Origin: Utricularia gibba
Taxonomy: Eukaryota; Plantae; Magnoliophyta
DNA length: 64,000 nucleotides
NCBI GenBank assembly: GCA_002189035.1
Contig: CM007989.1
Location: 1,488,001-1,552,000, forward strand
Reading direction: 5' to 3'
A model generated the notes under the pieces. The model worked only from the letters and a program-made list of their open reading frames with translations, ran no database searches and was not told the origin of the DNA. Shown here piece by piece: positions 1-64,000 of this stretch. Made by a program: the position numbers and the translations under genes. Position 1 is the first letter of the stretch. Each line of letters begins with the position of its first letter.

Positions 1-122
1 GGTGTTGAGACTGAAGACAAGCCTGGAGGATTTGGGAAAACTGGGACAAGACACCTCAACGGTTTTACCTCCAGAACCCTAGATTTATCAATTGATCCAT
101 TGGAACTCCGAGCTTGCTCCAT
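1..122 (-). CDS. 5' end of a SUVH1/SUVH3-like histone H3K9 methyltransferase-family gene (partial, runs off the left edge)
   Basis: The minus strand from the ATG at 122 reads MEQARSSNGSIDKSRVLEVKPLRCLVPVFPNPPGLSSVST. DKSRVLxVKPLRCLVPxFP is the N-terminal signature I recognise from dicot SUVH1/3 proteins. Not in the ORF track. Confidence 0.8.
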   Translation of the reverse strand, partial: MEQARSSNGSIDKSRVLEVKPLRCLVPVFPNPPGLSSVST

Positions 123-773
123 TTGATAAATAACACGAAACAAACTAACAGAGGAGCAGCAAACCTTCTGTCAATGAAGAGAATTGCTTCAAGAATTCGT
201 CTCAAGGGAATCTTCTAACGACATTCAACCCCACAAGGAACAAAATGAAACAGACCACATGTCCTTGAAACGCCAGAAAAAATTGAATCTTTCAACGATA
301 AACAGCAAATTACGGGTTTTGCTCAAGACCCACAAAATAAAAAGCTAAATGATAGAGGTGAAACAGAAACACCCAGACAACTAAACTGAAATAAATGAAG
401 AATTACAGCTGAAATTAACATAAAAAATCGAATCTTTTTACTCCAACATGCGCAAAACTTTTTCAGATTTCCGATGATCAAGAACAGAGTGAAAACCGAA
501 CGTGAAGCACAAATCGGAGGGCTGGCTCCGAAGTGAAGAAACAAAACGCAGAACGAAGAGTAAAAATCGAAACCCTTACATTGGTTTTGCCCCAGGAAAG
601 CTTCGATGTGAAATTTCATGGTAAATTATCCCACCAGTTGCATTAATTTCTCACTTTAATTTTTACCTTTTTAATCAATGTTTTCAGTTAAATAACATTC
701 ACAGTGGTTCTTGGGGTTCTTTGCCGTTAGTTAATTCTTCTGGCCACAGTTCGAATTCAGTTTCTCCGACGAG

Positions 774-2032
774 ATGAGAATCTTGCAGAGGCTCGGCGGC
801 TTCCATCTTCCCGGCGGCCCATTTACCGCCACCATCCAGATTCGTTTCAAGAAACCCGCGAACACTGCCCAGACCCGTCTCGAAACCCGAACTCACGACC
901 CAAAACTCGATTTGCTAGCCTTCCACCGCCGCCGACTCGCCCTAATCCTCAGCCTATACAACCTAATCCGCGACAAGAAACGCGGCCCTTTCATCTCCTT
1001 ACAGCTTCTGTCGCGATGGGCACCATACGCCGGCATCAAAAGCCTCTCCGGCGGCAAATTTGTTCGAAAATACCCACATGTATTCGAAGTTTTCACGCAT
1101 GCTATTCGAAGGAATCTCTGTTGCAGATTCACGAAGAAGTTCGTGGACCTAATCAATCTAGAAGAGCAAGTTCCATACAAAATGGAGGAAGCCAATGTGA
1201 TTAAAATCAGAAAGATTCTATCTTTGTCCGTGAATGGAACAATCCATGTGCACGCCATCAGATTGATCAGACGCGAACTCGGCTTGCCGGAAGACTTCGT
1301 AGATTCCATCATCCGAAAACACTCCAAATTCTTCAGATTCGTTGATACCGAGATAATCGAATTACTCGGCGCCAGTGAGGATGCCACTGATGGACAAGCA
1401 GCAGCCTTTACAGCTGAAGTTGAAAAATGGAGGGAGAAGGAGTACACAGACAAATGGCTAAGCGAATACGAAACAAAGTATGCGTTTCCAATCAACTTCC
1501 CGACGGGTTTCCGAATAGTTCCGGGATTCAGGGAGAAGCTGAGGAACTGGCAGCGGCTTCAATGCGTGAAGCCATACGAGAGAATCCACAAGGTCACGCC
1601 TCAATCATGCGGAGGGGTAGAAAGGTACGAGAAACGGGCAGTCGGAATTATTCACGAGCTACTTTGTCTCACAGTGGAGAAGGTGATAGAGGTGGAAAGA
1701 ATGGCACATTTCAGAAAGGATCTCGGTTTCCAGCAGGTCAACGTTCGCGAGCTTTTTCTTAAGCATCCAGGGATTTTCTACTTATCTCAGAGGGCAATAC
1801 CCTGTACGTCTTTCTAAGAGAAGCTTACCGGAAGGGATCCTTGGTGGAACCTGATGAGATCTACCAAGTTCGCAAGGAAATGCTCGAGCTGGTTTTGCTG
1901 GGCCGCCGTTGCACGAAACTGTTGGGGGCTCCAGAGGAATCCAGAGACGATGAAGAGGAAGAGGAAGAGGAAGCCGGAGATGACGAAGTTGAAGGATGTA
2001 CAATGGAAGAAGATGATGTTAGCTGCAAATGA
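774..2032 (+). CDS. RPD1: PORR-domain protein, ROOT PRIMORDIUM DEFECTIVE 1-like; intronless, one apparent 1-bp frameshift at 1792-1794
   Basis: ORF 774-1817 has the RPD1-type N-terminus (RFKKPANTAQTRLETR) and PORR motifs (HELLCLTVEK, FLKHPGIFYLS). One extra G at the GGG joins it to GNTLYVFLREAYRKGSLVEPDEIYQVRKEMLELVLL and the acidic tail of ORF 1841-2032 (1259+1 nt is a multiple of 3). Confidence 0.85.
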
Positions 2033-2489
2033 ATCTACTGCAGATGCAGATGTGAATGGTGTTTGTTTATTAATTATTTTTTGTAATAAAATAAATACAA
2101 TTGAATTTAATTATTATTAATCTGTAAAATAATTTATTTTTATGTAGCATAATTAAAGTATAAGTAATACGTTTTTTATTTTCAATAGTGATGTTTATTT
2201 TGATGTCAAATAATATTTTTAAATAGTAAAATGACAGCACAAGTCCTGTCTGCATTCCTTAATTAAGTCAAAGCTTGGAGCAAAAGTGATTGATGATGCG
2301 CTGAAGGAAAACTCCAAAAGCTTTCAGCCCCAAATTTCCAAACCCTAATTAAATAATCCCAACCCAAAACCTTTGCTTTCACTTTCCTCTAATTTCCCAT
2401 CCAACAAATGTAGCTGTGGTTTCTCTTTCACCGCTCCACAATAATGGTTCCGAGCGAGAGATCGTACCCGCATTACTGAGATTTTTGTA

Positions 2490-4836
2490 ATGGGGAAGCC
2501 GGAGGGCGAGCAGACTTTGCCCACTGCAGCACTTGCTGTGCAGGGGCGGAATACTCGTGCAGGAGTGGGTAGATGCTGCTTCAGCTGCGCAAGGATTCGA
2601 AATTGGGTGAATTGTAGATGTATCCTCGTTTTGGTTCTTGGGTGTGCAGTGTTCTTGTCTGCTGTTTTCTGGTTGCCGTTTTTCCACTTTGGGGATCGGA
2701 GGGCTCTGGATCTGGAGTACAAAGGTTGGTTGCTGGATTCCCGTATGTTGGCTTTGTTGTTTTAGTCAATTGGGTGTCGGTTATTGCAACATTTGAATCG
2801 TCAGCTTGTAGATGCAAATAGATCTGTCTGCTTTCTCTAGTTTTTGGTGGCAGAAGTCACTAATGTTTTTGCATTCCACTATTTGGCTTATGTGGTATTT
2901 TCTCTTTGGGTCACCATTTTCATCCAACCGTACTGTTTCATATGGCTTGCTAATTCCTGGAATGAAGATTCGATGAGTGATTTTTTCATTTTGAAATTGT
3001 TTTGTGCACAATGAATGGGAGCTGGCTTTACTTGACTGTTGCATAGACTGTCCCCCTCCCTCCCCTAGAACGATTTTTACATGTGTGAAAAAGTGCACAA
3101 TGGAAAAATTACTAATTTTCTAGTTTGTGTTAGATATATTCTCAGTTGTTTGGAAACAATCTCCAGGTTACGATATAGTGGCGAGTTTCATGCTGAGGAA
3201 ACCGGCCTTTTACCTTAAAGAACAGAAATCACAGCTTCAAGAAGATATTTTCAATGAGATCAGCTTCTCCTCTACTGAAGTAAATTTTTTCAACACATTT
3301 CTGTATTCCATTGCTTCTCTAGGCTTTTAGGTGGTCAGGAATTTTCTTAATGTTGATTACGATATTTCTCTATTTTGCTGTAAGTAATATCTTTTGTTGA
3401 TTACAGGTACAAATACTATCTTTACAGTCCCATCCTGAACCAAATTTGACTTCCGTCATCTTTTCGGTTAAGGCTGATTCAACTACACAAAGTTTAATTC
3501 GGTCATCCTTCATGTCATTGGTTACGGGGCAGTCATCACTTCATTTGACTGCACCATTGTTTGGGGATCCATTTTCTTTTGAGGTTTTAAAATTTAAAGG
3601 CGGGCTTACAGTTAGTCCAGTGCAAAAGGCTTTCCTGATGCAGGGTGTTCAGATCGTATTCAACTTCACATTGAACTTCTCTGTCGATGACATACTGCAA
3701 CACTTTGATCAACTCAGCAACCAGCTGCGGAGGGGCTTGCACCTTGCTTCTTATGAAGTACATGGTTCATTTTCTTTGAGTCTTATAGGATACCTTTTGA
3801 TTGGAAAAATCATTAAAGCCAACTCTTTTTCATGCTTTGCAGAATTTGTATATTAGTCTTACCAATCAGAAAGGCTCAACAGTTACTCCACCTACAAAAG
3901 TGATTTCTGAAGTTCTCTTGGCCGTGGGTATCAATCCTTCGCAGTCCAGGTTAAAGCAGTTAGCTCAAACTATAACTGGTTTTCCCTCAAGGAATCTTGG
4001 CCTAAACAACACTGTATTTGGTCGGGTTAAGCAAATCAGCCTCTCATCTATTTTACAACACTCCCTTGGACATGATGGAAGTCCGCCATCACCATCCCCT
4101 TCACCTTCTGCATCTAGAAACCACTACCACCATGGCCATCACAACCACTACCATCATCATGATTCAAGCCCTGCTCCTAGGTTGGCACCCTTACCTTCGC
4201 ATGGAGGACATGTACACCGGAGAGGCCAGCCTACTTCTGCTTTGGCACCTGCACCGGCATCTACAAGGAAAAGAGTACCAACTCCTCAACCATGTCATCA
4301 TGGGGGCCAAAGTGGCCCCCCCGGTGATCATAACACAAATGCTCATTTTGCCCCATCTGCTTCCCCATCATATCTGCATCAAAACAAGCTTCCTCCTAAT
4401 CTCACTCCGGGTCCCAAGGCCAGTCCACCAAACCCTGTGCACGCTAGTGGTGATTCTCCATCTACAGGTGAAAGGCATGAAAGTCGTCTGGTTCCCACAC
4501 CAGGAGTTTCACAATTACAATCTTCTTGTGAGTATTTTCTGTGTTGCGGTTAGTTATTGCTACTGTCTGTGAATCATGCGATGTACTTGATTGGTGTTCT
4601 CGTCCTCTCTATGAATCATTATCATTGACCTAGAGATTCAAGTATGTTGAAATAGTTCTAAAATGCTAGAATCTACACCTTTTTTGAGAGAAATGTTGTA
4701 TGACCTGCCTGAAGCTTGGATACTTCCATGTTACTCACCAACGTGCCTTCTTGCAGCCTCCGTCGATGCCATTACCTCCAACAGTTGGTCTCCTCTGCTT
4801 TTCATGTCATCAGCATTGCTTTTTATGGCATCCTGA
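2490..4836 (+). CDS. Membrane-anchored Pro/His-rich protein (HRGP-like, At3g56590/DUF7036-type family), 5 exons
   Basis: Exons 2490-2724, 3167-3279, 3407-3757, 3843-4527 and 4757-4836 with GT-AG borders join in frame. N-terminal TM (CILVLVLGCAVFLSAVFWLPF), conserved core (FNFTLNFS, LKQLAQTIT, NLGLNNTVFGRVKQISLSSIL), Pro/His-rich linker and hydrophobic C-terminus. Confidence 0.8.
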
Positions 4837-5301
4837 AAACAAGATCATTTCCTGCATCTGTGAATTGGCTTCAATGATATGTCTGCATAGCCTCTGACAC
4901 AAGCAAGCCCGAGTACCAACTTCTCGGGTCCTACATCAGCAAAAGGGGATCGCTTTGTCATTTGAGTTAATGTGTCGGTAAGCTGTATCAACTTGATGTA
5001 AATAATCAGGAAAAAAGCTTGGTGGCTGGATGCGTTGTTGGGGTCAAAGTCATAAAGATGACAGGCCTGCAACGAAACACAGTGGCCACCAAGCTGATAT
5101 GCTTGCTGCTCCTTGAGCATGAATTTTGTGGATAATGAGTCGACAATTGTCATTGTCGATATTGCGCCATTCAGGCCCCTGTATTCTGCCTCTTTATTTG
5201 AGTGAGCTCGCCCTTGAAAACTTTATAGTTCGCATCTTGCACCTCACTTTTAGATCCTTAGCTTTATAGAATCAGCACTTCATGATTCCAACGGTTTGCT
5301 C

Positions 5302-5394
5302 AATAGAAACATGAATGCTGATCAGAAGTGTCAACAGAAACATCAGTGCTGATCAGAAGTGTCAATAGAAAAATCAATGCTGATCAGAAGTGTG
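5302..5394. repeat. Three imperfect tandem copies of a 31-bp unit, downstream of the MPP-alpha stop
   Basis: aatagaaacatgaatgctgatcagaagtgtc / aacagaaacatcagtgctgatcagaagtgtc / aatagaaaaatcaatgctgatcagaagtgtg read directly. Confidence 0.9.
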
Positions 5395-5512
5395 CAATGA
5401 ACACGGATGGAAAACCCGACCCTAATTTCTTTAGGTATAGCATCCAAACTCACTTATTTCAATGAACAAAACCTCAACAATGAAGCATCCATTTAGTCAT
5501 AAGCGGTCAGCT

Positions 5513-8500
5513 TCATTTTGAATGGAACCTGCTGCTGATATCACCATAGCTTGGAAGATGAAGCACTGTGCAAAAAAATGATAATAAAATCCCTTGCATT
5601 AAGCAGTGGCTAAATGCATTTGTCAAGAGTTATTACCATCGCCATAGGATGCCATCGTCAGAGGTGATGACAGTAGCTTTTGTGCAGTCCTGTATATGTC
5701 TTGAGCTGTAATTTCGTCAACTGCCGTCAGAAAATGCTCCACAGGTTTCCTGAACACAGGAAGCAAATATTTTTAGATATCACTGACCTCTTGCTGAAAG
5801 TTGAATAAAAATGATATCTTGATAGAACTGCGCTCACCTCTCTCCGTACGTCAGAATCTGTTTACCAATGTCTTCTGAAGCAACCATCTGCAACCGTACC
5901 AAAAAAAAGTGTACTGAACATTCACTCACCTCCACACAAGTTGCAAAAAATTCTGTACGTACTCTGGACTCTAGGTTCATCAAAATAGCAGACTTTGTTG
6001 CCTGCTTGGCACGACTCAACTGAACCTGGTCAACTGCAGATTCAAATGTAGGCCAACAAGCGTCAGCAAACATATCACTCGATAGGACGCCTGAAAGATA
6101 AGAACTGGATAAGCTACTGGCTAAAATCTAAGGAGAACCTTGTCCTGGAGTTGCGACAGCAAGGAGCTCTTTCACTGCTATGTCGATAGCATTGATTGCA
6201 AAATCCGACCCCTGGATTCCAAAAAGACTCATATTTTTTTATGCATTCTTTGGCTTTCACAGCGCCTAAAAACAACACCAGCGAAAAAAATGCTAGAATG
6301 GCAGCAAAGAATCAGCCACAGAACACGTTGTTTGCAGTGGAGGTTGACAATTCCCCTTTCTCATAATCCATGATTTCTCTCTACTTTCACCCAATTCAGA
6401 AAAATCCTATCAGCATTCACTAGCCCTAAGAACAAGCTTCAGAAATTTAATCAGCAAGAAGAAGCCCACAAGCCGCACTCAAACTACTGCAGGCAAAAGG
6501 CAACTGTAGCAACGAGAACCACATTGAAAAATCCTCAGGATCCAAGTCGGAGTGTTTTGCAAGTTTACGATGAACAAAGTGCACTCACTCACAGAATAAA
6601 CTCATTCTTCTACACAGCTCTGAACTGAATAATACCTAAAATATTTCCTTACCGTGGAAGCTTGAATACCAAACAATCCAGAATGATTTTCAATGCTGCT
6701 GAACGCAGTGAATGACTGAATCTGAGGATACTCATTTAAAACACGACGATCTGCAAAGATCTTGAAATTTTTAGTTTCCATAGAATAAAGGCATGGTATG
6801 AAAACAGCTAAAAAACAAAGTGTAAGTGTCTCTTCCCCATAACTGGAAATTAATTAATCTGAACTTACAAAGTCGTGAGTACATTCCTTTTCCAGGACCA
6901 CCAGCTGAGAAAGATCCCCCTCCACCCATCAGCATCTATTGGATCAATATAATTCAAAACTTCCGTGGTAAAATGTTATTTTAACAAAAAAAAAGCACGT
7001 GTGGAATTTAAAAGATCTAGCAGAAAGGTTAAGATTAAGACAAACACCTGGAGAACAGTAACAAAAATAGCATCTTTTTCCTTCATCCACCCACCAGGAA
7101 GTTCGAAGGCAAGGGCAAAATGTGTTACCTGAAAAATATTAAATCATTTATTTAAGTTTTCTAATCATTAAGTACAAAAAGCCCAGAAATTTGAAGATAA
7201 TTAATATACCTACCCCTGATTCACCTTGGCGGCGAAAGTCCCCTCCAGTATAAATGGGTTTTGGCTCTGGTGGAACAGGGACTTTTGGAAGATCCGAGAG
7301 AAGTGGCTCTGCATATTCTAAAAGTTCCTCATGGTCCACACCAGATGCAGCAAGAACCATCCTAGGAGCAGTATAGTTTTCCTAAACCAAGATGACATAC
7401 AGTGGATTGACAATAGTAAGATAAATGACTCAAGCCTAAAATGAGTCAAAGGAGTCTTCCAAAAAGATTTCAGATATCTAATGCTCACATAGACGAACTT
7501 TTCCAATACGTCACTGTTTAAATTGCCAATTGCTGATTCCAAAGCCACAAGAGAATTAGCGTAAGGGCCAGAATACCCCGTTGAATGAACAGCCTCCAAA
7601 AGAAGGTGCTGCGGGTTCTTGATGCATTCACTTATGTCCGCTTTCAGCTTACTTATCTGCAAAATTTCACTTGATAATCAAAATATGAATATAAAATACA
7701 TGGAATCAATATGAATGGGGGTGGAGGTGGGGGGGTGTTAACAAACCTGCTCACTAACTTCCCATTCCAGGAAAGCTGGGTTTCTAACAGAGTCAATAAG
7801 AAGTTCTACCATTTGAGGGGCATAGGTCTTCAACGCATCATATGTGTAGCCCATATGCTCTCGTGTGATGGATGCTGTTACATTGCCACCAACTGCCTCA
7901 ACTTCACGTACAACACGCAAGTGGCTCCTGTTAGTGGTACTCTTAAAAGCCATACGCTCCAAGAGGTGGGTGATCCCATACGTCTCGGGTGTTTCATAGA
8001 TTGGGCCACAGTCAACATATAAACCAATTGATGCAGCAGGGTTCTGATCAGAAAGCTTTACAAATTAAGATCCTGTTCCAACAAAAGATAACTGTGGTTT
8101 TCTGAATGCAAATTACTAAATTCTGTCCTACCCCTGATGACTCAGATGCTATTCTAAGACCATTAGAAAGTGTCGATATCTTTGTCTTTCCAGGCTCAAC
8201 ATAGTCAGGCAATGGAGGAGGAAGTACGACATCCTTAAGAGGAAAGTCCAATGGAGGAAGTGATGATGATTTCTCTCCTGTCAGCCAACCGAATAAGCCT
8301 GGAGATGACAACTTGCCCCCAACAGCTGCAGTACTAGAAAACCTATCCAATGTCCTGAAACCAGATTGGCTCTGCATGCAAAAATTAACAATAAAAGCTC
8401 AAATAATTATATGCCTGCACATAGAATCAGCTTAGAAAACTCGCTAATAGATACTCGACCGAGTTTTCTAGTTTGACAAACAAACTAGAAAATCAAAAGT

Positions 8501-8725
8501 GCTAAATCAATTCCAATTCCACAACATTGGTGAAAAGGACAGTATCGATCTTTCGCTTTGTCCCAAAAAAATTAGATCCGACGAATCAGATAAAAAAAGT
8601 CATCGTAAATATTCATCAGAATGGTAAATTGACGTGTCGCGACAGGGTTATCATGTACTGCAAAAGAACCATTTCAAGTCACAAACCTTAAGAGCCCTTG
8701 CGCGAGAAACCGCGGACCTATACAT
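5513..8725 (-). CDS. MPPA: Mitochondrial processing peptidase alpha subunit (M16 family), multi-exon
   Basis: Start MYRSAVSRARALK at 8725. Exons encode HLLERMAFKSTTNRSHLRVVREVEAVGGNV, ENYTAPRMVLAASGV and the Gly-rich loop LMGGGGSFSAGGPGKGMYSRL. The last exon VLHLPSYGDISSRFHSK* ends at 5513. Confidence 0.95.
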
Positions 8726-8825
8726 CGACCGCTGAATGCAGAACTTTCGTCACCTCCAGGTTCAGGTTCACTCGGAAGACATTTTTTCCAGTGGTGTGTT
8801 CTCTTTCAAGGTTTCCCCAAGAGTA

Positions 8826-8886
8826 TGGGCCGCAGTGACGGGCCCAGCCTCTGTAACATATAGGCTTTGATCATATCATCGGCCCA
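8826..8886. promoter_or_regulatory. Three site II (TGGGCC/GGCCCA) elements upstream of MPP-alpha
   Basis: TGGGCC 8826-8831, GGCCCA 8841-8846 and 8881-8886, 100-160 bp upstream of the ATG. Site II clusters are typical of nuclear genes for mitochondrial proteins. Confidence 0.7.
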
Positions 8887-10297
8887 ACTAATCACTTTGA
8901 GAAAAATAAAAATAAATATTAAAATATTCACTGCGGCCGCGCATCATGAGGCGGGAGAATGCACTCACTGTTTGGCACTGCCATGGCAATAGAATTGATC
9001 TGGAGTTTCAAGTTTTCTTTTTTATGATAAGGCAAGGTGCAAAACAAATTGGGTGATTTGACTTGGGGAAAAAAAATCTAATGGGTTCCGAGTATGAGGA
9101 GCGAAATGATTGGGCGACTTGGATGGTTATCCAGCATTTTTCTAAAAAAAGATGCCGAGAAATGCCAAAGGAAGTAGGTGATCATTTTCAAGTTTTGAGA
9201 AGAAGACTGCAAAAAAAGTTTGGCCCTTTTCCGTTTCGGTGACGGAAAAATTCGCTCTCGCGTTCTCCCGTTACCGTCTCGTTCTCCTGAATGCCTCACC
9301 AGTGTTCAGGGTAACGCAAAGAAACTGTATCATTTTTATGCAGATTTAAGGGGGATTTATAAGTTGTAGCTGGCATATTCCGGAATCATATGTTGATATG
9401 CTGCATAATCTGATATGCATGCCCTTGGAATCATCGCCTAGATGATCGAATACTTGTTTCTTGTTCTCAATATTTTGAATCTTGATCATACATTTTTGGG
9501 TTATTCTCTTTATTAGCATGTTGATTCATGAATGTCGAGGCTTTCCCATCAAATGCTGTTGATTGTCTTTGCTGAAAACCCATTACGTACATGTCTCTAG
9601 CTTTTGATTCTGGTGATTGTTGTTTTCTTTAAGAAGTTAGTGGCTTTCACAAGCCCATGACGCGCTTCATCTTGTTTATTCCAAATTATTCAGAAATCTA
9701 CAATGGCTAAGCTTGAGTTGTCTCTTTTAACATTTGTGTTTTGCTGCAGTTCAAGTTTGGTGTTTTTAAACAGAGAACCGAGGGTAATAAATGGTATGTG
9801 TGTTTAAATTCATGTTCCTTCAGCATTTCTTAAGCCTTTCTGCTTAAATCCCTCCAATCCTTGGTGTTTATATTTACTTTGGGTGCAGTGAAACACTTTC
9901 TGGAACGCACAGCATTAATTGTAGGTGTTCGAAGATTATCACACTCGTTCTAGTTGCCTGTACTTGCGCCTTTTAGCCAAACAAATCTCAAGTAAGGCTC
10001 TGCTTTTCTTTGAAACAGAACATTTCCTTGTAGTATCATGCTATATGACAAATCAGGAATAGCTGTTCATTGCCTACTTTGCGGCAGAAAACCAGTGAAA
10101 ATGCATGTGAATTGGTGAATATATTCATTGAACCGCAGCTCATGATATTGCTGTTGCGTTGATTGTAGGTTATGCTTTTTGTTCGTATGAAAGTGATGTC
10201 TAATCTACCAGGACATAAACTTCAAGAAGTCCAATAAGAAGAGTTATTAGCATGTATAGTTGTGGTAGCCGTTTTCGTCTGCATAAATCTCTCCAAG

Positions 10298-11907
10298 ATG
10301 GCTGTAGCCATTGATCAGTGCCAAGGTTTTGTGCCATTTGTACGTCCCCCAAAATGCAAGCTTCCATCTTTCACCCAACTCGACTACAAGATGCTCAACT
10401 TCAGTCAACCCACGCATGCACAATCATCAGAACATGAGTTATCTTTCAGCACTGTTCATCGGAGTGTCTCCACCCCGTGTCTCTCTGAGTTTTCTCTGCT
10501 GAAAGATAGTGGCACCAGTTTTAGAATTGATATAATAATTGGGCATGGTGCACCAAGAGCACGAGCACTTGTTGTCGAAGTTGCCATGGCTATGGCCTCT
10601 GGCATAAGTCCCGAGCCAACATCAAGCGGTCTTGGTGGTGCTTATTTCCTTCGTGCCCCAAATGGCGATGCTATTGCTGTTGCAAAGCCAATAGATGAGG
10701 AGCCTCTAGCATTCAACAACCCAAAGGGTTTGGTTGGACGGATGCTAGGCCAACCAGGATGAAATGCTCGATCAGAATCGGTGAAACTGGTCTTCGGGAA
10801 TCAGCTGCCTATCTCCTTGATCATAATGGTTTTGCTGGTGTCCCTCCTACAGCATTAGTCAGATTCTCCAATGTCAAGTTCAATATGAATAACTCATGCC
10901 CTGATTCACCCCCTATTCACAAGATTGCATCTTTGCAACGGTATGTGCATCATGATTATGATGCTGGTGACTTGGGCCCTTCAAGCTTCTCAGTCACTTC
11001 TGTACATCATATTGGTATTCTTGACATAAGGCTGATGAATCTTGATAGACATGCTGGAAATATTCTTGTAAAAAGAGGACAGGAGAGTATTGGAGGGGGA
11101 ACAGCTGAGCTAGTTCCAATAGATCATGGATTCTGCTTACCCGAATCCCTCGATGGTCCATATTTTGAGTGGCTACACTGGCCTCAAGCTTCTCTTCAGT
11201 TTTCAGATTCTGAGATTGAATATATATCCAATCTTGACCCTGAAAAGGATGCTGCTCTGCTAAGGACCGAGCTTCCTTCAATCGGCGAGTCCTCCATCCG
11301 GGTTCTGATGGTCTGTACAATCTTCTTAAAGCGAGCAACAGCCTCTGGGCTGTGTCTCGCTGTTATAGGAGAGATGATGACCAGAGAGTTTCATGGAGGG
11401 CAGGAAGACCGTAGCATGCTGGAGCACATCTGCATCAATGCTAAAGCCAGTTTGAAAGCTGCACTAGCTGAAACTATTGGTATGGACAATCAGCAAGAAG
11501 ACAACGATGAGGTAATGTTCCATTTCGAAGATGAGCCGAACTATGGAGCACCCGAGATCTCTTCCAATCCTTCGAGCATTCTGCGCCTTCCATCCATGAG
11601 CATCCTCAATGATTCCGCACTATTTACCCTCACCAAGAATGAACTTGGTTCAGCAACTGATCAGACTATGAGCATGAGCTGCTCTGAAGGAGAAGAGAAC
11701 ACCAAGACAGGGGGCATGATGAGGAGCATAAGCTACCAGCTGCCGAGCTATGGCCATGAGAGTGAATGCATTTCTTTTGGGGACATGGATGATGAAACCT
11801 GGCTACTCTTCTTGGAGAAATTCGAACAACTTTTGCCAGAGGCATTCGAAGAGCAAAAGGCGATCGGCTTCTCAAGGCAAAGGCTGGGTTCTTCCTGTGA
11901 GTTCTGA
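10298..11907 (+). CDS. Type II phosphatidylinositol 4-kinase gamma (gamma1/gamma8-like); one apparent 1-bp frameshift at 10757-10759
   Basis: MAVAIDQCQGF start and GGAYF...AVAKPIDEEP in ORF 10262-10762; LDIRLMNLDRHAGNILV and LVPIDHGFCLP in ORF 10759-11907. The conserved junction GQPGMK is restored by one base. Confidence 0.9.
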
Positions 11908-12254
11908 AGTAGTGTTTGGTGTTGAAGGGGCTTGTAGATGAAGAAAAGGATCCATGTAAATGTATAGGAAGGAACAGCGAATGGCAATATTCAGAGCCAT
12001 CCCTTCCTTGTAGGCTACTAGGCATTACAGTCTTCTCATGTCTCACAACCCAATGTACTGTAGATCGTCTAATGCATATTATTACTAAGTAAATCAATTT
12101 TCTAGATGTAAATTGGAAAACACAAACCTGAAATACTATTAAGATATTTGGCATCCTCACCATCTGCGTATTGTGGGTATCAGGCGGCTAAGTCCTCATC
12201 ATATCCAACACCACTCCTCCGGACTTGTTCACGCACTTGAAATCAACTGCTGAG

Positions 12255-15021
12255 CTAAACTGTGTGCTTTATGTCATTAACTGCTGCCTCCAAGTTTTCT
12301 TTATCACCCACTTTATGCACCAGCATCATCTCCTCAATCGGTTTGAACTTGTAGAAGTGAGCACAGATCAAGTAGTAGATCAGATTTATGGCCTGTAATC
12401 CAGTGGCAAGCCAGTAGTAGTTATCAAGATATCCCCGGTTCAGGTTCCGGTCAGGAAGCCAGTCACCGGTTCTAGCTGTGTACTTGTGGACCAGGGTTAC
12501 CATGCCTGTTCCAATGTAATTCCCTAGTGCTATGGCTATCCAGAACAATGCAGCAGCTGTGCTTCTCATGCTTTCGGGTGATTGATCATAGAGAAACTCC
12601 AAGTGCCCAACATTCAAGAAGACTTCTGATAATCCATGGAGACAATACTGAGGAACAAGGCGGAATACACTGATGGGAATGATCTTTGTTGGGGAATCAA
12701 GGAGATTGTGGTCTGCCGCGACAGCTTTTCTCCTAGTCTCTATCAATGCTGATGCAGCAGTAGCAAAGATGTTGATCCCCAAACCGATTCCCATTCTCTG
12801 CAAGGATGTTATCCCTACAGGGTTCTTAGTGTACCTTCTTGCCAAGGGAACAAAGAGGCGCTCATACAGGGGTAGGCCAAAGATCACTGTGAGTGTAGTG
12901 AATATCGACATGGAGGCCGGGGGTATCTGAAAGGATCGAGATAGATGGCGGTCCATGGTTCGAGCTTGTTGCACCGTGAAGCTATGAAGATGTGAGGATG
13001 AAGCCACTAGCAGAATAGTTGCAGCCCATATGGGAAGCACTCTGATGATGGTTTTCAGCTCTTCAACTCTGTGGACTGTTGCTATTCTCCAGAGATTCGG
13101 TTTCTCATCTTCGTTCCTAGGGGCCTCAGTCTTGATGGCAGCACGATCCAGCCATCTTCAATCATAGAAAACAAGAAATAAGATAAACTACCCAAAAGCC
13201 AAAGAATGCAGGTTTAAGCATTAAAAGAGATTACCTGAGCTGATCCGAGTGCAGGAGTCTGCCATCCAGAGAAATGTCAGCATCAAGCTCCTTGTTCTCA
13301 TATAATTCAGCAGAATCAGAAGGTCTAGAAACTTTCCGATTCTTCCAAGCCGCCACGATAACCTGAACGATCCTCACAAACGGACTCCCCCCAGGCTTAA
13401 TTTTCTTATACAAAGGGGATCCCACCAGAAAAGCCAATATAGAAACCGCCATTACAATGGTGGGAATTCCAAATCCCCACCCCCAACTTATATTATCTTG
13501 GATGTAAACAACGACGGTTATTGCAAGAAGAGATGCGAAAGCCATGCAGATGAAGTACCAATTGAAGAAATTCCATTTGGACGCCGTTTTGAGTTTGTTC
13601 ATGTCGAACTGATCCGCGGCAAACATGACAACGCAGGGACGGAGTCCGCCGGTGCCCACCGCCGATAACAGAAGCGAAATGTATAGAACCCATAGCTGGA
13701 GATGGGAGGCTTGTTGACAGTTCACCTGACTCGGGCACGGCGGCGGCCTCAGCTGCGGCAGCACCGCCGAGATTGTGATCGTCACCATGCCCTGCGCCCA
13801 CCAATAATAATTTTTCTATTTTCAAAAATAAATAAATAAATAATTCAATTTAATTCATCATTTCACTTTAATAAACGCGATTAATACTTTCATTAACTAA
13901 AAGTCTAAAAAACATCATATTTTCCAAGTCCACTACCAGCTAGTGGACATCCCACTAGCAGAAAACCACAAAACAAGATTCAACTGTTTAATGATTTTTG
14001 TTGGATAACGAATATTTCAGAAACTTTCAAAAATTATATTGTTTAATACTTTGACTATTATTAATCATTGAAAAAGTAATATGCTTTTCTATGATAGAAA
14101 AACATATATTTCCAGATAATAGAAAAATAGAGCACATAATTAAATAAATGTATTATTACTAAAAAATGATAGATTTTATTTGGAATAGCTTATTATTATG
14201 ATAAAAAAGTTTCCTAAACATTTTTGTTACTACACAAGGGATTTATATTTTAAAATATTAGAAATTTTAAAACGTTTATTATTTTTATTTAAGAAAACTA
14301 TATAAATATAAGATATCTTCACAATTATGAAGAGAATGCACAAAAGCTTTTATTAATTAATTATTTAAAAGCTATATTTAAAATTAATAATTGGATTTTA
14401 AGTATAATAAAATTTATTTTTTTATAGCATTTTTTTCAAATCACATATAAAATGAACCCTTCGAGATTATTATAAAAGAAATAATAATTAAAATGATAAT
14501 GAAATGTTGCCGCATAAGTCAAAAGTGGCGTTGCTGTTTTGGGGTTTTATGGGTAAATTACGCTTTTACCCTCATCATTTTGAGAAAGAAGAATAAGGTT
14601 GGCAAACGAACCAGCAAGTAAATGCCTGAGGCGACGGTGATTGTCCAAAATCGGCCGGCGAAGGAGTCGGCGATGAAAGCTCCAATGATCGGCGTGAAGT
14701 TTGCGGTCCCGCCGAAGTTGGTAAGCGTATTCGAGGCTTGCACCAGCGGCAAATTCAGCACTTGCGTCAAGTACGAAATCAAGTTGATGTGAAACCCAGC
14801 GCCGGCGAATCTGTCGCATATCTCGTTTGCTGCCGTCAAGGTGAACCAAAAAAGGAAAAAAATCAAAAATATGTTCAGTTTAACCACTACCCACAAAACA
14901 GCAACTGGTAACAAATTAACTAACCCAGTATAAAGGGCATCGTCCTAACTCCTCCGAGCTGCCGGCGACTCCCTTTCTCCCCGTCTTCAGGGATCCTCTC
15001 ATCTTTTTCATCCTTCTGCAT
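12255..15021 (-). CDS. NRT1/PTR family transporter, NPF3-like, 4 exons
   Basis: Exons 14925-15021, 14612-14829, 13235-13791 and 12255-13155 join in frame. Motifs GGVRTMPFILANEICDRF, GAFIADSFAGRFWTI, GTGGLRPC, FFNWYF, WLDRAA, EFLYDQSPESMRS. Confidence 0.93.
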
Positions 15022-15858
15022 TTCTTCTTCTCCTTCTTCTTGCGTCAGTGGTGACGACGCGTACGCCACTGAAAGGTTTATTTATAAGCGAAAAGATGAC
15101 GGAGATGATCTCCAAATCGCTTTCTCTGGGAAAACGAGTTTTTTAATGCTTAAACTCAATGATCAGTTGAGTTGCTGGTCAATGAATCGGTCAAGTGTTT
15201 AAACTTCACAAAAAAAAAAACACATTTCTGAAATTCATATCTCACAATCCATCCTTATATTCCAGAATCGAGTCTTCCAAGTTTATGAGAAAATCACGTA
15301 GAAAGGTATTGGAAAGGTAGAAACGATTCCAAACCATTGCCATAATAACCCGCTAAACACTGATTAAAGTAATCAAACGGGAAACAGAGTATTCGAATTG
15401 TCTGTGGATGGATAAATGATTTTTATTGATTTATTTTGTGGTCAAAGAAGAGGACAGGTAGTTAGCACAAGTTTTCATGGGGATGGGTGCTCCATTATCG
15501 AAGGAGGGTGGTGGCAATGAAATTATGAAGGGAGCAGACCGGACCAGAGCGGTGGGTGGAATCGTTAATGAAGACATGCCATTCACTTCACTTTTATCTT
15601 CCACCACCTCCATTTTTTTTTATGGTGTGAGTAGACGATCATTGTTTTGAAAAACTAATCCCATAAATGGATTCACAGGGGCACAATAGTTAAGAATTGG
15701 ATTGTCAAGGGATGCCATTGCAATAGACAATTCTGTACAGTTACAATTTCTTTGTAACTGTAAAAGGGGTGGAAGGAGCCTGGACTCTGATCAATCTCTG
15801 CTGAAAATGGGATTTATCAGTTGGGGAATGGATGCTAAGGAAGCCAGGGACTTCTCAG

Positions 15859-17834
15859 TTACCTAATTTTCTGTGAACCAGGTTTCCTTTGCTGATGAGT
15901 CCTTTGGACAAGGCCCTGTTTTCGGAGATCCGTTAAATCGAGAAATTGGATCGTCCGCTGTTTCTTCGCTGGTATCCAGTGAATAGTTAGAAGAAGGATG
16001 AAAAGATTGCAAGTGTAGAGAGTGAGCTAACCATTCGTTGCTTCTTGATATCGCTCTTGAAGTTTTCTCTTGGAAGCCTCCAGCTTCATCATGTTCACCG
16101 CCTTGTCTTCGCATGACGGCTTTGGAATAAGAAAAGCATAAGATGACAGTCATGTAGCACACTATGAAAAGATAGATGATTGTGGTTTGTGCACCTCCAG
16201 TAGGGGAAACGGCTGCTGAATCCTCTGGTTCTGAAGCTCATTTGATGTTGTTCTTTTGGTTGCTTCAGGGGTTCTCCTTGGTTCAGCTTTCGTGTCCCTT
16301 GGTGGAACTTGTGAGTTTTTTAGAGTCACGTGGTCTGTGTTAGAAGGACCTTTTCGAACACGGCTTGGCTTTCGCTCATGTTCCTCTTTCTTCTCTGGTT
16401 CACCATTCTTTAGAAGATCTGCAAGAAAGCAACCTTAATTTCCCAGGAAATCCAATAGAAAGAGCATTGATGGAGCTTAGGAAGAAGAAAAGACTCACTT
16501 CCATAGTCATCCATTCCATCAAAGAACTACGCGATACATGCAACAGATAATGATACTCGAGTCAGTCTCAATAAAAAACAATAGCAACAGACGAAACAGA
16601 GAGCAAGGTACCCACCCCTGCCAGCTCCATTGAAGTTGGAGTGGCGAAGAGGGCTCCCTCATCCATGGGGGGAGATGGTAGCCCTGCTGCACCTTCTACT
16701 GTTTTCATGGACTCCGTCACAACTTCATCTGGTTTTACCAGTGACAACCTTTTTAAGCCCTCATCACTGATGGATGCAACAAAGAAAGCCAGTGTTTCTG
16801 GTTTAGGACTTTAGGTTACCTGCAGTGGTTTCTGAGGTTATAACCCAAGCATCAACAATCACCTTCCAATCCCTGAAATGGAAAATAACAAGTTCTAAGT
16901 GTATGGAGCATGATTCTCGGCTTAACAAGTATGAATCCATCCCATCTCTGGTTCTGGACACACAGCATGAATGTTAGAAAAAGTTAAGGGGTTTCAAATG
17001 AGGATTCATACTTGACCAACACCCTTGCAAGGCTTTGGATTTCCTTCGACCCATGTTTCCGAATAGCATTAACAGACTTCCCAATTCCTGTGGCCTGAAA
17101 AAAGTTTTGTAGTTAGCACAAAACACAAGAGGGATAATGCTCGGTGAAAAGGATGGCACGGTGTGTAGAAACCTTGAGAGTCTCCACATTGAAAGACATC
17201 AGCTGAAGCTTCCTCAGAGAGTCAAGCAACACTGAATCAGACTGTCATGAAAAGTGAGACATTGATCAGTTGGGGCAAACAGACACGACTTTCTGTTCAT
17301 GTTGGCTCCACATTTTCGTTCATAAACACTAGAAGACTCCCAAGTTGCAAAGAAGAGAAGCAAGCATACCTCTTGTTGAGAGTTATCAAGGATTTCTTTG
17401 ATCCTCAAAACTTCCGCATGAAACTGGTTTTCTTCATCAATTGCATCAGTCAAAGCTTCGGCCTCCTCACAACTATAATTGTTGTCATGATTCACATTCT
17501 TTACAGCCATGATATCGCCATCACGATCCCTGCTGCAACTACCCACCTTGCTTTCTTTACTGCCCCCTTCTTCAACCACACTCTTGCATTTTTCTTCACA
17601 GCAAGTTAAATCATTCCCGATGGGTAAAGCCAACTCGATTCTATGACAACCAAAACACCTCGTCGCTTTACAAGAGAAAAGCAGTTCCGCAATCTTATCC
17701 CTTTTCGATCTGAATTCACTGGGGAAATCTGAAGTAGCCACAATTATCGCATTCTCGATCAAATCAAAGATATCGGAGTCCGCAGTTTGGAAATAGGCCC
17801 TCCATTTGTCAAGGCTGGTGAAACTGTTTGCCAT
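15859..17834 (-). CDS. TFIIS N-terminal-domain protein, Mediator subunit 26-like (MED26b type), multi-exon
   Basis: LDKWRAYFQTADSDIFDLIENAI, DSLRKLQLMSFNVETLK|ATGIGKSVN, GLPSPPMDEGALF, FFDGMDD, KLEASKRKLQERYQEA|AKKQRTIQ; stop at 15859. Confidence 0.88.
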
Positions 17835-18420
17835 TGAAACCAACGGCCAAATTATCCCGATTGTTTTGGAGTGCTGTTATCAACACCCCGAACGAGAACC
17901 CACGTTCCCGATTCCCAGTTCCAAAATCTGATCTTTAAGACAATCCGCAAACCAACGCTCCCTTTTTCAAAATAGTTTCCGTCTTTTCTTCTAGCGATCA
18001 GTTTCTGACCAGAGAAATCAAAACCACGGCAGTGAAGCCGTGAAAACAGTGAATTCGGCGATAATCAATAGACCCAACTGCTACGAAATCAAACAAATGC
18101 AGAAAGGAAACAAAATCCAAGAATTCGGAGACAAACGTTTCGCGGCGGAGAACGCAAGAGAGAAACCGCCTAGAATCTTTGAATGATCTCGTCAGCTAAC
18201 TCTTACACGAGATTAAATGATAATACTCTCTCACAAAATAAATTTATTTAGGAAACATTCTCATTTATTGATTTTAAAAAAATATATACATTTTTGGATA
18301 AATTCGAATAAAATGAAAATTTTAAATTATACTATTTCTCACCATCCTCCCTTTCCTTAATTAAAATACCCCACTATTTTATCTAATTCAACGTCATTAA
18401 AATTAACACACAGAAGGGAT

Positions 18421-18533
18421 CACGTGCATGAGAGGTGGGACCCAGGCACTCTATCCGCGGGTCCTTTATTTTTCTACCCACTGCATGAGAGTCCGCTCCG
18501 AGATCACGTGTCGAACGTGCGACACGCGTGTCG
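18421..18533. promoter_or_regulatory. G-box/ABRE and CE3-like cluster upstream of the MED26-like gene
   Basis: CACGTG at 18421 and 18505, AACGTG at 18514, and a perfect 14-bp palindrome cgacacgcgtgtcg at 18520-18533, in a GC island within AT-rich intergenic DNA. Confidence 0.55.
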
Positions 18534-19568
18534 TGCACATATTGATTATTGAAGATGACCAATCATTTATAAATTTATCCAGTTTATTTTTTTTCTAACA
18601 CATTGAAATAAAAATTAATATTAATATGACTAATTTTTTGGATAATGGTCAAATTTGTATGTCACCCAAACTCAATTGGTCTATGCACTTCTTTCCATTG
18701 TTGCTTGGGAACTTTACCCCTTAAATTTAATTGTTCAAAACATATGATTTTGTTCTAATTTAATCATTTTTATTATAACTTTTTCCAAAAAATTAACACA
18801 GACTAACCTTGATATGTATGGAATTAAGACAGGTATTTTTTGTTTATATATTTTTCTGAAATGACTCTGTTTAATTTTTAAATATTCTAACTTTTAATCA
18901 TTTTGTATTTAGAAATTCAAATTATATGATTAATTTCAAATTATATAACATACTCAATGTAGTGGTAATTAGACGTGAGCAATTGAGAGTTGGGTGGTAT
19001 CAATACTATAATACAAATTATCGAATTCATATTAAAATATAAAATAGATTTCATTAAGAAAAAATAAGATAGATATCATTTCGATTATGTAATTAAAGCT
19101 AGATATTTCTATTTTTATCGTTAAAGACAACAATAAAAATTAAATAAAGTCGAATCCACATATGATCATATTGAGCATCGTTGAATTTGTAACCGATTAT
19201 ATGGTTACTTGAAACATATTTTTATGTGCATATGATAAATTGATCATATCTCATATCCAATCTTAATGTGTGAAACAAAAAAATAAAGATGTTTATTTTT
19301 TTATCAAAATAAAGCATAGGTTATATATCTAGCTCTGTGAGTGGAGGGGCAAGCAAGATTGATCATGCAATGAGGTGCCTCAAAGCACACCAGAGAAGAT
19401 CATCTCGTCTCGACTATGAGATGGAGACTTCTGGATTAGGCCGATGTGGGGCTGGGGGAATGGAGTTCATAAGGCCCTTTGTAAAATCTTGACAGGTTGA
19501 TGATGCAGCTTCTGTTGAACTTCTGCTCCAGCTATGGCACAAACAGCATCTTGTGCAGATGATTATCA

Positions 19569-21090
19569 TCAACGCAAGGTGGTGTTGCAGTCTGGCCAGA
19601 AGCTCTGCCACTTTGCAATCTCTTCTTTCTCATGAATTTTTCTGATTCCACCGTAAAATCCAACGCCCTTGCTTCCAACCTCTCCCTGGTGCTTCGTGTT
19701 GAGCTCCGTTCTCCGCCACCGGGATTCCGATGCGTACTGCCGGAACTCCAACACCACCGTATCTGCATCAACATGGTTAGCAGCCAACAATGCACTTCAG
19801 GCTCACATCAGTTGGCCAGGTAGAAGGAGATTGAGGAAGAGCTACCACTGATATGGCACTGGCAAGTGAGGGTGTTCCCAGAGCAGGTGTCTAGATGGCC
19901 AACAATTCCATACCACCAACCTGCATGTGCAATGCCATCAATATGGAGTGTTGCGCGAGAAAACCAGATCCCATGTTGGATCTGATCAGAATGTGAAATG
20001 TACCATAAGGGAACTGTGGGTTTTTTCTCCACTGGATTTCAATATGATCATCTGGATTCAGCTCTTCCAAGCAACGGGAGATATGGACAGCACTTGATGG
20101 AACATGAACAGGGGGGCATCTGATCCTGTGCCACTTCACATCATCTTCTATCACGCTCCTCCCTTGGCAGGGATACCTGAAAAACGACAGTGTAAAACTG
20201 AATGCAAAACGCATACAAGAACTACCCTTGAAACTGTAATGTCCAGTTTTTACCTAGCGATGAAACTGTCTGCTGCTGAATCATAACATAGCAGAGCATC
20301 ATAGCATGAAAGAGAGAATCCCAAGTATCCATTCTTCACCTAAAAAGGATCTCAGGGTGGTTGATCTTTCTATTCATAATATGTGCTACAGTGCATACAG
20401 AGCAAGAGTTACCTCACGGTCATGAACCTGAGCTGGGAACCAAAACTTTCCTGTCTCAAGAGCAGCATACAGAGAGAGAACTGAATTTCCCATTGAAGTG
20501 CTTCTTGACTCACTACTTTCTTTTTTCTCATGTCTCGGTTTGCGCACAAAGAAGCTACCCAAGGGAAGTAATTTAGATCTGCAGCTTTGTTGCTTGCAAT
20601 GCGGAAGTTTTGGAGACCTGTTGGAGGAAATATAGTTTCCCCACTGTTTCCAGGCGGCTTCGCCAAAAACTCCTCCCCATTTCTTTTGGAAGTGTTTCTC
20701 CCACACATAATCGCTACTGCATTTCTCTCCGAGTGAAGAGCAAACCAATGAAAGGACACAAAGATCTGCCGGGGAAAGCTTCTCAAGAATGCAGCCCAGG
20801 ACTAAATCAGGCAGATCCAGGAGAGGAACCTCATTTTCCTTCACAATACCATTAAAAATCTCAAATCTTGGTCTCACAGGTGTATTCTCCAATGGAAATT
20901 GCCTAGGAACATCAAGGATTCCTTTTAAAAAACTTCTCTTCCGACCCAAAATCTTGTGAAATTCCTTCAAAATGATGAAAAGAATCCTGGGAAATGCCCA
21001 CATTCTTGAATGCAGCATTGCAATAGGCTGGGCTTTGATGGACTTAGAAAGCAACAAAAAAGACAGGAAACCCAACAAGAAAAGAAGCAT
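19569..21090 (-). CDS. F-box protein (At2g32560/At2g26850-like), about 5 exons
   Basis: N-terminal hydrophobic segment, F-box LLDLPDLVLGCILEKL, then FWFPAQVHDRE|NGYLGFSLSCYDALLCYD, DHIEIQWRKN, WWYGIVGHL, DTVVLEFRQY, GFYGGIRKI. Confidence 0.88.
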
Positions 21091-21919
21091 TGCAGGTTAC
21101 TGTGGATCACACATTACAGCGTAAGATAGAACCGTAGAAGGAAACGAAACAGCGATGCGCCCAAACAGCAGAATCAGCACATGAAAAATCATACAAAAGA
21201 AGCGCTGTCAGTACAGCTGACGACCCCATTAAATAACCGCCAAACGAGTACAAAGAGCCCAAACTAGTGTACAGTAGAGCATTAAAAACGTAGAATGATG
21301 AAGTACATACAATAGAATCCAAAGGAGAAATAGCGAACTACGAAAAAACAAGCCTTTCAGAACATTTTACATCAGCAACCAAGTGGCAAGAAGCATTTTT
21401 TCAGCACAAGTCAGAGAGCTGCAGTGGTGAAGTTCTAGGAAAGAGTAGAAATGGGTTATGGGCACACTTTTAATTGCTTTGCCCGGTAGGAAGATGCTTC
21501 AGCAATTTAATGGAGAATGGTTGCTCGTTTTGCAGTGAAAGATGCGTGTTTCTTTTATATCCTGGTGCTGAAATTGTCAATGTTGCTGCTATGGGAAGCC
21601 ATCTAACTTTTACCAAACTTTTGAAGAAGGGAACAGGAGAGGTTCAGTGGACTAAGATCTTTAGACTAATGTACATCAACGCATTAGATGCGCTGAAGTT
21701 GTGGTGTAGGCCAACAACATGTCACCTACTTGCCACTTTCCATTAAAGTTGTGGTGGAATTTGGGAAAGAGGAGTTGGAGCAATATATCGTTAATTCATG
21801 TTTCCAGAAGCTTCCAAGGTTCAACAGAGGTACTCGAACTAAGTTACACAGATGGCCAACGTTACATGACAGAAACCAGAAAACTACTTCATTACAAACA
21901 GGGGAACGCCTTAAGCGTA

Positions 21920-24052
21920 CTAGAGACCAAGTCCAACAGTTCGGCCGTCTCTTCGACGTAGCCCAGCGGTATATTGCTTCTCTAACTCCATTTGAAGCTG
22001 CTCCCGTTGTTTCTCCACATCGGGGTTGTCTGACTTGAGATTGACCTTTGCGTCGCCCTTCACACCCTACAATTGGCCATGTGCACCAATGCAACCTCAG
22101 ACTCTAAAAGAGTGTCAGTAAGGGGGATGAAATTCAGGGAACTAGAATGAAATGAATGTAGAACTAGTTTATGATTTCTAAATCTGAAACAAAAAAGGGA
22201 GTGGCTGTTAAGGAATTACCATGAGTTTGTTGAATTTTTCCTGCCTTTCCCGGTCCACAAACATTGTGGTATCCCACCGACTAGCGGACTATGTTGTGCA
22301 TAGGATTAAGAATCCAGGAAAAATCAAGAAACACATCAGATTGTAAGTTATGATGCATGCATTCTTTCAAAGAACACACTGCATGTCACTATTCTTGTAC
22401 ACTGGATGCAAGGCTGTGATTTGCATCAAAAAGAAGGCTTGCATCACAAAAGTGAAGATGGCCACATACCTCTTCAGGAGTGTTGATGCTCTTCTTGTTG
22501 CCCCATAAAAGCTTCTTCTTCTGATCAGCTGACATATATCCGGTTCCAACTAAATTCCTATTAACTGTTATTCACTCAAACAGTAAATGACAAGATGCTC
22601 AAAAGTCTCTTGCTACAGCAAGTTAAAGGCCAAATTCAGCATCATAATGGTGTATCTACATCAAATTTAACATACCCATTTCCGCCGCCTTCACTGCAGC
22701 AAGTTTGGCTGCATCAATATCCGCGTCTGTCACAAAAGCTTGCTCCGAAGTACCTGTTAGCAAGTCAGAGGATATAAATGCCGGAAAATACACGGAAGGT
22801 GCACAATATAACAGAACATACCACCGACTTCTTTCCCAAGACCTAAGCCATCTGGAGAAGAGAATTTTGACTTTTTAGCTTTGGTCTCTCGACCAGCCTC
22901 AGACACATCATTAGAGAGCTGCTTGAATGCAGCCTGATCCTCGTTCCTTGTCTCATAATTCCTATAACCTTCATCATCCCTCTGCTTGACATCTTTACGT
23001 GAATCTTCTTTCAAATAATGACCAGAATTTTTTCTTGACGATTCTTCCACAGCATGAGCAGGTGACCTATCACTTCTGTAATCTTGGGTTCCTTTCTTGT
23101 GATCAGGCTTCCCATACCTTTCGCTTCTTCTGTCTCTCTGCCTGTCTCTCACCCTACCCATATCTCTTTCATCCAGACTATCTTGCTTCCTACTGGAGCC
23201 TAACCTATCATAGGAGTCTCTGCTCTTACTTTTATGCCCTGAATCATACTTTGAACGAGAGAAATCTCTATCACTCCCTCTGTAGCCCAAATCATCTTGA
23301 GCGGCCCTCCAGGACCGAGTAGATGACTTGGGGTAGCCCCTGTCACAGTCGTTCCCATGCCTCTCATGCCTTCCATAGTCGTTATGCCTATTGTAGCCCC
23401 TATAAGAATTCCTTTCGGAGTGATTATAAGACTCACTGCTTCGTCCAGAATGGCTCCTTATATCATTTTTCTTTTGTTTATCATCAGAGCTTTTCGGAAG
23501 ATCCTTCTTAGAAGGGACTGGACTCAAGCTTCTCTTCCCAGATGAAGACCCTGAATAGATATAAAACAAGCTATAGGAATGGAAAAACCGTTATTTGCAA
23601 TCCACATCAAAAGTGATACAAGAGGACGCACCCTGCAATACAAAATAACTTTCTGTGTTATGTGAGCACTACTAGCATCTACTAAACACCAAGTAAAAGG
23701 AACATATACTGCCTGAGAATTCCGGTAAAGAACACGCACACACAACACACGTATAACATAAATCCTTAAATCACACTGAGTACGAGAATGATGCATGCCC
23801 TTGTAATATTGGAGCCATAAGAATGCAAGGTACGCATCCCCCGGAGGTCCGAAACTATGCTGCCACCAAATTCATACGCTCGAGCCACTAATCCCGGGGG
23901 AAAATTCGAATAGGTGGAATGAACTAACCACCAGATGATGAAGATGAACCACCACCAGGTGATCTGCGTCTGTACTTCCTGCCAGATGCCTCATTCAAAG
24001 GCCTCCGAAATTGAGTCCTGGAATCCGAACCTTCCTGCCCGTCTAAATCCAT
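21920..24052 (-). CDS. Arginine/serine-rich coiled-coil protein 2-like with a C-terminal small-acidic-protein-like domain, multi-exon
   Basis: Start MDLDGQEGSDSRTQFRRP, YRRRSP, RS/RD-rich exon 22757-23550 region, then KKKLLWG, ERQEKFNKLM|GVKGD...ELEKQYTAGLRRRDGRTVGLGL* ending at 21920. Confidence 0.85.
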
Positions 24053-24362
24053 ACTACTTGAAGAAAAGCCCAAGAAAACAAACGAAACCCTAAAAAACGA
24101 GAACATACGCAAAATGCAATCTTAATATGAATCAAAGACGAAAATCGTTACATTTATGAAAACAAAATCATTTCCGAAAAAAAAAAAATCGAATTTAAGG
24201 AGTAAAAAGCTGATTCACAGCCATGTAGCGTCAAGTTCACCTTCGAAGAACAATTAATCGTGAGCTGAGTGCCCTCTCTCTCGTCTGGGGTTCCTAATTC
24301 TGTTTCCAATTTGCGTGATGATGAAAAGGGGAGATAATTTAGAATGTTCTTTTACTTATTAG

Positions 24363-24377
24363 TGGGCTTGAGGCCCA
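24363..24377. promoter_or_regulatory. Site II pair in the head-to-head promoter shared by the RSRC2-like and PPR genes
   Basis: TGGGCT 24363-24368 and GGCCCA 24372-24377. A telo-box AAACCCTAA lies at 24085-24093. The two start codons are only 419 bp apart. Confidence 0.6.
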
Positions 24378-24470
24378 AGTTGACCTGGACTACCAAAATG
24401 GAGAAACCCATTAAGAAATTAGAAACCTCACTTCACACTCAGCTCCAGGGTTGAGGGTTTATGGTTGAGA

Positions 24471-26844
24471 ATGTTGGCGATTCGTAGATTCTCCACGCGT
24501 TCTTGCAGGTGCTAGGGATTTTATGTTTCTTTTCTTAATTTGTGAGAATAGGAAGTGATGGGAAAGATGCTTGAAGGTCAATGTTTGAATCTTGAAATGG
24601 AGTTTATGGGCTTGCAGTCGACTTCACTTTATATTTCTGGGATTTTTTTTTTTTGCATAATTTTAGAGGCTGCTGCAGCTTGATTTAGTTGGTTTTGCTT
24701 CCCAAAGCCTGGATTAGCTGATTTTCTTTTTTTTTTTTTTCTTTGTAGGAATCCAGGACTAAGTTTTTCAGCTGTTCGACTGTGCTATGGAAAGTCTGAT
24801 GTTTGGGAAAGTGAAAACTGCAGTACTCAATTTGTTGAAAAGCAAGGAAAGCTATTCAATAGAGTTGTATCTCCCGCAAGATTTTATAACTCAAGTTGCT
24901 TCGGGAAAATCTGCAACTTTTCTTCAGAGGCAGTAACCAAGAGCAGTGGGGAGGAATTTAATAACTTGGAAGATGGTATCCCTAAACAAATTGCCTCTGA
25001 AGATGAGAATGATGGTTCCGAGCTGTCTTCAAAAGAAGAACTTTGCGAAGGCAATGAAGATGATGAATTTGAGGCATCTTTTGGTGATCTGGAAACCTAT
25101 GATGATGGGTTTGAAATCGGTGGGGGGCAAAAATTACGGGGAGATCTTCCTGTTTTACCAATGCTTAAGGCTATCCTTGTTGCTCCTGCCGTACCAGTGA
25201 GCATTGCTGTGAATAGATGGCGTGAAGAGGGGAATGAAGTAACCAAAGATGAAGTTTCATCTGCCATGTTTCATCTTAAGAAAAGAAGATTATTCAGAAA
25301 GGCCTTGCAGGTCTTAATCTAATGCCTTTTTCTTTTATTTTAGATGGAACTAAAATGCTAGTGTGCTCAAGTGATCTATCTACCATCAATATTGGGATGA
25401 TAACCTTTAGGCCTTATTTTAAGGGTTTTTAGATGCTGTGGCCTTTTTGTCTACACTTCCATCAAACACAATATTATCTGTCTACTTGTTTGATATGCAG
25501 CTTCCAGGTAGTTGAAGGGTATAGTCTATGGCCAGTTCTTATGATGCAAACGTTTAGTTGTGCAGACTGCTTAACTGCTGCATTGTTCTCTTTTTTCAGC
25601 TCTCAGAGTGGCTAGGATCTGAAAAACCTATTGATTTGTCAGAGCGGTATTATGCCTCTCATGTTGATTTAATTGCAAAAATGCGCGGTGTTGAAATGGC
25701 AGAGGAATACGTGCACAATATTCCACACTCCTTCCGAGGTGAACTCGTGTACAAGGCGCTGCTAGCTGGATGTGTTTCTGCGGCCCATTTGAAGAAATCA
25801 GAGGAAGTTTTTCACAGAATGAAGAAGTTAAACATCCCTATTTCACGCTTTGTTTGCAACAAAATGCTTCTCCTGTACAGCAAAAAAGATTACAGGAAGA
25901 TCCCACATATGCTGCGGTTGATGGAGGAAGAAAATATCAAGCCTTCACTCTTCACTTACGAGATTCTCATAAACTGGAAAGGGCAGACTAATGACATAGA
26001 GGGGATGGAGAAGGTGGTCGAGACACTAAAATCTGAAGGCTTTGAGCCAAGCACTCGAATTAAGGCTTCCCTGGCTAAGAACTATGCTGGCTCTGGGTTG
26101 AAGGACAAGGCTGAGGAGATACTGAAGGAGATGGAAGGTGATGATCTGGTAAAAAACCGTTGGGCTTGTTATTGGCTGCTTCCGATTTACGCCTCTCTTG
26201 GGCAAGAGGAAGAAGTAGACAGGATATGGAAAGTGTGCGAATCCGATCCACGCTTATTCGAATGCATGGCTGCCATAGAAGCGTGGGGAAGGCTGAGCAA
26301 AGTTGAACATGCAGAGGCTGCTTTTGAGAGGCTGCTGCAAAGGACAAAGACTCCTTCCACAAGACACGTTGCTTTCATGCTGCGTGTATATGCAGACCAC
26401 AAGATGCTGGAAAAAGGGACAGAGCTCGTGAAACGAATGTCAATGATCAATTGCAGACTCGGGCCACTGGCACGGGACGCCCTGGTGAAGCTCTTTATCG
26501 GCGCTGGAGAAATAGAGAAGGCAGCTTCTGTGATCGAGCAGTGTGTTGAAGAGAAAACTGGGAGGCCAATGTTCTCTTCTATCGTATCAGTCATGGAGAA
26601 GTTCGCGCAGAAAGGAGACGTTCACAATACTGAGAAGATGTTCCTGATGATGAAACAAGCAGGATATGTGTCGGGGGCAAGGCAGTATCAGACGCTCCTT
26701 AATGCATACGTGAACTCCAACACACCAGTCTATGGATTTGCCGACAGAATGCGAGCCGATAACATCTTTCCCAGCAGGACTTTTGCCAGCCAGTTGGCTC
26801 GTGCGGATGCATTCAAAAAGACCTCCATCTTGGAGTTGCTTTGA
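24471..26844 (+). CDS. P-class pentatricopeptide repeat protein, mitochondrial (At1g80270/PPR596-like), 3 exons
   Basis: Exons 24471-24508, 24749-25310 and 25600-26844 join in frame. Transit-like start MLAIRRFSTRS, acidic region, RKALQ|LSEWL, ERYYASHVDLIAKMRG, SFRGELVYKALLAGC and PPR repeats. Confidence 0.9.
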
Positions 26845-27342
26845 TGCTTAAACTCACGCTGAAGCTAGTGGCGTATTGCTGAACTTCACTTGGTATTTGC
26901 TTTAGCTCCTGATGAACGAATGTGTCTGCTCTAAGTTTTGGTGACTGGAGATCTGTATACTATTGATCACAGTTCAAATGAGGATTTAGGGGATTTCAAT
27001 TTAGGATTAGCATTCAATTAGTACACAGTATGCACACTCGGTTATACAAACATGCCACCCTTCTAGAATCAGATGAGCCACACAACAAGCCACCCTTTTA
27101 GAACTAGACGAACCACAACCATTATGTCCAATAAGTTGGTAACAACAACTAAGTAACTAACCTTGTAAACTTGACTCTTTACAATCCTTGCTTTGCTTTC
27201 TATGTAGTGAAAAATCTGTGCTTGACTTGCGTCCTTTGAGCTCAAGGGTACCTCCCATATCTGAAAGATCAACACAAGCTCTTTGGTGAAGTGAAGTGTG
27301 AGTGATAGAAATAATGTAACTACAGTCATTTTTCTAGGTGAG

Positions 27343-30300
27343 TTACCGCATGGAAAGTGAGCGAGAGGAGCTGGTGAGAGTTGCCGAAGCAACAGCAAGC
27401 CGGCCACTCTTTTGATCCTGCAGCTTGCAGTTGCGTATAGCAGCAACTTCCTTTTCCATGGTAGCAACTTCTCTCCGCATTTTCTTGGATTCAATTTCCC
27501 TTGCCTTGGTTAGTGTATCGACTTTTTTTGACAGCATCTATGGCGATTTCAGTAAAAGAATGAGAGAAAAGAAAGAGACAGGTTTTTTCTTTCCAAAAGT
27601 GAGTGTATGAACATACCTCAATGGCATCCTCTTTGTCCTTGAGGCTCTGAGTTTTCTCTTGGCAAGCTTTCCGCAGGGCTATAACCTCTTTCTGCAACAT
27701 ATCATACAGCGTCCCAGAGACACAGTCTTCATTTTCGTCCTTCATCTTATCCATCTTTGTATGCACATCTCTGTTCTCGCGAGGACTATGCACTACTCCA
27801 TTACTCGCATTATCTTCAGTGTGCAGGGATTCACCATCTTGCCTATCTGCAACTGGAACTACCTTGTCTCCATTGCTCAGCTTACAATCACCATTTGCGA
27901 GTTTTGATCCTTCTTGCCTCGATGGAGTACCATTTCTGATGATTTGGGCGTGCCTTTGAAAGTTCTCTAATCCTCCAAGTGACTGGCGACGTGCGCTCAT
28001 ACTTCTCCCTTGTGATGAACGGGGTGAAGCATTCGGATGCCCTTTAAATTGTTCTTCCAGAACTTTGAAGCGCAGCAGATACTTTTCCTGATGGAAGAAA
28101 AGAAAGAAAAATGAACAAGATGAGAGGAAACCAACACAGGAAACGAAGGCACAAAAATACAACAAACACCACTTGTACTTTTACCTTTAATTGTGCTTCT
28201 GCCTTGGCGGCACGTTCTGCAACCGCCAGCTTACTTTTCAACTGTTGCATCTCTCCCTGCAACCAACACAGGTATTTCTTTATTCCGCTACAGCCTCCTT
28301 GACATCAACAAGTGAGGTATCATTTTAAACCTGGTAGTATTTTCTTTCTTCCAGCCACTGTTTCACTGGCATAACTTTGTCACTAGCATCTTTCCAGTCG
28401 TTTGCAACAACAACCGCCACACGATTCGCAGACACCTTGGCTCGAGCTAGTTCACGATCTAAAATTCTTTTTTCTTCCTGTGGATGACCATTGGAAAAAC
28501 GAAACTCCATGTCATGACTATGAAAACAAATTATCCAAGAGGAATGTATCAGAAGGATGGAGAAGGGTCATCTACATTTAGTTCTTGAACTTGCCGTTGA
28601 AAATCACGAACAGCATTTGCAGCAGCACCTCCAGCCAAAACAGCCTCCTCAAGTTCACGAACAGTCTGTGTTAATTTTTCGACCTCAGAGACTTTCTGTT
28701 TATGCATCTTGTCCATTATTTTACTCTCCTCCTAGAGAAAGAAGCCACGATAGTTAGTGAATCCGCCACCATCCTTTTTACAGCATTACGCAGATAAAAG
28801 GCAAACCTGACATATTTCTATCTGTTTACTCAGTTCTTGGTTTTTGTTCTGCAAATCATCAACCAATGAAGCTTTTGCTAGAGCGATCTCCACTGTACGT
28901 TCTGCTTCCAAAAGGGCTGCTTCTTTAGATTTCGTTAATCTCTCAAGAGCCTTGTTATCCTCCTGTAGCTTTGTTACCTATGAGACTCTCATGATTTCAT
29001 GTCAGAATTTTGATCAGTAACAAGAGTCAAATTCTGTCTGAGTTTTTCTACGTACCTCTGTTTTTGCCAACTTCAGTTCAGCCTCCAAAGGTGCGAGGAT
29101 TGCCTCAATGGGAGGCATTTCATCATCTTTCTGCGCAGCATGCACTCTCCGGAGTGTAGCTTCTGCAGCAAATTGAGCTGCCAAAGCAGCTTTTTTCTCC
29201 TCGTTGATTTTTTTGATCTCTAGAGTCTGCAAGACATAAACATCAAAAGCTTAATTCTTTCAGATTCCAAGGTCAGAAAATTCAAACTGCCAAGGGATAT
29301 CTTCAAGAAGCATATGTAGAAACCTGTGGAATGGAAACAGGGATAACAGAAAAAGCTTGAAAAAACGAGATATGCACCTTGTTTTCAAGATGAGATTCCA
29401 TTGCCTTCATCTTATCATTCAGCCTCGTAAGCTCTTCAGAGAGCTGTCAAAACAGAAGTGTCAGGAGATTTTTGAATTAAGGTAGAGAGACCAACAAAAA
29501 ATCATCAGAGAAAACGCTTCAGATTATTCAAAAAAAATTTACATGTTACATGCAACAATCAAACGATGCACTGGCAACAAGCTGTAATGCAGTAATCCAA
29601 AAATACCTTCAGCAAAAAAAAATTGACAGGAACTACATATGCTAGTGCTACCGTACCTCTTCTACTGCTTTCTCCTTGAGACGTTCAGACAACTTCAATG
29701 CCTTAATTTCTGCGTTTGCCTCACCAAGTTCTCTATCTTTATCTGCATTTGGAGGACATTTTTGTTAATAGAATGTAAAAAAATGAAAGGCATAGTCATT
29801 ATCAGTTGCCACAATGCAACCAAATAACTCCTTGAAGTATTAAAGATCGACACAGTTTTGCTTTCTCAGTCTTCAGGAGATCACAAAAAGAATTAGAATA
29901 AACAAGGAGGTGGGATCTTGACAACTTTCTGGTGTTTCTTAAAATTCTACTGCGGTTTTATGTAGAACGAATCTATCCAGAGAAGCACAGGATCAAGGAA
30001 GCAAAGCCAGGGCCTTGAAGTTTCGCTTTATTTTCACTCAGTCAGAGCACAGCACATGCTAATCAACTTCGTAGTCTTGCTTTTCTCCCTTCATTCACAC
30101 GAAAAGAGGGCTTAACCTCAACAGATTCGCTTATCAAAAGTGAAAAATACGCATCACGGGGATTGCCAACTCCCCAAGTAAAAAATACACCCACCGCTTA
30201 ACCTATCAACTGTAACTCACAAAATTTGAATTTCAGACAGAGCATTGATGTCTGGGAATCAGGTAGTGCAGCATCAATCAGTTATGGTCCAGGAAATTAA

Positions 30301-30577
30301 TTTTTCAAGTAGGTCTCATAGAGAAACAAACAGTCAGATATCCTGACTCCAAGATTTGGATCAACCGCCATTGATAAAAGAAAAACAAATTCCTTCAGAA
30401 TGAAGCACCACATCCCTTACCTCGAACCTCATTCTCGAGGCGTGTGAGTTCAACCCGCACCGGATCAGAGCCATGCATCATAGTGATGATGTCATCCATC
30501 TCCACCACCGACGCCGGCTTCTTCCTCACCTTAACCATCTTCTTCGGTTCCACATCTCCATTCTGATAACTCCCCAT
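27343..30577 (-). CDS. MAP70: Microtubule-associated protein 70 family member, multi-exon
   Basis: HGSDPVRVELTRLENEVR, KKAALAAQFAAEATLRRVHAAQKDDEMPPIEAILAPLEAELK, DKVMPVKQWLEERK, VSGTLYDMLQKEVIALRK, MLSKKVDTLTKA. Confidence 0.95.
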
Positions 30578-31063
30578 CGAAATCACACGCGACACTGATC
30601 CCAATCCGAACGAAATCAAACTTGCCGACTCCCGCAAAACAACAGATCAATCAGTTCCCCGAAACTGCCTGTGATCAACTCCTCGACTGCCTCCGGCGCT
30701 TCTCTATCTCCTCAAGAAGAACAAAACGACGGGGAGAGCTGTATGTCTAACCCAGTAGTCTCCACAGTGCGAGTGAGAGAGAGAATGGAAAGCACTTGTC
30801 CTGAGTCCCGACTCCTGTCCAAGTATTTATGCGCTGTCTTCCATAGACACGGAATGCGAGGGATATATATATAGTTCCAAAAGGCTCGCATCCCCTGTGC
30901 TCCACCCCACCCTACCACCGTGCACCTGCACCTGCACACCTTTTCCCTTTTTAGCAGCAATGTTCCGTTGGCATCCAAATCTCCCATTCCAAAACCAAAC
31001 CAAAATAGCACATAATTTTCACCTCAATAAATCTAGAAAGTATTAAAAATAGTAAATTTTCTA

Positions 31064-31067
<4 letters not shown>

Positions 31068-31109
<42 letters not shown>

Positions 31110-31120
31110 GTGTGTGTGTG
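31068..31120. repeat. Compound (AT)n/(GT)n microsatellite
   Basis: Read directly: a long ATAT run followed by TGTGTG. Confidence 0.95.
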
Positions 31121-31227
31121 GTTCATGGGTTTTTTTTTCTAGAGACTTCTCCTAAAATGGTCGCCATCAGTGGGAGAAAAAAAAAGAGAATAGGGCATTT
31201 AATATTGGAATTACTTTGGAAAGTAAA

Positions 31228-31310
31228 TCCAACGGTCAAATTTGGTTGGGTGAGGGTCGCGTCATGATTGGGAAACGGATGGGCACAATTTACCGTTGAG
31301 AAAGTAACGG
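31228..31310. promoter_or_regulatory. MSA-like (AACGG) element cluster upstream of MAP70
   Basis: TCCAACGGTCA at 31228-31238 fits the MSA consensus YCYAACGGYYA. Further cores at 31274, 31293 (reverse) and 31306. Confidence 0.5.
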
Positions 31311-33513
31311 CTCCCAGGGGATGAAGAAAAAGAAGAGTGTTGAAGTTGACACTCCGTTTGCACGGCGATTAACTGGCGAAGTGAAGGGAGGGGACCGGAC
31401 CCCGTTCTTCTCCATCAAGACATCCCATACCGCTCCAACACATCCACTTACTCCTCCCACGCTTCTTCAACATTCAATCAACACAGTGCCACTGGGGGGA
31501 GATACCGGTGATTTTAAAAATATCATTTGTGAATTGAGTGTGTAATAAATCTATCTATCTTATATGTATTTTTTTTTATATGTGATATGTGTGAGAAAAA
31601 TGAAGTATGGATAGATTTCAAAACCATCTAGGGAGATATCCTAAAAACACATGTTCGTATTTTCGTGATTTTTTTAAACATCTAAAATAATTACGTCAAT
31701 TTATTTATCAAGACTATTTTATTATTTAATAAAACGAGTTTTGGTTTCTTTTATTTATGTATTTATTTTATATGAATATATGGAATATAATATTATTTTA
31801 AATATATATTTGTAAATTTTATATATTAAATAATTTTTCTATTACAACCACGCCAATTATGTTGCACGAATTCATTTATTTGAAGTAAATTCATATGAAT
31901 TTGTGAGACATGTATATTTCAAAAAAATAAAAATTTAAAAAATACAATAAATATGTCTGCCACTTTGTCAGTTGACTTCTTTGATTTTTACTCAATCTTT
32001 TTTTTCCCCTTGTGTTCTCTAACTTGTTGGTAGAAATCAGTTATTTCCCTCTGTATTTGCATCGTCGTAGTTGTTGTCGACCGTTATCACCCAAAATCAT
32101 TATTCATGTCTTTAATCTCAAAAACATAGTGTCCTAGAAATCATTTTTGGGGGTTAATTTTCAATTATCTCAATACTTATAGTTCAATACAATTTAATTC
32201 TTGATTTACATATTTTCTTTTCTATCATATTTTTCTTCACATTTATTTTTTCTGGGTATTTACTATTTCACCAATTTTGTATCTTTTAGGTTTTAAATAT
32301 TTTTTTTTATTTTAAAGACAAATATATAAACTAGTGAAAGGTTTGATGCTAAATTTTCAATAGAGGTGAAAGGGCCCGACCTGAGAAATTATAAGGATCT
32401 TAGACCAATATCAAATTGGATACTGATGAATAGAAAAATAGTTTATATAGAAATAATTTTTCTAATCTTGATTGATTCATTTTCTTTAAAAAGATAAAAC
32501 GTAAAATAATAAAGAATGTATGTCTAAAATGTGAATTGTATATATATATAAATTTACACGATTTGTACACCCACAGTCGTACATCGTCTAATTGAGTTTT
32601 TCAAAGGCATGAGTTCGATCTTTCAGTTGGGTTGGTCCCGCGGCGCGAATTAAAAATTGACAAGTAACGGGATCCAACGGCGGGGAGGCGGAGGGATCAC
32701 CGGTGCACTGCACCAACACGTAGAGAGTGAAACCCGACACCGGCACATGGTGATGAATCAATAGAAGAAAGCGTTAACCGCACATGCGCTGTCAACCTCC
32801 TACTCCTTTTCTTTTCGTTCAATGGGTTCCTAATTCCTATCCGCACACGTTCCTACCATGGGGCCCACCGCACCCTAACACAACCCACCTCGAGAAAGCA
32901 CACCCCTGCAATGACCCAATTTTTTAATGGAAAAAAAACGCATGAAGTATCATCCATTTTGTCATCAAAACAAAAAGGGTTGTGGGCCTAAGCGTAATTT
33001 CACACAGAGAGAGACATGGGTTGGGGCTCGGGGGCTGGCTCAGTGGTGGCTTTCCAACAACTAGATATGGTTGAGCGGCACTGGATCAAGCATCCATCAT
33101 TGGCGACAAATGAATGCATAGGGCGTCCCAAAGGACTATACTACTTATTCCGCCTTTATAGAGATGGTCCTCCTGCATGCCCATCATCTAAAGAGACACA
33201 TCTAGTTAGTCGACACTTACCGGAATGACACCGTGAACCGGGCGCACATGACCCTCGGTGTAGAGTATTCATCTATGATCGGGGAGGGAGATGGAAATGT
33301 GGATGCTGATGCGGAAGTCAACTATGAAAAGGTCTTCCCTCACATGCTCTGTCTTGGATGTGAAGTGTTTCTGAATCAAGGTGAGCATGATCCTTGCTGA
33401 TATGGAGATTTTTCTGACTAAAAATACATAGGAGGAGACCTCACAGATGCGTCCAAGAGGATGTTGTCAGCTTTATTGTTCCGATAATCTACAGGATCCT
33501 TGCTTGTTTTGAT

Positions 33514-34141
33514 TCATGATGGCCCAAAGCCTTTGGCAGAAGCAGCCTCCCGCTCCAGGCGCCGGCGGTCTCTCTGCTTGAATCCAGAAAGATGGGAATG
33601 AGTAAGTTTAAAAGCAAGATGAAGATGGTAAACCAGCAGCATTTAATTGCTCATTTAAAACATGAACGCCTCCACTTTGACAACTCAAGAAACACAAATG
33701 CAATGGATATACGAGAAACATGGTTGTTCTTCTGGGTGGTTCATGCGTTGTGCAGTGAAAAACAGCAAGGCAGAACAACGGGTCTTTTTTTGCATCGCCC
33801 ACGAACAGAACAAGCTCGCTAATCGAGGCCATCAAAATGGTTATCCATGTAATGACTGTGATCAAGAAGTGCGGAAAACGGCAATTGGACAGTGAAAATC
33901 TCCGATCCAATGCAGGGACCATACAAACGCTATTCCCAAATCAATCAGAAGGAAAAAAAGAATGCCACATATGAAGATTTCCAAACATTAAGAGAGAGCA
34001 ATTCCTCCTGAAACATACCCTTCTTTCCCAGTACGGAAGGAAGCAAACGAAATCATAAACAGGACCAATTGTCGAGACCAAAACCACATTCAGCCCAGTA
34101 AATAGCAGAAGAGCAGTCATAGGACGAGTCTTGTGCGGCAT
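33514..34141 (-). CDS. 60-aa single-TM plant microprotein of unknown function, 2 exons
   Basis: Exons 34019-34141 and 33514-33573 (GT-AG) give MPHKTRPMTALLLFTGLNVVLVSTIGPVYDFVCFLPYWERRRDRRRLEREAASAKGFGPS*. I recall PVYDFVCFLPYWERRR from uncharacterised small proteins of other plants. Confidence 0.8.
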
Positions 34142-34735
34142 CACTTCAAAATTTTCAAACTTCTTAACTCCCGATTCTGCAAAACCTATCACTGAAAAGT
34201 AGCCAAGCTTTCCTCACATAAATGCAATGAACCTTTCGAAAACCATGAATACCGAAACTTGGCTTCTACGGTTGAATAGGATCAGAAGCGATTGTGTTTA
34301 CCCGTCGCCGGTGTCACCTCCTCCTCATCGGCAAGGAAGCAGATACCTGAGAATCGGAAGGCGGAGATGTCGAGTTAGGGCTTATACCGAGGAAATGACG
34401 GGAAAACCCCTCGGAGATAATGAGAATAATTTTGCATTTTCAAAGAAAACAAATTAAAATTGGGAATCGGCGGCGAGATTGATAAGGCGATTTGCAGAAT
34501 CGCAGCGGCGCATCTGTTATCTTCATCGTTGTAGTCGCCTCGGAGTCGAAGGAAGCGTACGAAATCAGAAAAAATGCAGCATTTGGTGTTGCGAATCGAT
34601 TCATTGTGAGGGGATGATGGGCTCACGAGACGCGGATTCTGATTAACAGAGGTTCAGCTGTTCTTCGAGAGGAAGTTGACGTCAAGGGTGGTGTAATCAG
34701 GGATTCCTGGTTGAGCGAATGTCCCAGTGGAGCAT

Positions 34736-36521
34736 ATGAAGCAGCTGCATTATCCAGATATGTCTCTGCATCGCCGCGCTCAGGATGTAATACTGCTGAA
34801 TTTCGTCACTGAAATGGGGGATATGTTTCCTAAAAGCATTGCGGAAACAAGAAGGAAGAAGAAACCTAAAAAGGTTATTATTCCTAGGTTGAAAACATGT
34901 CTTCCTCACTCATGTTTGAAGTACAATATGAATGTCCACAGAAAAAGGAGTACAAATATCAGGAACGCAAATGTAAGTTGCAGTGAGGTTCTGTTGGTGG
35001 ACAAGTCTTTGCCTCATTTTGAAGATACTGCTACGGAAAGTATAGATCTTGAGGATGGTTTGTGTGAAGTAAGTAAGAAAATGTATGATATGAAGACTGT
35101 GATCTCTTGCTGCAATATTGAGTTGATGGAGCCTATTTTTTATGGAAGTATGAATGATCTATTCTGCCCATATTCTAATTTAGTGCGGCCAGTTTCAACT
35201 CGAAGGAAGCTCCTTGTTCTTGATGTGAATGGCCTCCTTGCAGATATCGTAATGCCAGCCCCAAAAGGCTGTAGAGGGGACATACATATCAAGAAGCGAG
35301 CAGGTATGGAGCCTATATGGGAACTTCATACAGTTCCGATCATTAACTTATCGTTTTACGAACCCTGGTTGCTCATCTTGTAGTTTTCAGGAGACCCTTC
35401 TGTCAGGATTTTCTGAATTTCTGCTTTAGCAATTTCAACGTAGCAATATGGTCTTCAAGATCCAAGTATGTGCAGTCTGCGTTTCGTTTCATATATAGAT
35501 GTTCCTGGTGCTGTCGTATTTCTTAGGTTACACCAGACAATCAAATTTTTTTTGGTCTCCATTTTTTGAATTCATTTGTCACAGCATGCTTTCCCTGTGT
35601 GTCATCGTGCACAGGAAAGTTAATGATGAGGTTGTTGATTATTTGCTGGGTAATTTAAAAGACAAGCTGCTATTCTGCTGGGTAAGAAATCTCAGAAGTT
35701 TGAGTCCGTTTTAACATAGTAGCACATTTTTCCTGCCAAGCGTCATTAGCTATGGGTTTTTGTGAACTAATCCCCGCATTTAACAGCACTGGAAGTTTGT
35801 GTTCTTCTAGTTCGTGTTGCTTATTGTGAATCGGATGCCAAGTGGTGTATGTACCTGATACATGCTGAACTTCTGTGAAAAATGTAAATCCGCAATTTCA
35901 TGCAGAATATGCAACAGAGTACACCAACGGGGTTCAGAACACTAGAGAACAAGCATAAGCCACTTGTGTGCAAGGAGCTTAAGAAAATCTGGGAAAACGA
36001 TGATCCTACTTTGCCATGGCAGCATGGAGATTACGATGAATCAAACACTTTGCTGTTGGACGATTCTCCTTACAAAGCTTTGCTTAACCCTGTACGCTCC
36101 CCATTCCTTCCAGTCTGCAACAAGTAGCTTAATTAGACCTTGCTGTGGTGTAACTTTAGTGTATGTTTTGGCTTGAACCAGTTGCATACAGCAATTTTTC
36201 CTCGTTCCTACAGCTACCCGGACGAGAGCGATGATGCCTTGGGTGAGTTTCTCTCTTTGAGCATTGATTTTGATGTAACCATGAACTTAAGATATGGATC
36301 CGGATAGACATCTGTTCTCATTTTTTTTTTTTTTTTGTGACTGATCCAATTCAGGTCCCGGTGGTGATATTCGTGTTTATCTGGAAGGTTTATTAAGATC
36401 TGAAGATGTGCAGAAGTACGTGGAGCAAAACCCATTTGGCCAAAGAGCTATAGACGGAGAAGATGGATCCTGGCAATTTTACTGTGAGGTTCTTCACAAG
36501 ATGTCTGCACAACACTACTAG
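34736..36521 (+). CDS. FCP1-homology (NIF) HAD-superfamily protein, multi-exon; start codon uncertain
   Basis: RRKLLVLDVNGLLAD, VFRRPFCQDFLNFCF, VAIWSS, KLLFCW, KPLVCKELKKIW, NTLLLDDSPYKALLNP, GPGGDIRVYLEGL, YVEQNPFGQ; stop at 36521. Confidence 0.85.
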
Positions 36522-36897
36522 CACTGGAACAAGACAAATCCTGGTTCACTTTGCAGCTCGGACATTGTCTGTTAGCTTAACTTGTAACCTGATGGCATTC
36601 CGAGTTGAAGTTCCAGTCAACTGTTGGGAAAAAAAAATGTCATTTAGCAACAGTCAGATTATAATGTGTGTACAACACACGAAAAACCAGCGCAGGTTTA
36701 ACCCTTCCATTGATCAAACCTTCTAACAAAAGTATGTTGCAAGCTTAATGGCCTTAGGTGTAATTACCAATCAGGAAACAAAAAAATAATATCCTTCAAG
36801 TTACCTGAAGCCATCATCGTGCCCAACAACTTGAACCATCAACTTCAAACTATCCAACAAGGTCAGCAGTTGCTGCAAATAATGCTTCCCACCCTCT

Positions 36898-38618
36898 TCA
36901 TTCCAACGACTTCTGCAAAACTTTCTTTGGCAGGGTGGAGATCATCCCTTCGGCATGCCATTTGGAGAAACCTTTCTCGAGGGCCTCCCTCATCCACACA
37001 TGTCTGCAGCACTCGATGGCTTCGGGATGGTGAGCCAGGTTCTTTCACGTTGACTCTTTTCAGGCCAAAATTCAAGCTCCTCGTTAACGTGCAGAGCGTA
37101 CATTGCTGCTCTACATAAGCCTTCTGGGCTGTATTCATCCTGATTCTGAAGGGTTTTACTCTTAAATGGATAGCATCCGAGGAAATGCTGAAACTCGGAA
37201 GGAAACAAAAATCGGGTTGCTAAGTGACAGTGTTCAAGCCAATTAAGAAAGAAGCACTGGAGGTGCATCATCAGCAGATGAATAAAAAAAAACTGGCAAT
37301 CTCCTTACAACTAAGTCTCCACGCACTCCAGCTTCTTCCACCGCTTCTCTCTCAGCGGCCTCCTCAGCTGTCTCATCGTTCTCCCATCCACCCTGCGTAC
37401 CAACGAGACAAACAACTTTATTTTTGTCTGCATTCTCAAATATATCAGGTATGCAAAATAGCAACTCAAAGCTTCCTTCAAAGCATCAAAGAAAAGCAAG
37501 ATCATTCAGGTAGTTGTCTGTCTACGAGATCCCTAGGCATTTGCATGAACTACAAGAATGAAGGCGGCCCAGATATCATACCAATCTCCTTAGCCACCAA
37601 ACAATGTCAATGTATCAGAAACCTGACTGGCGATTACTCATTCTAATCGTTTCTAAAGAGTGTAAGATAATCTACTCAGCAGTAGGTGTGCGAGCAGTAG
37701 CATCAGATATCATGAACCGAACTGCTTGAATCCCAGTACAAAGTTACAACTCTCACCTTTGGGAATACAAGGCCAGGTCCACCAACTGAATTGATCATTA
37801 GTACGACTACCTGTTTAGACTCATCACCATCATATTCTGCTGTGCTTCGATATTTAAAAGGAATACACCTGAGATATGAGAACACTGATTATAATTGGTA
37901 ACACAACACTCATTTCCAATGTTTGCGCAGGCCATTGAAGCAAAGAAAGTTCACAAAACCAGACGGAAGTATCTGTCATCTGGTTGGAGTATAAAATAAA
38001 ACTGTCAAGAAAGGACTCTGTTTCCATGAAAGAAACCTAAAGTAGCATACTTGGACAAAGGAAGGCATTTAATGTATACATCATAAGCAATCCGCATATG
38101 AAAAAGAAAATCACAAAACACGTATCCTTGATACCTTGAATGTGTGCACGACTCTGTTTTAGGATAATGGAAGAATCTAATGGGAAACCATACGCATTAT
38201 ACATCACAAACGTACGAAAAATCTGAGATATTAATTGTTTTGCTACATGCAGAAGTCAAGTAATAATCCCTTCAACTCTGTCAGCAATGCATCTTAAAAT
38301 CCAACACAAAATGTTCAATTTCTTTAACCATGCCCATTAATCCATAATACACACTAAATGAGCCACGAATTCCAATATTTCAAATTGAAAGCAAGAACTC
38401 ATCATCCCATCAGAGGAATCCCAGATACCCCCAATTATATCTTCTAAGAAAACCCAAACCAAAAACCAGATTTTATCTACACATGCGCACGGCGAAAGCC
38501 ATGTCCAAGCACACCACATCTTCATGCTATAAAGACACGAAATTTACCCAGCAATGAGACGGGTTCCATCCTCGTAACGCTGCTGATGCCGTCCTGTCCG
38601 AGCCACCAATTCAGACAT
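36898..38618 (-). CDS. Nudix hydrolase, NUDT16-like; one apparent 1-bp frameshift at 37024-37026
   Basis: MSELVARTGRHQQRYEDGTRLIAG|CIPF, GLVFPK|GGWENDETAEEAAEREAVEEAGVRG (Nudix box), YSPEGLCRAAMYAL. One base restores WLTIPEAIECCRHVWMREAL. Confidence 0.9.
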
Positions 38619-39011
38619 TTATCCAGAAACCAATACATGCACTTTAACAATCAGGATTTAGCCTCGAACCCATTTCAGGACAATCCACGAATCTAATCAA
38701 TTCCCCAAAATTTCCTTACACATTATTCTGGAAGAAACTGATAATTGGTGGGAGGTCACCTTCTGTCTCGGAGCGGCGTCTGGGGCAAATTAGGAAAAAT
38801 GAGATTAGGAAAAAAATATTAATATTGTTATTTTAATGTATGAAATATGAAATTATTTTCAAAACGTTTCATTTTTTTTAACTATACAATCCTGTCAATT
38901 CAAAAAGCAAAATTTCGGTTTGAAATTAGTAATTTTAAAATATGGAAAATATAACGTAAAATTGAACATTATGATTTATGACGTAAATTATGAATTTTTG
39001 GAACAAACACC

Positions 39012-39059
39012 GAACATTCTCGAAGGAACCTGTGTTCCAAGATGCGGAACTTTCTCGAA
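39012..39059. promoter_or_regulatory. Two perfect heat-shock elements upstream of the NUDT16-like gene
   Basis: GAAcaTTCtcGAA at 39012-39024 and GAActTTCtcGAA at 39047-39059. Confidence 0.65.
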
Positions 39060-39504
39060 GGACCTGGCTTATTAATTTGGTAGGGTTCTCTCTGTCCCCT
39101 ACGACATAGCCAGTACGCTAGAATGATTCCTTTTTTTTTCTTTCCAATTTTTAAAAAGAATTATAAATTATAAAAATGAGTGTAAAATTAATTTTATAAA
39201 ATAATATAAAAGTATATTATAAAATATAATAAATTAAATTATTATATAATTTAATATAAATATATAAATATATTTTTAAAATATATAAAATTACAAACTT
39301 TTATTTAATCTATAAAATAAAAATTTAAAAAAATCAATAAATTTTTTAAATTAATCTTAAAATTCAACAACAGCCACAAGTAAGCTAAGAATGACGATCA
39401 ATGGGTTGCTGTATTTACATGATTCTACAAAGAAAGGAACGGATCAGAAGGGGAATCCCATGACTCCGACCGCAGACCAAACTTAATCGCCGACGGCGGC
39501 GGGC

Positions 39505-39800
39505 CTAAGCGGAGCAGCACGCGACATTGGTCAAGCGCGGTGGCGCAAAGGCGAGGAAAAGGAGCGAGGCCATGATAGCGACGGGCACAAGTAATAGGAG
39601 GAGCGGCGGCGGCGGCGGGAGCGAGGGAGGAGGGGCGGCAGGAAGAGCAGCGAGAGCGCCAGGGAGGCCATCAAGAGCACCCAGAAACAGACGTTGCCGT
39701 GGTGGCTCGCCATATCCGTCGGCCGGCTGCGGTGCTGGACTTCTTCTGTGTCGTGGTGTGACTGGAGTTGCAGTGCGCCGCCGCTATATATACGCATCAT
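39505..39800 (-). CDS. ARGOS/ORGAN SIZE RELATED (OSR) family protein; one apparent 1-bp frameshift near 39623
   Basis: LLMASLALSLLFLPPLL followed, after one restored base, by PPLPPPPPLLLLLVPVAIMASLLFLAFAPP, the TM1-Pro-TM2 OSR domain (296+1 nt = 99 codons). Confidence 0.85.
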
Positions 39801-40730
39801 GTGCCGTCCACACAGACCAAATTCCATCTTCAAGTTGATCTTCTGCAATCATTTTTTTAATCATGAATTGGCCTCATGTGATGAGTTCTATTGGAGCAGT
39901 TCTGAACCCAGACCCAATTCTAATCCAGATGTATTAAAAAATTGAATACTGTTTTAATGTATTAAAAAAGCTATCATGTCATATTTAAAAATTTTGATCA
40001 TAGATCATTTTTCTAAATGAACCATTTTAATTCACACTAAATTATAACTGTTTTTTTTTTCTAAATCAGGGATAAAAAGGTTGAAAAATCAACCTTTCTT
40101 CTCTATCTGTTTTTAAAAGTGTGTGTGTGTATTGGGATTATTCGATTCAATCATACAAATCTATTAAAACCAATTCAATAATTTTTAATCATACTTTAAA
40201 AGATTGAGTTCAATTTGAAATTAAATTTGACTGAATGTATATTCATGATTGAATTTGGGGATGAGATTCAAAAGCAACATTTTTTTATTTTTTATTTTTG
40301 ATTTGTTGAGATAAGATGAGAATGAGAGTGGCCGACTGGGGACCACACCGACACTCCATACCAGGACAAGACACGATTTTATAATAAATGATTAAAAGGA
40401 ATTTCTCCCCTGGAATTTAAAATGAGGGGTAAATAAGTCAAATAATTAAAGTTGGGTAATTGTGTAATTTCAGTATAGTGTTTTTTGGGCCGGGCCGAAA
40501 GCATTTTCTTTTTTTGTTTATTTTGTACAAAATATTATCTATCCATCACTCCTAGCAGTAGGACAGTTCCAAGCTTCCGTTTTCATGGCGCTCTTCTGTA
40601 CAATGAACTAGCCAGTCACTGATTCACTGCTTCCAAGGAAATGGGCTTAAGCAGTTTTTGAGTAGATGTTCGTTGTCTAGTTTTTGCCAGTCAGTAAATA
40701 TTTACTTGAAGTATTTATTCCCCTTGCGCC

Positions 40731-43224
40731 ATGGCCGCAGCCGCGATATGGCCCATCGGCCTTCGCTATGGTGTCAAGAACATCCAGCCGTCTCCACCTC
40801 CAAAACACATTCGGTAAAGTTGCCGAGTCGACAGTACCTGTTTCTGTTGGATTCGAATTTTTTGTGTAGATTCCTCTGTTCTTTCTGAATATGGTAGGAC
40901 TTTCAACCTCATTCACACGAATCCCTTTGATTTTGCTAAATTGTGTTGAATAGTAGAATTTCTTGGGAAGTTATGATCCTTTGGGAACCGGTGAATGTGC
41001 TTCTGGGTTTACTTAGAACCCGGTAGCAGTTCAAGAATATGAATTGATCGATTAATTAAACTCTCGTGAGTGTTTTAAACTTTGCCACCAAATGAATTAA
41101 TGCATGGCTTGTTGATGCACTCATGATTCTTGTTTCATCGATACTCCTTTTTGTGTTTTGAAGGCCGTTCTGCCAGAGAATGTACTTCAATAGTACATCT
41201 CTAAAGCACTTAGGCTGTGTAACAGAGAACCGAAGGGTATTCTTGAGGTGTGCATCCGAAGATGCTGCTCATACAGATGAAGTCATAGGTGGAACCACAC
41301 CTAAAGGAATTTTAGTGTGGAGAGCCATCAAATTGCCTATGTATACCGTTGCATTGATTCCTTTAACGGTTAGTCATCAAGTCAGGAACTTTTGGAGATA
41401 CTGCTATGTTAACATCTTGAATTGGAATCTATGCAACAAAATTTGATGCCGAAGTTTTTTTTTTTTTTCTGACGTAAAATCTGCAGATAGACTAGTGTCA
41501 TGTAGGCTGAAGCTAAACATTTAAGCTGAATTACATTGGCTTGTTTGCTTGTGTTATAACTATTGATCCATCAAACAGGTAGGCAGTGCAGCAGCTTATT
41601 GGCAGATGGGGCAATTCTTTGGAAAACGTTTCCTGATCCTATTGGTTTCTTCAGTTCTTGTCATAGCTTGGGTCAACCTAAGGTTAGCAAGCCAAGTTTC
41701 ACATGCAATGTAAATTTTAGGATGCATTCTTTTCATGAGTGTTCTTGTTGATGGCTTCAAGATCCATTCATGGACAGCAACGATGTCTACGATTTTGATA
41801 CGGGAGCAGATCGGAATAAGAAAGAATCTGTCGTTAATCTATCTGGAGGGTGAGAAATCTGTGTAAATGGATATTATCTCCATTTCTGTTACGTTATTCA
41901 TGTTGCAGCACATAGCGGCATTTTCCTGAAATTAAGTTTAAATTTTGCAAAACTGGTTTTTTGAAGTCGAACAGGGCCATTCGTTGCAGCTTGGTTGCTA
42001 CTTGCAATTGGATTCGGTGGCCTTGGCTTTGTGGCTGCTGAGGCTCAAAGCCGTCTTTCTATACTTCTCCTTTCTTGCTCCATACTCTGTGGCTATGTTT
42101 ATCAGGTATTCTCGATTGCGTTTTGACTTGAAGATCTTATCAACTGATGTATGATTCCATGGATGCTGCCTTCCTTCAATTGTGGCAGTGTCCACCTTTT
42201 CGTTTGAGTTACCTTGGATTGGGAGAGCCCTTATGCTTTGCTGCATTCGGGCCATTCGCCACCACTGCATTTTACATGCTTCAGTCTGGAATGAGGTTCC
42301 GACATATCATTTTCTTCAGTTAACCCCAAAACTTGATGTTAATTCCCCTGATTCATTCTGCTCTGTTAGCAGGGAGGTTCCTGTTTCTAGCACCATCGTC
42401 TCTTCATCATTTCTCGTCGGTTTAACAACAACTCTGATCCTCTTCTGTAGTCATTTTCACCAGGTTGCTGCCCTAACTTATCCCTTTGTATTACTTCAAA
42501 GAATCAGGCTTTTTGAACTGTAACTCACTTGTCATTTAACTGACAACTTCTTCAGATAGATGATGACAAGGCCGTCGGGAAAAACTCTCCCCTGGTAAGT
42601 GCAGTGACAGGAAAAATGTACTTAAAACCAATTTAAAAAACCTACATTCATTATTGGACCAGGTAAGGCTTGGAACTGAAAGAGGTGCTCAAATTGTGAA
42701 AGTTGCTGTTGGAGCCCTGTATTCTCCTCTATTGTTCCTTGGGCTCAGCCAAGCTCTTCCCATCCTATCCATTGTAAGGACCCTTCTTCCCATTCTCAAC
42801 TCTGAATTCCAAAAATTGCCAAATTACAGCAGGGTTCGCTATAGTCCTTCAACACTAAATAAGCATTGGCCTGCCTCAGGTTCTGTGTTCGTTAACACTT
42901 CCTGTTGGGATATCAGTTGTCAACTTTGTACAAGAAAATCACAAGGTTAGTAAGAGTTTAAACTTGCTTCTGTGCAATAAGCAAGCCCTTTCATCTCTTG
43001 CATCCTTCTTTTGATCTTGAAAATTGGCACAAATGATTGAAATGCAATAGGTGTCTCGTTGTATTGACGTTCTCATGCTCACAATGCAGGACAAGGAAAA
43101 GATCTTCAAGGCCAAATACTTCTGCGTAAGATTGCACACCATTTTTGGAGCTGCATTGGCTGCGGGCCTTGTGGCTGCCAGGCTCTTTGCAAGAAAGAAA
43201 CTTCCTCATGCCATTGTTCTGTAG
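40731..43224 (+). CDS. ABC4: 1,4-dihydroxy-2-naphthoate phytyltransferase (phylloquinone biosynthesis, UbiA family), multi-exon
   Basis: LVWRAIKLPMYTVALIPLT, SNDVYDFDTGADRNKKESVVN, CPPFRLSYLGLGEPLCF, LILFCSHFHQ|IDDDKAVGK, KIFKAKYFCVRLH; the exons I traced are in frame. Confidence 0.93.
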
Positions 43225-44068
43225 GATACTGAAAAGAATGTACACGAATATTCGAGATTATTGAATTTGTATATTCTTTTTATCACACAGTATACTAATT
43301 ACTTCCAATGAACCTGCAGAATGCAGGCGTTCATGCTAGAAGCAAAACCTTAGATCAGACTTACTAATGACAGTTTAACTTTCATTAAGTAGCTACTAAA
43401 TTCCTTATTGACTGTTGGATTGTTACACTGAATCAAACGTTACATACAGCAGTAATATTACACGCGAAGTTCCATTCTCTTGGTTTCCAAATGTCCAAAC
43501 GAAGGAGATCCATTTCAGACACTTAGGAAAAGGTTTGTCTGAAATTGTTTTTTTTTTTCTCTTAGGCTCGAAAAGTTGATTTCCTTTTGGCTTTGTCAAA
43601 GACCTGCTTTCTTCGTTTTAGCGAATCCAGACCCTCTTTTAGATAAGTTTGCCGAATCTAAATCACGATATATTATTCTTTTCACATCGATTTGTTAACA
43701 GGATAACTTGAACTAGTCGCTCTGGTTTCAGATCATTGTTTTCCAACATAATAACAAGCCAGCACAGGTGTCCTCTCCCTGTTGTATGTGCAATTCTCCA
43801 CCCAAAATGGTAATAAGGAATTATGCACCATTAAGGCCAGGGAAAGTACTACACTGCCAATTCCATTCGTCGATGCCCATTTGATTTGGGTGAGCGATTA
43901 TATCTTTTTCATGTTGGAATGCAGAAACGGATTGGTCACACACGTAAAATGAACTCAATTATATGAGTTGGCAATGTATTTTGCTTTAATTTTTAGTACT
44001 ACTAGCGTTGATGGAGGTGAGGGGGGCTCTATATAAGCAGCACCTTGGCCGAGTTCAAGTTAAGGAAC

Positions 44069-46423
44069 ATGGCATTCACTGATCTTCTCTGGGGTCTTCT
44101 ACTTGTTGCTGAAGGTGAGTTAACTCCCCTTTTTTTATCATTTCTACCCTTTTGATCACAATCGGTCGGAGTTTATGCATCTTTCTTTAGTCTAGTGATT
44201 ACTACAACTTAATGTCTTAGTTTCAGCTCATGCTCTTGCATCCACCGGATCCCCGTACGACTACTCTGCAACGGTGGAGGTAACAAATATGAACACCACA
44301 ACCTTCTCTGGAACGTTAGACAGAAGTCAATTGATAAGTGTGCCTGCTTTGATTCAAGTGCCTGGGCGAGCCCTTGCTGCCTCAGTACGACGGAGGTATG
44401 ATCCAGAATGCCGGTTTCGAGGAGGAGTTGGGCGACGAATGGGTTGCATACGGACAAGGCAAGGTCGAGACCAGGAAGTCGACTACCGGAAACACGTACA
44501 TTGCGGCGTATGATCGAGTTTTTTCATCCGATAGCTTCGGTCTCAGCTTCCACATTCAAAAGGATTTACTCTACACATTCTCAGGTTACACAAAATACCC
44601 TCCTTTTAAATCCAACCCCTCTCAGATCCACATTTGCAATCTGTCAAACCATCTGATGTCTGTTCCTGGCCTCAGCATGGCTGCAGCTGGACATGGGTGA
44701 GCAAGTCGTTTCGGGTTACGTCGGAAACTTCACCCACAAGACGATCATCGGTACCGTCGACGCAAAGGCAGGTTGCTGGACGATGATGAAGGGAGGGTTC
44801 TCACCGGAATACGATTCCGACGCTTTGCTCTTCTTCAAGGTACAAACCCTAAAACTAAACACATGGATGATATAATATAATATAATTATTTTTTTTAAAA
44901 AATTACATATTAAGAAGATCTTTTGGGTGGGGCCCATTTAGACCAAAAACGCTTCCTCTGAAATATGGATGGATAATATCTCCCTCAAATCCTTCACATC
45001 CAACGAATGGAGAGATCAACAAGACCAGAACATCGTACAGGTCCGTTGCAATGTTTTTTTTTTTTTTTGCACGATTTTTTTTAAAGGGTTTTACTTTTCC
45101 CTTTCTTGGGGGGTTTTTGAATTGAAAATTTTAATCTAAAAATGGGAGGGGGGTTACTTGGGGGCAGGTTAGGAAGAGGAGACTCAGGATCCACGTGACA
45201 TACAACGGGGAGAAGGTGGAAGGAGCCACCGTGAGGATTGATCAGACGCGGCCGCATTTCACCATCGGCGGGGCAACGACGGCGGCGATCCTCACCAACA
45301 AAGCATACGAAGAATGGCTTACTACCCGTTTCTCTGCCGTTACTTTCGACAATGAAATGAAATGGTACTTCACCCAACCATCCCCAGGGGAGGAGAATTT
45401 CACCGTTCCAGACGCCATGGTTGAGCTCTTCAAAAGACACGGGATCGGAATCAGAGGGCATAATATTCTCTGGAACTCACCGAATGTCACTCAGTTCTGG
45501 GTGAAGATTCTTCCCGAGGATGAGATCCTGAAATCCGCCTTCTCGCACATGGTTTCGTTGATCCGGAGATACTCCGGCGAGGTTATTGCCTGGGATGTTT
45601 TGAACGAGAATATTCACTTCGATTTCTACGACAGAATCCTCGGTCCCAACGCCTCCGCCATGATTTATCAGATCGCCCATGCTCTGGATCCGGATACGCC
45701 CCTTTTTCTCAACGAATTCAACACTCTGGAGTGCCCTATCGATTGGACTTCTACGCCGCACAGGTATGTGGAGAAGATAATGCAGATCCGATCATTTCCT
45801 GGAAACGGGAATCTTGACCTGAAAATCGGAATCGAGGGACATTTTCTTCTGAAACCCAACGTTTCGCATATGCGAGCGTCGCTGGACATCCTCGCCGCCG
45901 CAAACGCCTCAATTTGGATCACAGAGCTCGATACCCGACCCGGACCGAATCAGGTCTGCTTTTGCCGATTTGGTTTAGGATTCACGACCTAATAGGCGAT
46001 ACAAACAACAACCATTGATTTCAGGCGGCGGAATTGGAAGACGTGATGAGAGAAGCATTTTCGCACCCCGCCGTGGAAGGCATCATCGTTTGGGGAGGAT
46101 GGAAGCCGACGAACTGCGACGCTGAATGCTTGAACGCAAAGAGGGTTAACGAGACGGCGGAGGGAACCAAGTGTGCGACGATGTGTTTGATTAACGAAAA
46201 CGTGGAGAACCTGCCTCCGGGAGACGTCATCGATAAGCTGATCGGAGAATGGAAGACGGTGAACGCGACGGGGGTGACGGACACCGACGGCGTTTACGAG
46301 CAAAGCGTGTTCATGGGAGAGTACAACATCACGTGCTCGCATCCCCTTATATCCGGGCTCGCAACTCAGACTGTTAATGTCGCCGGAGATTCCTTTCCCA
46401 AGGACGTGGAGATTCCCTTCTAG
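44069..46423 (+). CDS. Secreted GH10 endo-1,4-beta-xylanase with an N-terminal carbohydrate-binding module (XYN5-like), 7 exons
   Basis: Signal peptide, YDYSATVE|CLGEPLLPQYDGG, FDNEMKWY, IRGHNILW, catalytic WDVLNENIH and IWITELD, MREAFSHPAVEGII. TATATAA at 44030. Confidence 0.92.
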
Positions 46424-46634
46424 AAAAAAGAGATTCTCTACGTTTTTATTTTAAAAATTTTACATATTACAAATTAAAACTACCCTGATTTTTTTTTCAT
46501 TTTGAATAAATTAATAATCAAATTGTGATATAAATTTGAATTACAAATTAATAAAAATATTTTGCGCAACGGTGGCTTTATGGTTTAGGTTTTTATATAA
46601 TACTAACGGCTCTTTCCAGAAGGCGCGAGTAGAA

Positions 46635-50685
<4,051 letters not shown>

Positions 50686-51121
50686 ACTGTAAAGAAAGTG
50701 GTTGTGGATCAGCCCATGGTTTTTAATTTTATTATATTATCTTGTGTCAATGCCCATAATCCACTTACGGCATGGGAACCCACACCAGCCAACTGGCGGG
50801 GCCAACCGGCAGCAGTTTCTTTGAACTTTCCGGCGGCGAGAACTCTCCGCATCAGCGCATATTCGTGGAGTTTCGTGCGCTTTCTCCTTTTCCGGCGCCG
50901 CCCAACTTTCAACTCTTTACCACGTTGTTTCCTCCTCTCTGCTCTGTTTGTAGAGAACATGTACTTTTCTTTTCTTCTCCTTGACTAAGAGAATACCAAT
51001 TGGCTGACCCCCAAGAAGAAAAAGAGAATACCAATTGAAACATGATGATCACACGGCATCGCCTGTTTATATAAGTAGGGTGGCAGTGATCAAATCTTGG
51101 GGAGTCTCCTGGGAGTCTACG

Positions 51122-53347
51122 ATGGCGTCTATTAACAACTTTTGCTCATTGAGAACTTCTGCTGCAAGTTCTCGGTGAGAATGATTATCATCTTTTTTTT
51201 GGCTATTGAGAATGTAGATGCATTGCTTGCTGATTCTTTAGCTTTTTAGATGGCGAAAGATTGGTTCCTTTTGCATGTCCAGAAATTCTAGATGAGTATT
51301 AAGATCCTCCATATACATGATGAAATTTTGATGATTTTGTTCTTTGGATGGTTGAGAAATACTGCAATCTGTATTCGTTCTAATCATTTTTTTGTGGGGG
51401 TGCAACAGGAATCTCTGTGTGGTTAAAAATCACATTGGGAGGGTCAAGTCAATTCCATTCTCTTTTGGAGGCAGCCATGTCCCTGTTCCATCAAGAGTAG
51501 GATTGTGGCAAGTGCTGCACTAGCTGGAGCGGATCTGCAGCCCAATTCTATGTTATTAAATGTTTTTGCAGAAGAAAATAGTGATGAAATGGACTTAGAC
51601 ACTCCAACAGAAGGATTCTCATCGGTTTCTGAGGCAATCGAAGACATTCGTGCAGGGAAGGTGTGCCCCACGTACTGTTGCCAAACTCTGTCAAAAAATT
51701 CCTTACCATGGATTTTGCAACTGTCTTGATTGCCGGGTGAACCAGTGATTCTTGTTCATAAACTGTTTCAACTGTCACTTATTGTTATGTATAATGCTGC
51801 AGATAGTGGTAGTTGTAGATGATGAGGATCGAGAGAATGAAGGTGATCTCATAATGGCTGCATCCAAAGTTACTCCGGAATCTATGGCGTTCTTCGTGAG
51901 GCATGGGACAGGAATCGTTTGTGTTAGCATGAAAGAAGAGGATATAGAGAGGCTTCAGCTTCCCATGATGGTAAAAAACAAAGAAAATGAGGATAAGTTC
52001 CGCACCGCTTTCACAGTTTCAGTGGTGAGCTATTCAGGATTAAAATATTTCCTGCTGAACTTTCTTCTTCAGATCAACAATTTATGGTTGAGATACAACT
52101 GCAGGATGCAAAACATGGTACAACAACTGGTGTTTCAGCACACGACAGAGCAACTACAGTTTTGGCCCTTGCATCCAAGAGTTCTGAGCCAAAGGATTTT
52201 GTGCGGCCAGGACACATGTTTCCTTTGAAGTACAGAGAGGGGGTGTTCTAAAAAGAGCCGGCCACACAGAAGCTGCAGTAGACCTGGCTGTGCTTGCAGG
52301 GCTAACACCAGCCGGAGTTTTGTGTGAAATTGTCGATGATGATGGTTCAATGGCAAGGCTATCTAAGCTTCAACAGTTTGTCCGGCAAGAAAGCATGAAA
52401 ATCATATCTATTGCCGACTTGATAAGGTAGCTTCATCATCCTGATATAAAACCAGTTTACTGAGATGAGCCACTTCCTGTTTCTGCACCTCAAATTGGAG
52501 CTAGAAAATGTTTTGATGGCTTGCAGATACCGGAGAAAGAGGGAAAGATTAATCGAACATGTATCCACTGCTCGTATTCCGACAAAGTGGGGGCCGTTCA
52601 TGGCTCATTGTTACAAGTCAGTTTTGGACAACATTGAACATATAGCAATGGTGAAGGTCAGTGATACTTGTTAGTTTGTCTCTTCCATATTGGTTACATT
52701 TCCTCTAACCCTTCAAATGTGTTGTTATTTCACTGATGAATGACTTGAAAACAGGGCGATATTGGTGATGGACGAGACATTCTTGTTAGAGTTCACTCTG
52801 AGTGTCTCACAGGAGACATATTTGGATCAGGTAGGTGCGACTGCGGAAACCAGTTGGCGCTTTCCATGCAGAAACTCCAGGATGCAGGCCGTGGAGTTGT
52901 AGTCTACCTCCGCGGCCACGAGGGAAGAGGGATCGGATTAGGCCACAAACTCCGTGCCTACAACCTGCAAGACGATGGCCGTGACACCATCGAAGCAAAC
53001 GAGGAACTGGGCTTGCCCATCGATTCCAGAGAATACGGAATTGGAGCACAGGCACCCCCTCACACCCTGATATGAAATTACTGTGCAACAAGCGAGTAGG
53101 CATCTGTCTTACTTTACATCCTGTGTTGCAGATTCTGAGGGATCTGGGAGTTCAAACCATGAAGCTGATGACAAACAACCCCGCCAAATACAGAGGCCTC
53201 AAGGGCTATGGCTTGAAGATCAAAGGCCGAGTACCGCTCATTACTCCGATCACCCCTGCCAACAGGCGGTATATTGAGACCAAACGCATCAGAATGGGAC
53301 ACATTTACGATACAAACACCGATATTCCTCAGACACATAGCTCATGA
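51122..53347 (+). CDS. RIBA1: Bifunctional DHBP synthase / GTP cyclohydrolase II (riboflavin biosynthesis), plastidial; apparent 1-bp frameshift at 52239-52243
   Basis: [36 protein letters not shown](G)[35 protein letters not shown] (three Zn cysteines intact), [17 protein letters not shown]. Confidence 0.93.
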
Positions 53348-54033
53348 AACGCCTCCATTCATGAGATGACACACATTTCTTATTTGAAGTGATTCTTTTT
53401 CACACCCCCAGTGCTTATGCTCCCTCGAAGAGCAGAGCCCATTCATGCTGAAAGGAGGAAGCAGGTGTTCTTCTATCGTCTGGTACATTGTACTGCAGTT
53501 TTTCTTGGATACAATGGGGATTTGAGAGTACACATGACATGGTGTCTAATTTCATGCAGTACAGTTGGGGTGTACGTCTACTCAGTGAGCATCATGGCGT
53601 GCGAGTTTTCATCATATTACGTGAATTTACACGAAATTGGATAGATGTCGGGACTCTATTCTCGCACCCCCGCAACAAAAGTCAACTCCCCTAAAAGAAA
53701 AAAGGACAAAATGTCAAACGCGAATCTGGACACCCACCGACACTGCGTGGAAAATAAACTACTAAAATAAATAAAAATACTCAGATTCCCTTTGCGTGCT
53801 TAGAAATATTTAAAACATTAACCTGGATCATTGTTGTTGTTTCAAAATCCAATTCAATTTTTTTATAAAAATTAAATTATAAAGTGAATTAATTAGAATT
53901 AAGTTCTAAAAATTCAACTCACCAATCATTTTTCAACGTGTGCCTGCTTCCGGCCTATAAATAATGGCCGGGGGATCAAAAGCCTCTCTCGTGTCTGAAA
54001 TCCAATCGGAAATCGAGGTGTGGAGTAAGTTCG

Positions 54034-54267
54034 ATGGCGAGAAGCGGGCACGCATCGGTCGTAATACTTGCAATCCTCATCGGACTGGCGGCCGCGGCCG
54101 GCCACGAAATGGGTTCTCCGTCTATGAGTCCCATGCCTCCTATGCCTATGCCTATGCCTATGCCGCCCCCGCCGCCCCCTCCGTCTGGCAGCCCTGCTGC
54201 TACCGGAGTCGGGGTTTCGATCGCGGCAGGCATCGTCATCGCATTCGCGGCGGCGCTGATGGCCTGA
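54034..54267 (+). CDS. Small secreted, probably GPI-anchored arabinogalactan-peptide-like protein with a Met-Pro repeat
   Basis: 77-aa intronless ORF with a signal peptide, GHEMGSPSMSPMPPMPMPMPMPPPPPPPSGS core and hydrophobic C-terminal tail. TATAAAT at 53956. Confidence 0.8.
   Translation: MARSGHASVVILAILIGLAAAAGHEMGSPSMSPMPPMPMPMPMPPPPPPPSGSPAATGVGVSIAAGIVIAFAAALMA
54139..54162 (+). repeat. (CCTATG)4 coding microsatellite producing the Pro-Met repeat
   Basis: Read directly in the ORF at 54034-54267. Confidence 0.9.
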
Positions 54268-55007
54268 ACTCCGACCACATACCTCTCTATCCATCTCTGT
54301 CTCCAATTTGGTTTCAACTCCTCCACTTCCAAGTAATAATTAATCCATGTGTGTTGGTTTTTTTTTTTTTTTTTGACTTTGAAGATGCATTTCATGGATT
54401 CGGTGTATTGTATTCCTTGTCGCAAAGGATCTTGAAAGGAGCGAATTGCACTCCACATGTTATAAATTATATTACCGATGACATAAACTCGAAAATAATT
54501 CATTTATATAATAAATGCAATATATTAAAAATGATTTTATGTTAAATAAGGGTATCATAATTATCTACATATGATAAACAATGACATAAAAATCATAGAT
54601 AAGATATTTCAGTGATTTTTTTATTTAAGTCTTTATATATAGTGAAATATAAACCTATGTATTGAATGAAATTTTTTAATTATACTATAAATCATTACAT
54701 ATGAATATTTTAGCAATATCATATATAACATTCAATTGCAAACCCTTGTAATACGATAGATAATTCCTTTTTCAATACTATTTCTTATAAAATATAGTTA
54801 CATTTTTTAACTCATTCGTTTTGATGTAAATTAGTTTTATATACATTTAATATTGTATAAATTAAAACATGATATATAACATGTCATTTGTATTTATTTA
54901 TGTGGTATGGCGCCTGCTTGATCGTTACTTAAAATTACAGAGGGTGTGTGTGTGCTTGATCCATCTCCTTTATTCATTGGAGCTTTAGCGAAACCCGAGC
55001 TGGGGTT

Positions 55008-55354
55008 CTAGCGCATGCAGCACCGCGAGCACCTCTCGCGTTCCGCCGGGAAACGTTCACCGCAGCACCTGTAGCATCTCACGCGGGCCAGTATGAAGCA
55101 GGTGTAGGGACGACAAATGTCCACTCCCGACTGCTGGGTCTGGTACTCCGACTCGACTCCGATCTGGGCTGAATGCACTGTAAAAAGAAGAGCGTAAGCA
55201 CTTGGAAATTCTACATGGGGTTTATGGGAAAGGAACAGCAGACGAATGGCTCACATGGATCAACGAGAGTACCCTCCAGCTCTCCGGCGGAGGCGAGAGA
55301 GAATATCAGGAGCGCCGCCGCGGCGGAGAAGAGAAGCAGTAGCTTGGAATCCAT
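55008..55354 (-). CDS. 83-aa secreted cysteine-rich peptide precursor (8 Cys), 2 exons; family not recognised
   Basis: Exon 1 55273-55354, 95-nt GT-AG intron (phase 1, ending tttttacag), exon 2 55008-55177; 252 nt in total. Translation MDSKLLLLFSAAAALLIFSLASAGELEVHSAQIGVESEYQTQQSGVDICRPYTCFILARVRCYRCCGERFPAERERCSRCCMR*. Confidence 0.82.
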
Positions 55355-56709
55355 TTTGGGAGCTTCGTTGCAAGGGTTCATCCCTTTGTAGAAGGGCACA
55401 CGAATCGGAGCCCGACACCGAGTCAGGGATTGTGTGGACTGCTTTTGAGGTGTCCTTCCCGTGTCCTTCCGAGAGTCGAATTTTCTCCCCTACTTCTTTG
55501 ACTTGATCTGTCTATTCATCTCACTCCACAATTTTGAGCAATTTAATACATTATCTTAATATCAAACTGAACCATTTAATAGATTGGGATTTTTATACAA
55601 TTATTAAGTATAATTACATAAAATTCGGATTTTTTTAATTTTTATAAAAATAATTAATTCAAATCTAATTAATCGTAAACTCGAGTTAAAATTTAATGTT
55701 CAATGAATTTTAAAATACTGATTAATAAGTTTGTTACGACTTCACCCGAGTGGAAGAGCCCACCGTGACAAAAAAGGTTGGGGATAAGGCACACGACCCC
55801 ACCTGGTTCTTCACTGTCCAAACGGGGCTGGGCAGGCGGGCCTGATTATCGGATCAGCGCAGACCCATGCCCCTTTAAAAAATTAATTTCTATAATTTAA
55901 TATGAACATAATAATAGTAACATTATTATTATTTCTTTTTACGCTGAGCCTTCACCAGTATCCTCCTCCATCGAACCAAAGAAGACTAACTGCGGCAGCT
56001 TCGTCCTCAATAGATCCCACGAGCACTTTAGTTGATGTGCTAGCTGCAGAACTTTCTCGTGTCAAGATATTGGTGCCTAATAGGAGCAGAATGGTTAATT
56101 CCTTGGTTAATATTTAACCGGAATGCTCGTCTGAAGGTGAAAGTAGCAACCTTTTTACAGGCTTGTGGTTGCGGACAGAGTAAAAGTTAACACTTTTCAA
56201 CTGGTCCCAGATGCAGCAACTAGACGATGGTGTTAACATCCGTACGAGCTCAAGGCATCTCATCCACGTGCTTCATTCAAGCGACAACAGTTGTAGCTTT
56301 GATTCCCAACCTTAGAAAACATTATCTTCTGGAATGATTAATGCACTATGAGCATGTGGCGCTTTGGGGCTTTGCCCTACAATGGTTGGTGTGGGCTCTG
56401 TGATGTATTGAGGATGTAAAGTATTGCATTCATGGAAGACACACTGGGTTGGTCCAGTAAGCAATGCATGGGTGAAGGATTTTTCTGATAAGACTAACTA
56501 ATTATTCCCTTGAAAAAGACTAGATTCACTGCCAGAGCTGATCCAGAGTTTGGGGTCATGGAAGTTAGTGGGATTCCTCCCACGTGGTGTTGTTCCTCTT
56601 CCATACATTGCTCCTTCATGTACAACTTCCCATCACATACATTTGTTCACCTTGTTGCTCAAACCACCCCAAAACGCTTTGCCAGTTTCTGCATCCATTC
56701 TTATTCATC

Positions 56710-58841
56710 ATGTGGGATTCTGATGCCGAATCCGCTTTGGCTGCTGTCCCCTGGAGGAAAACAGATTGTTTCGAGCAAAAAGGACATTCATGGTATGTGG
56801 CTTGCTTGTCTTCTGGTGTTTGTTTTTTTAAAGTTTTTTGAACGTGGAATGTTGAGCAGGTATGTTGCAAGTGACACTCCCAGTGACTTGTTAGTTCAGA
56901 TTGGGGATACTGGTTTTCATGTGCACAAGGTAATTGAAGAAACTTCAACTATATATCATCAGATTATTATTATTTTTTTCTGTTTCTTTGATTTGATGCC
57001 CATGTTTTCTGCTAGTATCCTCTTATTTCTCGAAGCGGCAAGATGCACCGGATTGTTTCTGAATCCGGTGATACAGAGCTAAACAAGGTAACTCTCCATG
57101 ATCTTCCGGGAGGAGCTGAGGCATTTGAGCTTGTTGCAAGGTTCTGTTACGGGATGGCAGTCGAGTTAACTGCAACCAACATCTCTGCATTGCGATGCGC
57201 AGCAGAGTTTTTGGAAATGACAGAGGAATTGGAGGAGGGAAACTTGATATTCAAAACGGAAGCTTTTCTAAGCTATGTAGTGTTGTCTTCATGGAGGGAC
57301 TGTGTCGTGGTCTTGAAAAGCTGTGAGGATCTATCTCCTTTGGCGGAGAATCTTCAGATTGTCCGAAGATGTAGTGAGGCCATTGCTTGGAAAGCATGCT
57401 CTGATCCAAAAGAGATAAAATGGCAGTACACCGGAAAGGCGGCGAGGCTGGCTTCAAATGCGAAGTGGATGGACGAGACGGAATCGAGTCCAGGACAAGC
57501 TCCGACGGACTGGTGGTTCAATGATGTGTCGATCTTGAGAATTGATCACTTTGTGAGGGTGATCACAGCTATCAAGTTGAAGGGGATGAGGAATAAGGTC
57601 ATAGGAGATGCGATCATGCATTATGCTAGCAAATGGCTGCCAGGTGATTTGGGTGTTGTCACGACCGACCGGAGCTTCAACAGGAGCACCAGTGAGCGGC
57701 ATACAATCACGGCAGGGCCAGCTCTCGACAACGATGACTTAGCAGCACGAGCCAAAGAATGGAAGCACATTGCAGAGAGCTTAATCTGCATTATCCCCTG
57801 TCACAAGGACACCGTCCCCTGTAGTTTCTTGCTGAAACTTGTCCGGATTTCCGGGTTTTTGAAGGTGGCGCCGGCATTGGTAACGGAGTTAGAGAAATGG
57901 ATCGGAACCCAGCTGGATGAAGCGACACTATCAGACTTGCTCATCCCCTGTTGCAACAAGACCGATACATTGTATGATGTTGATCTTGTCCAAAGACTGT
58001 TGGAGAGTTTCCTAACGGAACATTCCGAGAGCCGGCGCACCAGCCCCGACTCCGGCTGCCTCGAAAAAACAATGAGCGCGAAGGCATACATCAGAGTTGC
58101 AAGGCTTGTAGACAGCTACCTCACAGAGGTAGCCAGTGACATAAACCTCTCCCTCACCAAGTTCCAAGTTATCGCAGAGGCAATGCCGGGATCGGCTCGA
58201 ATCTGCGACGACGGACTCTACCAAGCTGTTGACTCCTACCTCAAGGTGAGCAATCAATCTTCTCTTCAAAATGAAAAGCTTGGTTTTTTTTTTTTTTTTT
58301 AGCTTAGATTTTGGTGTAGGCTCATCCGAACATGACAGATCATGAAAGGAAGATGATCTGCAAGGTGCTCAACTGTGAAAAGCTATCAGTCGATGCCTGT
58401 CTGCACATTGCACAGAATGAGCGTTTGCCGCTGAGAGTCGTGGTTCAGGTGCTCATGGCGGAGATTCTTAAAGCAACGACTTCACCACCCAGCTACAACA
58501 GTGGAGAATCAAAAAGCCAGCAACTGATTATGAATCGGAGGATGCTGCTGGACGAGACGCCGCCGTCCTTTCAGGCGGATTGGGAAGCCGCCAAGAAAGA
58601 CATTAGCACACTGAAATTTGAAGTGCAGACACTGAAAACAACCTGTTTCGAGTTGCAGAATGCTTTGGAAGCAATGCAGAGACCTGGGTCTGGGGACCAT
58701 AAGCCGGTGAAGCCCAAATGGAGTATGGGTTGGATGAAGCTCGGGAAGACCTCAAAGGCGACGCCTGAAAACCGTGTCCAAGGCGGCACCATGGAGACGC
58801 AGACCAAGAAGGCTCATCGGAGGAGGTATTCAATTTCGTGA
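56710..58841 (+). CDS. BTB/POZ-NPH3 (NRL) family protein, At1g03010/SETH6-like, 4 exons
   Basis: MWDSDAES...FEQKGHSW|YVASDTPSDLLVQIG...HK|YPLISRSGKM, LPGGAEAFELVARFCYG, DWWFNDV, DDGLYQAVDSYLK|AHP, HIAQNERLPLRVVVQVL; C-terminal RRRYSIS fits the RxSxS 14-3-3 motif of NRL proteins. Confidence 0.93.
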
Positions 58842-59570
58842 TCGAAGTATCGTCTTGTTTCACGTACAAGATATTCAGACAAAACGTCAAGCCGTTATTT
58901 CGCGGACCAAACAAACCAGGGACCACAGAAACACATCCACACGTTAAAATATAATATTAACATTTGTAATTTTTGTTTATATATATTTTAATAATATTAT
59001 ATAAAAAATTAATTATGTTTAATAATAATTATTATAAATACAACTATATTTTTAATGTTTATATAAAATTATTTTTACTATTTTATCGAATAAAATAAAA
59101 GTAATAGCATATGAATTTCAATTGAATAAAATAAAATAATAATATTCGTTAAGACCCTTGGGCCTACACCACTGACCCATCCTTCTCACGGGCCACGGGT
59201 CGTATCTGGGCCGTTTTTCTCATATCAGGGTTCAATTTTCCAGTGTTTGAGATCGTTAAATACAGTAAACATTTCCTCATGAAATATTAATTAGGAAGAA
59301 TCGGGATGTATTATAAATTTGACCACCATCTTTTAACTATGTGAAAAAAATGATCATCTTATATGTAAAATTTTGAATGTAAGAAAAATATTCGATGACC
59401 ATTTTTTTTAAATGATCGGAAATCAAAGAAGGGAGTTGTGTCTCCCTTGTGGGATGTTGTAATAGCAGGGTTGAGCACATACCGGGAGATTGATTAGGTT
59501 CATCTTCAAAAGTTGATGTTTTGCATCACAAGAAAGTACAGAAGGGAAGATGCTGTTTATGCGCAGCTTC

Positions 59571-60417
59571 TCAAGCAGCTTCTGGTTTGAGAGTGATGAC
59601 TACATTGTCATGGACTCCCTGCAGCAGTAGCTCACCGTCATATGAAACAACTTTACGCTTCTTGGCGGCGCGCAGGGTTCCCACTAAAGCCTCGAATATG
59701 TTTGCGCACCTATCGTCGTGGAAGAGCTCACCAAAGGTCACCTGTGCAAATGAGCAAAAGCTTGATCATCGAAGTATTGGGAGGAACAAGGAGCACAAGT
59801 TCGATCCCCTTCAGGGGAACTGTCTTTACACTAACTGGATAGAGAGGCAGAGTTAATCTCGTTACAGGAAATTTATGACCAGCAGATAGGACTTAGAGAG
59901 AGTGATCAATGTACAAAAACTCACTGAATACGATTACTGCAAATTTAGCAGTGACCAACTAGATGCATCAAACACACACCTGAGGCAGAAAGCATCAGAT
60001 CAATGGAAACCGTCTCAGATTAAAAGCGTGGTTTAAGCTCAAGTATGAGTGAAATAAATTTCTCAGACACTAATCCGAGTTTAGCATGAGCTTAGGAACA
60101 GCTAATGCAGTTGAGTCGAATTTCAGAAACGAATCCTTTTCAGTGAAAATGTTCCGCCCATCTAAGATTGTTGTGCATATTACTTCGTCAATTGATCTAT
60201 CCGCACCCTTATTTCTCCACATAGATCACAAATCGTCGAGCCCAGAAAAGGCAAATCAAAGGTCGGTAAATCGAGGGGAACGGGGCACCTGGCATCGCTG
60301 AAATCAACGAATTAACGACAAGAATCAAATCTAAACCTGGTGGGAGCCATCATCTTGAGGCTTTCCGAGACGCAAGATCTCCTCTTTCAACCGACCCACT
60401 TCTTCTTCGACGTTCAT
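59571..60417 (-). CDS. Costars family protein (ABRACL-like), 83 aa, 2 exons
   Basis: Exons 60337-60417 and 59571-59741: MNVEEEVGRLKEEILRLGKPQDDGSHQ|VTFGELFHDDRCANIFEALVGTLRAAKKRKVVSYDGELLLQGVHDNVVITLKPEAA*. Not present as an ORF in the track. Confidence 0.95.
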
Positions 60418-60917
60418 GATCTCAATTCAGACGACACCACCTGCACGGAATGCGAAAAGCAGTTGGGTTTCCCTGGAGAAGCTGAATCGTGGATGGAGCA
60501 CACCATCAATATCGTAAAAAAAAAAAAAATCTCATTTTCTAAAATAATTTTAGGGTATTTTTTGCATAACTTATTACAGTAAATTTTTTTTTTAAAAAAA
60601 CAGAATGTAAACTAAATGATTTGATACACTTATTCAAGTCAATAATGAGATTCTTTTATCCATTCCTAATCAACCCTAGAAACAAGAGGGAGATGTAAAA
60701 TTCAACTTCAAAGAATGTATTTTCTTTTTTAAAAAATAAAAATAATTTTATCATGTCATTATAAATAACAAAATTTAGTTATACAAACCAATCCTAAATC
60801 TAGCCCAATGCAACTACTCATCAAGAAAAACAATGTGCCCAATGCAACCAAACGAGCCCAAACAGTTTGTTCGGAGCAATTAATGAGCCGGTGGCGTGCT
60901 GGAAATTTCCGTCCGGC

Positions 60918-60966
60918 CACGTGGACGAGATGATGTCGGGGGATCATCTTTTTGTGTCGCCACGTG
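60918..60966. promoter_or_regulatory. Two GCCACGTG G-boxes between Costars and the CYP72 gene
   Basis: CACGTG at 60918-60923 and 60961-60966, each preceded by GC, about 300 bp upstream of the P450 ATG. Confidence 0.55.
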
Positions 60967-61257
60967 CTAAAACATCCTGCCCGTGGCTCTAAATAGCAAG
61001 AAGATAACAAATCCAAATTGGGAGGGGATCCGGGATTTTTTTTAATTCTTCTTTTTAATAGGAAAAAAATAAATATAACCTTGTCGGCTTTGAATGTTCA
61101 AAGGGGGTGTCTTATCCGCCCCTTACTTTGAATATTCTAACAACATTTTTTGTGCATTTTATAATTGTGCTTAATGAACTTCGTTCTGAGCCTGAGGCGT
61201 GCCTCGGTACTTATTTATACGCCCTGCAGCGCCAAGCGAGAAGAACAGTGCAGAGCA

Positions 61258-63118
61258 ATGGCGCAGATAGTGTCGCTTCACTGCGATTGGAGCTATCTGT
61301 TCTACGGGATGCTCTTCTTCGTCGGAGTGTGTGTGTGGCGATTCTTCAACTGGGCTTGGCTGCAGCCCCTCCGCATGGAGCTGTTCCTCCGCCGCCAGGG
61401 GTTGAAGGGGAACCCGTACCGTTTTGTTGTCGGCGACACAGAGGAGATCGCCGAGATGTACGCCAAGGCCAACTCCACCACGATTGGTATCGCCGATGAT
61501 ATCACGCCTCGGATCATGCCCTTCATTGAAAAGACGGTCACAACATACGGTGAGGAGCTGCACTCTCATACCCTGTTCTAAATTGGCAGAATTGGCTAGA
61601 AATTTGGATTCGGTATGGTTTTTTCTGGGATATAATGGAACTTGGAACAGGGACGAACGCGTTTGCGTGGATTGGACCGACGGCCCGGATTATCATATCG
61701 GAGCCGGAGCTGGTTAAGATTGTAGTCAACAAGCACAGGATCATTCAGAAGAACTTCAAGCTTGCCAGCGAGATCATCCGTCTGGTGCTCTGCGGCCTCA
61801 TCTTCTACGAGGGAGATGAGTGGAGCAAGTCTAGAAAGAAGCTCAACCCTGCTTTTAATATGGAAAAATTGAAGGTAATCAATCAAGGGTCATCTCTATG
61901 ACCACAGATTTATGGCGGAACTTGAATTGCTTTTTGTCTGCTTAAACAGCAAATGGTTCCGCTGGTGCAACGATGCTCGGACAGGATTCTGGATCAGTGG
62001 AAGGAGAAGATGGACTCCAAAGATGGCTCTGGGTGGTGGAAGTTTTGCACTATCTCCATGACTTGAGTGGCTCCATGACTACTGAAGCTCTGTTCCACGT
62101 TCCCTTCACCGACGAAATGCGACTGAATTTGAAGTATCTCAGAGACATCACCATCCTCGCTAGCAACGAATCGAAGCCATTCAGCTTTCCAGGATCGCAG
62201 TTCTTGCCATCTAAAACAAAGACGAAGGCGAAGCAGATGGAGAAGCATGTCAGAGAATCGTTCATGAAGATCATCAATCAACGGATTAAAGATAGGAAAG
62301 CGAACAGCAACACGGAAGAAGTAGAAGAAGACTTGCTTGATCTTTTCCTTGATGAATTGTATCATGAACCCGGGAAGAAGCTGAGCGCCAGAGAAGAGAA
62401 GAGGATCCTGGAGGAAGCCATGGCTCAGTGCAAAGTTTTTAGTTTTGCGGGTTTGGACACCACATCGACACTGGTGGTATGGACGATGATCAGTCTCGCT
62501 ATTCATCAGGACTGGCAGGCTCGTGCTAGAGAAGAGGTCATCAGTGTCGTCGGAGATCAGAAGAATTTAACCAGCGATATTCTCGGACGGCTAAAAATCG
62601 TAACTTTAACCAACTTTTCTCCTCTGTGTATGCTGGCCCAATGCTTTGGAAGGTGGCTTACTTGTCTGAGTCTGTTTGGCAGGTGACAATGGTTTTGAAT
62701 GAAGTGCTCCGCCTTTATCCGGCGACGATGGAGCTTTCGCGGGTGGCGGAGGAGGATTTCCAGCTGGGGAGCCTCCTAATTCCAAAGGGCGTCTTGGTAC
62801 AGATTCCGATCGCCCTTCTCCACCGGCGAACTGACATCTGGGGCAGCGACGCAAATGAGTTCCGGCCGGAGAGGTTCGCGGACGGCGTGATGAAAGCGAC
62901 CAACGGATATGGGGCGGCGGCTTTCATGCCGTTCAGCTTTGGCCCCAGGGTCTGCATCGGCCAGAACTTCGCACTTCTGGAAGCGAAAGTGTTCGTAGCG
63001 CAGCTGCTGCGGACCTTCACCTTCGAGCTCGGCCCGGCTACAAGCACGCGCCTTGCGCCGACTTCATGGTCCACCCCAGCACGGTGCGCCGCTGCTGCTC
63101 CGAAGGATCTCGACTTGA
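61258..63118 (+). CDS. Cytochrome P450, CYP72A-like, divergent, 4 exons; three apparent 1-bp frameshifts (62031-62033, 63033-63037, 63074-63077)
   Basis: WAWLQPLRMELFLRRQGLKGNPYRF, EGDEWSKSRKKLNPAFNMEKLK, CKVFSFAGLDTTS, WQARAREEV, EVLRLYP, FRPERF, FSFGPRVCIGQNFA. Restoring the bases gives the CYP72-type ending GPGYKHAP...HPQHGAPLLLRRIST*. Confidence 0.88.
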
Positions 63119-63752
63119 TCCCATCTTGCTTCTCAATTCAAATCTAGTGGTCGTAAAGCTTCTGTTTTCTGCTCTCATCTTTGTTTAGTTTAAAATTTAA
63201 TTTTTAAAAAAAAAAATTAGTAGAATTGCCAAAAATTTCAACTTTAATTTGTATACTTTCATTAATGAAAATACACAAAATATTATGCTATTAGTATTGA
63301 ATATACTAATAGAAGATGTCATCACTAATATGCTTTTAAAAGAGGGGAACCTCACGTGCGCTATCACGCATTGGACACGTCATTCTCAACTAGAATATGA
63401 CACGTGTTTGAATATGGTGTGGTTGAATGATCAAGAAACGCGGTGCGACATCGAACAGCAGGAGTGCAAAATCGAAACCAAGGCATGAAATGCTTGTAGG
63501 AGGAAGGGGACTTGGGATAGATACGATGATCTCTCGGTTGTTAACTCCTCTTACAAGAGGAAAAGAGAAAGAAAAGGGTGCAGATGTGGACAAGAAACGC
63601 CTGTGAGCAGCAGCATCACAAGAATACAAACTGTTGTGATGGCGATGGACTTTTAGGTAATTTTCATAGGCGCGTGCGTGGCTCGGAGTGTATGGCTTCC
63701 CTAGAAGGCGGGATTATATTTAGGGCCTTCTATTTGCTGCTCCTGCTGCTGT

Positions 63753-64000
63753 TCATTCCCTTTTTTCTGGGTTCGGTTGTTTTTGCTTGTGAGGCGCAGG
63801 TATGGAGACTGATTTACTGTTGGATTTCTCTGTAATGTTTAATGTTTGGGACGAGGAAATGAAATGGGTTGAAGCCATCCCATGTACAGGAGGAATATGG
63901 GATTCCGTTGTTGTTTTTTCCTCTGTTTTAGACTTTTCTTTGCGCAATTCTAGAATCTTCATCTTCCCGTGAAGCCAGAGTCTCCTTCTTTCATGGGTAT
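63753..64000 (-). CDS. Possible 3' coding exon of a gene extending beyond the right edge; product unknown
   Basis: The frame is open from the window edge to a stop at 63753: THERRRLWLHGKMKILELRKEKSKTEEK...KQKQPNPEKRE*. Composition looks coding but I recognise no family. Confidence 0.35.
   Translation of the reverse strand, partial: THERRRLWLHGKMKILELRKEKSKTEEKTTTESHIPPVHGMASTHFISSSQTLNITEKSNSKSVSIPAPHKQKQPNPEKRE

Follow-up and report, generated by a model that had tools for sequence, protein, structure and literature searches.

Plant annotation often misses small secreted cysteine-rich peptides, which have been the source of many defense and signaling molecules. The locus described here raises the question of whether such a peptide is encoded, in two exons, within a 64-kb stretch of Utricularia gibba DNA (64,000 nucleotides, analyzed as a whole and referred to below as the window), and to which known peptides it might be related. 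The original prediction held that the listing of open reading frames (ORFs) had missed an intron-split gene, and this proved correct, as the listing breaks the locus into a 62-aa ORF that continues beyond exon 1 into intronic sequence and a GTG ORF of 56 aa that corresponds to exon 2. The proposed joining of 55273-55354 to 55008-55177 across a phase-1 intron was reproduced on the minus strand, and the resulting gene model is composed of the following features.

55273-55354, minus strand: exon 1, 82 nt (27 codons plus one base), with the start codon at 55354-55352
55286-55354, minus strand: predicted signal peptide (residues 1-23), placed by the simple -3/-1 rule
55178-55272, minus strand: intron of 95 nt, GT...AG, phase 1, 44% GC
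55008-55177, minus strand: exon 2, TAG stop included
55116-55177, minus strand: exon-2 part of the acidic Gln/Glu/Ser-rich spacer, net charge -3
55011-55115, minus strand: cationic Cys domain of 35 aa, Cx4Cx7Cx2CCx10Cx2CC followed by Met-Arg
55008-55010, minus strand: TAG stop codon
54969-54974, minus strand: AATAAA, a putative polyadenylation-type signal ~35 nt past the stop

Exon 1 (62% GC) contains the signal peptide followed by the first residues of the spacer. The predicted leader consists of an MDSK n-region, a hydrophobic core of 17 residues (mean Kyte-Doolittle value of 2.6), and an ASA/G cleavage motif, and the start codon at 55354 is found in a good context (caaaATGG). The 3' end of the intron shows a pyrimidine tract, TCTTCTTTTTACAG, followed by CAG at 55178; the last base of the intron is the same as the last base of exon 1, so that 55011-55178 on the minus strand translates identically to the spliced exon 2. 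The predicted precursor is ~83 aa in length, of which ~60 residues would remain once the 23-residue leader is cleaved after Ala23. Sequence beyond the AATAAA element (54974-54969) is very AT-rich, at 22% GC.

The layout put forward at the outset, with a leader, an acidic Gln/Glu spacer, and a cationic domain, was recovered in full: the spacer has a net charge of -5 across the 25 residues counted from the predicted cleavage site, and the Cys domain contains nine arginines and has a net charge of +6. The eight-Cys frame also matches exactly, with the cysteines at exon-2 residues 22, 27, 35, 38, 39, 50, 53, and 54. The stated length of 34 aa needs correction; the domain is cationic and Cys-rich as described, but spans 33 aa from the first to the last cysteine and 35 aa when taken to the C terminus.

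Two elements of the model, the splice donor and the translation start, each have an alternative in the same frame.

55253-55254, minus strand: alternative donor GT (CAT/GTGAGC), in-frame and sharing the acceptor, giving a 77-nt phase-1 intron
55379-55381, minus strand: upstream in-frame ATG, 27 nt upstream of 55354, which would add nine residues before MDSK

We take the donor at 55254 to be about as good as that at 55272, by a hand estimate against the plant donor consensus. Its use would lengthen the spacer by six residues and would leave the Cys domain unaffected. The context of the ATG at 55381 is poorer than that of the ATG at 55354. TATAAAA at 55597-55591, ~240 nt upstream, is the sole TATA-like element, and a promoter at this position would place short upstream ORFs in the 5' leader.

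The neighbors of the peptide gene are plant genes, and the surroundings are gene-dense. A bifunctional riboflavin gene (51752-53347, plus strand and thus opposite in strand to the peptide gene), whose DHBP synthase and GTP cyclohydrolase II domains are encoded by different exons, faces the peptide gene tail-to-tail at a distance of ~1.7 kb from its 3' end. Two overlapping opposite-strand ORFs of 175-193 aa at 53964-54545 gave no Pfam match and hold a microsatellite-like stretch that translates as AYAYAY or as GIGIGIG, depending on the frame. Rather than a gene, this segment is probably intergenic or part of the 3' region of the riboflavin gene. An NPH3/BTB gene (56.5-58.9 kb, plus strand) stands head-to-head with the peptide gene, ~1.1 kb apart (55355-56500), and the two may share a bidirectional promoter region. 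A cytochrome P450 gene is found at 61-63 kb. The PORR-domain ORF at 774-1817 is most similar to proteins of Sesamum (73%), Paulownia (72%), and Orobanche (69%), with Genlisea at only 61% and no self-match, and together with the neighboring genes it points to a Lamiales host.

Relatives of the peptide were sought exon by exon, with exon 1 and exon 2 as separate queries. For exon 2, hmmscan against Pfam-A returned zero families at E up to 10, and a word-index protein search, which covers kin of 31-98 aa, gave no candidate; the same type of search with the 80-aa stop-free frame at 55011-55250 (minus strand), scored on residues 25-80 (kin of 44-140 aa), also gave no candidate. phmmer against 1.84 billion representatives yielded 0 matches at E up to 1e-3, PDB sequences showed no match at E up to 10, the ESM Atlas contained no neighbor of either the whole of exon 2 or the Cys domain, and a JGI metagenome scan found no locus. 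Paralogs within the 64-kb window were not found by tblastn and Cys-frame regular expressions, and the literature on the Cys order and on the CSRCC and CYRCC strings provided nothing useful. These blank searches are weak evidence, because the Cys domain is 33 aa long, small cysteine-rich peptides (CRPs) often go unannotated, and the protein collection does not include the host species. At the level of sequence comparison the peptide is without a detectable relative, which is not equal to being without a relative. The earlier suggestion of a possibly undescribed family goes further than one sequence and searches of such low power allow.

The original prediction set the peptide apart from defensins, thionins, GASA peptides, LTPs, and hevein-like peptides, and we concur: exon 2 drew no profile match from Pfam at E up to 10, and on this ground we rejected defensin, thionin, snakin/GASA, nsLTP, hevein-like, and other Pfam-modeled plant CRP assignments. 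The predicted misfit to α-hairpinins and lybatides was likewise upheld by their published motifs, which differ from Cx4Cx7Cx2CCx10Cx2CC. The α-hairpinins (EcAMP1, VhTI, Tk-AMP-X2, and MBP-1), many of which are cationic and antimicrobial, are like the present peptide in being short plant peptides with a helix-loop-helix arrangement that places cysteines on facing helices (a predicted arrangement in our case). Their four cysteines follow a CX3C-Xn-CX3C motif and are paired C1-C4 and C2-C3, whereas our peptide has two C-x2-CC triads and two further cysteines. With no CX3C pair in the Cys frame, the α-hairpinin assignment was rejected; the PDB searches returned neither a sequence match nor a fold match. 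The lybatides of Lycium barbarum, at ~32-33 aa, share with the peptide a length of ~33 aa, a set of eight cysteines that includes two adjacent pairs, and a helix stapled by cystines (modeled in our case). They are anionic (pI about 4), form a single helix from a precursor with a C-terminal tail, and have the order C-C-C-C-CC-CC with the spacing C-x3-C-x3-C-x2-C-x9-CC-x3-CC; the peptide described here instead has the order C-C-C-CC-C-CC, a net charge of +6, two predicted helices, and an N-terminal spacer. The lybatide assignment was rejected on the differences in Cys order and charge.

The closest documented look-alike, compared by pattern, is the Cys tail of the GRP3-type class II glycine-rich proteins (GRPs), and in this respect the original comparison with known families was incomplete, as both this tail and the MxSK leader had been overlooked. 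In Brassica rapa, the GRP3-type proteins (Bra013175, Bra013176, Bra021675, and Bra040764) start with MASK, followed by a Ser/Glu/Gln-rich spacer of the SESE..Q type and then by glycine repeats. Their C terminus is a six-Cys C-x3-CC-x6/7-C-x2-CC segment followed by the conserved S/A-Y-A-G-E-x-V-Q-T-Q-P (SYAGEAVQTQP). Class II GRPs are defined in part by GGxxxGG-type glycine repeats that separate the leader from the Cys tail, class I and class II GRP genes of Brassica have one or two exons, and the Cys-rich C terminus of GRP3 (34 aa) has been reported to be necessary for WAK1 binding.

Several elements of this architecture recur in our peptide. AtGRP3 and the Brassica proteins are, as the peptide is predicted to be, small secreted precursors with an M-x-S-K leader; an acidic Ser/Glu/Gln spacer is positioned behind the leader in both, and the C-terminal Cys-rich domain ends in C-x2-CC in both, the GRP3 tail being of similar size at 34 aa. 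The pentapeptides CSRCC and CYRCC are also common to the Brassica GRP3-type proteins and the peptide, as low-complexity matches. The peptide differs in that it has no GGxxxGG repeats, with four isolated glycines in the ~60-aa post-leader product, and no SYAGEAVQTQP tail, ending instead in Met-Arg. It has eight cysteines versus six in the GRP3-type tail, its first Cys unit is C-x2-CC versus C-x3-CC, and its inter-unit loop is 10 versus 6-7 residues, leaving the final C-x2-CC as the only unit in agreement when the two are compared by pattern. Furthermore, arginine is abundant in the Cys domain, in contrast to the Gly/Tyr-rich tail of GRP3. Because the features that define membership are lacking (the glycine repeats and the six-Cys tail), we have not placed the gene among the class II GRPs, an assignment also contradicted by the absence of the conserved tail sequence and by the differing number and spacing of the cysteines.

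In keeping with the likeness to GRP3-type proteins, PF07172 (GRP) alone among Pfam families was returned with exon 1 as query (E up to 10), through a weak, sub-threshold N-terminal match over profile positions 1-27/30 (E values of 0.54 and 0.23; 11.4 and 12.6 bits against a cut-off of 30), and extension of exon 1 to the ATG at 55381 abolishes it. This score is far below the cut-off, and signal peptides in general hold little information. Descent from a GRP stock appears to be the most likely origin of the gene, with a likelihood that we place somewhat short of an even chance. The main alternative is that the locus is a real gene for a secreted Cys-rich peptide of independent origin, having arisen de novo or diverged beyond recognition, and that its likeness to the GRPs reflects low-complexity convergence. 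Such an origin is in keeping with the blank outcome of the sequence, feature, and fold searches, with a GRP leader match that is not significant, and with a Cys spacing unlike that of the class II GRP tail. It leaves as coincidence that an MxSK leader, an exon 1 with GRP as its sole Pfam family, an acidic SE/Q spacer, and a terminal C-x2-CC unit are found together, and we consider it rather unlikely.

Base composition and sequence signals bear on whether the locus is a functional gene. The exons have a GC content of 61-62%, compared with 44% in the intron, ~50% in the putative UTRs, and 22-33% in the flanks. By codon position, exon GC is 77% at the third position (GC3), 58% at the first (GC1), and 51% at the second (GC2), and GC3 likewise exceeds GC2 in other coding ORFs of the 64-kb window. 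Stop-free 35-aa segments with at least eight cysteines were observed twice in the six frames of the window, against 0.1 expected from 40 Markov simulations, and those with at least seven cysteines number four; Cys density by itself is unusual, and neither unique nor decisive. The gene call follows from the combination of this density with the hydrophobic leader ending in ASA/G, a canonical intron of the required phase, a GC island with GC3 bias, the caaaATGG start context, and the AATAAA element. Taken together, these features indicate that the locus is probably a real, unannotated two-exon gene for a secreted Cys-rich peptide, whose expression we infer.

It is improbable, in our assessment, that the locus is instead non-functional, whether because its parts fell together by chance, because it is the relic of a decayed gene, or because its transcript is untranslated and keeps an open frame by luck. 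Such a locus would account for the failure of the searches to recover a homolog, for the two donors of equal plausibility, and for an in-frame ATG upstream with possible upstream ORFs, and Cys-dense stop-free segments do exist elsewhere in the window (four with at least seven cysteines). It would not be expected to present two exons that coincide with a GC island and a strong third-position bias, set against an AT-richer intron and flanks of 22-33% GC, with both exons free of frameshifts and stops, a textbook AxA cleavage motif, an intron in the phase needed to join the leader to the Cys exon, and AATAAA downstream of the stop.

Other Cys-dense segments of the window were noted in passing. The stop-free segment at 10579-10683 (plus strand) has 7 Cys in 35 aa, ends in CYCCC, and is found just upstream of a PI3/PI4-kinase ORF (10759-11907), of which it may be an N-terminal Cys-rich exon of the palmitoylation type. 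The segment at 21009-21113 (minus strand), stop-free and hydrophobic with 8 Cys in 35 aa, is located at the upstream edge of an F-box ORF (20386-21090), and that at 43113-43217 (plus strand), also stop-free, has 7 Cys in 35 aa and contains CIGCGPCGC.

The Cys domain of the peptide contains an internal repeat, each copy of which is positioned in one of two predicted helices.

55062-55085, minus strand: repeat copy 1, R-x-R-C-x-R-C-C, in predicted helix 1
55017-55040, minus strand: repeat copy 2, R-x-R-C-x-R-C-C, in predicted helix 2

The two copies are identical at 6/8 residues and 19/24 nt; among 5000 composition-preserving shuffles, 12 attained this identity. AlphaFold2 was run twice on single sequences without an alignment, once with exon 2 and once with its last 38 residues, and both runs gave the same two helices, predicting a helix-turn-helix with helices at exon-2 residues 32-42 and 44-55. 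The block-mean pLDDT of the best model is 79-88 over the Cys domain, and the mean pLDDT among the five models spreads widely, from 46 to 80. Foldseek against the PDB with both models found nothing above noise, the top row being a Cys-lined copper storage protein with an E of 8.5, far from significant. A wide VIA-align comparison matched generic helices, with a top Z of 3.0. The cysteines at i, i+3, and i+4 bring three thiols to the same face of each helix, which would allow disulfides to cross-link the helices. In the model, as many as three disulfides could join the two facing Cys triads across the helices, and the two N-terminal cysteines would presumably bond to one another or to a triad cysteine. 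The two helices that AlphaFold2 predicts fit the helix pair originally proposed, which would be stapled by disulfides. It is very improbable that the peptide is instead a metal-thiolate peptide that binds copper or zinc through the facing-helix triads in the secretory pathway or vacuole. The CxxCC triads along one face of each predicted helix and the copper storage protein in the top Foldseek row would suit this role, but that fold match is noise, the signal peptide would direct the peptide into the oxidizing secretory pathway, where cysteines present in even number normally pair, and plant metallothioneins are not known to carry a leader.

The explanation that we favor, at slightly better than an even chance when taken as a whole, is that the locus is a real gene for a secreted, Arg-rich helix-pair peptide, a glycine-less offshoot of the GRP3 type with an apoplastic role. 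The leader would take the precursor into the ER, and cleavage after Ala23 would leave ~60 residues. The C-terminal 35 residues would fold into a disulfide-locked, Arg-rich antiparallel helix hairpin built from the two R-x-R-C-x-R-C-C repeats, and the two N-terminal cysteines would hold in place the loop ahead of the helix pair. The acidic spacer may neutralize the Cys domain in transit, or it may be removed. By origin, the gene would derive from a stock of secreted glycine-rich proteins, the glycine repeats being absent and the C-x2-CC unit duplicated. The peptide would probably act in the apoplast, either as a cationic defense peptide that could bind anionic membranes or pectin, or as a ligand of a wall-associated kinase ectodomain, as does the GRP3 tail. 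Counting the charge in its favor, we lean slightly toward defense over a receptor ligand. A reading that goes further, in which the peptide represents a lineage-restricted, undescribed family with a new fold class (a symmetric R-x-R-C-x-R-C-C hairpin with three or four disulfides), derived from a GRP3-type gene and arrayed in the genome for defense or secretion, is possible though doubtful.

The gain is incremental, in that the peptide is one more lineage-specific CRP until its expression and activity are shown. If expressed, it would add an eight-Cys scaffold in which two CxxCC units are carried on facing helices, distinct from both the α-hairpinins and the lybatides. It would also be an example of a GRP3-type gene cut down to its leader and Cys tail, the part reported to bind WAK1, and would allow the function of this tail to be tested on a minimal natural peptide.
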